Positions 1 to 64,000 of a stretch of 64,000 nucleotides of DNA are shown piece by piece. Numbering within the stretch: the first letter of the stretch is position 1; each line of letters opens with the position of its first letter. A program made the translations under genes and the position numbers. The DNA is from Octopus vulgaris (Eukaryota), in NCBI GenBank assembly GCA_951406725.2, contig OX597823.1, positions 71,176,001-71,240,000 on the forward strand. The letters are read 5' to 3'. Under the pieces are notes generated by a model that was not told the DNA's origin, ran no database searches, and worked only from the letters and a program-made list of their open reading frames with translations.

Positions 1-124
1 AGTACCACGGAGTACAGCAAAAAGCGGATGATCCTAGCGAAATGTAAACCGTACTTCAGTAGCAGCAGGAAGTGCATATTATGCCTGGCTGAGAAGAGAG
101 CAATTTTAAAAGGTACCCAATGCC

Positions 125-162
<38 letters not shown>

Positions 163-788
163 CTAACTGCGCGCCCCCACCATGATTGCAACCACAAGTC
201 TACTGCCTCGTCCCTCCATCAAATATCTTCCACCAATACCCCTCGGTCCCGGCAAAAAGAGTTTGACCAAGGCACACATCAATGCACTCATGTACACACA
301 CGCACACCCTTATAAGGTGGATATACCACAAAAAAGAATTGTTTAATGTGGCTGTCCTCTAACAGACAACATGTCAGAAGACATTTTCTCCAGCCCGTTT
401 ATTCAGTGCGCTTCCCACACCCGTTATTGCAAGCGGGAGATAACTCCTGCCACCCGGACTTCAAGACCACCAACCACGTAGATCCCCTCGCTGGTGGGTT
501 CTCATTGCCAGAAATGGCGGAAGTTTATCTGGCTTGCAATATATAGAAAACACAGTGTCATGCAATCACTGATTTTCTAACTAGGAAACTAGTCTGTTAA
601 AAAAATCTCTATTCGAGATCAACAGATGCACTGAATAAACAGATGCACTGAATAAACCAGCTGAATGAGATGTCTTCCTAGGGTTAAACGGCAGTATCGT
701 CGTCTCTTAGAGAACAACCACATACGCAATATCTTTTTGTTTGTATACTGCTTTGGTCTCGAACTGAGAGTTTCTAACGAAGTAGTTT

Positions 789-790
<2 letters not shown>
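1..790 (+). mobile_element. Penelope-like element (PLE) 3' remnant: end of the GIY-YIG endonuclease region plus 3' UTR, ending in (TA)n
   Basis: 28-110 translates ILAKCKPYFSSSRKCILCLAEKRAIL, resembling the CxLCxxEK motif at the C-terminus of PLE GIY-YIG domains. It is interrupted by (TA)n at ~128-160 and ends at the (TA)n run at ~791. Confidence 0.6.
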
Positions 791-1163
<373 letters not shown>

Positions 1164-1781
1164 GTTTTAAATTGATATTAATTAAATTAATATTCAATTT
1201 ATATCCCTCATTATTTAAATGTTGAAATAATTATGTTCTCTAATAAGCATCATTAACTGCAGTAAATTATTTGCTGCAGATTTTGTTTCCGGAATTTAGC
1301 GCGCCAGAACTCAGACATTTGAAATTAACCCCAATGTAATCGTTAGAACTAAGTACGTGTCTGTTTTTATACAGAAAACTGGTGGTTAGTTTTACTGGTG
1401 GTTAGTTTTACTGGTGGTTAGTTGCTTTTGGAACGATCGTATTGATGAGTCCTACGGACGAATAGATTACTTAAGTGATTCGTTAATAGACGAAACCGGT
1501 ATACGATTAATTCTTGATTTTGATATAATTTTCATCAGTTTTGCCCGTCTAGTGTTCTGGTGTCCGCTGAATTTTCTCTAGAGAACATTCTTTCTTTGTA
1601 GTTTGATCGTAAGCGATCTATTTCTAGCATATGGCTGTCCACATAGTGGTTTTTAGCCCTTAATATACACATGTATTAGAATTTTCTCTGATTTTTCAGA
1701 TTTTTGTATGCTAGGCTACTGGTTTTAAATTGATATTAATTAAATTAATATTCAATTTATCTCCCTCATTATTTAAATGTT
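1164..1781 (+). mobile_element. Non-coding hammerhead-containing retroelement (retrozyme-like / non-autonomous PLE), 558-nt unit with a 60-bp terminal direct repeat
   Basis: Direct repeat 1164-1223 / 1722-1781 with one mismatch; central hammerhead motif; no ORF; (TA)n on both sides; homologous to 46171-47056. Confidence 0.7.
1436..1507 (+). ncRNA. Type I hammerhead ribozyme (C3U core variant)
   Basis: Stem I ATCGTA/TACGAT; core TTGATGA (1442-1448); stem II GTC...GAC extended by GACGAAT/ATTCGTT; GAAAC (1492-1496); palindromic stem III ACCGGT; GTA triplet at 1499-1501. Confidence 0.7.
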
Positions 1782-1800
1782 ATATATATACATATACATA

Positions 1801-1887
<87 letters not shown>

Positions 1888-2041
1888 ATGAGTTATATTG
1901 ACGTATAAAAGTTGAATGCTGGCTCTTCCTTTAATTGGAGGTTTTCCAAAAAGATTTCTAATTTTGATTCTTCATACTTTGCTGGTAGTTTACAGGCGTA
2001 AATTTGCGAATATATGAAAGAAGTATTTGTATATGATGTAC

Positions 2042-2212
2042 GGAGACTTTATGGAATGAAGTTCTATAAATCTCATCAATTTTGTTTAAAATGGAGGAGA
2101 CAAGTTAAGAAGATATATAAGATATATAAATTTCTTATATATTTTAACAACTTGTCTCCTCCATTTTTAACAAAATTGATAGGATTTATGGAACTTCATT
2201 CAATAAAGTCTC
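2042..2212. repeat. Imperfect inverted repeat with ~65-bp arms next to (TA)n/(ATATT)n
   Basis: GGAGACTTTATGGAATGAAGTTC...GGAGGAGACAAGTT is mirrored by AACTTGTCTCCTCC...GAACTTCATTCAATAAAGTCTCC. Confidence 0.85.
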
Positions 2213-2279
2213 CATATATTATATTATATTATATTATATTATATTATATATATATATATATATATATATGAGTTGTGAT

Positions 2280-2598
2280 GGCACGTGACCTAGTGGTTAG
2301 AGTATTCGGCTAACGATCATAAAATCGTGAGTTCAATTCCCGGCAACGCGTTGTGTCCTTGAGCAAGACACTTCATTTCACGTTGTCCCGTTCACTCGGC
2401 TGGCAAAAATGAGTTGTACCTGTATTTGAAAGGGCCGGCCTTGTCCCAATCTGTGTCACGCTGAAACTCCATGAGAACTACGTTAAGGGTAAACATGTCT
2501 GTGGAGAGCTCGGCCACTTGCACGTTAACTTCACGAGCAGGATGTTCCGTTGATCGGATCAACTGGAACCCGCGTGGTCGAAACCGACGGAGTGTCGA
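2280..2598 (+). mobile_element. tRNA-derived SINE, family B
   Basis: tRNA-like head with A box (TAGTGG) and B box (GAGTTCAATTCC), then CORE-like TTGTGTCCTTGAGCAAGACACTT; second copy at 6906-7227. Confidence 0.85.
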
Positions 2599-2611
2599 TG
2601 ATATATACAAG

Positions 2612-2678
<67 letters not shown>

Positions 2679-2804
2679 CATATATAGATAACTCAAAACT
2701 AACGGCCTACATATAATACCATAAATTTCACTTTCCGACTTAATATATGCTTTTGTATATATAAGAACACACACTTACAGACACACACACAAACACACAC
2801 ACAT

Positions 2805-2884
<80 letters not shown>

Positions 2885-3060
2885 TATAATTACGGGAACA
2901 GGTTTAACTCATAATATTTAGGTTGGCCGAAGCTATAAAGGATAATATTTTTACGGACCTTCATGCTTGTGAAACGAACTTTTTAAACCCATATTGTGCT
3001 TAAATGTATATGTGTGTGTGTATGTATGTATGTATGTATATATGCATGTATGTATGTATG

Positions 3061-3270
3061 ACATAAAACCTGCGATTCGGTGGTTATCGATGATGTTGAC
3101 TTGTTCTTCTTTTCGGATTATGGCTGCTGTTGCTTAGTGAGTGAGATTGACTCAGTGCACAGCCTTTCCTCACTTTAAAAAAATCTTCTTGCACAGGAAT
3201 TGCCCGATAACAACACTGATTAAGCTTCGTGCAATGGCCATACTCGATAACGAGGGGGCAGTCACCACCA
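3061..3270 (+). mobile_element. Fragment of a non-autonomous retroelement, homologous to 3808-4110
   Basis: Shares GATGATGTTGACTTGTTCTTCTTTTCGGA...GCAATGGCCATACTCGATAACGAGG with the copy at 3808-4110. Confidence 0.7.
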
Positions 3271-3343
3271 CCGTGTATGTATGTATGTATGTATGTATGT
3301 ATGTATGTATGTATGTATGTGTGTGTGTGTGTCTGTGTGTGTG

Positions 3344-3376
<33 letters not shown>

Positions 3377-3503
3377 GTATTAGTGCATATGTATGTGTAT
3401 GTATATGTATATGCATGCATCTATGTATGGGTATGTATTGATGTATGTGTATAAGGATGCATATGTATGTATGTGTGTATATGTTTACGTATGTATATAT
3501 GGG

Positions 3504-3577
<74 letters not shown>

Positions 3578-3606
3578 TATATATATGTATATGCATATAT
3601 ATATAT

Positions 3607-4110
3607 GACTCTTGAGAGTCAACGGCCATCCGATAAATGTGGGTTTTTTTTCCTTCTTAAGGCTTACGGCTGTATCATGCGCGGGGACAGAAATAATCGG
3701 ACTGAATACCCGATCGCGCTGTTAAACCATTGGGAGTGAAGGACTCCTAGCCTTTGTTAGGGCATCCTTCTAGGAGAAGGTAACTCAGGTAACTGGGATA
3801 ACTCCGACATAAATTCTGCGGCTCAGTGGTTACCGATGATGTTGACTTGTTCTTCTTTTCGGAATATGGCTGCTGTTGCTTTTTGAGTAGGATTGACTCA
3901 GTGCACAGCCTTCCCTCACTCTAAAAAAAATATTCTTGCACAGGCATTGCACGATAACAACATTATTCATGATTGTTGATGGTGCTGTGAGTCTCAAGTG
4001 AATGGCTGGCTGTAGCCTTAAAAAGCAAATACAAGTCACATTCGATCACTGCAGCAACAGCAGTTAAGCTTCGTACAATGGCCATACTCGATAACGAGGC
4101 GCAGCCATCG
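3607..4110 (+). mobile_element. Non-autonomous element with RTE-like 5' UTR sequence
   Basis: Contains AGGGCATCCTTCTAGGAGAAGGTAACTC, similar to the motif seen in RTE 5' UTRs; its 3' part is duplicated at 3061-3270. Confidence 0.5.
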
Positions 4111-4238
4111 TGTATGTATATATTTATCCATGTATGTAAGCATGAATGTGTGTATGTATATTATATTACATTATATTATATTATAATATACTATATCTTA
4201 TATTATATTATGTTATACTGTATAATATTATATTATAT

Positions 4239-4278
<40 letters not shown>

Positions 4279-4308
4279 TCAAAATAAGCAACAGGATATC
4301 AAGTAGTT

Positions 4309-4396
4309 ATGCAGTACGACCGTTTCAAGCGGCTCTATGTAATTGAACAATGCAGTCATTACATCAGTTTAAATACAGCGTTATCTTCAGTTGCAC
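4309..4396 (-). ncRNA. Type I hammerhead ribozyme motif at the 3' end of a probable PLE remnant (~4280-5200, minus strand)
   Basis: Minus strand reads GTGCAA-CTGAAGA-(long stem II with ATGTAAT/ATTACAT)-GAAAC-ggtc-GTA-CTGCAT, followed by a short tail and (TA)n. Confidence 0.6.
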
Positions 4397-5232
4397 AAAT
4401 ATATATATGGAATTTCAACAAGTAGTATACATTAATATAATTTTTCTTAAATGTTTTAACAGGATAAGAAGATGGAAGAAATTCATGTTATGGCTATTGT
4501 AGCAAGAGGGTTGTAATTCATTTCCAATTTATTTATCTCTTTATCATCTACTAAAATCTGAGACTAGAAGACTGTGTATATTTAGATTACAGAACAAATG
4601 TGAGTTGACAGCTCATAGCTAGCAATTGCTCATAAATACTCTCAGAGGTATCCCCTTACCCACAAGAGAAAAGAAACAAAACTTTAGAAAGTGTCAATTA
4701 GATAGAGGTAATTGTCTATAAATAAAGAGGCAGGGTATTGGTTGACTTTAATTCATGGTGATAGTTACCAGTTAAAGGAGCAAAGCACTATGAAACTTAA
4801 GATGTTATAATGAAATTCACGGAAAATATCATTAGCGGCTCGATGGGGGAACGTTTATAAGCAATATCATTATGATGTATAAATAATGAAATAAATTTAA
4901 AACTTCAAGAAAATGATATCATAACATAAATAGCTAAAAGGTGTGTGTGTATCAATTATAAACATTAAAAGGAAAATTACTATTATGGAGAATAAATTTA
5001 ATACCTCTTCTTTACTTAATTAATTAATTATTCGGTGGTTTCTATATGGACTACTCAAGTTGCATACATATGGAATATCTGGAAAGATATACATTCTATT
5101 TATTGATTTGAAGCAATGGAACAAAAGCAGGTTAATAAGATAATGGTAATACATAGACATATTTAAATATAAAATATAATTATGAAATATAAATGTAGAA
5201 TATATGTGTGTGTGTGTGCGTGTATAAAGAGG

Positions 5233-5271
<39 letters not shown>

Positions 5272-5278
<7 letters not shown>

Positions 5279-6138
5279 TGAATAAATCTTCGTCTAAATT
5301 ACGCAAAAATGGAAATAACACTGATATCTCATTTTAACAGATATATTTACCAAAATTACACTAAAATATCTTGAAATACTAAATAGTAAATTTATTCAAT
5401 AAAATCGCCATTGGCTCCAACCACGGCCAGCAGACGACTTCAGAATCTCCTGCAGCTTTTCTGGGCGGTCTCCTTGTTTTAAATTGGTGAATGCTGCCAT
5501 AATCCTTACCTTCAGTTCATCTTTGGTGCTACAAGGAGTTCTGTTGGTCCCCCGCTCAACTGCATCCCATAGATAAGTCTGGGGAGTTATGTGGCCAGGT
5601 GTTGGGGGTGTCGTGGTCACAGAAGTTGTCTGACAGCCATGACTGGGGTCTCCTGCTTGTATGGCATGATGCAGGGTCCTATTGCCAGACATATGGTCTT
5701 CCAGCACCCACCCTCTTGATCGGGAGAAGCACTACCTCCTCCAGGCACTTGATGTCGGCCTCCGTGTTGAGTCTTAGGCCGTGTGGGAAGACGAATAGAG
5801 GTATAACCCCGCCATCACTAGTGATCACGCCGAACACCATGATGTTGACTGGATGTTTGATTTTTATCACTCTCGGAACATGTCCTCAGATTGCACTGTT
5901 CTCAGACTGACACCCAAACACTCTGAAATGTTAGTATTGGAGCTTCCGGCGCGAATGTCCAGTAGTAAAGCATTTTTCCAAATTTCTAGTAAAGTTAATT
6001 GCATCATGGTGCTGTTTTTCTCTCAGGCGGTGCCCAACTGACCCAACCATACTATGTAGTGAACAAAATCAAAAACAATCAATGCGCATGCACGAAATTA
6101 AAAATATAAAAGGGCGACAATTTACCCATCGCACTCTG
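5272..6138 (-). mobile_element. Tc1/mariner (maT/DD37D-like) transposase relic
   Basis: KHPVNIMVFGVITSDGGVIPLFVFPHGLRLN...GRPYVWQ*DPASCHTS, followed by a YLWDAVERGTN segment; frameshifts and stops present. Confidence 0.85.
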
Positions 6139-6456
6139 TGTGTGTGTGTGTGTGTGTTTGTGTGAAATAAACAAAAATTTCAGGAGATCCTCAGAGATTT
6201 TGCAAGTGCTGGAAACTCTTTCGTATCTTCAGCAGGTATTTTAGGGTCACAGGTAATTCACTCCTTAACCACTAATGCTTCACCTGAGCTGGGAAGTGAG
6301 GTCGGTCTGAGTTATCCTTCACCTACTGAAGAATTCCTCTTGCATTCTCTTAGGCATCTCCTTAGCAAGCTTCAGCTGTCGTGTCTTTTCCTTGATGGTA
6401 TTCTTCCGTTGTTTGGTTTCGTCATCATCGAAGTATTTTCTCACCTGTTTATACCT

Positions 6457-6552
6457 GTTTAAAATTTAACCTGATGATGGTGGATTACATGCAAAGATGT
6501 ATTCTATAAATATATCAATTAAATTCCGAAGCAGGTGTCCTAAATTTTAAAC
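6457..6552 (+). ncRNA. Type I hammerhead ribozyme motif (GAAG variant, possibly inactive) in a PLE-like fragment at ~6165-6735
   Basis: Perfect 12-bp stem I GTTTAAAATTTA/TAAATTTTAAAC; CTGATGA at 6471-6477; GG...CC stem II; GAAGC-aggt-GTC (triplet at 6537-6539). Confidence 0.6.
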
Positions 6553-6780
6553 ACATTTTGAGTTCTATTCCCATACCAACTCAGAACCAGCTCTGAGTTG
6601 GAAAGACGGTTTATATTGGATCTGGTACCAAAATATCTACAGTATCCTAACAACACATGATACCTTCAAGCTTGCTTTACCTCACTGTACCTAGCAATTT
6701 CTAGTGTCCTACGTATTGACGTGCCTGGAATCTAATGAATCTTATAACTGATCTCTCGCTCTCTCTTTGTCTTTCTCTGA

Positions 6781-6879
<99 letters not shown>

Positions 6880-6905
6880 CGTGCTCGTGTGTGTGTGTGT
6901 GTGAA

Positions 6906-7225
6906 GGTGCGTGGCTTAGTGGTTAAGAGCATTCGGCTCATGATCGTAAGATCGTGAGTTCGATTCCAGGCGGTGCGTTGTGTCCTTGAACAAGACACTT
7001 TATTTCACATTGCTCCAGTCCACTCTGCTGGCAAAAATGAGTAGTATCTGTATATCAATGGACCAGCCTTGTCGCACACTGTGTCACGCTGAATCTCCCC
7101 GAGAACTACGTGTTAAGATTACACGTGTTTGTGGAGTGCTCAGCCTCTTGCACGTTAATTTCACAAGCAGGCTGTTCCGTTGATCGTATCAGCTGGGCCC
7201 TCGTCGTCGCAACCGACGGAGTGCT

Positions 7226-7227
<2 letters not shown>
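6906..7227 (+). mobile_element. tRNA-derived SINE, family B
   Basis: Homologous to 2280-2598; A and B boxes present. Confidence 0.85.
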
Positions 7228-7272
<45 letters not shown>

Positions 7273-7286
7273 GGGCGTGGTGCATG

Positions 7287-7338
<52 letters not shown>

Positions 7339-8770
7339 TGCATGTGTGCGTGGTATGTTTGTATGTATACATGTGTATACATTTCAGTGCGTAGGAAGTC
7401 TTTAGAAAATCTCTCCAGGAAATTAACAATACTGATAATTTCCTGGAGAGATCACGCTGCAACGAAGAAGTTAGAGAATGAGATGAGAAGGATAATTAAC
7501 AGAATATTGTGAACAGGCGAGGGCGACAATCCATTGGACGTATCCTGCGTTTGACAGAAGAAATGAAATGAAATGAAAAGATGTGCTATAGAAGGAGAGA
7601 GTGAATACCTTAATGATGGAAAAGTAAAACTCCGTAATCACTTAAGCCATCTGTAACACATGGGTGTATGATGCGAAGATCAGAAAAGAAATACAAATGA
7701 CAAGCATAAGCGAAATATAGTCATACGAAATGTCTCAGTAGGGATATATGGATTTAATAAACTCCATTTCATCATCCTCATTATCATCATCATGATGTGA
7801 TGCTGCTACTGCTGCTGCTGCTGCTGTTGTTGTTATTATTAAGCAACAAGACAAGTAAGGGTGATTAGGTGATGGTCTAGGGTTTAGGGGCGAAAGACCC
7901 CAGACCTTGGAAAAAAAGACTTTGGTTGTCTTGTAATTGAGGGCTCTTCGTTGACGTCCGACACCACTGGGAGGTGACCCTCGAAGACGCTGGAAATGGA
8001 GATCTCTTGGTCCAAATTCCTGAACGGCATGCTGCTGCTGCTGCTGCTGCTGCTGGTGATGATGGTTATGGTCTTCATCATCTTATTTGGTCGATCTTGT
8101 TCGTATTTGTATGTTCTTATTAGTCGTCATTTAAGCAGGAAAATGGCATTGGTAACATAAAATTATCACAAGTTAGTTGATTGGTGTGTGGCTTTAAAAG
8201 GTAACCAACACAATTTTGAGACGTTCATATTACGAGGTCACTAAGAAGTTCCTCATTATTTTCCAACAATGCCCGACAAGTAGATACTTCTATCTGTAAT
8301 GGTGTCTCATTCACTTCATTGTTTAGTGAGGTATTCTCTTTCTGAAACAACCAAAATCACATCACTCACTTAGCTAACTAGCTAATTATTCTCTCTTTCT
8401 CTCCATATATTCATATATACATATGTATGTGCACGGTGGGATATGTAGATATGAGAGGTCGCTTTTCTTCGACAATGAGTATTTAGTTGCTCTAAATTTC
8501 CTGCTCCTGACTTAAGGTGAGTGTAAATAGCTGAACATGTGACAGGTGCATGTATTCTTAACGCAATTCTCAGGAAGAGCCAGTGAGGGAATCTGTGCGA
8601 CAAGACTAGAATGTTAAGAATTGAAGCTACAATTTACCCAACGGCTACTATTCTGTTTCTGTCAACCATACGCATATTGATAACAAAATAGTATTCTTCC
8701 AGGTTTGTAAAAAGTTTTCTGTAAAAGGCAAATTTGATGAATCTCAGAAACGAATGAGATGAAAGTGTAA

Positions 8771-9010
8771 TCTATTATATAAAATCCGTTCTGTCTGTCT
8801 GTGTGTCTTCTAGGATCTCGGGCATCCTCCATTCGATTGCGCTCAAATTTGATATGTAGATACCGACGGTATCAGGGCGGGTATAATTCTTCAAAAAATT
8901 ACAAAAATCGATTCCAGGTGAAAATGCGATCGATAAAACCGTGGGAACGTGCATTTGTGCGCGCAAGTACATCAGTCGAAATCCGTCTTTTGCTGATATC
9001 TCAAAGTTAG
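8771..9010 (+). mobile_element. Non-autonomous Helitron-like 5' fragment
   Basis: Begins TCTATTATATAAAATCCGTTCTGTCTGTCTG..., typical of Helitron 5' TC termini; contains TCGATTGCGCTCAAATTT. Confidence 0.5.
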
Positions 9011-9160
9011 GCTAAATCAGTGTTTCTCAAAGGGGAGGCCTATGGGACGGTCGGACAAGTTGTCTTCAGAAAATTTGGTTTAAATGTTTGACAACTCAGT
9101 ACCGAGAGGTGTTATGCTTGTAAATAATAATCCAAAATTCTGATCTCACCTTTTTCTTCA

Positions 9161-9194
<34 letters not shown>

Positions 9195-10181
9195 TGCACC
9201 AAAAGAAGAAGTTTTAGTTAGACCACTGCAAATATAACGATGCTATTTTTATTCCTAAATACAATAACTTTGAATATTTACTTGAGAAAATATATCCACA
9301 TCTCGGTTTGTTTGTTTTAACTAATTTTATATTATGTATATTTTTTTCGGCGGAAATATTATTTTAAATACATTTTCTACAATTTAAGTGTATATTTAAT
9401 AATCATAGGTCTACGTTGGCTCATTCCCATGTCGCAGACAATTGATGTCTGATAGTTAAAGTGATAAATGCCATGTCATTCTGTTTGCTTATAGCTAGTT
9501 CGTTTTAATTATGCTTTTATGATTTACGTATTTTCGTTACGGTTTGTGTGTTTTAGACAAATTTATATTTTTTCATAATCTAAGTGAAAATATTAATGTA
9601 AATATACTTTCTACAGTTAGTGTTTATATTTAATAGATATTGTTCTGCGCTGGTGTATTCCGATGTCGTATTATTTCAAAATGACTGAAGTCTGATTGTT
9701 AGTTTACGTCTGGTTCATTTTAAATATGTTTTTATATTTTAAGTATGTTTTACAGATCTATTTGGTCATGTTCTTTAATTAATCTATTTGCTTACAGTTT
9801 TAGACTGATTATTCCTTAAGTTATTATTACTTTCCCGTTTATGTATTTGGAACCTGTATTCTTGATTATGTTCACTAACTTCAGTTCAATACCTTTAATC
9901 CGCTTGTTCGTTTTAATAATCTATGGTTTCTAAGTTCCATGGCTCTTGGATGTAGCAATGTCCAATTCAATGATATTTCTCCGTTTTGTATATTTTTTAA
10001 AAAGTTTCCATGCTTCTTAGTTATGGGTATGTTACGATTTATACTTGAGATTTAATGTTTATATATGTGTTTAGTAAAAATAGAGAGGTTGTTGGCATAA
10101 TGGACAAATCATGCTAATGTTTGGACCCTACACTTCTGTATTAATTACCTGGCAGTGTTTCTGTTTTTAACGCTGTTGACA

Positions 10182-10236
10182 TTACCAGTTTGAATGGCAT
10201 TACCCAAGTGTCGAAACGATAATATCTGTTTGGTAA
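10182..10236 (+). ncRNA. Degenerate hammerhead-like motif at the end of a T-rich PLE-like remnant (~9240-10380)
   Basis: Stem I TTACCA/TGGTAA; stem II GGCAT/GTGTC; GAAAC-GAT aat ATC-t-GTT. The CUGANGA box has decayed. Confidence 0.35.
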
Positions 10237-10386
10237 CAGAGGATGGAATGTATACATTTGATGTGCTTATTTATTTGTGTGGTGTTGATTGTTTCCAGAT
10301 AGTGCTTCACTGGAATTCTACATCTTGTCTAGTTAAAATTGTTTAGGGAGTTCTTGGTTTCTTAGTTTTTGTTGCATATATAAAAT

Positions 10387-10623
10387 TCTTTTATTCTTTT
10401 ATTCTTTTAATTGTTTCAATCATTTGACTGCGTCCATGCTGGGGCACCGCCTTTAGTCGAGCAAATTGACCCCCGGGACTTATTCCTTGTAAGCCTAGTA
10501 CTTATTCTATCGGTATCTTTTGCCGAACCGCTAAGTTACGGGTATGTAAACACACCAGCACCAGTTGTCAAGCGATGTTGGGGGCACGAACAAAGACACA
10601 CAAACACACACACACACACACAG

Positions 10624-10664
<41 letters not shown>

Positions 10665-10825
10665 CAAGTTTCTTTCGGTTTCCATCTACCAAATCTACTC
10701 ACAAGGCTTTGGTCGGCCCGAGGCTTTAGTAGGAGACACTTGCCCAAGGTGCCACACAGTGGGACTGAACCCGGAACCATGTGGTTAGCAAGTAAACTAC
10801 TTACGACAAAGCCACTGCTGCACCT
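10387..10825 (-). mobile_element. tRNA-derived CORE-like SINE, family A (LINE-derived 3' tail)
   Basis: Minus-strand tRNA head with B box GGGTTCAGTCCC, CORE-like GCACCTTGGGCAAGTGTC, internal CA/TA microsatellite and tail GGCGGTGCCCCAGCATGG...TGAAAC. Confidence 0.9.
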
Positions 10826-11091
10826 ATATACCAAGCATAGTTTGCGCTATTATCCGTCATTGGTTTTCTAATGCTGGTAAAGGTTATGCTTGTTTGGGGG
10901 TTTATATTTTATGGAGGAATTTGTGCACGCGTATAGATGTGCTAACATACATGTGTGAGTGCGTACGTGTGTGGGTTGATGAGTGTGTGCATGTCCGTGC
11001 GTGTGTGAGTGTGTGTGTAAAAATGTATGTATTTATTTACGCGCACATATATGATGCATATACGTCAGGGTGGGGGGAAATCGTGTATACT

Positions 11092-11520
11092 ATTTACTCT
11101 TTTACTTGTTTCAGTCATTGTTTCAGTCCATGCTGGAGCACCGCCTTTAGTCGAGCTGATCGACCCCAGGACTTATTCTTTGTAAGCCTAGTACTTATTC
11201 TATCGATCTCTATTGCCAAACCACTAAGTTACGGGAACGTAAACACACCAGCATCGGTTGTCAAGCAATGTTGGGGGGACAAACACAGACACACAAACAT
11301 ATACACACAGATATATACATATATATATATACATATATATATACATATATATACATATATACGACGGGAATCTTTCAGTTTCCGTCTACTAAATCCACTC
11401 ACAAGGCTTTGATCGGCCCAAGGCTATAGTAGAAGACACTTGCCCAAGGTGCCACGCAGTGGGACTGAACCCGGAACCATGTGGTTCATAAGCAAGCTAC
11501 TTACCACACAGCTACTCCTA
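11092..11520 (-). mobile_element. SINE family A copy
   Basis: Closely similar to 10387-10825. Confidence 0.9.
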
Positions 11521-12713
11521 CGTATGTATGCGTATGTATAAACCATTAGCTATATTAGATTATCCACACCATGTTATCAAGCGGTATTGATTTAGACGTG
11601 CTTATTAGTAATTTTCAACATTAATGATATGTGATGAATTATGTACTCATACAAACACTTACACACAGACAAACGCAGACACATGTTCGGATGCTTAAGC
11701 ATGTACACATCTACTATTGCAGTGGTTGTATGTGTAAGCGGTTACGTACATAACAGAATAAAAGTCATCAACGTAATCCAGTACTAAAGGAAATTAGTTT
11801 ACCAATTACTTCTAATTTCTCAATTTAATCATGCTTCCTCTCGAGGTCTGTGAAAACATAAACAGAATTCTTCTGTACGAACTAATCTCCGTTCAGGAAC
11901 ATCCTGTCTATGGGAGAAAGATTGGCTGAGCAGACATGGACTAAAATAATAAATGTTAATTATTAAAAAGTAAATATAAATGGTTTCTAATTCATTATAA
12001 ATACACGAATTTAAAGAATTGTAGTATTTGTTAAATAGCTAAACTTTTGATGTTTGACACATGCAATTTCCGCTGTCGTTGGAGTTCCATGTGTATTCTA
12101 ATGTACCGCGAGTTAAACTCTAATTGGTATAAACTATAGTATGAAAGAATCAGATCAATATGATTACATTCAGTTTCATTAGATTACGAAACGTCTAGAT
12201 GTGTGTATCTGAGAGAGAAAGAGTGAGAAGAAAGACAAAGAAAAGAGAGAAAACGAGGGGGAGAGAGTGGGATGTTCGGTGTGCTGATGTATACAACTGC
12301 TTTTCGTTAAGTTTCTGATGGCTCTCAACAGAACTACCATCGAAGTTACCTGTCATTGTTAACTTAGAACATTCCTTGGTCTATAACGTTTTACATAATT
12401 GCCTTCCCTTTTTCTTTAGACATCCTGACTCTTATTCCAATAAAATAATTGCCCATTTTTTAAAAATGTTATAAAAACAATATTCTCTGCAGTTTATATA
12501 CAGTTCTATGTTTAGGACAGTCAGCCAACTCATGTTGGTAAATAATAATGTATTGAATTACTATTTTCTTTTCAAAATCTGGAGTTTCAATGTTATTATG
12601 CATTCATCAGTAAAATGTTTACCGCATAACATACAAGCAGTCTCAAGTGAAACACGTGTAAATGTTACGTTATTTATAATAGTATATTCGAAAATTAAAA
12701 GTTACTCACAGTG

Positions 12714-12753
<40 letters not shown>

Positions 12754-12789
12754 CACTGTTATTATTTTTTTATTTGGGTATTGTTTGTA

Positions 12790-14080
12790 GCCATATATAC
12801 GTATATTTAGATGTGTGGGAGAGTGTCCGTGAATATGCATGTGTATGGGCGTGTGTGCATGTGTGCGCGTATGGTTTAGGTTATGTTTAATAATAGAATA
12901 ATCTTATATAGGTTATTATTCCTATTCATAAATTTGTTTTAGAGGGGTGTTGGTGTTTTTAATAGTATATTGCTGAGTAGGGAATGTTCCTGTATGTGTG
13001 TGGCTGAGTGTATGTATCTGCTGAATTTGTTACTCCTCTGTGTTGGAGTGTTGCGGTGGGAGTGCGGTTGTGTGTAAGTGATTGTGTGTGTGTGTGTGGG
13101 TGTGCATTGTTTATGTGTAGAAATGTTGTCTTATTTTGGGTGTTTATGTATGTGTGAATGTGTGCGTGTGTGTGTGTTTGTTTGCGTATTTGTGTATGTT
13201 TGTTGCATGCATGTGGTATTTGGAATGTGTGTGTGTGTGTTTGCTTTAAGTATTTATGTATGGTTGTTGTATATATGTGGTATATGGTATTTGGTAGTTT
13301 CTTGCTAAGAATGAAATGTTTCTGTGGGTTGTGGTTGAGTATCTGCGGCTGCTGGATGTGGTGTTTCCTCTGTGTTGTTGTCATGCTGAGTGAGTGTGTT
13401 TATGAATGAGGATTGTATGTGCGTGTGTGGGAGTATGAATAAGTAATGTGTAGAAGTATACGGCTACTTTATTAATTTGTCGTTGCCTAGATGTTTATGT
13501 GTATGTATAGAGATATATATATGGGTGTGTGAGTTAGTGTATGTATTTAGATATGTTTATATATATACTTAGATATATGTGTATGAGTATGTGTGTATAT
13601 ATATTTTATTTTTTGCTTTTTGTTTTTTGAATTTAGATTCTTCATCTTTAAATATGTGAACTTAAATACTAGATTTCATTATATTCAATTGTTTATAGAG
13701 GTTATTTTAGTTCTTGATTATATATAGATTATATATAGATTATATATATATATATTTTTTTTCATTGATGATAAATTTATATTATTTATATTTTTTAGTC
13801 ATTTTAAATTTATATCTTAAAAATATTGATTATTTTTAGATTTGAAAACCACCTGATGAATGTCCTTAGAAGAGACACGAAACAATTGTAGTGGCGAATT
13901 TAATTTTATTTAATTTATATAAAAATTTTTATGTATTGGATTAAGTCTTTCTTTGTTTGATTTGCATAATAGTGGTTTTGTCTCTAATTAATATTATATA
14001 ATATTTTACTATAAAATTGGATTCAATTCTAAATCTGATTTTTCCCTGTAAATTTGGATTTATTCCCTAATATTTATTAT

Positions 14081-14086
<6 letters not shown>
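12790..14086 (+). mobile_element. Probable PLE 3' region: GT-rich then T-rich low-complexity tract, hammerhead, tail and (TA)n
   Basis: Compositional gradient ending in an intact hammerhead at 13849-13894 and a tail that runs into (TA)n at ~14086. Confidence 0.45.
13849..13894 (+). ncRNA. Minimal type I hammerhead ribozyme
   Basis: CCAC-CTGATGA-a-TGTC cttagaaga GACA-c-GAAAC-aatt-GTA-GTGG: canonical core boxes, palindromic stem III ACAATTGT, GUA triplet at 13888-13890. Confidence 0.8.
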
Positions 14087-14135
<49 letters not shown>

Positions 14136-14139
<4 letters not shown>

Positions 14140-14413
14140 TAAAAACGGTAAGATAACAAAAGAAAGAAGGAGACCTCAATATTATGTAAAGAGAGGAAAT
14201 TTATCTATAAAATAATATGTTACATTTACTCAATAGTCAAGATAAACTCTGAGTTTCAGATGCCGAAGTGGAAATCCACAACACCATCTCTTCGGTTATC
14301 TGGCCATCTGGTTTTTCAGATGGCCAGATAACCGAAGAGATGGTGTTGTGGATTTCCACTTCGGCATCTGAAACTCAGAGTTTTATCTTGACTATTGAGT
14401 AAATGTAACATAT

Positions 14414-14422
<9 letters not shown>
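14136..14422. mobile_element. PLE-like terminal fragment with a ~105-bp inverted repeat (14206-14310 / 14317-14422) between (TA)n tracts
   Basis: Near-perfect palindrome with a GTTTTT loop; the minus-strand arm extends into a tail ending at (TA)n. Confidence 0.75.
14326..14388 (+). ncRNA. Type I hammerhead ribozyme (CCGAAGA core variant)
   Basis: AGATAA-CCGAAGA-GATG...(GTGGA ttt CCAC)...CATC-t-GAAAC-tcaga-GTT-TTATCT. Confidence 0.65.
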
Positions 14423-14454
<32 letters not shown>

Positions 14455-14499
14455 AACATACATACACTTACACACCCATATGTATGTGCATATACAAAA

Positions 14500-14922
14500 A
14501 TAATACCTTTACTAATGCTAGCAGCCAGTTAACGTACTGCAACAAAAATATTTGGGCCGAAAAGGAGTAGCAATCCTAGGGTCAAACACAGTGCGTGATC
14601 TGGGGATTTATATGAGCAATGACGCTTCGTTTCATATACTTATCCCCTAGATGGTGGCAATGTGCAGGTGAACGGCCTGATGGGGTCTGAGAAATTTCAG
14701 AACAAGAGACCAGGAAACTATGCTGGTTCTATGGAGGACATTTGCCCTCAACTGTCTGGACTACTGCTCTAAACTGTAGGCAGTGTCAAATTAATAGCGG
14801 AATTTGAGGCAGTTCAGCGGTGCTACACTAGGAAAATTGCATCAATAAGACAGTTGAGCAACCAGGAGAGATTGAAAGAGTTACGACTCTTCTCTCTGAA
14901 GCGACGAGGGGAGAGATATGCA

Positions 14923-14969
<47 letters not shown>

Positions 14970-15440
14970 AAGATTCTAGATGGGTTGGTACCAGCCACCA
15001 AACTGGTGGTCACTGTACTGTTCCCAAGGCCCTAACTATCCCATCTTGTTTGAGGACCGGGCACGCAATAGCTTACGATTCAAACGCCCACAGCTATTTA
15101 ATATCTTACCAAAAAATGTCAGAGATGTACATATATTTGTGTAGATGCTTTCAAAGCACAATTTGATCTCCTAATATCCGAAGTCTCACATGAACCTACA
15201 TCACTAAAAGAAACTCAAAAGAGGGTAGCAATATCAAACTTCCTCCTTTATCAAAAGTTAATCACAAAAGATTAGCCAATGGAAATGTGATAAATACTCA
15301 CGGTGTCCGAGCATAGTTTCGGCTGGAGCGCATAACAGAATTGAACATAGGTTCAATAACTTTTGGCTACATAATGAATTTATATAGTGTTACTCCAGCG
15401 TAGCCTTGACCGTAATGCCTAAAGCAAAGTAAAGCGTAAA
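14500..15440 (+). mobile_element. Degenerate CR1-like LINE 3' portion, same family as 25486-27202
   Basis: Translates to fragments VRDLGIYMSNDASFH, FRTRDQETMLVLWRT and RYAVIY...WKILDGLVP that match the intact RT C-terminus at 25577-26300. Confidence 0.85.
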
Positions 15441-15569
15441 CACAAATGTTTGTACCTATTTTTAATCTGCAACCTCACTCAGTTATACAGCCATGCACAT
15501 CTTATCAGATTATCAGACATGCATGTTTATTTCTCAAAACTTAATCAGTAAAATATTCCAATTTTTCAG

Positions 15570-15797
15570 GTCCGCGCAGCTTTAGCAAAGAAAGTTCGAG
15601 ACCATATGGAAACAAGAAGTGTAACTACAAAATGTACCCACGGATCTCCGAGTCTTCAGAAGTCTTCTCACGAAGACTATCATCTCGTCTCCCTGCGAAT
15701 GGCCAGAGTGAGTCCAGGCGATCAAGATAGCGTTTCCCCGCAATGGGATGCTGAAGAAACGTTATGTATAGATCTGAAAGAAAAAAATGTACAATGA
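15570..15797 (+). CDS. Terminal coding exon, probably the cytoplasmic tail of a class B (secretin/adhesion) GPCR
   Basis: Acceptor TTTTTCAG at 15562-15569; phase-0 open frame VRAALAKKVRDHMETRSVTTK...EKNVQ*; AATAAA overlaps the stop. A VRxALxKK start is typical of helix 8 after the conserved NxE^V intron of class B/adhesion GPCRs. Upstream exons were not found in the window. Confidence 0.55.
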   Translation, partial: VRAALAKKVRDHMETRSVTTKCTHGSPSLQKSSHEDYHLVSLRMARVSPGDQDSVSPQWDAEETLCIDLKEKNVQ

Positions 15798-15904
15798 ATA
15801 AACTTGATAAATTCAGAATTATCTGTGTATGTTTTTCTGATACTTCATATACAATCTCAACCTAAGTTCAAATACATGTTTTAATTATTCACTGGTGTGC
15901 GTGC

Positions 15905-15958
<54 letters not shown>

Positions 15959-15967
15959 GTATATATA

Positions 15968-16003
<36 letters not shown>

Positions 16004-16349
16004 TGTATATATATATACACATATGTATACATGAATTCAGAACAACTAAGAGAAGAGGTGAGATAGTAGATCAACATACATATATAAACTTATAAACATA
16101 CACACATACACATAATCCCCACATACATACATACATACATACATACATACATACATACATACATACATACATACATAATTGTGTACATGCATACATACAC
16201 ATCGGGCAGTCCAGTAGCCTGATTCACTGCACTTTCCTAGGCAGAGAGTGTAGCTGCTTCTTCACAATAGTCACTCTGGTGGGTTATTGTTATTTGCACA
16301 ACAGTGCAAATAATAATAATAATAGTAATAACAGTAATAATAATAATAA

Positions 16350-16888
16350 ATAATGATGCAGTACCATGGCTTCTGATCTTAACTGATTGGAAGAGTTATC
16401 ATGTACATTGTTTTGTCTTGGTATAAAAGATGGGCTACAGCAAATATTCTGCTCAATACCACAGATTTGCTTGTCAGTTGATTGACCTTAACCAGTTGAG
16501 CATGTCCCTTGGTGGTTGACGATATGTGCATCTCTGATCACGAGCAGAAGTAGTGGCGGAGCATCATAGCCATGTGTTGAGAGGGATTCTTTGGGGTTTG
16601 AATAATTCACCTCTGGAAACATGGGTGGTTCTTTCAATATCCTTAAACAACCATTATACAGGGACCTTTTGAGCGGGATGGGCTACCCAACCTGAAGAAA
16701 ATTCTAACTGGGCCCCACCTGCAAGGTCATGTGCTGTTTATCTTGATATGAGATCACCATATCGCGTACATATGGTTGTGATGCATGTGCCTGGTGTACT
16801 CTTATCAGACGGGTAGTCATGATGGGTATATTGGGCTTCGTATATTTTACCCCAGTGTCACTTTGATGGCATGAACTGCTCTCTCACT
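16350..16888 (+). mobile_element. Non-LTR retroelement 3' UTR embedded in (AAT)n (Dong/R4-like targeting)
   Basis: Flanked by (AAT)n on both sides, with a long (AAT)n tail at 16889-17030; partial second copy at ~19358-19573. Confidence 0.55.
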
Positions 16889-16889
16889 C

Positions 16890-16953
<64 letters not shown>

Positions 16954-16977
16954 GTAATAATAATAATAATAATAATG

Positions 16978-17029
<52 letters not shown>

Positions 17030-17031
17030 TA

Positions 17032-17443
17032 ACTCTTTTACTCTTACTTGTTTCAATTATTTGAGTGCGGCCATGCTGGAGCACTGCCTTTAGTCGAGCA
17101 ACCGACCCCAGGACGTATTCTTTGTAAGCCTAGTACTTATTCTATCGGTATTTTTTGCCGAACTGCTAAGTTACGGGGTCGTAAACACACCAGCATCGGT
17201 TGTCAAGCCATGTTGGGGGGTGGGGACAAACACAGACACACACACACACACACATATGTACATATACATATACATATATATGACGGGCTTCTTTCAGTAT
17301 CCGTCTAGCAAATCCACTCACAAAGCTTTGGTCAGCCCGAGGCTACAGTAGAAGACACTTGCCCAAAGTGCCACGCTGTGGGATTGAACCCGGAACCATG
17401 TGGTTGGTAAGCAAGCTACTTACCACACAGCCACTCCTGCGCC

Positions 17444-17444
<1 letters not shown>
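17032..17444 (-). mobile_element. SINE family A copy inserted in (AAT)n
   Basis: Homologous to 10387-10825. Confidence 0.9.
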
Positions 17445-17497
<53 letters not shown>

Positions 17498-17532
17498 CAA
17501 CAATAATAATAATGATAATAATAACAACAACG

Positions 17533-17588
<56 letters not shown>

Positions 17589-17591
17589 CAA

Positions 17592-18130
17592 TTCTTTTAT
17601 TAGCCTCAAGGGCTCACATACAATAACATTAAATGACATGACACAGACATAAAAGACAACACAAACTGATACAATGGGTTTTATAGCGTGTAAACAATAT
17701 ATATACTGATTAAGAATTAAAAAAAATTAAAACTCTCAATAGGGAAGGCGCTTTCAGATCCTCATGGAAAACCCCACAAAAGCAAGAGCTCTCTTTTGTT
17801 ATTTCTCACAGGTGTACGCTCAGAATTGGCCCTTTCACATTTGCCATTCTTCCAGTATTCACTCATCTTTCAACAAACTTACTAAAAGGCAACACTTACC
17901 TCTCTATCCCCAACTTCCTTTGCAAGTGAAACTTGAAAAAGTTGAAGAGGGCTTGGCCAAAGAGGAAAGTGTCTGACTTTAGCCCTTTCAGACGAGTCCA
18001 TCATACTACCTCTTTCGCTACAGCCACCAGACAGATAAAAACTGCCTACCCCTCCCAAAGGAGGACGGTGAGGCAATCTTCACTATGGATTCAGCTGATA
18101 GCAGATGCGTCCAACACGTGACAGCAGGTG
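17592..18130 (-). mobile_element. Tx1/L1-like LINE 3' remnant
   Basis: Minus-strand VAVAKEV..WTRLKGLKSDTFLFGQALFNFF resembles VATAIGAIWRTRMKGLVSGIFIFDQGLVNLF at 42300-42400; tail GAGCCCTTGAGGCTAATAAAAG. Confidence 0.65.
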
Positions 18131-18156
18131 TTCGACATAAACCTATAGGTTAGCAA

Positions 18157-19350
18157 TGTGGTGTGTTTTGTAACGAGAGTCGCAGAAGTCGTTGAGACGA
18201 GATATTGTTTGGTACGTGTTTTGTCTAATTTATATTTGTATTGTTATAACCTTGTTATAAGTCAAAGTTATGAAGTGACATATACAGTGAGTTCAAAGAA
18301 GGACATAACAGTGTCGACGAGACACAATAGGGGCGATGAGATATTCGAAGCTCACAGTGGACGTTCTGAGCATGGAAGACACAATAGCTTCCGTGGTTCA
18401 GTTGCAACGGCAACTACAGCAACAACAAGAGCAGCAGCAGCAACAGTTGTAGTGGCAACTATGACAACAACAACAATAACAGAAGCAGCAAGAAAATGTA
18501 TAACGGCAACTACAACAATAATAACAATAAAATCAACAGTTGTTGGAATTATTGTTTCAGTCAAATGCACTTCAGGTTCGTTTTCTGTAGACGCATTTGC
18601 AAAATCAATTGAAAAATTCACACATAATCCAGAAGAAAAGATTACGTTTTCTGCATACTTCAGAAGCTATGAAGGAATCTTCAAGGAAGAGTGTAAAAGC
18701 TGGACGGACGAAAAGAAGGTATGTTTTCTTTTAAGGAAATTATCACCAGCAGAACATGTAAAGTTTTGTAATTACATCATGCCGAGAAAACCATCCGAAA
18801 TTTGTTTCGAGAAAACAATTAAGCTATTATCTAAAATATTCAGTGAAAGAAGTTCACTATTTAATATTTGCTGAGAGTTTGGAAAAAAAAAAAGAAACAA
18901 AAGATTTCGTCACGTATGCCGGAATCATGGAGAATGGGAAAAATTTTAAATCGACGAATTAAGCCCGGGCATGTTTAAATGTTTAATCTTCGTACAAGGA
19001 TTAACGGTAAATAAAGGTGTAGAGATAAGGGCTCGAATATTGAAAAAGCTTGGACAAGATTCAAAATTAACTCTACAAATAATGTCTGAAGAATGCCAAA
19101 GAATTATAAATCTACGACAGGACGCAGAAAAAAATGGAAAAAGATTATTCAAATATACATCTTGTCGACCGGTAACAGATACGAGAAAAGAAAAACAACG
19201 GTCAATACTAAAACTACGTTATGGATGTGGAGAAATACATTTCAAAAGAAACTGTCCTTTTAAGAATCTGAAATGTTTTGGATGTGGGAAAATTAGACCC
19301 AAAAATTCACAATGTTGGGTGAAACAAAAAAGGTTGAACGAAAAAAAGTT
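18157..19350 (+). mobile_element. Ty3/Gypsy LTR retrotransposon fragment: short 5' LTR, PBS-like site and disrupted gag (K02A2.6-like)
   Basis: TG...CA segment 18157-18310 then GTGTCGACGAG; gag-like FSAYFRSYEGIF...LLRKLSPAEH...FKCLIFVQGL and two degenerate CCHC knuckles (YGCGEIHFKRNC, CFGCGKIRPKNSQC). Confidence 0.85.
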
Positions 19351-20089
19351 GAGAGAAATTCTTTTGGATTTGAATAATTCACCTCTGGAAAAAAGGAGTG
19401 TTTTGTTCATCATCCTTAAACCATCCTTTATTCAGGGACCTTTTTAGTGCTACGGACTACTCGACCTGAACAAAATTCTAACTGAGCCCCACTTAAGAGG
19501 TTATAAGCTGTTTATCTTGATATGATATCACCATGTCGCACACATATGGTTGTGATGCATATGCTTGGTGTACAAGGGCTCGGGAACAGAGGTGCAAGGA
19601 GTGCACTTGTAACCCTAGAATTTTTAAGGGGTGCAAAATCAAAATTTGAACCCCCTACATAGCTTTGCCAGTTTGAGAAAATAGTGACTAAAAATTGATT
19701 TGTAAATGTTGCTCGAAGTTAGATTTCGCTTCAAAATAAAAACAAAGGACAAACATAAATTCCGAAATATGATGAAGCTGGTCATAAAATTCCCAAGGAC
19801 ATTTACGACCAAACGACCAACTTCTGAACGAAAGCAGTATCAACAACAGCAGTTGGCAACAACAGCAGCAGCAACAACAACAACAACATGACCAGCATCC
19901 ACGGCTACTCCTCAATACATAGCATTAATTGGATTATTGAAGACAGCTTTATTCTGAAATCAATTCGCACTCCGTTAAAAATAGCTTCGAAGTCATGCAA
20001 TGCTGAAAATGTTGGAAGGTTCTTATCCTCTCTCTATCTGTCAATACATTTCTCTATTTGCCGAAGGCAAATGATGTAGCGGGAAATTC

Positions 20090-22830
20090 GGTGAGGAGGT
20101 GGCAAGGATGACCACCAAATTTAAAGGGAACAACGAACAAAAGCTCGAAATCTTGGTTAATATAATATATCAGGAAGGAAAGAAAAGATTTGGCCTTGAA
20201 ACAACAGGGAATGGAGAATCATCAGCAAAGGTGGGGACCATTGAGGAGAAAAAGGCGGATCGCAATGATACGAGAAGAAAAAACGCAGAAACAGAGAGAG
20301 GGATGCAAAGGAGGAGGAAAGAGAAAGGTTAAAACAGCTGTATAGAATGATAAGAAAGGGGCATCGAGAACAAGAAAGAAAAAGAAAGAAAAACAGAAGA
20401 AAGGAGAGAGAAAAGAACGTTCGTAGTTTTGTAAACAGCTCATATCAATATGCTAAACGTTTGTTTACTGAAAAGTAAGAGCGGAAGACTGGATTGCACT
20501 AAAGAAGAACACCATCTTAAAGGGACATACATCGACGCAGATAGAAATAAAGTACTCCCAGTAATGCTTGGGCTGAAGAAACCACCTGAACCAAGGGTAC
20601 CATTCGAATTGAATGACATCAGACGGAAGAAATTGATGAGTTCATTAGAAAAGTAAGAGCAAAAAGTTCATCAGGGAACAACAGAGTTTGCCACAAGGTT
20701 TATAAGTATTGCCCGAAATTACGTTTACAACTATTTGCACTGATAAGGGAAATGTGGAAGAAGAAAAGCATAGCAGAACGATGGTGTTTAGCGGAAGGTA
20801 TCTGTTTACCTAAACAGAAGGAGGCAAAAACACTAGAGCAATTCAAACCCATTTTCACTACAAAATACCGATAGGAAAATCATGTTTGGAATTATTGCCA
20901 GACGAATTATAAAATTCGTACAGCATAACGGATATGTTAATGAAGCAATCCCTGGATGCATAGAACATGCATTTGCCATCCGGGAAGCTATCAACTGTGC
21001 AAAACAACTGAAGAAAAACCTGCGCATTGTATGGCTAGATCTTGCGAATGCATATGGATCTGTTCCACACGCACTAATTCAAGCAGCTATGGACATCTTT
21101 TGGATTCCAGAAGATGTTCAACGAATGTTCATGTGTTACTACGATAAATTGAGGATGAGATTTACAGCAGAAAAGCTCACAACAAAGTGGCGACGGCTTG
21201 AAGTAGGTATTGCAACTGGATGCACGATTATCAGTCATCTTATTTGTGCTTGCCATGGACATGTTACTAAGATCAACAAACTGTGAGAAATCTGTTACAA
21301 AGACACCATTAAGGGCTTTTATGGACGACGTTACTGTATTATCAGAAAGTAGAGAAGCAGCAGATGGAACCTTAGAGAATGTAATTCAAGGCAAAAAATC
21401 TCGAAGCGTGGCTTTCATGAAAGGAGTCCAAAAAGAAGTGAAATTCAGGATAGAAGGTGAAGATGTACCGGCGGTGAAAGAACAACCAGTAAAGAGACTC
21501 GGCAGTTAGTATAGAGATTTACTAAATGCTAAGAAGCAAAGCAAAGAAACACGATTTAATGGAACAGGGACTAAAGTCAATTGACAGAACAACACTACTG
21601 TGGAAATTCAAATGTTGGATACTGCAATTTTGACTGTATCCAAGGATAATGTGGCCATTGCAAGGGTATGAAATAGCCTCGAGTAGAGTAGAAAGGATGG
21701 AACAAAGATGCAGTGTGTTTATCAGAAAATGGCTTGGTCTTCCAAAACCACTGAATACAACTGCACTATATGGAAAACCCGTGCTGCAACTGCTGATAAC
21801 ATCAATCGCCGAAGAATATAAGGCAGGAAAGTGTTGGGGTTAGGGTTAGGGTTATTCGAAAAGTAAGGTTTTCCAAAGATCAGATGCTAAGGTATTCGAA
21901 AGATCAGAACATCCGAGAAAACCTTTCAAAGGAAATCTAAGGCATGCCGATATAGTCGGAGCGACACATGAAGCAAGAGCCGGTCTAGAGTTGCACAATT
22001 TCAAGCCACATTGCCTGAGCAGTGTAAAAGAGATGAAAGTGGCAGAGATACACAAAGTGTAAAAGGAGGAAAGAGAAAGGCGAAATGTACATTTGGTGCA
22101 ATGCAGTCAACAGAGACAGTGCCTGAGATGGGAGGAATACGTGATCAGGTGCAGAATCTCATGGAAGAAAGTTTTGGCTTGGAAACAAGTAAGAACATCC
22201 TTCCTGATCAAGTCTACCTTCGATGTTTTACCTTCACCGGCGAATTTAGTTCGGTGGAATATACAAACAATTAATGAATGTAGATGCGGAGAGAAACGAC
22301 GGTGAGACATGCTCTGTCAAACTGTAGGCTAGCACTAGACAGGTATAAATGGCGTCACAATCAAGTCCTCCGTGTCATAAGCGCAGCAATCAAGGAGAAG
22401 ATGGGGAGATATATAGTGGGGAGTACCCAAAAGTGGAAAAGCGCGGAAGGAGAAACTTCATGATGGAGGGAATAGGACATAAGGCCAGGCTTTCAGATAA
22501 AGTATTCGAGACAGAAGAAAGATGGAAGGGTTACTGGGAGCTGGCCGCGGTTTTTGAAAGACTGTTAATATTTCCACTTATAAAAACAACAAATTAGACC
22601 GGACTTAATCCTATGGAACAGAACGGAAAATTGGAATTTTGCTTGAGCTGACAGTGCCATGGGAAGAACATCGCTAATGCAGATCAACGGAAGAAGAAGC
22701 GGTATTAGGGATTAATCGAAGGGTGCGGAGAACAGGGATGGACTGTCGAGTACTACCACCTGGCAGTGGGGCTAGAGGCTTCACTGAAAGGAAAATGGTG
22801 ACGCTATTTACATTTTCGAGCTCAGAGCTG
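20090..22830 (+). mobile_element. Degenerate RLE-type non-LTR retrotransposon (Hero-like): RT, CCHC finger and restriction-like endonuclease
   Basis: VWLDLANAYGSVPH, AFMDDVTVL, CRCG...HALSNC, RYKWRHNQVLRVI, RPDLILW, ELTVPWEE and KKKRY motifs spread over many frameshifts. Confidence 0.85.
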
Positions 22831-24529
22831 AGAAAAGTAATAAGGTTGTGGTCGTGGTCGTAGTGAAGAGAGGAGTTCCGGATCTACTCTGCATATTCGT
22901 GCAGAGGAGGATCCCATTCCACCTTTTATCGCTGCCTCTGCGCTTGTTTATTAAGTTGCAGAAGTTAGGGTGTTGGTAGCAGCCATGGTTTAAGGTATTC
23001 AGGTCTCCTCTCGTCCATAGGGCAGACTGCCTTGAAGGGTTTCTTTTCATTCTACTGCAACACGCATTTGCTCATTGTCTTCGAAGTAAGTGTGTGTAAT
23101 CCGGAATATCTGCTACGTCTCCAGGTGGAACCTGGAACTCTAGAATGAAACTCTAGAATTATTGCTATTGGAAAGTGAACTTGAGTGCAATTATCTCGCC
23201 ATGCTTCTACACAATTGCCACCTCTCTAAGTTGGTCCTTGTGAGATGACACATTGGTGACCCGTGCTTTCATCACTTGTCTTTCCAGATATGAGGTCAGA
23301 ATTTCCAGATATGAGGTACGCTTGTATTCCCCTGGGGGAATACAAGCGTACTAGCTTCCACTTTATGTTGTAAACAGCAACAACTCCGTGTTAAACCACA
23401 TTTCTTGCAAGCATTTTCCAATTTGTGCTGGATTGAGATACTGTAGTTTTCTTTCCATATTGTTTATGCATTTTATAGACAATGGGTTTCTTTTGAACGA
23501 TTTTTACCTCAGTGATTGTAAGTTTCATCAATCACGGCGGAGTAACATCACTTTTATATTTTCACCATATCTTTCCTTGTGATCGCGTGACTATTTAGTG
23601 CACTCAGTACTGCTTCTATCAGCAAACGAAATCCATACACTCTGGTCTTGTTGTTGTCGTTAACATTCTTATTTTCATTGCCGTCGTTGTCGTTGTGGTT
23701 CTTGTTGTTGATTCGTCTTTCAAAAGCACCACCCTGCCTCTCTAACTTTCTTTTCCTATTTACGCATTCTTGCACTCCCTCTCCTTTACATTAAAGAGAG
23801 GTGAATAATATTTCTCCATAAACGTCAATGTTTGAGAAAATGAATCTATTCAAAATTACACTGCTTTCTTTAGCACAGTTTTCTAGCTATAAGGTAAATT
23901 CGTGCAACAAATTGCTTCTAGGTCTTAAATTTTCAAAATTAATGATGCTAATTTATGTTGATTTTTCAGTATTGATTTCGCGTGCGGAAATGGTACTTTC
24001 AATATCCATAACAATCTTTTAGATTTAACTTAACAATTTTTTAAATTTGTAATTTGGCCGGTAATTGATGAATGTAAAAACAGATTAGCATCATTCGATA
24101 TGGAACTTATCTTTAATTTTTTAATTTACAACCGTGTTTCATAAGCATTAATAAGATATAAATCCTGATTTTTTTTTCAAAATTTTAACCCTCTTGTTAT
24201 TTGAAATGTTGTTTCTCGTTCTTAGGAATAGTACTTCTGTTGATCAAATATGGTTATTAGGACGGGCGTTCTTTTTCGCCAAATACGCTGTTTTTTAATC
24301 GTACTTTTCATTTCATTTGCATTCTTTTGTTTCGGTTTTGGTTCATTAGTTGCTTAGAAATAAATCGTGTATAGCTATGGAGAGATCGGTTCATATGAAT
24401 AATTTGACCTCCGAAATACTGTGATAACATAGGGAAACAGGCGGTCAGTTGTAGTTCCGAATGTAAATTAATAATTATATACAAGGTTCAAAAGATGTTT
24501 TCAGATTTCTGTTGATGTGTGCTCTTAAT

Positions 24530-24572
<43 letters not shown>

Positions 24573-24587
24573 CATATATATATATGC

Positions 24588-24860
24588 AGGGTGTCCCAGA
24601 ATTAACTATCTATTTCAATGATATCTGGCAAATTTAAAAAAAAAATATATGACAGAATTTTATGTTTATTACTTAATTATGATACCAAAACAAATATATT
24701 TACGAATCTTATGTCAAAACTTTATTGAAAATTTTGAACATGTGCTCCGTCTGTATCCCTGCGAATTGCAAATCTATTCTTAGCGTGCGAAACACAATTT
24801 GAAGCATTTCAGGAGTTATCACCTGCACTGCTAACTGAATGTGTTGTTTAAGTTCAGCTA
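24588..24860 (-). mobile_element. Tc1-like transposon end fragment
   Basis: CAGGGTGTCCCA terminus as at 47097; C-terminal transposase-like ELKQHIQLAVQVITPEMLQIVF. Confidence 0.6.
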
Positions 24861-24863
24861 AGC

Positions 24864-25202
24864 AAGTGGTCATCAACCGGGGTCCAAATGACCCTCGAGG
24901 ATCTAGCAAAATAGCAAATTGGGGATCAAGTGTTATTTTAGGGGTTCATGAAAAGTTTAAATGTGTGTATTACAAGAAACAGCTAGGTTTCTTTCTCTAA
25001 TATTTTACATAGTTCACTCTATACAAGGGAATGAGTGAATAAGAAAATAGGAATTTTGAAAGGTACCCACAAAATTAACTTTTAAACATGGAACTGTTAT
25101 GGAAGCCCAGCAGATTAAAATAGAAAACAAAGGGGTCTACCAGAATGAAATAGTAATCATAGGGGTCGTCCATAGCTAAAAAAAAATGGTTGAGAACCAC
25201 TG
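24864..25202. mobile_element. hAT-like MITE
   Basis: Termini AAGTGGTCATCAACC / GGTTGAGAACCACTG; near 8-bp TSD AGCTAAGC / AGCTAAAC. Confidence 0.6.
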
Positions 25203-25485
25203 AGCTAAACTATTGCTCCACCCTGGGGATGGAAGTAGAGAGAATGATTGCAGCCAAATTGAAAAAAAAAAGCCGTTGTGGGCAGATAAGCGGGATCCAA
25301 CAAGAATGAAAATAAATTATTAAAAAATTAACAAAATTATAAAATCATAGACAAAATTAAAACTTCATACGCATTTAACACATATTAAACATAAACATAA
25401 ATAAAAGCGAGGTTTTACAAAATTGCCAGATTTCACTGAAATAAATTCTGGGTCATCATGGAAATATATATATATATATATATAT

Positions 25486-27202
25486 GATTTGATTTTGATT
25501 TTGATTTTTCCAGTTTCAGCTAATGAGCTGTGGCCATGCTGGGGCACCGCCATTTGGTTTGCTACACGATTTTACCTTACGGATGCTTTTTAGCAAACGC
25601 CATCTGATGCATGAGAGAGTTCGATGCAGCTGCCCTCATCTGCACCTCCTGCCGCGAAGATGGTTCATCCGGGACACCTGACAGGAAGAGATCCAGTCCT
25701 ACTTTAAATAAATCCGCATCCACACCATGCAGGTCCCTCAGGTTCTTCGGGAGGATATTGAAGAGCTGTGGGCCTCTGAAGCCCAGGCTATCACAATATC
25801 TTGTCCTACATCTTGATGGCAAATTTGGAATCCTTGGTACTACGCAGTAGCGTCCGGTTCTGGCATTTGTGTGACTCTCGATGCCAAAGTCTGGGACAAG
25901 TCCTTCCAGGATCTTCCAGATATATATTATGGCATATCTTTCTCGCCTACGCTCCAGGGAATAGAGCTTTAATCTCTTGAGTCTTTCCCAGTAGCTCATA
26001 TGCTGCACAGAGGCTATCTTCTTCGTGTAGCTTCGTTGGATCGCCTCAAGTTCTGTGATCAACTTGACACTGGATGGTGACCATAGCTGAGAGCAATAGT
26101 CAAAGTGGCTTAGGACAAGTGTCTTCCAGAGGACCATCATGGTTTCTTGTTCTCTTGTTCTAAAGGTTCTAAGAATCCATCCAGCCAGCCGTCTACATTT
26201 CATTGCCAGTTTAGCAACATGTACATGAAAGGTCGCGTCATCACTCATGTGAATACCCAGGTCACGCACTGATTGTGCCTCTGGGATTGCAATCCCTCCG
26301 GGTCCAGTGTATTCATTGGGTATTGCATTTAGTTTTGCATGCTGATAGTATAAAGCTTGAAACTTTTCGGCATTGAACTGCATGCTATTCTTTTCAGCCC
26401 ACTTGTATATTTCGTCCAGCTCACATTGCAGGTGCTTAGTGTCCTCAGGTTTCTGTATTGCCTGTGAAAATTTTGTATCATCTGCATAACTTGTGATCGT
26501 GGCTCTCTGCGTGGCTGAGGGCATGTCTGAGAGGGCCATTATGAACAGTAGTGGTCCCAAAACAGTGCCCTGCAGAACACCGCTCATTATTTGCGTGTTA
26601 ATGGAAGTGGCCCCATTGGCTGCTACCACCTGACTTCTATTCTTCAGAAAGTCATGAAGCCATTCTCCCAATTTTCCAACTATGCCAAGATCACGCAGTT
26701 TGTGACATATCATTCCATGATCGACTTTATCAAAGGCCTTTGCAAAGTCGAGATATATGACTTCCACATTTGAGTGGTTGAGCAGTTGTTTCAGCACCCA
26801 GTCATAGTGTTGTAGGAGCTGAGTTAAGCAGCTTCTTCCTGGTCGGAAACCATGTTGGGTGTCAGGCAGCAAGTCATTTTCTTCAAGGAAGGTGATTAGT
26901 TTCCTTCTGACTATTCGTTCCATGACCTTGCTGATGTGTGAGGTGAGAGAGATAGGTCTGTAGTTCTTGGCCTCCGCTCTGCTACCTCCTTTATGAATAG
27001 GGCATATTTTACCTTCCTTCAGTTTTCTTGGAAGTTTGCCAGCTGCAAGGAAGCTCTGAAAGAGGAACTGCATTGGTCTTGCTAGGACTCTCTTACATAC
27101 TTTTTTAGGAGGATTGCCGGGAATCCATCGGGGCCAATAGCTGAGTCTGTTTTCATTTCATCTATAGCCTTTATTACATCGTCTTCCTTTATATCGATGT
27201 AA
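25486..27202 (-). mobile_element. 5'-truncated CR1/L2-group LINE, probably young
   Basis: Open RT reading frame, short 3' UTR with GGCGGTGCCCCAGCATGGCCACAGC...TGAAAC and an (AAAATC)n tail next to (TA)n. Confidence 0.95.
25577..27073 (-). CDS. LINE ORF2 reverse transcriptase domain and C-terminus (498 aa, N-terminally truncated)
   Basis: NYRPISLTS, QHGFRPGRSC, YLDFAKAFDKVDH, GVLQGTVLGPLLF and YADD motifs. Confidence 0.95.
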   Translation of the reverse strand: MQFLFQSFLAAGKLPRKLKEGKICPIHKGGSRAEAKNYRPISLTSHISKVMERIVRRKLITFLEENDLLPDTQHGFRPGRSCLTQLLQHYDWVLKQLLNHSNVEVIYLDFAKAFDKVDHGMICHKLRDLGIVGKLGEWLHDFLKNRSQVVAANGATSINTQIMSGVLQGTVLGPLLFIMALSDMPSATQRATITSYADDTKFSQAIQKPEDTKHLQCELDEIYKWAEKNSMQFNAEKFQALYYQHAKLNAIPNEYTGPGGIAIPEAQSVRDLGIHMSDDATFHVHVAKLAMKCRRLAGWILRTFRTREQETMMVLWKTLVLSHFDYCSQLWSPSSVKLITELEAIQRSYTKKIASVQHMSYWERLKRLKLYSLERRRERYAIIYIWKILEGLVPDFGIESHTNARTGRYCVVPRIPNLPSRCRTRYCDSLGFRGPQLFNILPKNLRDLHGVDADLFKVGLDLFLSGVPDEPSSRQEVQMRAAASNSLMHQMAFAKKHP

Positions 27203-28519
27203 TTTATAAAATATATATATATTTATAATTTCTATAAATGCAAGGTTACATAAGTGACACAAGGGACGAGAGTTACGTGTGATGTGTAGCACTTAGCAAA
27301 TTAATTTATAGTTGTAAAACTTTGGCTTTATATATAAGAAAATATACTTTCTAGATATCCTTTTTTATGAAAATATTCTTAAAAATCACTTGATAAGTCT
27401 ATAGTTTTCAAAATCTGAGCATCAAACAGAAAGATTAGAAGTGAAATATAGTAAAATGAAATAATAGAAAACATACAAATATATACGCACACATATGCAA
27501 AAAACATACACATGCACGCGCGCTCGTACATATACAAGCATATACACACTTTTACACATATATACATACAGGAAACGCACACGTGTATTCATGCACACAC
27601 ACATATCTAAACGCATATATAGTCATATAATCTGCATTAATGAAGATTTCTCAAACATAAAAACGCGATTGTTTAGAAAACGCGGTGCTCAATGTTCCTG
27701 TAGCTGCGAGTCTAAAGAAGGCGATTCCTAATTGGTATTGTGTAAAATGCATTTGACAACATGTGATAGGGCCAGAAGTTGGACGTCTGCTGGATGATGT
27801 CTGATGGAAATTGCTGAACAGACGTTTATAACACAATGCAAAAGAATAATCTTCCTTGTTTTTATTAGACAATACAATATAATTTCAGAAAAATTTCAGG
27901 AAACTTTATGAAATAAAGTTATCAACCAATCGCTTGCAATTTACAAACTAATCCCATTGGCGACAGCACTATGAAATTTCAGATTTCATTTTAAAATATA
28001 GCTTGAACTATTGTAATATTTGTAATTTCTCGGAGAGACTAGAAGGCAATTACACCCCCCGGACGAATAGGAATGAGTCTTATCAAGTGTGCTCTTGTTT
28101 ATGAAGTGAATGCAATTTCCCTGGTCCCGAATCTTCCACATTAAACTATACAGAAAGCTGGAGTTCTATCTCTCGCTGAACTTTGAAGGGTATGTTAAAT
28201 TTAGTGCTAGTTTTAAAATGTGAGATTTTAACGGTAAATTTGTTTCTCAGAAGTTCAGAACTTTTCAACATCCAGCGAAGACACATACGAGGTCTTCGTA
28301 GAGTTGATGAGATTATTCATGAAACGGTTGGACATTCTAAGACATGACTAGAAGCATAAATCAGGACAGTGCTATCTAAAATCGCCCATTCACCAACAAC
28401 CAACTACAGAAGAAGCAGTAACCATGGGTTGGAGCTAGTAAAAGAGTGAATATATATAATTCTTTGGCATGGACAGTATCGACAGTGACTTCGAAGATTT
28501 GTCCAGCTAAGCCATCATC

Positions 28520-28795
28520 GGGGAAACACACACACACATGTATGTGTGTGTGTATGTTTGTGTGTATGCGTGTGTATGTGTGTGTTTTTGTGTCTGTATT
28601 TATCTTCCATCCCCACCTTCATCTGGTGTGTTCATGTGTTTACGTACCCGTAGCTTCGGCAAATGAAAACGACAGAATAAGTACCAGGCTGACAGAAAAA
28701 CGTATTGGAGTCAATTCGTTCGACTAAAATCCTTCAAGACGGTGTCCTCAACATGGTCGTAGCCTAACGATTGGAACAAGCAAGATTATAAAAGA
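28520..28795 (+). mobile_element. Degenerate SINE family A 3' half
   Basis: TTTACGTACCCGTAGCTTCGGCAAA...AGAATAAGTACCAGGCT...GGTGTCCTCAACATGG. Confidence 0.7.
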
Positions 28796-29839
28796 TACAT
28801 ATATATATATAATATATATAAATGTGGCATCTGTAGTGCAAATAATATCGTTTGCGTTATTATATCTAATTTACGAAACATTTATAAGTTATCTAGAAAA
28901 ATATGTGGGCATTCAAAATACGATATAAGTTATCGATTAAGATTATTTTAATTTGTTGAGAATCGAACACAAGTTCAATACTTCTAAATTATTGAATATT
29001 TCAATTTCTCTTTGTGTATCGTTGGTGGCTTCCATGCTTTTCACCTTTAAATGAAAAAATCAAGACGTTTTTTTGTTGAGCGATTTCCACGTAAAATCCT
29101 ATATAAATAAAAACCTCTGCCATTACGCTTAATAGAGAATTTGAAAATAAACAGCCTTAACTTATTACAGGATGTTTATTCTCAACACTGATGTTGATTT
29201 TGCTGTCGTTGTTGCAAAAGAAAAAAAATGTAGAATTTTCAATCTAATTATTATGTCTGAATCTCTTGTGCTAAATGTGATTAATTTTGCAGCGGTACAG
29301 TATTCGTGGTGACAGCAGAGGAACTGCAGTGAAAGAATATTATTAGATTTTATTTCTTAAAGAATGTTTTGACATAAAATAAAGCAAAAAAAATATGTAT
29401 TAGCTTTAATCTAAGACATTTTATTAAAATTAGCTTCCATCGGGTTTCCATTCAACAATACAAGATTTGCATAGATAATCCACAACTAGAGGGGGACAAC
29501 TATATTTCCATAATGCAGATTACACAGCAGTTGGTATTGAAACAAATCCATTTGCTAAAACATTAAGCTGATCTTTAAAAATACTATTTTATTTTATAAA
29601 ATGGATTATTTTATTTAAGAATATATTAAATACAGTGGAAATGGATGATACATTTCGAATGGGAGTTACACAAAACATAGCAATAAAATGCTGGTGGGAT
29701 TTTGGCATTAACGAATAAAATATGTAGAAAATGTCATTAATTCATTCTAATTAAACAGCTGTAGTTCGACTCATATAAACACACCTACACCCACCCGCAC
29801 CCCTACACACACACACTCTCTCTCTCCCTCCTCCTCCTC

Positions 29840-29873
<34 letters not shown>

Positions 29874-29879
29874 GACTAC

Positions 29880-31110
29880 ATAAAATGGTAAGGTGGTCGA
29901 GTTGTTAACGAAATGTCGAAAATATAACAGATCTAAACGACTTCATACACGGCGCAGCTATGTTGCTGTAGAAATTCGTGGGGTTAAAATCAAGAGGCAA
30001 AGGCTTGGGAATCAAATTAAACAGCTCAGTAAAGATCTTGAAAAAATAAACGAAATAACTGAAGAGAAGATTGTCAAGGACAGTGACAGGAATGAGATCC
30101 ATAGGTGGAACATTAGACACAAAGGACTGCTAGCAGCTAAAGAAGAAAGGAAAACAGAAATTAAGGTAATATTACGCAAAAAGAAAAACAACAAAAGAAA
30201 ACTAGATAACAACAAGGAATAAACTAATAGCAGAACAGGTTCTTCAGAAACAATGAAAAGAGTGTTTACCAATAATAATAAACACCTGGGAAATGACGTG
30301 CCAAATGCCGAAATAGTTGATATTTGGAACGAAGAGTTTCAAGATAGTTGGAAGTGGACTGGTTACGGATATTTAAATGTGAAATGGTAAATAGATCAAA
30401 ACAAGGGAATATAATATCACAAATAAAAAAGTGACAAATATGCTTAAGAAAACGTTAAATTGGAATGCCCCTGGGTCGGTTTGTGTTCGGGGATTCTGAT
30501 TTCAAAACTCTCTTTCGCATACACAGCTATATGCAACCGTTTTGCATTGATTGTATAGAAACTATATACTGTAATTGATGGCAAAAGAAAAGACAGTGCT
30601 AATAAGAAAGAGAAACAAAAATGGGTAGAAAGGTCAGGAATTGTCGGCCTGTTACATGCTTACAATCACTCTGGAAAGTATTAACTGGTCTTATAGAATC
30701 GGTTACCTAGCGCTGCTGCAGGATGATAAGATTACAGAAAGAGAAATGAAAGAGATGGGGGAGGGAGGGAGTTTTCAAAGAGTCTATCTATCTATCTATC
30801 CGCTCAGTCGAAGTCGACTCTCGGTTACTCGTTGGATCAGTGTCCTCCAGTCAGTTCTATCCTGGGCCGCATCTTTCAGATTGGCTATGTCCATTCCGGT
30901 ATCCCTCTTGATGGTGTCAAGCCAGTGGGTTCTTGGTCGGCCTCTTCCTCTCTTGCCACTGACCATTCCGAGCATGATGTCCTTCTCCAGGGATTTTCTC
31001 CGCACAACATGAGTACAAGAGAAGAATTATGAAGGCGCTAAAAGCAAAACAAAATGGAGCGAGTGTTATCAAAGCAGTGAATTTATGAGCCATACCAATA
31101 TTATGCCAGG
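29880..31110 (+). mobile_element. Degenerate R4/Dong-like LINE remnant, interrupted by an RTE insertion
   Basis: NWNAPGSVCVRGF*F (APGxDxxxxFW-like) at ~30458 and EYKRRIMKALKAKQNGASVIKAVN at ~31010. Confidence 0.6.
30785..31008 (-). mobile_element. RTE (BovB-like) LINE 3' end
   Basis: RKSLEKDIMLGMVSGKRGRGRPRTHWLDTIK...AAQDRTDWR and a (GATA)n tail. Confidence 0.9.
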
Positions 31111-32986
31111 TAGGCGGAAAAGTCTATCCCTATTTTCGATCCATCGACCGTCCCAAACAGTTAGGAAAAGTGCCAATAAAAACCCACACGCATCCGCTTG
31201 GTAACGAGGAGCTTTCACCCATCCCGACCTGCTTAAGACAGAATGGTGGCTTTATTCCTACGTTACGTCTCTGCCACCCGGGTCCATCGACTAGTCCTTA
31301 CGCTGGAGCTTTCCACGTCATTGGGGAAGTTATCCCTCATTGCTTTGTATGTCTCTGAGACCAGCATTATTATTTTCAAATATTTTTTGCATCTAAAAAG
31401 TGCTGCTCCTAAAGATTAATGATGGAATTTGTGAGACATTGTTCCTACAAACAACGCCCGGACCACTGTCACTCACAGAAATATTGCGGTCGTTGGTGTT
31501 CACACACCCATATGTCATTAGAGTGCGAACAACACTAAGACACATAGCCATAGACTACGAGTCTTGAGTTGACATTCATAGTCGACTGAATTCCCCCCAG
31601 AACGTGACATGCATTATAATTTACTTATCTTGGAAGAATGAAAGACAGTGTAACCTCGGCAGGATTTGAACATAAAGAGTCGCAACCAATTACCCCAATA
31701 CTTGTTTCCCTGTTACCTAAAGTGCTATCTTTTACTTCGTCGCAGTTGGTAGATTAAGTTAATGAGACGTAATCTACCAGATTTGAAGAAGAGAAGGCAG
31801 CCCAGAACCCGCAAAATGACAGAATGGCTAAGTGCATTAAAGAAATTGATATACTAACTTTACAAAGAATTATTTTCTGAATGTTATTTTAATCTTTGAA
31901 TTCAATTAACTTTCGAGACATTTTCTGCGGACGTCAATGTCAAAGTGTGAAGCACCTCATTAAAATAAAATCTTGTAATAGAATATTTAATATTTTGCTA
32001 GCAGACCAAACATGTAATCAATAAAATGGTTCAACTTTCAATGATGTTTCTAGAAATATACCACACAGCTGGCGTAGAGACCACCACAACAGAAAGTTAT
32101 ATTCACCTCTAAAACAGCAGCAATGTTGTTTCAATGAAGATTCGTGTAGCAATTTTTTCAAACCAAAACGAAGGGAAAATATCGGATGATACAGAAGTAG
32201 ACTTCTTTATTGATTATGGAAGCGTAAAAGAAATCATTGTAGATAATTAAATTTTCTTGGGTTACACTTACTGGACAGGTAGACGAAACTTAAAGCCTCA
32301 AGGGAGCTTCCAATTTCATGTCAGATACTGAGATTCTGACTATATCTTCAAGCTGAATTTGAAGTAGTTTTTCCTAGCACTTACACAGAAGGCATCGAGT
32401 GAATGTTAATTATAAACTATGTTGGAATGATTTCCCTGTATGAATATTTTTTTAAAGTTGTATATAACAGTGAATGACATGCAGCAGTTTAATACAATTT
32501 AGAAATCGTGTTAAACAATCGGGTTTGATTTATTTGCTGAACAGGAAACACATTTCTATGAACGACGAATACAGTCAATTGAATCGACTTTCCGTAGTTT
32601 ATTACAGGTATTTTACACAATCTTATGAGATAAAAATCAAAATCGACCCAAAAGAATCAGGTTCCATACTATAGAACAACAATAAATACTGTAAGAAGCC
32701 TGTGATCAAATTATTTTTCGTGTTCGGCTATTTCATTTTCTTCAACCAAAATAACACTGGTTCATCTGAATATACGAATACAAAAATATAAATTTCGTAT
32801 TCGTAAATTGTACAGCAGTAGTTGTTTTTGGTACGTAAATTTTATATTCCATATTCATATCGGTAACTATAAATACATAACTTCATATACTTACATACAT
32901 ATATACACATATATTGACATGCATATGAATGTATGTGTGTATGTATACATACATACGTCCGTACACATATATATATATACACAAAC

Positions 32987-33061
<75 letters not shown>

Positions 33062-33431
33062 TGTATGTATGTATGTATGTATGTACGTATGTGTGTATTT
33101 ATATACAGTTTGCAAAGCGATGTTTTCAAAATGGATTTGTTTACCCTGTAATCAAGATACGAGAGTTATCTGAAAAAAAAAAGAATATATCATTAACCGA
33201 TCATTTTGTCTTTCATAATTCTAACGTGTCTCATACAGGATAATTGCGAATGTTGCGTCTTTTCTCGAAATATATTGAATTAAAAAAAAAATGTCTGACA
33301 ACGTCGATCTCATTATTCTATCTAATTCACGTTTTGAGAAGAGATATAAATATCTAGGCAAGTAGTTAGATGATTACATTAGACTAAACAATAGTGGGTT
33401 AGAGATATATAACATTACATATTTTACTAAC

Positions 33432-33808
33432 TTTACTCTTTTACTCTTTTACTTGTTTCAGTCATTTGACTGCGGCGATGCTGGAGCACCACCTTTAGTC
33501 GAGCAAGTCGACTCCAGGACTTATTATTTGTAAGCCTAGTACTTATTCTATCGGTCTCTTTTGCCGAACCGCTAAGTTACGGGGACGTAAACACACCAGC
33601 ATCGGTTGTCAAGTGATGTTGGGGTGACAAACACAGACACACAAACACATACACACATACAGTTTCCGTCTACCAAATCCACTCACAAGGCTTTGGTCGG
33701 CCCGAGGCTATAGTAGAAGACACTTGCCCAAGGTGCCACGTAGTGGGACTGAATCCTGAACCATGTGGTCGGTAAGCAAGCTACTTACCACACAGCTACT
33801 CCTGCGCC
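33432..33808 (-). mobile_element. SINE family A copy
   Basis: Homologous to 10387-10825. Confidence 0.9.
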
Positions 33809-34079
33809 TATTTACTTATTGACGAATTGGAAATATGAGTGTGTTTATTTGTAGTACTTGGAGTGCCTGCATGAAAAAAATAAGAGAATTAATAATATAT
33901 TAGTAATAGGACTGGATACAATTTAAAGTTCACTGAAGTTAGATGCGTATACTACAATTCATATAATGGTGTAGTTATAGCCTGCTACCTTTCCTATTTG
34001 CATGTATTCATAGAAACACATACATCCCGCATACATGCAGAATAGTATTCGCTATCTATCAAGCCTACAGCAGAATAGT

Positions 34080-35830
34080 ATTTGATCTCATTTATTGCTG
34101 CTATGATGTCTGAGGTAGTGATGATCCGAGATTTTATGTTGGGAATCAACTTCGTTCGCTTCCCTTACGTCAACATCAGTGGGATCACTAAAGAGAGAGT
34201 AGCGTTGTTTCTGCAGTATTTCTGTCATTTTTCTTTAGCATCGTGTTGGGGAGTGCCGTTATCATCGATCAATAGACCAATGGGTGAGACAGCGGTTCTA
34301 CGCTTGTTTGCATATGATTTGAACACTTTTGAGTTCTGTTTGTTGCTCTTGATTTCCCACTGTTCCGCTGCAGCTCTTTGATATTTAATGGAGGTTTTCA
34401 TGTCGGTCTGATGAAGTTTTTCCAACTCCAGCCTTTTCATTGTTGTTGAATGTGGATGTGTATGTGGGAGTATTTTAATTGGTTGATTATTTTTATTAAG
34501 TCTTTTGATGTGCCTGATGAGTGTTTTGTTTTTTTTCTTTTTAGGGAGCCAATTTCTGTTTGTGTTAGTGGATTTCGTACGAGCTTGTTTTGAGCATGTA
34601 AGGTGACAATGTTCTCAAAGTGCTGCCATGCGGTCTCAATGTGAGTGGAACTGAGAGTGAAGGACCAATCGAAGGAGAACAGATCCTTTCTGATTGCTCT
34701 CCAGTCCGCTTTGTGGAAGTTTATGTTGTCAAAGAAGTGCAATGTAGTGGGGTTGGCTGGCTTGGTTTTGATATACCGAAACTTAAAGCTGCAGAGTATC
34801 ATGTCGTGGTTTGAGAAGAGAGTTTTTCAACTGAAATACTGTGAACGGAGCCAGAGTGGTTGTTTAATATTAGATCCAAGATCGCTTTATTCTGTCTTGT
34901 CGGTTCGGGCACAAGTTGAGTTACGAAAGATTTATCCATTAGATTAAAGAGTAATTCTGCTGCTGCTTTGTCTGGTCTAGAGCATTTACTTAAATTCAGC
35001 GTAGTTATAGGTTAATTTATATAAGGAAGGTTAAAATCACCCATCACTAGTATGTTACCGGAGTTGTAGTTTTGAAGGAAGGACTTAATTTTGTTGAAGC
35101 ATTCTTCAAAGCATTTTAGAGGTGCTTAGGGAGGCCTGTAAAGACCAACAATGATTATGTCCTTGGTCTCGTTGAATAGTAATATAGATTCACAATAGCC
35201 ATTGGAAAATATGTCCTTGGCATCAATTGAAAAGGAGTCATGGAGAAAGATGGCTGTTTCCCCTTTATTTCGGTCTGTGCAATCTGCACGGATGATAGTG
35301 AAATCTTTTATTTTCACCGCGACATCCATATGAGTGTTGTTTAAGTGAGTTTCAGTAAGGATAAAGAAAGGGATGCAATGTGCCGTTTCAGCAAGCCAAC
35401 TCTCTATGTATGGGATTTTTTATTTTTGGACTGCGAATGATGGGTTGATACAACGTACATTTAACAGGACTGTCGAGGCAAGGGTAGTTTGATGTTTGTA
35501 TTGTTCTAAGAGCTCAGTGTTATGTGTTATGTTGTTCAGAGGTAGCAGTAATTGTAGTTTTTGTATGGAACTGCGTGTGTATGTGATTTTCTAGTTGGTG
35601 GTGAGTGTGTGTTCCTTGTGTTTTGCATAAATGGTTGCTGATAGCTAATTAGATCTCCTGGCTTAGGCCGGCCTTCATATTTTCTAGATAAGTTAGTAAA
35701 AGAGTTGCGTCTTTGGTTTGCCACTTGGTCAGATGATACATTATTCATGTTTATGTTATTTGGTGTATGGCTTTCCTCTAGTTCTGTCTTCATTGCTTGG
35801 TTGAGGAGGTGAAGTGTGGATGGATTTTGT
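34080..35830 (-). mobile_element. Degenerate CR1-group LINE 5' part of ORF2 (APE endonuclease and linker)
   Basis: LTETHL, IRADCTDRNKGETAIFL, IIIVGLYRPP, LVMGDFNLP, NFHKADWRAIR and NSKVFKSYANKRR motifs; stops and frameshifts present. Confidence 0.9.
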
Positions 35831-35832
35831 CT

Positions 35833-35889
<57 letters not shown>

Positions 35890-36000
35890 ATTAAAAATAA
35901 AAAGAGAAAATGAAATTTACCAACAAAAAGATTAATATTGCTACAAAAATTATTTTCTTAACCTTAATTCTTTAACCTTATATATATGTATATATATATA

Positions 36001-36059
<59 letters not shown>

Positions 36060-36066
36060 ATGTATG

Positions 36067-36150
<84 letters not shown>

Positions 36151-36258
36151 TACACATTTAACAATTATATTATATCATATACATACACACATACATACAT
36201 ATATGCAAATATAGATAGAAATGTAAAAGTATGCACACATTCATATATATGCACATGC

Positions 36259-36316
<58 letters not shown>

Positions 36317-37629
36317 CTCCATAATGATTTATAATGCTTTTTAATAATCTTTTAATGTCTATATGCATTTCTCGTGTTAGTTACCAGAAAATATCTGCTA
36401 TTGTCACCAATTGTTTACTGGAAATGATATATCGAATCTGCGAAGGCGATTCGTGCCTGAATTTATCTGTTTGTGTTAAGGATAATCACTGAATACGATA
36501 ATCATCGAGAATTTGTAGAGATCGTGCTGACTGAACAATAAGAATGTCTTTAGTATTCTTTGCTCATTGATTTAATGATAACAATGAAACGTGTTGAGTT
36601 AACGTCAAAAGAGAACGAAATTGTTTTGTGCAATCAATAGCGGCGATCAAAAAATAATCTGTGATAAACTTGTAATGCTAATTGAAGAAAGCATTGAATA
36701 TCCAGAAATCTCTCAATCGCATCGATTAATGTTGATATATTTATTGTAACTGATAATGTATGGTGAGGATTATTCCACTAATCGTAAATCACTAGTTGGT
36801 ACACAAGAATTATGTTATGTCTTGTTGAAACCTTTTATTAGCAGAATTAAGCGGTTGGCAGCATTATCTCTTTCTATGTAACTCGTATTTTAGGTACAAA
36901 TATAAGGATTTGAAAAGTTATTTTTCAAACTTCCACGAGGTATTGGTAAATTTTTAGGCAGGATCTAATTGCAGTTAGGTTTGTAGGAAAAATGTATTTT
37001 TAGACAGGATCCGGTGCACTGCTTGTGGGAAAATGGTATTTCGTTTTATACACAATTTTGGTGCTTCTCATTTTGAAGAATTTTATTTTAACTCTAAGTA
37101 TTTACATAATTATTTGTCAAAATGCATTTACTCCAAATGATTCGAGAAAAATAGTCTGCCGATAGGATGATTAAGATCAATATGATGACTCTTATACTAA
37201 TCAATTCCTTTACTTTATAAACGAAAGGTAAGTTTCAATACTTGATTACAGATATTTAATTTGTCTTCTGCCTCAGAAGTATTTTAAGATCGATACCAAC
37301 TTCTTGATTGAAGTTCAAAACTAAGAGATGCAAATTGGATACTTAAATCGTGCTATTGGGATTTTAGCAGACTTTTGTGAAGACTGCCTATATCCCCTAT
37401 GATGACAAAACACCTCTGAGGTAGGTAGAGTATAAATAGTACCGAGTAATCAAGAGAGGGGTTAAGTATACTGTATCTTATAACCTCTACTGAGATGCAG
37501 CAATATACTGGAAGTGTCTGGTTAATTTACTTAGAAATGGGTTCCATTGGACAGTGCACATGAAAACTGTGAATTTGTGTCTCCAAGGAGGGAGCTCAAC
37601 AGATAAACAATTGAAGGTATATTTAAGAT

Positions 37630-38003
37630 AGAACTGGCTGTGTGGTAAGTAGCATGCTTACGAACCATATGGTTCCGGGTTCAGTCTCACCGCATGGCAC
37701 CTTGGGTAAGTGTCTTCTACTATAGCCTTGGGCCAACCAAAGTGGATTTAGTAGACGGAAACTGAAAGAAGCCCGTCGTAAATATATATATATATGTGTG
37801 TTTGTGTGTGTGTGTGTTTGTATGACTTGACAACCGATGCTGGTGTTCTTTACGTCCCCGTAACTTAGCGGTTCGGCAAAAGAGACCGATAGAATAAGTA
37901 CTAGGCTTACAAAGAATAAGTCATGGGGTCGATCTGCTCGATTAAAGGCGGTGCTCCAGCATGGCCACAGTCAGATGACTGCAACAAGTAAAAGAGTAAA
38001 AGA
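37630..38003 (+). mobile_element. SINE family A copy
   Basis: Plus-strand head TGGCTGTGTGGTAAGTAGC...GGGTTCAGTC and tail GGCGGTGCTCCAGCATGGCC...AAGTAAAAGAGTAAAAG. Confidence 0.9.
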
Positions 38004-38279
38004 TATAAATAGTTTGGAATATAAAATAATAAAATCACCAAAAAATCAATGCTGCGGTAAGCTTGTCATAATGATGTAAGCGTGTATGTGCGTATACATG
38101 TGTGTAGCTGTAAAAAAATCCTCCTCTTCTATCATCCTCCCTAATGATGCAGTATATACACTTCAAATTGTAATGATTTCAAGAAAATAAAATAGCAGAA
38201 AATATTTCAATACCGAAACCTGGATCTCAATTGAGTTATTTTCGACTATTCGCATACAGCACTAATATTTACTGTCGAT

Positions 38280-38645
38280 AAAGCGAGTTGGCAGAACCGT
38301 TAGCACGCTGGGCAAAATATTTCGCAGCATTTCGTCCGCTTTAAGTTCTGAGTTCAAATACCACCGAGGTTCACTCTGCCTTTCAGTCTTTCGAGACCGA
38401 TAAAATAAATAACAGTTGAACAATGTAATCAATGTAATCGACTTGCATTCTCCCCCGAAATTGCTGACCTTGTGCCAAAATTTGAAGTCAGTATTTACTT
38501 TCGTCAAGACGCGGAGCTGGCAGACTTGTTAGCATGCTTGCCAAAATGCTTAGCGGCCTTTACGTTCTGAGTTCAAATTCCATCGAGGTCGACTTTATCT
38601 TTCCTTCTTTTGGGGTCGATAAAATAAGTACCAGCTGTGCACTAA
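38280..38645 (+). mobile_element. Two tandem copies of tRNA-derived SINE family C (38280-38490, 38508-38645)
   Basis: GAGCTGGCAGA..GTTAGCA head, B box GAGTTCAAAT and conserved CCTT..GGGGTCGATAAA.TAAGTACCAG domain. Confidence 0.85.
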
Positions 38646-39326
38646 AAGACCACAGTGAAAGGAACCTGATTCGGTAAGTATATTACGATAAGCACATCTG
38701 TGCTGCAGAACATACATCTTTGGGACTATACAAATTCGAAAGGAAGTAACACCCAATATCATCTCCAATCATCATATCCCTGTTATTTTAAATAAACAAT
38801 TTACTATAGTTAGACTTAATTAGTAGGTCGAAATGAGAGATATTAAACTCTATAAATCGCACCAAAATTTGTGCAATGTGAAAAAAACTTATGGAGTAAA
38901 AGATGATTACAACGAAAAGCGAATAAGGTCTAAATTCGTTCTTAAATCATCCTATCCCTCTTATTTCAGAAAAATGTAAATCACAATTTCTCAAAATTGC
39001 GTCGGAACTGATACAGAGAAAATGATTTTGTAAAAAAATAAATAGAAATTCAAAATTTCTCCTTTTTAAAAATCTCTCCTATCCCCACATCAGCTTTCGA
39101 GATACCAACACACCAGATGATTTCCCTATGCCCATTGAACAAGCAGAAGGAAAGAGAGAGGCTTCAATGTGGTCGGTTGGCAAGCTACAAATCTCTGGAA
39201 GATAATTTTTTACCAATTTATGCTTTCTTTAAATCACAAACTCCCCACATCTCCAACCGCCCAAGAGAAATAAGAAATGCATTAGTGCAGTTGTTCCCGT
39301 TCCTGCCCATCCTTATGAAATAAGAT

Positions 39327-39900
39327 ACGGTGAATGATGGGTAGGAGGTTGAAATACTCGTACATGATGGAGATGTAGCTTGTCTATTTAAATTTCGAAA
39401 TGTTCAGCTAGTTATATACTGGATTATAAAAAGACAACGAAATAGTAATTAAAATTCCCTTCTTTATTAATTAGAAAGCAAATAAAGTACAATGCTGTTT
39501 TCTTTCCTATAGTGTTGGGCAAGTTTTAAAGGTTTCGAAACTTTTCTAGAATCCAACACGAAAACACAGTCCAAAACTGTAAGCTAATGTGAGTTTGTAA
39601 GATAAAAGATTCGTTTTTTTTCCAGTAAAAATGCGATTAATTGAATCAAGAAAAGTAAAGCACAAGAGGTGGGAGCCTTTAAATATTACATTTGAAATTG
39701 AAATTGAGATTGTGATAATATATTGTTTTTAGCGTTATACAAATGAGAAAATATACCCCTTTACGGAATCTATATCGCTGTATGAAAAAAAAAATTCTAC
39801 AAAAAATCTTCCTTATAAACTACGGTAAATGATGAGAAGGAGGTTGAAATACTCGTTTATGACGGAGGTGTAGCTTGTCTATTTAAATTTCAAACTGTTC
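39327..39900. repeat. ~80-bp dispersed direct repeat (39327-39405 / 39822-39900)
   Basis: ACGGT.AATGATG...AGGAGGTTGAAATACTCGT..ATGA.GGAG.TGTAGCTTGTCTATTTAAATTTC occurs twice. Confidence 0.8.
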
Positions 39901-40331
39901 GTTGAGTTTCCTCTCATGATTTTCCAGCTATAGCTGAACTGATATTTAGTTATACACCTAGTGGTGGGAAAGAGAGATTAAAATGCACTTTAATTTGCTT
40001 AGTAACAAGCAGTAATATTCTGTCAGCTTAGAAATAAGATATACGCAGAGTGTTTATTTTTATGAGGTTTACCTTCTCCCACTGAAAATGAAAATTAATC
40101 TTCATTAAATACAATTTGGAATCTTAACCCATGAAATTCTTAATACCGAACATCTTTAGACTCATAAAATACAAAACCTTCTTACCGCCAATGTCTTCTA
40201 TAAAGCTTGACCATCAAACTTCTTTACACTTAATTTATCTTCCTCAGATCCACCATAAACCATTGGGTATAATCTCAATAAGACATGCACAAGTGAGGGT
40301 GCTGTGGTAGAAAGAGAATGATTCTGCAATT

Positions 40332-40925
40332 TTTCTTATTGCCCACACGGGGCTAAACATAGAGGGGGCAAACAAGGTCAGACAAAGGTATTAAGTCGAT
40401 TACATCGACTCCAGTGCATAACTGGTACTTAATTTATCGACCCCAAAAGGATGAAAGGCAAAGTCGACCTCGGCGGAATTTGAACTCAGAACGTAACGGC
40501 AGACGAAATACCTATTTTTTACTACCCACAAGGGGCTAAACGTAGAGGGGACAAACAAGGACAGACAAAGGTATTAAGTCGATTACATCGACTCCAGTGC
40601 GTAACTGGTACTTAATTTATTGACCCCAAAAGATGAAAGGCAAAGTCGACCTCGGCGGAATTTGAACTCAGAACGTAACGGCAGACGAAATACCTATTTC
40701 TTTACTACCCACAAGGGGCTAAACACAGAAGTGACAAACGAGGACAGACAAAGGGATTAAGTCGATTATATCGACTTAGTGCCTAACTGGTACTTATTTA
40801 ATTGACCCCGAAAGGATGAAAGGCAAAGTCAACCTCGGTGGAATTTGAACTCAAAACGTAACGGCAGACGAAATACGGCATCGCATTTCGCCCGGCGTGC
40901 TAACGTTTCTGCCAGCTCGCTGCCT
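40332..40925 (-). mobile_element. SINE family C tandem trimer (one full unit plus two headless ~179-bp units)
   Basis: Three repeats of CCCACAAGGGGCTAAAC...GAAAGGCAAAGTCGACCTCGGCGGAATTTGAACTC...GACGAAATAC; only the last continues into the tRNA head. Confidence 0.9.
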
Positions 40926-41702
40926 TGTGGCCCCTGCAAATTTAACATTACCAACATGCTGCTCATGTGTACACTCGTCTTTCCTATAATCTTTTCTCTA
41001 CCTTCTTTTCCCATTTGAAATCTACCTCCACCAATTTTTTCTTAAATTACTCAAATTCAGGTTCCAACTTCAGTGGCAATATTTTAAAGCTTCCAATTCT
41101 TGACCGGTGCTTTGCATTAATAAAGTAATCTTTTCTTGATATATCAACAACAGTTACCGCTTAAGACTAAATCGCTTTTTATTACAAAGTCTTACACATA
41201 TACAAAATACAATGGTTGTGCTAAACAGACGGATTGGTTAATTATTAAGATTGGGATTATTGAATACTGTCTGATATCTCGTAAGACTTTCGTTTCATGT
41301 CGACTTATCTACTTATCTTATCTATTGAGCTGTATTGTAAAAATTTCAAATGTTTCAATAAATAAAAAAATAAAACAGTTTATATTGAGAATCGAAACAT
41401 TGTGAATGACATCTAAAAGCAGCTTTTTCATGAATAGAAGCAATTAAATGATATTTGAATATAATCCATCATCCACTTGTATTTCATGTCCACTTGTATA
41501 TATATTTCTTTTATAAAGAATTCGTTATCAATTCATGCCAGTCGTATTTAATATTATGGAATATTAGAAAGTTCTTCGTAATGCCAATGTTCATACGAAA
41601 GAAGAAAGAGATGATACATAATCCATAACCTTCTTTGATAATTGTAAGCTGAAGTTGAACATTTGTAGGAAACATAATATACTAATTTCCTGTGATATAT
41701 TC

Positions 41703-41913
41703 GTTTCAAATTTTAACACAAAGCCAGTAATTTAAGGGATGGGGTTAGTCGATCACATTGACTGCAGTGCTCAACTTGTATTTTATTTATCGACTCCGAA
41801 AGGATTAAACGCAAAGTCGGCCTCGGCGAAATTTGAACTTAGAATAAAAATATGGACGAAATGCCGCTAAGCATTTTCCTCGGGTTCTAACGATTCTGTC
41901 AGCTCGTCGCCTT
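41703..41913 (-). mobile_element. SINE family C copy (short-tail variant)
   Basis: Same head and central domain as 40692-40925, different 3' tail. Confidence 0.85.
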
Positions 41914-41953
41914 ACTTGCCTGTAATATATTGCAGGAAGCTTAACAACTACAG

Positions 41954-42850
41954 AATAATAATAAGGATTTTATTCAAGCCATAAGGGTCAAACATAGAGG
42001 GGACGATAGGAAATGAACACGGTGTCAGGAAGCGTATGGAAATACATAGAAATGAACAATAAAAAATTTATAATAAAACGAATAAAACACAAACAATACA
42101 ACAATACAATGGAATGGGGGGGGGTACGACCCCGCAAGACACGTTCCTCCATTGGACTTTTTGGCTTACCTTTCATGGTTTACACTCACGCAGGGCCTTT
42201 CATCCTCAGCATGTATACCACTTGCTTCCATCTTTTACCATACGTATCTGATGAAAGGTACCTCCTCTCTAGCCTTATTATTCTGCGTAGAAGGAAATTA
42301 AAAATAAGTTTACCAATCCTTGATCAAAGATGAAGATACCTGACACCAATCCTTTCATTCGTGTCCTCCATATAGCCCCTATCGCTGTAGCGACCACTAC
42401 GAGGAAATAAACCTTACCTTCTCTTTTCAGAGAATGGGGGTGGAAAATCTTTATAACTGAGACGGACAACAGCTGTACTCTTCCCAGACGTGACAGCAGT
42501 CGTTTGACATAAACCCACAGCTCTGCAATCCCCGAACACCGCACAAATGCGTGCGGGACAGTTTCACTGTCTCGCCCACATCTTGGGTAGTTGGGTGAGC
42601 ATGAGGAACCATGCCTTGCGAGTTTATCTTGAACTGGTAAGGCTCCTCGGTAACGTTGCCAGGCTAAGGACGTCTGAAAGTTGTTCAAGGGTCCCGGCCC
42701 GAATGTCCTTTGGAACAGGCTGTCCAGTAGATAATCGTCGACGCCCAGGGTTTCTCCCAGGGCGTCATCACATTTGGCCCCTACCAACCCTCTATAGAAT
42801 GACGAGATGGAACCCACGCTACCAGCATTATCTACAGAATTATAGCTAAA
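41954..42850 (-). mobile_element. Tx1/L1-like LINE 3' end with zf-RVT-type C-terminal domain
   Basis: SLAWQRYRGALPVQDKL...PRCGRDSETVPHAFVRC..IAELW; 3' UTR ends CCCCTCTATGTTTGACCCTTATGGCTTGAATAAAATCC(TTA)n. Confidence 0.85.
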
Positions 42851-43562
42851 CACTTATTTCTTATACTTGAAGTAAACAATAAATGCAAGAAGCTGGATAG
42901 TTTGATGTTTTCTGAGGTCTGTGTTTTTAGGTGTTTGTATTCGAAATGACATGGAGAATATCCACACCGTTTGTCATCGTATTAGAATGCAAATAGAATT
43001 AATCTTCACGTGCCGATAAGCAGTGATCGAAAACTACACGTTAGTTACATCCTGTATTATGCCGCACCTTTAAAATGAAAACTGCTGATAGCCTTAAGCA
43101 ACAGACGCCCTAAGGGATAGACATAAAAAAGAGACAAGTTGTTATTTAGTTTCAAACCAACCTAAATCTTTTTAACGATAACAGCTTCCTTCAGAAATCA
43201 ATAATTATTTAGACACGAAATCGACCTTTTCAAGAAATTGCATTTAACTACTCCTGAGGAGATATCGTTGCCCACTTTTGGATTTGGAGGAAAGATAAAT
43301 CTGACAGTTGAAATCAATTTATTGTAGAAGAACAAGACATGATGCCTGGCACTCCTCTGCAAATGACTATACTATTTAATGAGACGTTCTATATCTTAGG
43401 CGTTATGTCGCTGAAAACAGATTACTTAGCATATCAAGCTGTTGAATTTGTTCCAATTTATAAAATTTCCTTTTTAGATCATTCGACACGAGCTGGAATT
43501 TTTTCTGCTCATTTTTTTTTTTTTTTGCATTTGTTTCATAACGTTTGATAAAATATTTTGAA

Positions 43563-44113
43563 CTAGCAGTATAACCCGGCTTTGCCCGGGATTAAGTTAC
43601 GATTATTAAGCTCTCCCTTTTTCTCTCTCACTTTGTCTTTACCTTTTTTTTTGTTAGACGCTGTCAAACTCTCTGCTTCTCCCACTTTTCTTTACCTTGT
43701 TTTTTTTTGTTAGACGCTGTCAAACTCTCTCCCACTCTCCCTTACACATACTTTTTCTTTACTCTTTTGTTAGACGTTGTGAAACACTCTCTCTCCCTCA
43801 CACACACATACATCAATACACAACTTCTCTCTCTCACACACACACACACACTTTCGCCTGGCTATGGCTAGAAGGGACTTGACTCATGTTAGCAACCTTC
43901 AGAATTGGTAAAAGCTATGGTTGAAAATAGATTTTTACCGCTATCCCCAGGTGCCTCGAGAACAAATAAGTTAACAAAACCCAAGTAGGGTGGTAACAAA
44001 TGTCCTCCTAAAATTGGAGCGACATGCGTGCTAATTTGTGGACGTGCATAAATTACATTCACCTGCACACATACACACACACACACACACATCCTGCCTT
44101 TTATAGATACAGA
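43563..44113 (-). mobile_element. Non-autonomous Helitron
   Basis: Minus-strand 3' hairpin CCCGGGCAAAGCCGGG followed by CTAG; 5' TC-like start near 44113; internal tandem TTTGTTAGACGCTGTCAAACTCTC. Confidence 0.75.
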
Positions 44114-44447
44114 TATTCCCTTCATGTAATAGCGTTTTTACTTAGTTGTGTTTGTCTTTTGTATGTGAAAGTTCATTCTGCTTCCTTAATGATTTGAGTA
44201 GTTTTAACTTACATATATTAAAATGCAATGAGCTTTCACATCGGTCTCGCTGGCAGGAGGAAGCTAAATCAACAAACGGTAACAATCAGAGATGCTGAAT
44301 GCAGGTGGATTGTAGTGAGAGGTTTTACTCAGAAGTTGTTGTGCAATTTTTTATCGTAAATAATATTTGCCTTAACAAATTCAAAACCGTATATAAATAT
44401 ATACGAAGTTCCATATTACACTTTTTTATTTTCAAAATAGCGTTCAC

Positions 44448-44505
<58 letters not shown>

Positions 44506-45818
44506 TGTGTGTGTGTACATGCATCGTCTTATATAATATATATGAATATGAGTATGTATGTATGAGCGTGTATGCGTATATGTATATGTAAGTGAGCATG
44601 TGTGTGTATGGATAAGTCCGTGGCTGGAAGTTTGCTGCTCAACCACCCTATATAGAACCGGGCTAAACAAAGCCCTGGGAGCGAATTTGGTGGACGGAAA
44701 CTGAAAGATACCCGTATGTATGACTTTGTGCCTGTGTTTGTATCCCAGACCACTTCTTGATTTGATATATATATATATAAATTAAGATAAAGACAAGATG
44801 CTTTCCTTCACAACCTTGGTACAAAGCAGGTGGTCGATCGAAATATATTATGAATAAAATAAAATAAAATAAAAAACAAGAGAACATACATACATACGCA
44901 CTTTTCTCAGGTTAAAAATGTCATATTGTTTTTGTTGTCTGATTTCTAACGATGGAACTTTGTATCTTTGTTAGAAACCAGTTCCTTCCTCAGAGAAAGA
45001 ATTTAAATGGTTAAAAAACAGAAAGCATACATATATACATACATTCATACAAAACCCTCTATAGCATATAACATCGAACTCGAAACTCGCAGGATATTAC
45101 ATTTAATCTTTTTATATTAGATACACATAGACACACACACATATATATGTGCACACACACACACATACACACATATATGTTACGTGTGTGTGTATGTGTG
45201 TATGTGTGTCTGTGTGTGTGTAGGAGTATCTGTACGTATCTGTGAACACCTATGTTCCAAACAAGGTTAAGAAAATAACACTCGATTATGAAAGCCTGAA
45301 TAAATATAGGTTTTTATTGAAGCAGTAAAAATTCACAAATCGCTTCACGTAATTGAGCATCGTACAGAAGAGAACTTGTGAAACAATGCAATAATCTAAA
45401 AAAAAAACTATAGTAAAACTCACTTTACAATTAATCTAACAAACATATAAAACTATATATCACACTCCCGTTGTTTTTTCTTTTTTTTTTATCTTTTTCT
45501 TCTTTTTAACCGAAATGCATCGAAGTATAATTGCGTTGCTGATATATTTTTAGCTTTAACGTTTTAATAGCTTTCACGCCTCACTATTATCTCCCATCTT
45601 CTCTCTATCTCTTTTCTTACAAAACCTTTCAGCTGCTATATTTCTACACCTTACCCTATAACAAATTGTTTATTTGCCCTTGTTTTTAATTTTACTGTTA
45701 AGTGAACTCCAAAATAGTTTTTGCTTGCATCTTCCCTTGATTTTCTCCTTCATCAAGACATAACGCATCACTTTATTCGAATAAATTGGCTCGTATATTG
45801 TTTATCTTAATTTAGTCA

Positions 45819-46014
45819 TCAACGAAGCGAGCTATCAAATACATTCCATTGATTGCGGAATGTGACAACCTCTTGTCCAATCAGCTTCAAGTGTTTTTGA
45901 TTCTTTATCAACTGGTTCTCAGAGCAGTATTCCTCTTCTACATCTTGATCGGTTACTTCTCGTAATCCATCAAGTAACCGATCTCCCGACAGAAAAGAAC
46001 TTTCATATAACGAC
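45819..46014 (-). CDS. Probable terminal coding exon of an unidentified host gene
   Basis: Acceptor TTTTATTTTATAG, then 1 nt plus 64 sense codons SLYESSFLSGDRLLDGLREVTDQDVEEEYCSENQLIKNQKHLKLIGQEVVTFRNQWNVFDSSLR and TGA; complex non-repeat sequence. Confidence 0.5.
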
Positions 46015-46111
46015 CTATAAAATAAAATTCTCCAACTTCAAAAAAACTCTCTCTATTTCTCTCTCTCTCTCTCTCTATTTATCTATTTATCTATCTCCCC
46101 GTCTCTATACA

Positions 46112-46170
<59 letters not shown>

Positions 46171-46175
<5 letters not shown>

Positions 46176-47049
46176 AATTAAGGACTGAACAGGAAAAAGT
46201 GGACAGTCAACATGCTAGATATAGACGTCAAATCGCCATTCTCCACAAAGATTTTGTTCTCAAATAAAAATAAAATTCAGCACGACCTAAAGCAATGGTC
46301 GAATTCCATTTCGTATATTTCTTTTGTCTCATCCATTGCTTTAGGTCGTGCTGAATTTTATTTTTATTTGAGAACAAAATCTTTGTGGAGAATGGCGATT
46401 TGACGTCTATATCTAGCATGTTGACTGTCCACTTTTTCGTGTTCAGTCCTTAATTGGTATATATAAATATTTTAATCTTCGGATTCTTTTTAATGTGCTA
46501 GACCACTGGTTTTAATTGACTAATATCAATTTTTACCCTTAATTTTTAAATATGAAATATATGTTCTCAAACCGATAAATTGACTGCTGCTAATTATTAG
46601 CTGCAGGCTGGTTTTTCGATTATCAGCGCGCCAAAAGTAGAGGCATTTGAAAGATACATCCGAACGTAATAGGTCGTACTTTTTGCATGCGGGACTCCGG
46701 TACCGTTTTTCATCTAGTACAACATATTATTCTCATAACAAACTACGCTGACGAAGCTACAGATATCCTTGTGATATTAATAGCTGAAACTGTACGGTAC
46801 GTAGGTGATTATTCCATTTCGTATATTTCTTTTGTCTCATCCATTGCTTTAGGTCGTGCTGAATTTTATTTTTATTTGAGAACAAAATCTTTGTGGAGAA
46901 TGGCGATTTGACGTCTATATCTAGCATGTTGACTGTCCACTTTTTCGTGTTCAGTCCTTAATTGGTATATATAAATATTTTAATCTTCGGATTCTTTTTA
47001 ATGTGCTAGACCACTGGTTTTAATTGACTAATATCAATTTTTACCCTTA

Positions 47050-47056
<7 letters not shown>
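46171..47056 (+). mobile_element. Non-coding hammerhead-containing retroelement: 5' inversion plus 1.5-mer of a 508-nt unit, inserted in (TA)n
   Basis: Inverted repeat 46171-46298 / 46333-46460; direct repeat 46303-46548 / 46811-47056; hammerhead at 46743-46804; (TA)n on both flanks. Confidence 0.8.
46743..46804 (+). ncRNA. Canonical type I hammerhead ribozyme
   Basis: CTACG-CTGACGA-AGCTA...TAGCT-GAAAC-tgtacg-GTA-CGTAG: all core nucleotides and stems I and II intact; predicted cleavage after 46799. Confidence 0.9.
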
Positions 47057-47096
<40 letters not shown>

Positions 47097-47099
<3 letters not shown>

Positions 47100-47629
47100 G
47101 GTGTCCCAAAAAAATGTATACACTTGCTGCAACAGTCTGTCATGCCAAGCATTAGAGAAGACTTTGAACAGGAAGAGTTTTATTTCCAGCAAGATGGAGC
47201 ACCTCCACACTACCATCGCGATGTTAGATCCTTTCTTGATGGGATCTTGTCAAACAGGTGGATTGGGCGGAGAGGTTTTGTCGAATACCCTCCACGTTCA
47301 CCAGACCTCACATCACTAGACTTCTTTTTGGGGATACCTAAAGGACAAAGTCTACGCACAGAAACCTGCAACAGTCGTTCAATTGAGGGCAACCATTGAA
47401 CATGAATGTACGAATATTCCAAGGGAATTGTTCCATGATGTGTGCCATTCCATCGCTTCGCGTTGTCAGCAGTGTCTGGAGCAGAACGGACATCAGTTTG
47501 AGAACATGCGATAACAAGACAATAGAATGATATTTGTAAATTCTTTTACATGTTGAAATTATTCGAATTATAATAAATCCCAAATTTACAATTATTTAAG
47601 GTGTGTATACATTTTTTTGGGACACCCTG
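47097..47629 (+). mobile_element. Internally deleted Tc1-like transposon
   Basis: TIRs CAGGGTGTCCCAAAAAAATGTATACAC / GTGTATACATTTTTTTGGGACACCCTG; FQQDGAPPH...RWIGR...PPRSPDLTSLDFF. Confidence 0.95.
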
Positions 47630-47769
47630 TATATATCAACGTGTATGTGTGTGTGCATGTGTGTGTGCATATGTGTGTGTGTATGTATATACGTATGTAT
47701 GTATGTACTTATTTCTTGTTTCAGTCACTTGATTGTGGCCATGCTGGAGCACCGCCTGAAACGTATAAT

Positions 47770-48275
47770 TTGATGGTCAACTATGGTACAAAGGAGTCTC
47801 TTCAGTCTAGATGTATACTTGTCAACAGAAGCTTTACACATTCACACACATGCAATATACAAAAAAGAAGAAAAACAACCTAGCACTTGCACCTAAATAC
47901 ACCCACATGAAAAACTTATACACCTTTCCTGAATACGACTATATAAAGTTTCTAAAATTTTGCCATAACACTGTTCTAGACATATTGAAAAAGGCCACCA
48001 AAGAGACGCATGCAGGCATTCCAAAGCAGTCAAAAAACGGATTCATACTTTGAAACTAAGCTATCTTCAACAGTCACACATACAAATACACATAGTTACA
48101 ACAGTACCCGTACAACCAATACAACTCAGTGACAAACTGTTGTGTGGACACCCCCAGACGATGAAGTAGGCTAGCTGAAACGTAGATATAGAGGGAGAAA
48201 TCTAGACGTCAGACAGTTGAGTACTGTCCTTTTTTGTCTCCCTCTATTTTGAGCCCTTGCGGCTAATAAAGAAAA
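47770..48275 (+). mobile_element. Degenerate retroelement 3' remnant, possibly a PLE GIY-YIG end with a decayed minimal hammerhead
   Basis: Weak VLDIEKGHQR-like segment; CAGACGA...GAAACGTA at ~48155-48184; ends in a CCCTCTATTTTGAGCCCTTGCGGCTAATAAAG tail. Confidence 0.3.
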
Positions 48276-48969
48276 GAGAGCAGTTGAGTAGCAGCCAGAG
48301 TAGAGTGGAGTCGAGTTGAGTAGAAGGCATCCGAACGTGTTCATACAACTACAACATTAATACACAAATGTATACGAAAACCCAGCATGCACATTCATAC
48401 AAACATACATTTAACTTTCACGTATATCCACGCGTACACGCATACAATCGTTGTAAATGTACCCACTGTGAGCCAAAAGCAAGGTGACACCACACACTAC
48501 AAAATAATACACATACGCACGCACGCACGCACGCATGAGGCCAATACACCAATTTGTGTATTGTATTCAACTTCACAAGTGCATGCCGCAAACTTTGAAA
48601 ATATAGATTTTCTGCAATTCAACAGCACGACAATATTTACTTATAAAAACGCTTTTACGTAAGCCTTACAGAAAATCAAAGTAAACTCACATACAAACAC
48701 CTTATTACACAACACCAAAACCACAAACACACACTTACATAGATATACGTAACTCACGCACGCAAAAACAACACACGTATAAGATTCGCACATAGGAAAT
48801 GGTAGCATTCGTACACACATTCTATTGTTATACACTCATACACGTACACATAAAACCATATACAAATGCAATACTAATACATTCAGCTGTACTAAGCGTA
48901 CACTCGCAGACATTCAAAACACACCACCAGGCAAAAAGCAATCAAAAAAAGACATATTAATAATTATTA

Positions 48970-49030
<61 letters not shown>

Positions 49031-49428
49031 ATTTAGTTCTCCCATTTTAAAAGAAATACGCAGCATATTGCATACACAACGTAGCAACAAAACAACATTT
49101 CTAAAGCAACTTCCACATCCTTCCATGCACTGACGCGCTACCTCCATAGCTATCGTCATTACCGCGCTTCCTTCTTTCTTTTCTTTCTCGCTTCGGTATT
49201 TTTCAAATGACATTCACATGTTATACACCAGTGGACATTCTGTCTTGGCGGTTTTTCTTTCCATTTCCCTTTTTTCTTTCCTCTTATTTCATCTCTTCTC
49301 ATGGAGATCATAGAGAGTTTACTTTCGAAACGCCAAGCACTTATTTCATCTTGTCTTTCATAATATTTCCGTGGTTACAAACAGCTTTGTGTGCGTGCGT
49401 GCGTGTGTGTGAGTGTGTGTGTGTGTGT

Positions 49429-49465
<37 letters not shown>

Positions 49466-49535
49466 CGTATGTGTGTCTGTACGCACACGCACACACATAC
49501 ATTTATACATGTATTCATGTATACTAGTATATATG

Positions 49536-49598
49536 TTCGTGTGTGTAGTCCGGTGTTTCGGATTCCAGGCGACTCGGGTTCGATTCCCGGCATGAAAA
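49536..49598 (+). pseudogene. tRNA-Glu-like pseudogene lacking the anticodon loop
   Basis: GGATTCCAGGCGACTCGGGTTCGATTCCCGGCATGAAAA resembles eukaryotic tRNA-Glu (GGATTCCTGGTTTTCACCCAGGCGGCCCGGGTTCGA.TCCCGG) with the anticodon arm deleted. Confidence 0.5.
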
Positions 49599-49687
49599 CG
49601 TATATTTTCTTATAGGCACAGGCGTGACTGCGTGGTTAAGAAGCTAGGTTCCCAACCACGTTGTCTTGGACCGATATGTGTGTGTCT

Positions 49688-49763
<76 letters not shown>

Positions 49764-50188
49764 CGGGCTTCTTTCAGCTTTCGTAAGCTAAATCCACTTA
49801 GAAGGCTTTGATCGGGCCGGGGCCGAAACCATGACTTTCCTTTCCTTTTCGATTTAACCCATTACTAATGATGAAGGGAGTCAGACTAAGCTTTCAACAG
49901 AGGAAATTTAACCTGAAGCATGGCTAGAAGTTTGAAAAAACAATCGAAGTGAAAAAGGCAGTTTAAAATGGCGTTTCATGTTTGAAGCAGGTGGAATTCT
50001 TCAAAGTGTCCACAAGAAATGTTCCGGATAACTGAGAACATCGACGGGCCTCATAAAAAGGTAGTTGAAAGATATTGCTAGAGTTAGAGAAAATCTGTAT
50101 AGTAGGCGAATCGTGAGAAAGGAATTTCAAAAGCAAGCGCCCACAACATTTTGAAGAGCTGTCATTGGAAAAAATTATAGTCCATGTA

Positions 50189-50754
50189 TTGGGTTGTCAG
50201 GAAAGTTCGTGCCGATTTTTAAAGGAAAGAAAAAGGTCAATAAATACTTGCCATTACACTTTTAATCAACCAAAGATGAACCATTCTGTTGCACAATGCG
50301 TCTCCATCTTTCCTTTAACTTGAATGTACCCTCTTCTCAGAATTGGGGTGGTTTCATGGCAAAGAATTCATCACGGTATATTTTTACGTCATTCAAGGAA
50401 TTGAAATTTTTACCATTGAGACTATTCTGCAGAGACCTGAATAAGTGGAAATCCGAAGGAGCAATATCTGGTGAATATGGAGGGTGGGGTAACACATCCC
50501 AGCCGAGCTGCAGCAATTTTTGTCTGGTTCCCAAAGCATCAAGTGCCGAAAATGAACTTTCTTATCTCTCATTTTAAAGGGTTACAAAATTAACACAGGT
50601 TATAGGAACATAAACCTCCTTCCACGAAAAGATAGCTTAAACTGTGCTCTAAATGGAGGTGTAGTCAAATCCTATTTTATGGACTCCACCATGTTTTAAA
50701 ATAAGTCGAAAGGTAAGCTACTATAAATTGACACGAACTTTCCGGACAACCCAG
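50189..50754 (-). mobile_element. Internally deleted mariner element
   Basis: TIRs TTGGGTTGTCAGGAAAGTTCGTG / CACGAACTTTCCGGACAACCCAG with flanking TA; LGWDVLPHPPYSPDIAPSDFHLFRSLQNSL. Confidence 0.95.
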
Positions 50755-50799
50755 TATAATCCATGCTCTCAATAAAGATGAACCAGATCGAGGAATGGC

Positions 50800-51331
50800 C
50801 CTTGGTATAATGTGTTGAAGATGCACACTTTCCAACAAAGACGTTTTGGAGTGATTAAGTTACATTTAAGCCAAACATGCACCTGCTGGGAACCTGAGAA
50901 TCCAGTTATTAAGAAGGAACATCTTATTAATTTATTAAGTATCATTGTATGGTGCGATTTATCATCAAAAAGATTAATTGGACCTTTCGATTTTTTACGG
51001 TATTGTAACTGGTCCGATTTACTTGAACTTGCTGTAACAATCTGCCACGCCATGTATTCAAGAGGGCCTCGAAGATGTGAAGTTTATTTCCAGCAAGATG
51101 AGACACCCCTCCCGATACCATAGTAATGTAAGAATCATTACTTCACGTTACTAGCAGTGCCTGAACCAGAACATTGTCCAAGCATTGCTGCTAACTGGAA
51201 CTAATGAACATGTGTGCATAAAAAATTAAGTTGTTTGAAGATTCTATTCAATTTTGATAACGAAATGCATTTTAATATGCACTGACTTTATAATCTTTCA
51301 ATGTGTGTATACCTTTTGGGGATACACCCTG
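50800..51331 (+). mobile_element. Tc1-like transposon relic
   Basis: WEPENP...VWCDLSSKRLIGPF...FQQD; ends with GTGTATACCTTTTGGGGATACACCCTG, similar to the TIR at 47629. Confidence 0.75.
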
Positions 51332-52594
51332 TGTGTGTGTGTGTGTATATATAAGTGAGTTTTCAGCTATTACAGCGTGTATACATCTTTCTGGAACATC
51401 ATGTACATGAATGTGTGTGTGTATGTATGTGTGTGCGTTTGTGTATGTATGTATGTGTGTGCGCGCGTGCGTGCGTATGTATGTATGTCAAAGAGAGAGA
51501 GAGGATTTGAAAGACACATTTAGTGAATCCTTGAAGTAATACCCAACTATTTGTTAATGTAGCCCTGACTCTAGCTAATAGTAATATCACGTTCAGCTAA
51601 TCTTTTTGTAGACCTCAGCACACTAATCCTAATTATATATGTGTGATGTTTATGTCTTACGTGTGTGAGTGTGCGTTGTGTGTGCGTATATGTGTGTGTG
51701 TGCGTATATGTGTGTGTGTGCGCGCGCACATACATGCGTAGTGATTACTTCCCATTCCTCTGGATACTAAATATGGCTGTATAACCGTTTACAGAATAAA
51801 ATACGTTTGCTCTTTTAAAAGAGTCAAAATCATTTTTACAATTCGTATTTTATTTAATTCTAGAAGTGTTGAACACTACATATAGCAACACATTTTTATC
51901 CCCACATCTGTAGCTGCTCAAACCATTTGTATATCCTTTCGGCTAAATAGACAACTGATCTTATCGCATCATTGGCTCTGATGTTTCTCTTGTCATGACA
52001 TCCGACTTTCAATAATTTATTGTATCTATTGAAATGTTATTTGAACGGACAGATCTTTTCTGTACGAAAGTGGTTGCTATTTGCACTGGTGAGCACAAAT
52101 AAAATCGTTTGGCAAAATTCACTATCAACAGATATTTCATCCAGTAGACGAGATGTAGTTTAACAGAGTAAAGAGCAAATATAACCTCTTGCACTACTCA
52201 GTTGTAACAGATAAGATACAGGCAAAGATCACAAGAAACTTTGGAAAATAAATACTCACATTTTTTATTACCTGTCACCTGAAATAGATAAGATGACTAT
52301 ACTCCAATAATACTGGAGATACTTTGCACCATTAACGATTTCCTATTTTTATTTTTACATTATTTTGAAAAACTTTAGATATGACAATTTACCGAAGATT
52401 TTAAAATCTCTCAAACTGCTTCGTTTCTCATTTGTAGTATGTTTCGTTTCTTCAGAAAACGGAATGAACGTCCTAGTTTTCCCATAAAGACTATTTTAAT
52501 CTAAAGACTGTAAACTGTTACACCAAATGCTTCGCTGAAAGTTGCTGAAAATACCAAGGTGTTCGCGGATTTGAAGTCAGATAAATGGAATCAG

Positions 52595-53024
52595 GGATCT
52601 TTTCGGTTTGAACGGCAGTTTTTTCTAGCGGTGTCATATGAAATTGTCACCCATAATTATGACCCTAGTATCGATCTATTGCATTTCAATCTGTTTTAGA
52701 GTTAGGGTTAGGATTAGGGTTAGGGGTGGTGGGAAGGGTATCTTTTTTTTTCTTCAGAAATGTAAATAAACCCAATCTGTTTCTTAAACGAGGTACATAT
52801 TCATACGGCACAGAATGTTTTCACCTCAATAGACGTCAGTGATTGGCTGAAATTGCAGAAATTGAAGAAAAAAACAACAAATATCTTACAAACTATAGAA
52901 TTTTCTCAATAAAGCCAAGAGAAAAAGATGTTTTATAAACACATTCTACCAGTGTACGAAGTTTAAAAGTGTTTAGTTACGTGGAAATTATTTTCAAAAA
53001 CTGCCGTTCAAACCGAAAAGATCC
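52595..53024. mobile_element. MITE with ~29-bp TIRs and an 8-bp TSD (Merlin-like termini)
   Basis: GGATCTTTTCGGTTTGAACGGCAGTTTTT / AAAAACTGCCGTTCAAACCGAAAAGATCC; TSD GGAATCAG at 52587-52594 and 53025-53032; internal TTAGGG repeats. Confidence 0.9.
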
Positions 53025-53409
53025 GGAATCAGTTCACTGTACAGAGGAAGTAAAATAACCTTGTGTTGGGGTCGATTTGCTCGACTAAATGCGGTGCTCC
53101 AGCATGGCCACAGTCACATGACTGAAACAAGTAAAAGTGTAAAGAGTAAAAAAAGAGTAAGAATAACAGTTTATGATAATTTTGATCAATAGAAGGAAAC
53201 TAAGTTCATTTGCTCGAATCCGTAAAAAAGAATAAAGAAAAGCCGGAAGTGATTTGTACTGTTAACATTTGCTGTATTTTGTGTTATATATGATCGCTCA
53301 CGGCTTTCATATATTGAAAGTCATATGTATGTTAATCTTTACATAGATGTACCGCAAGCAGCATTATTCTAATTTCGAAAACAAAAATAAACTTTGAAAC
53401 ATATCTCTT

Positions 53410-53830
53410 CTCTTTTATCTCTTTTACCTGTTTCAGTCATTTGACTGCGGCCATGCTGGAACACCGCCTTTAGTCGATCAAATCGACCCCAGGACTTATT
53501 CTTTGTAAGCCTAGTACTTATTCTATCGGTCTCTTTTGCCGAACCGCTAAGTTACGAGGATGTAAACACACCAGCATCGGTTGTCAAGCGATGTTGGGGG
53601 GACAAACACAGACACACAAACACACACACACACACACACACACATACATATATATATGCATATATACGACGGACTTCTTTCAATATCCGTCTACTAAATC
53701 CATTCTCAAGGCTTTGGTCGGCCCGAGGCTATAGCAGAAGACACTGCCCAGGGTGCTACGCAGTGGGACTGAACCCGGAACCATGTGGTTTGGTAAGCAA
53801 GATACTTACCACACAGACACTCCTGCGCCT
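53410..53830 (-). mobile_element. SINE family A copy
   Basis: Homologous to 10387-10825; a separate 3' fragment lies at ~53065-53160 (+). Confidence 0.9.
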
Positions 53831-54202
53831 ATAATGCAAATTTGCAATAGAAATTCATTTAAATGTAAAACAGAATTATGTGTAGTTACACAAGAATTAT
53901 AAGTCGGGACACACTGTAGTTATACAACATTAAGTTCACATGTGCACATACACACATCGCGGGAAACTTACAAAACTTACAAAACCCAATAATGGTAGAT
54001 ATGTGCTAATGAAAAGTTCTTCACAAACACTCTGATATGTTAAATCAATTTATTTGAGAAAGTATTTGCTGCAATGATATATTTGAGAAAATAGTGTTTA
54101 ATATCTACTTCATACATAGAGATGATTTTCTTATTGTGAAATAAAAAGGAATAATGTTACTGTTTAACGGTTATTTTGCATAACTTAAGCAAAAGATTAA
54201 TA

Positions 54203-55429
54203 TACAAGGGAGTGTCAAAAATTACACGCACTCTTGTTTTTCAACGTATTTACACAAAAGCAGAGGATAAACAGGTAGGTCATTTTTTATATAGTTTCCT
54301 TCCTTTTCGGTGCCCTCGGTCCAGTGGTCCACAAGCTTACGAATTCCCTCCCAGAAGGTTTTCTGTTGGTCGTGCAACTATTTAAGCACCTCTTTCTTCA
54401 CATTTTCATCTATAGGAAACCAACGACTTTGTAAACCATCTTTGAGCGTTTCAAAGATATGATATCAGAAGGGGCGAGATCGATCTGGGCTGTAGGTAGG
54501 GTGTTCTAGCAACTCAAAACCCAGTTGGTTAATGGTTTCAATGGTCTGGGCGGCCGTGTGTGGGCGTGCATTGTCATGCAACAACAAAACTTTCTTCGAC
54601 AATAGGCTTCGGCGTTTGGTGCGAACTACTGGTTTCAGTTTATTGACCAGCCCAGCAAAGCACCATATTTTGCATTGTTGATTCTACACCCCTTTTCCAG
54701 GTAGTCTTCTAGTATAAGCCCTTTTGAGTCCCAAAACAGGGTTAACATAACCTTTTCCGCGCAAGACTGAGTCTTGAATTTTTTCGTCGCTGGTGAGCCA
54801 GGATGTTTCCATACTCTGTCTTCTGGATTCTACCTCATAATGATGGACCCACGATTCATCTCCTGAGACTATTCCGTTCAAACTTTCCTCGCTCTCATTG
54901 TTGTAGAGATTGAATAAACGCTGGCAGACCTCGAGACGTTTGCGCTTGTGCTCTGTAGTAAGCTCTCTTCGCACCCATCTTACACAGACTTTATGGAAGC
55001 CGAGCTCATTCTGGATGATTTGATAAGCAGAACCATGACTAATCTGCAGAGACCGAGCTACCTCATCGACGATAACTCACCGGTTCACTATTACCATCTC
55101 TCGAGCTTGCTGGATTTTCTCGTCAGTGGTGGAGGTTGACGGGCGTCTCCGTATAGTGCTAAAAGCCTCTGATGAATTTTAGCACCTGACATACCTTTCG
55201 ACCAGAAGAATCGGATCATAGCTCTTTGTTCTTCTTTGGTGCACATTGCTAGTGGAGCGGCCATGTTTACGCTATAAACCCAAACAGAAAAATGGCGCGA
55301 TCAGGCTCAAACTTCGATCACGTAACCACAATAGTACCAACCATAAGCACGCTTGCGCAGAAGGCAGTGTGACAATAATATAGATATGTTATGGCGAAAG
55401 TACAGATAATTTTTGACTTCCCCCTCGTA
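54203..55429 (-). mobile_element. Degenerate full-length mariner element (~1.2 kb)
   Basis: TIR-like TACAAGGGAGTGTCAAAAATTA / TAATTTTTGACTTCCCCTCGTA; IVSGDESWVHHYE and HDNARPHTAA motifs. Confidence 0.9.
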
Positions 55430-55451
55430 GAATATATCAATATATCAATAT

Positions 55452-55910
55452 TGGTTTCAAATTTTGGTACAAGGCCAGCAAATTCGGGGAAGGGGGTAAG
55501 TCGATTACACCTGCCCCAATGTTAAACTGGTACTTATTTTATCGACCCCGAAAGGATGAAAGGCAAAGTCAACCCCGACGGAATTTGAACTCAGAACGTA
55601 AAGACGGACGAAATGCTACTATGCATTTCACCCGGTGTGTTAGCGATTCTTCCAACTTGCCACCTTATATCAACGTTAATATTATAACAACGAAGTAAGT
55701 CGGTGAGCTGGCAGGATAGTTTGCACACCGGGCGAAATACTCAGCAGCATTTTGTTTGTCTTTACGCTCTGTGTTCAAACTCCACGGGTGTCGATTTTGC
55801 GTTCCATAATTTCGAGGTCGTTAAGGTAAGTACAAATTAAACACTGGGGTCGATATATTCAACTTACACTAATTCCCAAACTTACTGGCCTTGTCTAAAA
55901 GTTGAAACCA
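55452..55910. mobile_element. Head-to-head pair of SINE family C copies (55452-55665 minus; 55700-55910 plus)
   Basis: Both carry the family C head and central domain, in opposite orientation and ~35 bp apart. Confidence 0.85.
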
Positions 55911-56129
55911 TTTATAACTACGGAGGGCAACTAATATAGCAATTCAAAATCTTTTTAAATAGAAGAGTTAAAGCAATATAAAAGTCGATATTGATGCGTA
56001 AAATTATTTAAAATACATTACGCTTGTCGCTAAACTTTAATTTCTTTTAGATAATATACTATTTCAAAATAAATTGTATACTAATGTACGCATAATTATA
56101 TTATACACTTTAATTTCTTGTATTTTTGA

Positions 56130-56340
56130 TCTTACATCTTTTACTTCTTTCAGTCATTTGACTGCGGCCATGCCGGGGCACCGCCTTGAAGAGATTTCGT
56201 GGAACAAATCGACCACAGGACTTATTTCTTTTTAGTCCTAGAACTTATCATATCGATATCTTTTGCCGAACCGCTAGGTTACGTGAACCTACTGGTTGTC
56301 AAGTGGGGAATGCGCAAACACAGACACAAAGACAAACAAA
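56130..56340 (-). mobile_element. SINE family A 3' half
   Basis: TTTCAGTCATTTGACTGCGGCCATGCCGGGGCACCGCC...TTTTGCCGAACCGCTAGGTTACG. Confidence 0.8.
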
Positions 56341-56341
56341 A

Positions 56342-56388
<47 letters not shown>

Positions 56389-57958
56389 GAGAGAGAGCGA
56401 GAGAGAGTAGTTGAAAAGACAGCGTCTATTTCTAATTCAGCACGTGGCAAGGTACTTAGCTGACCCCTGATTATAATTATGTATATAATTATAGAAAATT
56501 TATATATGTATATAAATGTATAGGTCTTCAACGGACCAATTACTGATTACCATATTTCTAATGCAGAGAAATAGAAATAAATGGAAGGAAAGGAGAGAGA
56601 GAAGGGAGGAGCAGAAGGGAGAGAGGGGGGAGAGAGACAGAGAGATAGAGATGGGGAAGAGAAACAAGTTAATGCACTTAACGCAATATAGAACATGGCA
56701 AGGGTTATCGTTCGCAAAGTACCAATATCTGGTTTTCTAGCTGTTGCTTACATCCTTTGATGACATGCATCAGTGAACACGTAGGAGATACTTGCTAAAA
56801 GTATCACGCAGTAATGCTTTTTGTTTTTTACTCTTGAGCCATGTAAGCTCTCGTGTTAATACCAAAGAATTATATGGACGCTAACGGGTCAAAATGTTCA
56901 GTGAAAAATTTTTAAATCTATTCTCATTTCACTGAGAAACATATATAAACAAATCTTTAAAACACATTACTGAAACAAACCTATAATTGCATTATCCAAT
57001 ACTGAAACACAGAAGTAGTAAAATAAACAGGAAAAACAGAATAGTCCAGTATGTTTGAGTGATACTATCCATTACAAAAAAGCAAAGAAACTATAAAAGA
57101 TGTCACATCTAACAGGTCTTTTACATTTTTACCGGGATAGCAGATTATAGTTAAACCACACCGGATATTATCAAAATGGTTTCGAGGTTTGTTTTGCCAA
57201 ATTTTATCTTAGGATATCATTAACAGGTGTTTTCAGCCGTAATGATTTGTTTGGCTTTACTTAATGGTATAAAAAGAAAAACGATAGATTTAAAATGTTA
57301 GAAATAAGTGATTATTTTAATTTCATGCGTGTATTTCATTTATTCGACTTATTTTAATGAGAAAATTACTCATGCCAACATTATAACTAAGTCAACTGCT
57401 TAGATATAGCTTAATACCAAAATTGAAAACAGTTTAAAAGACATAAAACAAATCTATGCAACCAGCATAAAAGCATTCTATGGTATGCATTCATCGTTAA
57501 GCTTTGACACATATGAGATTGGGTAAATGATAGATTCATTTGCTTTTGCGAAAATTGCGAACAAATGTGATTTTTCGGTAGGCGTTTCATATATATGTTG
57601 TTGCTGTTAGTGTTATTGTAGATCATTTTAATATTAATAACACTGTTATCAATCGTTATTCCGTTTAGGGTGATGTGGTAGCAACAAAGTAGTATAATAA
57701 CCAAATTGAAGTTGCGCTGTTGCTCTAAGTGAATTTTTTTATTCTGGTAGTTTTATCGTCTCATTATTTTCTCGGCTGGATGAAAAAATTCCTTCAGAAC
57801 AGAACGCAGGTTCGTCTGAAATAGCTGCAAATGCAGGGGAATTATGTCGACACCAGGCAGCAAAAAAGGTACTACATTTACTACCTGAATAATGTTATGT
57901 AGGTTCGTACTTTATTCCAGTGAATCCGGAAGAATGAACGGCAAAGAAGATTTCGGTG

Positions 57959-58050
57959 TACAGTAATCCCTTGCCATATCGCGGTTCACCTATCGCGGTT
58001 TATCATTTAAGCTTATGTCGATTCCTCCTTGGTGTTATTTTACATTTATA
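57959..58050 (+). mobile_element. pogo/Tigger-like transposon end, interrupted by a Helitron
   Basis: TA-CAGTAATCCCTTGCCATATCGCGGTTCACCTATCGCGG terminus. Confidence 0.5.
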
Positions 58051-58057
58051 ATAAAAC

Positions 58058-59210
58058 TAGCTTAAGGTGACCCGCTCTATGCGCGTGTAAGAGTGTGGTT
58101 GCTACTTTCTGTTGCTTCCTTTCTGCTTTTTATCAACACATTCTCCCTCTTTACTTCTCTCTCCTTTCTCTCTTACTTTCCCAGTCTCTTACTCTTCCTT
58201 TCTTTCGGACTCGCCCTCGTTTTCTCTTACTCTCTATCTCTCTCCCATTTATAAACAACAAAAGATCTTAAGTAATTTGAGAAAGAAAATATTTTGAAAG
58301 TAAGCAGGACTTCCTGGAGAATTCCAAGGAGGGGAAGAAGGACTTCCTAGAAAGTCCGAGGAGGGCGAGGAAGGACTTCCTGGAAAGTCCGAGGAGGGGA
58401 GGAAGGACTTCTTGCAAAAGTTCGAGGAGGAGGAAGGGAAGGATGGAGGGGAAGGACTTCTTGAAAATTTAGAGGAAGGGTGAGTGGGACTTCGTGGAAA
58501 AGTCCGTGGAGGGGGTAGTAAGGGGAGGAGGGATGGAAGGACTTCTTAGACAAGTTCGAGGAGAGGGAGGAAGGACTTCCTGAAAAAGTGCGAAGATGGG
58601 GATGAAGGACTTTCTGGAAATGTCCGAGGAGAGGAGGAAAGGGAGGAGTGGGAGGAAGGACTTACCGGAAAATTCCGCGGAGGGGACTTCCTGCAAAAGT
58701 CTGAGGATGGAGAGGAAGAGGAGGAAAGACTTCCTGGAAAAGCCCGAGGAGGGGTAGAAAGGCCTTCCTGGAAAAGTCCTAGGAAGGGGAAGAAGGGGGA
58801 AGGACTTACTGGAATTGAGTGTCATTGTTCGTAGCTCGTGCTCTTGAAATTACAACATATAATTGGCCATGAGTAAATACCGGTTGAGGCAAATGTATTC
58901 CAACTTTTTCAAATGTTTGCCCTTGAATCTTATTGTCATTGAATATACAAGTCGAAGTGGAAACTGAAGTCTGTTTAGTGTGAATGGAATATTTGCATCA
59001 CTTGGGCTAAGTTTAATTCTGGGAATTTTTTCCATTTCTTCTGGCGTGCAGTTGTTGAAAATTTCTGGATAGAAATGTACAAATTGAAATGCAAAAGAAC
59101 GAAATAATAAATGAAAGTTTGGTAATTGCGTTTATTTCCACCACGCAACACCTATTATTGAAAACATGTTTTAACTAACCTATACTATACACACGCACAA
59201 ATACATTCAA
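58058..59210 (-). mobile_element. Helitron with a PIF1-like helicase C-terminal remnant and internal minisatellite
   Basis: IPRIKLSPSDANIPFTLNRLQFPLRLVYSMTI, frameshifting to KIQGQTFEKVGIHLPQPVFTHGQLYV; 3' CTAG at 58058 preceded by a GC-rich hairpin-like segment. Confidence 0.85.
58305..58815. repeat. Purine-rich ~30-40-bp minisatellite (GGACTTCCTGGAAAAGTCCGAGGAGGG...)
   Basis: About 14 diverged units visible. Confidence 0.9.
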
Positions 59211-61599
<2,389 letters not shown>

Positions 61600-61600
<1 letters not shown>

Positions 61601-61835
61601 CAACAAGGGAGGGTAAAGTTAATTAGTTATTAATCAATTTCATCAAGTGTTCAGTATGTAAAGGGACCAATATATATATATATATATTACAATTAATAAG
61701 AGTAATGACCACTAAAGTGGATTCCTATACGCTAGAGACAGACATCAAATCGCCTTACCACAAAGAGTGTGTTCCCAAGAAAGAAAACCAGCAAAAGCCA
61801 GAGAACACACTCTTTGTGGTAAGGTTATTTGATGT
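61600..61835 (-). mobile_element. Truncated third member of the hammerhead-retroelement family, with a short 5' inversion
   Basis: GCTAGAGACAGACATCAAATCGCCTTACCACAAAGAGTGTGTTC aligns with GCTAGATATAGACGTCAAATCGCCATTCTCCACAAAGATTTTGTTC (46214-46259); inverted repeat 61742-61773 / 61803-61835; its 3' end runs into a TA-rich array. Confidence 0.65.
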
Positions 61836-62029
61836 TGATTGTGAGTTAATATTATTCTCGTGTGATAATGAAAAGTGAAAATGACAGCCAATATTTGCTG
61901 TGTTTATGGATCTATGTATGAACTGTCTCTCTCACTTTTTCTCTTTCTCTTCCTTTGTATCCCTCTTCTCTCCCGCTTTTGATTAAACAATGTGTATATG
62001 TATCTATGTGTCTACTTCTCTTGCGATGT

Positions 62030-62524
62030 GATAAACATTTAAAAACACAAAACAAACGCCGTCACCACTCACTGTCTCTTTAACTCTCTTTCTCTCTCTC
62101 TTTCCCTTTGACTTTGACTTTTTCTCACTCTCTTTCTTTCTCTCTTACGTCCTCTCTGAAGCATTTAAAAACACAAAACGAACGCCGTCACCGACCACTC
62201 ACTGTCTCTTTCATTCTCTCTCACTTTCTCACTTTCTCTCTCATTCTCTCCCACTCTCTCACTTTCTCACTCATTTTCTTTATTTCTCTTTTACATTCCT
62301 CTCTGAAACATTTAAAGGCACAAAACGAACGCCGTCACCACTGATGTCGCTTTCACTCTCTCTCTTTCTCTATCACAGTCTGACTTTCTCTCTCACTCTC
62401 TCTTTCTCTCTCACACTCTATTTCTCTCTCACACTCTTTCGCTTCCTCTCTCTTTCTCTCTTACTTCTTCAACATCTTTAGACCAAATATTTCACTCCAC
62501 CTAAGTCAATCGTCTGCTGCTAGT
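62030..62524 (+). repeat. Three repeats of AAACATTTAAAAACACAAAACGAACGCCGTCACCAC with CT-rich spacers; possible Helitron ending CTAG at ~62520
   Basis: Copies at ~62033, ~62158 and ~62306. Confidence 0.55.
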
Positions 62525-63121
62525 ACAAAAAAAGAAACTTTATTTGTAATATCTCATCAATACATACCAGCAAATTAATAGCGGGGCACTCATTAAATCA
62601 AATCGGTTGCATTAGTAAAATAAACATAATATCAAAAAGTATGCCACGAACAATGCGAAGACAAGCTGTTAATTCACGCTCCCATAATCCCAATGTATAA
62701 ACTGTGTGTTGCATATCATAACTTTCTCTCCAGCCAACAGACAAATGGAAAGAAAGGAGTTAAAAGATTTATTGATAACCATTTAATCATCGAATATACC
62801 TAAGGCAGATGAGGCGTAAAAACGATACTCTCTAGAAAATACGAGTTGATGACTGGAAAAACTGAATTCCGAAGGAAAAAAACTCTCGAATTAGCAGGAA
62901 AAAGTGACACACAGCTATATTACCAACAGGTTTCTAAATACCAACAACACAGATACTGGTGTAGAAGGAATAAGCATTCACAATATTATGGAATAATTAT
63001 AGAAATATCAAAGATATACAAACGGAATAAACGAATATAAAACACATAAAGTAAGTTAGTGTGCTACGGGCGGAAGTGAGTTCTGAGATTTTTTTCTTCA
63101 TTGTTAATCAGTCATAATTAT

Positions 63122-63355
63122 CTATTTCTTTACTACCCACAAGGGGCTAAACACAGAGGAGACAAACAAGGACAGACAGACGGATTAAGTTGATTATATC
63201 GACCCCAGTGCGTAACTGGTACTTAATTTATCGATCCCGAAAAGATGAAAGGCAAAGTCGACCTCGGCGGAATTTGAACTCAGAACGTAACGGCAGACGA
63301 AATACCGCTAAGCATTTCGCTCGCCGTGCTAACGTTTCTGCCAGCTTACCGCCTT
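63122..63355 (-). mobile_element. Full-length SINE family C (long-tail variant) with TSD
   Basis: Same as the 40692-40925 unit; flanked by the direct repeat TAATC.GTCATAATTATC. Confidence 0.9.
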
Positions 63356-64000
63356 AATCGGTCATAATTATCAAGGACAAGCAAAAAAAGGTGGGGGGAT
63401 AAAAAGTGCACTGTTGTAGAACTTAGTAATTGTTTAATTCACAAACATCATTTTTATCTAATCCCGTCTCACTCCTACCATAAAGAAACATGAATAATAT
63501 CTTCTTTCAATCCAATTCTGACGATACCCTTACAAGCAGGATTGTGAACGTCAATCTTCAATGCTCCACCAACCATTGCCGAAGCACATTTCTTACTTTA
63601 ACTGCTTTCATACACCAGTACGATGCTGTACAGAGCCTCGCTCACGAGTTAGGATTACTGACAAAAGCAATATCTTGGAATTATCGGCGGCAAACCAATG
63701 TAATTTTTTCTTGCAATCATGAGTGCGTAAATTATCGAGAAGATAAATAATCTCAGTCTAATAGTCCTCAGCACTTAACTCAGGAACCTCAGTACATTAC
63801 CCTCTCTTTAAGCGTTATTAACACAGCAAATCGTTTGTAGTCATTAGAGCTACTGCGTAATAATTGGTCAGAAGGTTTTCTAATTGAGCAATTAACCAGA
63901 CACGCGCTCGCACATTTACATAGATGTATTGTTTACGTATGCGTATAAATTCACAAACACACACATGTATATATATGTATATGTTTGTGTGTCTGTGTAT

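Follow-up and report, generated by a model that had tools for sequence, protein, structure and literature searches.

We examined an inserted element within a 64,000-nucleotide stretch of Octopus vulgaris DNA (contig OX597823.1, positions 71,176,001 to 71,240,000 of the forward strand; this whole stretch is termed the window). The parts of the element and its flanks are given in Table 1, for which unit 1 was set at window position 46303, the unit length is 508 nt, and predicted cleavage falls after unit 497 (46799). Sites A and B are the two 3' end sites described below.

Table 1. The hammerhead element and its flanks, in window coordinates.
Feature	Position	Strand	Basis
Inserted element: ORF-less hammerhead unit, ~1.5-mer plus inverted arm	46171-47056		
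Left-flank (TA)n target microsatellite	46115-46173	none	Tandem Repeats Finder
Inverted arm, unit 31-158, 3' end at site A abutting (TA)n	46171-46298	-	sequence, arm parse
4-nt junction joining the 5' ends of both arms	46299-46302		sequence
Full 508-nt unit, ORF-less, 34% G+C (34.4%)	46303-46810	+	sequence comparison, fold
TA-rich tract inside the unit, site A, unit 156-168	46458-46470	+	family 3' ends
Type I hammerhead, predicted cleavage 46799/46800	46743-46804	+	sequence; subfamily covariation
Second unit, partial (unit 1-246), stopping at site B just past the conserved hairpin	46811-47056	+	
Right-flank (TA)n target microsatellite	47055-47094	none	Tandem Repeats Finder

The two direct repeats (46303-46548 and 46811-47056) were identical at all 246 bases and spaced 508 nt apart, in full agreement with a first-pass annotation made from the letters of the window; the 128-bp 5' inversion that it had described was also recovered, as the reverse complement of unit 31-158 with a single mismatch at 46192 and with 4 extra bases between the arms, and its (TA)n flanks were found as tandem repeats on both sides. 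The same annotation had reported no ORF, and the longest stop-free frames within the element were indeed 86 codons (+) and 73 codons (-), or 86 and 66 codons on the circularised unit. It had further noted that the repeat starts 11 nt downstream of the cleavage site; this offset is real in the window copy but is no rule for the family. Only one hammerhead is present in the window copy, and since at least two are required, this copy cannot itself release a unit-length RNA and is probably a dead end.

Other features of the window were recorded in passing. A fragment with 27-bp terminal inverted repeats and a broken transposase-like frame, which we take to belong to the Tc1/mariner-like DNA transposons, adjoins the right (TA)n flank (47097-47629). 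Three distant relatives of the unit (63-68% identity) lie at 1135-1350, 1539-1789 and 61583-61785, and another hammerhead-like motif, unrelated to the first and likewise short in helix III, lies at 13847-13905 (+). A reverse-transcriptase frame of 526 codons at 25577-27157 (-), presumably of a LINE-type retrotransposon judging from its motifs, is unrelated to the hammerhead element; a tandem repeat (183 bp x 2.9 copies, 92% matches) occupies 40342-40876.

The hammerhead was located by eye from its stem I, CUGACGA core, helix II, GAAA, helix III, and a GUA triplet ending at 46799; its helix III is short and near-palindromic, which is the form said to act in dimers (PMC4209133). The Rfam check proposed along with the first-pass annotation gave no hammerhead at the gathering score in the window, nor at E<=10 over 46100-47150, and the matches obtained at either threshold were dismissed as hairpin and TA artefacts. 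The 81-nt hammerhead region folded alone had a z of -1.6, and its minimum-energy fold was without helix III. The annotated canonical type I hammerhead was nevertheless borne out by the core together with covariation: when 11 copies of different subfamilies were aligned (one of the 11 rows only partly), 99% of cells paired and both-side, compensatory changes were seen in 9/19 pairs, a value that none of 500 shuffles reached, and slid controls paired at 24-45%. Folded as a circle, the unit gave -117 kcal/mol with 63% of bases paired (z -4.0 relative to 40 shuffles), and the consensus fold of 12 units contained 12 pairs with compensatory change, the hammerhead holding most of them. The best-conserved part in the alignment of these 12 units extends from ~65 to 245, around sites A and B; within it a long helix encloses site A and a hairpin precedes site B. 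The loop of helix III, 3-9 nt upstream of the cleavage site, was the most variable part of the hammerhead and differed even between passes inside one locus (L140:4180-5230); this loop may simply be unconstrained, or its variability may represent errors made after the enzyme crosses the ligation site.

The unit was searched for in the whole assembly (2.8 Gb, 227 contigs), which returned 117 matches among the 40 scored of 1,622 candidates. A 23-mer at site A (unit 137-159) had 1,787 exact matches genome-wide; the first 100 of these listed (C1, 10-158 Mb) represent 50 loci and form a position sample without length bias, so that ~900 or more loci are expected in the genome. An exact 24-mer was found in tandem in 4 of the 23 loci carrying it. 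A search with the monomer had been suggested; the copies met with are ORF-less and dispersed across most large contigs, and the 50 sampled loci were tabulated for arms, inversions and flanks. From the family, 59 full units of 488-518 nt were extracted, and its subfamilies are 82-100% identical to the window unit; an older relative of ~540 nt, 70-77% identical, is likewise ORF-less and two-armed. The 50 sampled loci, 46 best-hit loci and 30 loci belonging to the older relative were examined for a Penelope-type ORF contiguous with the unit; none was found, and Penelope-type fragments in the unit flanks were separate insertions. These data agree with the earlier description of an ORF-less, non-autonomous hammerhead unit of ~0.5 kb, and argue against the alternative raised with it, i.e., that the unit always flanks an RT/GIY-YIG ORF elsewhere. 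Two further ORF-less hammerhead tandem families were encountered, of ~497 nt (GUU triplet; L224-L243) and ~583 nt (GUC triplet; L244-L263), with ~1,600 and ~2,400 first-look candidates, respectively; the former has the A-B region in common with the window unit (67%, E 3e-8). Both of these and the ~540-nt relative were ruled out as the parent element, being ORF-less too. Contigs from three presumed-RNA sequencing runs and one run of unknown type cover the unit, and two of them join units head-to-tail, as genomic multimers would.

We compared the ends of the copies, leaving out of the counts any arm shorter than 40 nt or below 85% identity. All counted arms ended 3' at site A (unit ~155-163) or at site B (~246-255), ~90 nt apart in the unit, and then passed directly into (TA)n; ends at site A, the commonest 3' end of copies, fell just before or inside the internal TA tract. 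Two outward-pointing arms were present in 40 of the 50 sampled loci, and in each of the 40 one arm ended at A and the other at B; the remaining 10 loci were one-armed (8 A, 2 B). The filter removed a 39-nt B arm in L141 (this locus is really A/B), a 37-nt arm ending at unit 134 in L137, as well as older neighbours in three loci (L031, L109, L142). Of the 20 best-hit loci that were paired, 18 were A/B, the exceptions being L003 (A/A) and L028 (complex); L045 (A/A) and L016, whose second arm ends at unit 215 with many deletions, fell outside the pairing script. The L016 arm (L016:1877-2515) is unlike other copies in its many short deletions towards the 3' end and its stop at unit 215. By eye, the two-end pattern was also seen in 8/10 two-armed loci of the ~497-nt family and 9/11 of the ~583-nt family.

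The partial tandem, the inverted 5'-truncated arm and the tail on one arm constitute a Penelope-type insertion signature, as the first-pass annotation had supposed. Its suggestion of targeting to TA repeats was also upheld, TA being present on both sides in 46/50 loci and on one side only in the remaining 4; target-site duplications are indistinguishable inside (TA)n and were left out of scoring. The window copy would be read as an insertion product consisting of a 133-nt A arm and a 1.5-unit B arm. We infer that the TA tract at site A may serve as the first start site of reverse transcription; it could also be a candidate TATA box. Fold-back copying as the sole source of the inversions was rejected, since it fails for 7/40 two-armed loci, which are impossible as the fold-back of one arm and where at least two priming events are needed, and for the missing A/A loci; it may be the origin of the A/A locus L003.

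The 5' ends of the arms gave a different picture. The cleavage site was crossed by 33 of 91 arms, at least twice by 10 and at least three times by 5 (the longest arm is ~2,140 nt, or ~4.2 units), as expected from the earlier proposal of copying for more than one round. One copy, at C2:139196231-139197767, contains three hammerheads. The accompanying proposal that self-cleavage sets the 5' end was not supported: among the 91 arms none had a 5' end lying 5 nt or less from the cleavage site (unit 493-503), and passes stopped <=10 nt from it in 4 cases of 53 and ran through in 49. The 5' ends fell anywhere in the unit, with a hot spot at unit 21-100, a region of long-range helices in the predicted circle. 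A mild excess was seen just downstream of cleavage (8 versus 2.8 expected at unit 498-20, p 0.009), the stretch that includes the 5' end of the window copy itself; it may belong to the edge of the hot spot, or else a minority of the templates may have been linear and cleaved. In 21/40 loci the paired arms had 5' ends lying within 10 nt of each other, compared with 4.4 in permutations, and these agreed even where the arms differ in length by whole units. Several coincident arm junctions (11 were inspected) lay on short palindromes, and we therefore read the coincidence as microhomology joining; coincident ends as proof of one physical circle were dropped, since joining at palindromes gives the same result.

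Evidence about the template was drawn from the junctions and the variants. The cleavage site was intact, with no base added or lost, in 111/111 scored passes (96 loci); scoring required both flanks to be recognisable, and badly damaged junctions would have been missed. The variant count drew on 49 of the 96 parsed loci and took in sites over which two or more passes ran in one locus. There were 136 substitutions fixed in all passes, 101 shared between loci and 35 private to a locus, 23 of the latter across both arms; e.g., a private change was present in 5/5 passes of L128 and in 4/4 of L147, and several were present in both arms of L013. Of the partial variants, 114 were private, all but one confined to a single pass, and 10 were common to several loci, none at the same pass in two loci; a variant in several but not all passes of a locus was seen in only 2 cases. 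Fixation across passes indicates that all passes of one insertion usually derive from one unit-length sequence, and the scar-free passes and fixed locus-private variants together point to a template that was of unit length and probably circular. Gene conversion between units could also have fixed private variants. In L128 three inner units share a variant missing from the first pass and from the other arm, and in L003 the two terminal passes have a variant in common; these unit-specific variants are better explained by duplication in place, by template switching or by a linear multimer.

We looked in the same genome for an enzyme. Two Neptune-type families encode an ORF, absent from the window element, with RT, a Zn-finger-like linker and, at its C-terminal end, GIY-YIG. 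Family A (L181-L193) is young and intact, with an 842-aa ORF and a ~2-kb 3' UTR containing a hammerhead; downstream of their own hammerhead its copies run into (TA)n at one of two ends, short or long, and a short was paired with a long one in 5/5 inverted loci where both ends were seen, and a family A copy and a retrozyme copy occupy one TA array in L120 and L183. Family B (L291-L304) is very young, with a 717-aa ORF in a 2,590-nt unit and copies 99-100% identical; it forms complete tandems, arms of up to 3.6 units and tail-out inversions (e.g., C21:8154800-8162800), and its copies meet (TA)n at unit 41 or at unit 108, the two being combined in 7/8 inverted loci with both ends seen. At one family B locus two variants are mixed as a mosaic. 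The hammerhead motif lies upstream of both end sites in each family; position 4 of the family B core, usually a U, is a C, which makes its activity doubtful. The linker motif would place both families in Neptune or Nematis by the criteria given in PMC8557442. Pfam and PDB searches with the Neptune-type protein gave no useful match and no classification, and the atlas neighbours of the family A protein carried GIY-YIG and HTH_animal families. No autonomous parent of the unit was found when families A and B were compared with it, the similarity consisting of short motifs only, at site A (family B) and at site B (family A).

Taken together, the data suggest a protein-free family residing in (TA)n that is inserted by a Neptune-type RT plus GIY-YIG enzyme copying a probably circular RNA of unit length, a reading to which we give a probability of roughly 0.6. 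Mobilisation by a Penelope-type enzyme, taken alone, is very likely; the RNA circle is the weaker step. As judged from sequence, the element belongs with the non-LTR retrozymes, the features scored in this way being present (hammerhead, head-to-tail repeats, no coding capacity, G+C <45%, and a self-paired circular fold). A genomic copy with two or more hammerheads would be transcribed, and the transcript would self-cleave to unit-length RNA that is then ligated to a circle. After binding to the conserved A-B region, the Neptune protein would cut a (TA)n array in both strands; the two DNA ends would prime reverse transcription, one at A and one at B, possibly aided by short TA microhomology. 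Each enzyme would travel round the circle for anything from a fraction of a unit to >4 units, stalling most commonly at unit 21-100, and the two cDNAs would be joined at short palindromes or microhomologies to form a tail-out inversion. We suggest tentatively, and with less conviction, that a Neptune dimer sits on one hammerhead circle with its subunits at A and B, both rolling to write the two arms, and that the 2.6-kb element does the same. If so, rolling-circle twin priming would account for Penelope-like pseudo-LTRs, tails, tandems and inversions alike, and at least three families of retrozymes in this genome would be using Neptune-type machinery.

The main competitor holds that the template is the uncleaved linear read-through of a genomic multimer, driven by Neptune, with the hammerhead acting late or freeing transcripts from their flanks. 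Such a template would also yield scar-free junctions, and it would accommodate the unit-specific variants in L128, L003 and one family B locus. The short, dimer-type helix III (PMC4209133) is on its side, as are results with a lizard element, for which uncleaved RNA is reported as the dominant substrate in vitro and its own hammerhead as dispensable (PMC11167929). These results, along with the report that in vitro cleavage was absent in 8 of the 9 Xenopus retrozyme dimers predicted (10.64898/2026.07.22.740005), count against the explanation by a circle and a Penelope-type enzyme. Copying with 5' truncation would, however, only shorten arrays, yet arms of 3-4 units exist in subfamilies differing by 15-18%; variants were nearly always in all passes or in a single pass (136 fixed, compared with the 2 several-but-not-all cases), and no unit-specific variant at the same array position was common to two loci. 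We consider the linear multimer unlikely. A linear self-cleaved monomer, from whose 5' end the enzyme would jump at each round to a 3' end, its own or that of a different monomer, seems less probable again. Under this reading the single-unit bottleneck and the mildly raised number of 5' ends at unit 498-20 would be accounted for, and in a type I hammerhead the two ends would be kept together by stem I. Template jumps usually leave added or lost bases at the junction, whereas none were seen at 111/111 junctions; nor does jumping sit well with 0/91 5' ends within 5 nt of cleavage and 49/53 passes running through.

Li et al. 2026 discuss a scenario in which such copies would be what truncation left of the terminal repeats from an autonomous Penelope-like element, with unequal crossover later expanding them in place. 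The variant shared by three inner L128 units would fit this scenario, as would the >20,000 first-look Penelope-like candidates in the genome, part of whose families were examined. We regard it as improbable, since upstream of the hammerhead the long copies always continue as unit and never into an ORF, private variants are common to opposite arms and inner units (23 cases), 5' ends fall anywhere in the unit, and the copies are dispersed on most large contigs with a longest arm of ~4.2 units. Finally, the first-pass annotation had kept in reserve a local duplication or assembly artefact at the window locus, and inverted repeats in microsatellites are indeed reported to assemble poorly (PMC8557442); its likelihood is negligible, for hundreds of loci have the same two ends, head-to-tail units are common, and the genome search found a second 508-nt unit, 100% identical to that of the window, on another contig (C20), which means that the window structure is not an assembly artefact.

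The retrozyme class, and the model of a circle moved by a Penelope-type enzyme, are already published; the family described here adds an informative insertion record. Non-LTR retrozymes were defined by Cervera and de la Pena 2020, who show for coral, mussel and axolotl that cleavage occurs and circles form, and suggest that Penelope-like elements move them (PMC7229834), and circles were proposed in 2014 as templates for more-than-unit copying (PMC4209133). Both papers put forward that retrozyme circles are copied into DNA by Penelope-like enzymes. Li, Clavereau and Pollet 2026 tie retrozymes to vertebrate Penelope-like terminal repeats by co-occurrence and sequence, call the mechanism unresolved, and discuss later local tandem expansion (10.64898/2026.07.22.740005). 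In the account of Frangieh et al. 2024, two internal start sites explain the tail, and both target strands are cut in vitro (PMC11167929); PMC3846280 and PMC8557442 describe inversions, insertions in which one arm has a tail, a bias for microsatellites, and non-autonomous elements arranged head-to-tail. In the literature searched, most of it open, we found no description of the present family or of its rule of one site per arm; the family may be annotated in Repbase, Dfam or subscription papers. Hundreds of young copies here record the insertion step: the start sites are fixed at two places, the two arms strictly use one site each, the cleavage site is crossed without scars, and copying goes through a single-unit bottleneck, with intact candidate enzymes in the same genome. 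The 508-nt RNA, the (TA)n target and the two candidate proteins make up a small defined test system, which could address the role of the hammerhead in Penelope-like elements and the origin of tandems, tails and inversions.

Compared with known systems, the unit resembles metazoan non-LTR retrozymes in being ORF-less, low in GC, head-to-tail, and provided with a type I hammerhead and a predicted self-paired circle, and movement by Penelope-like elements has been proposed for them as it is here (PMC7229834, 10.64898/2026.07.22.740005). At 508 nt it exceeds the 150-450 bp given by Cervera (PMC7229834) and lies inside the 51-972 bp given by Li (10.64898/2026.07.22.740005). Unlike those retrozymes it occurs as short dispersed (TA)n insertions, whose 3' ends are fixed at two sites and whose inversions are tail-out; formation of the multimers at insertion is favoured by the data over the later tandem expansion of Li, and cleavage and circles, observed for published retrozymes, are predictions here. 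MRC1 and other non-autonomous Chlamys elements come from an alga, Chlamydomonas, and not from an animal; most Chlamys elements are reported without a canonical hammerhead and with 3'-end sequence in common with their autonomous partner (PMC8557442), where the present unit has short motifs in common with the two families compared. With the Neptune clade the family has in common the partial tandems, inverted 5'-truncated arm, one-arm tail, microsatellite bias and a hammerhead near the 3' end, and families A and B of this genome, both of this type, keep to the same two-end rule; it differs in that the unit is without an RT or GIY-YIG ORF and the tail is ~90 nt, as against 30-40 nt described for Neptune (PMC8557442, PMC3846280). 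A mechanistic parallel is Anolis Poseidon, in which copying likewise starts at two internal sites that lie downstream of the hammerhead, the target is AT-rich, and its two strands are each cut and extended (PMC11167929). For Poseidon the priming site is reported as not homologous to the target, and no difference in start site was seen between strands (PMC11167929), whereas both sites here are TA-rich, with possible microhomology, and the two arms use different sites in 40/40 loci.
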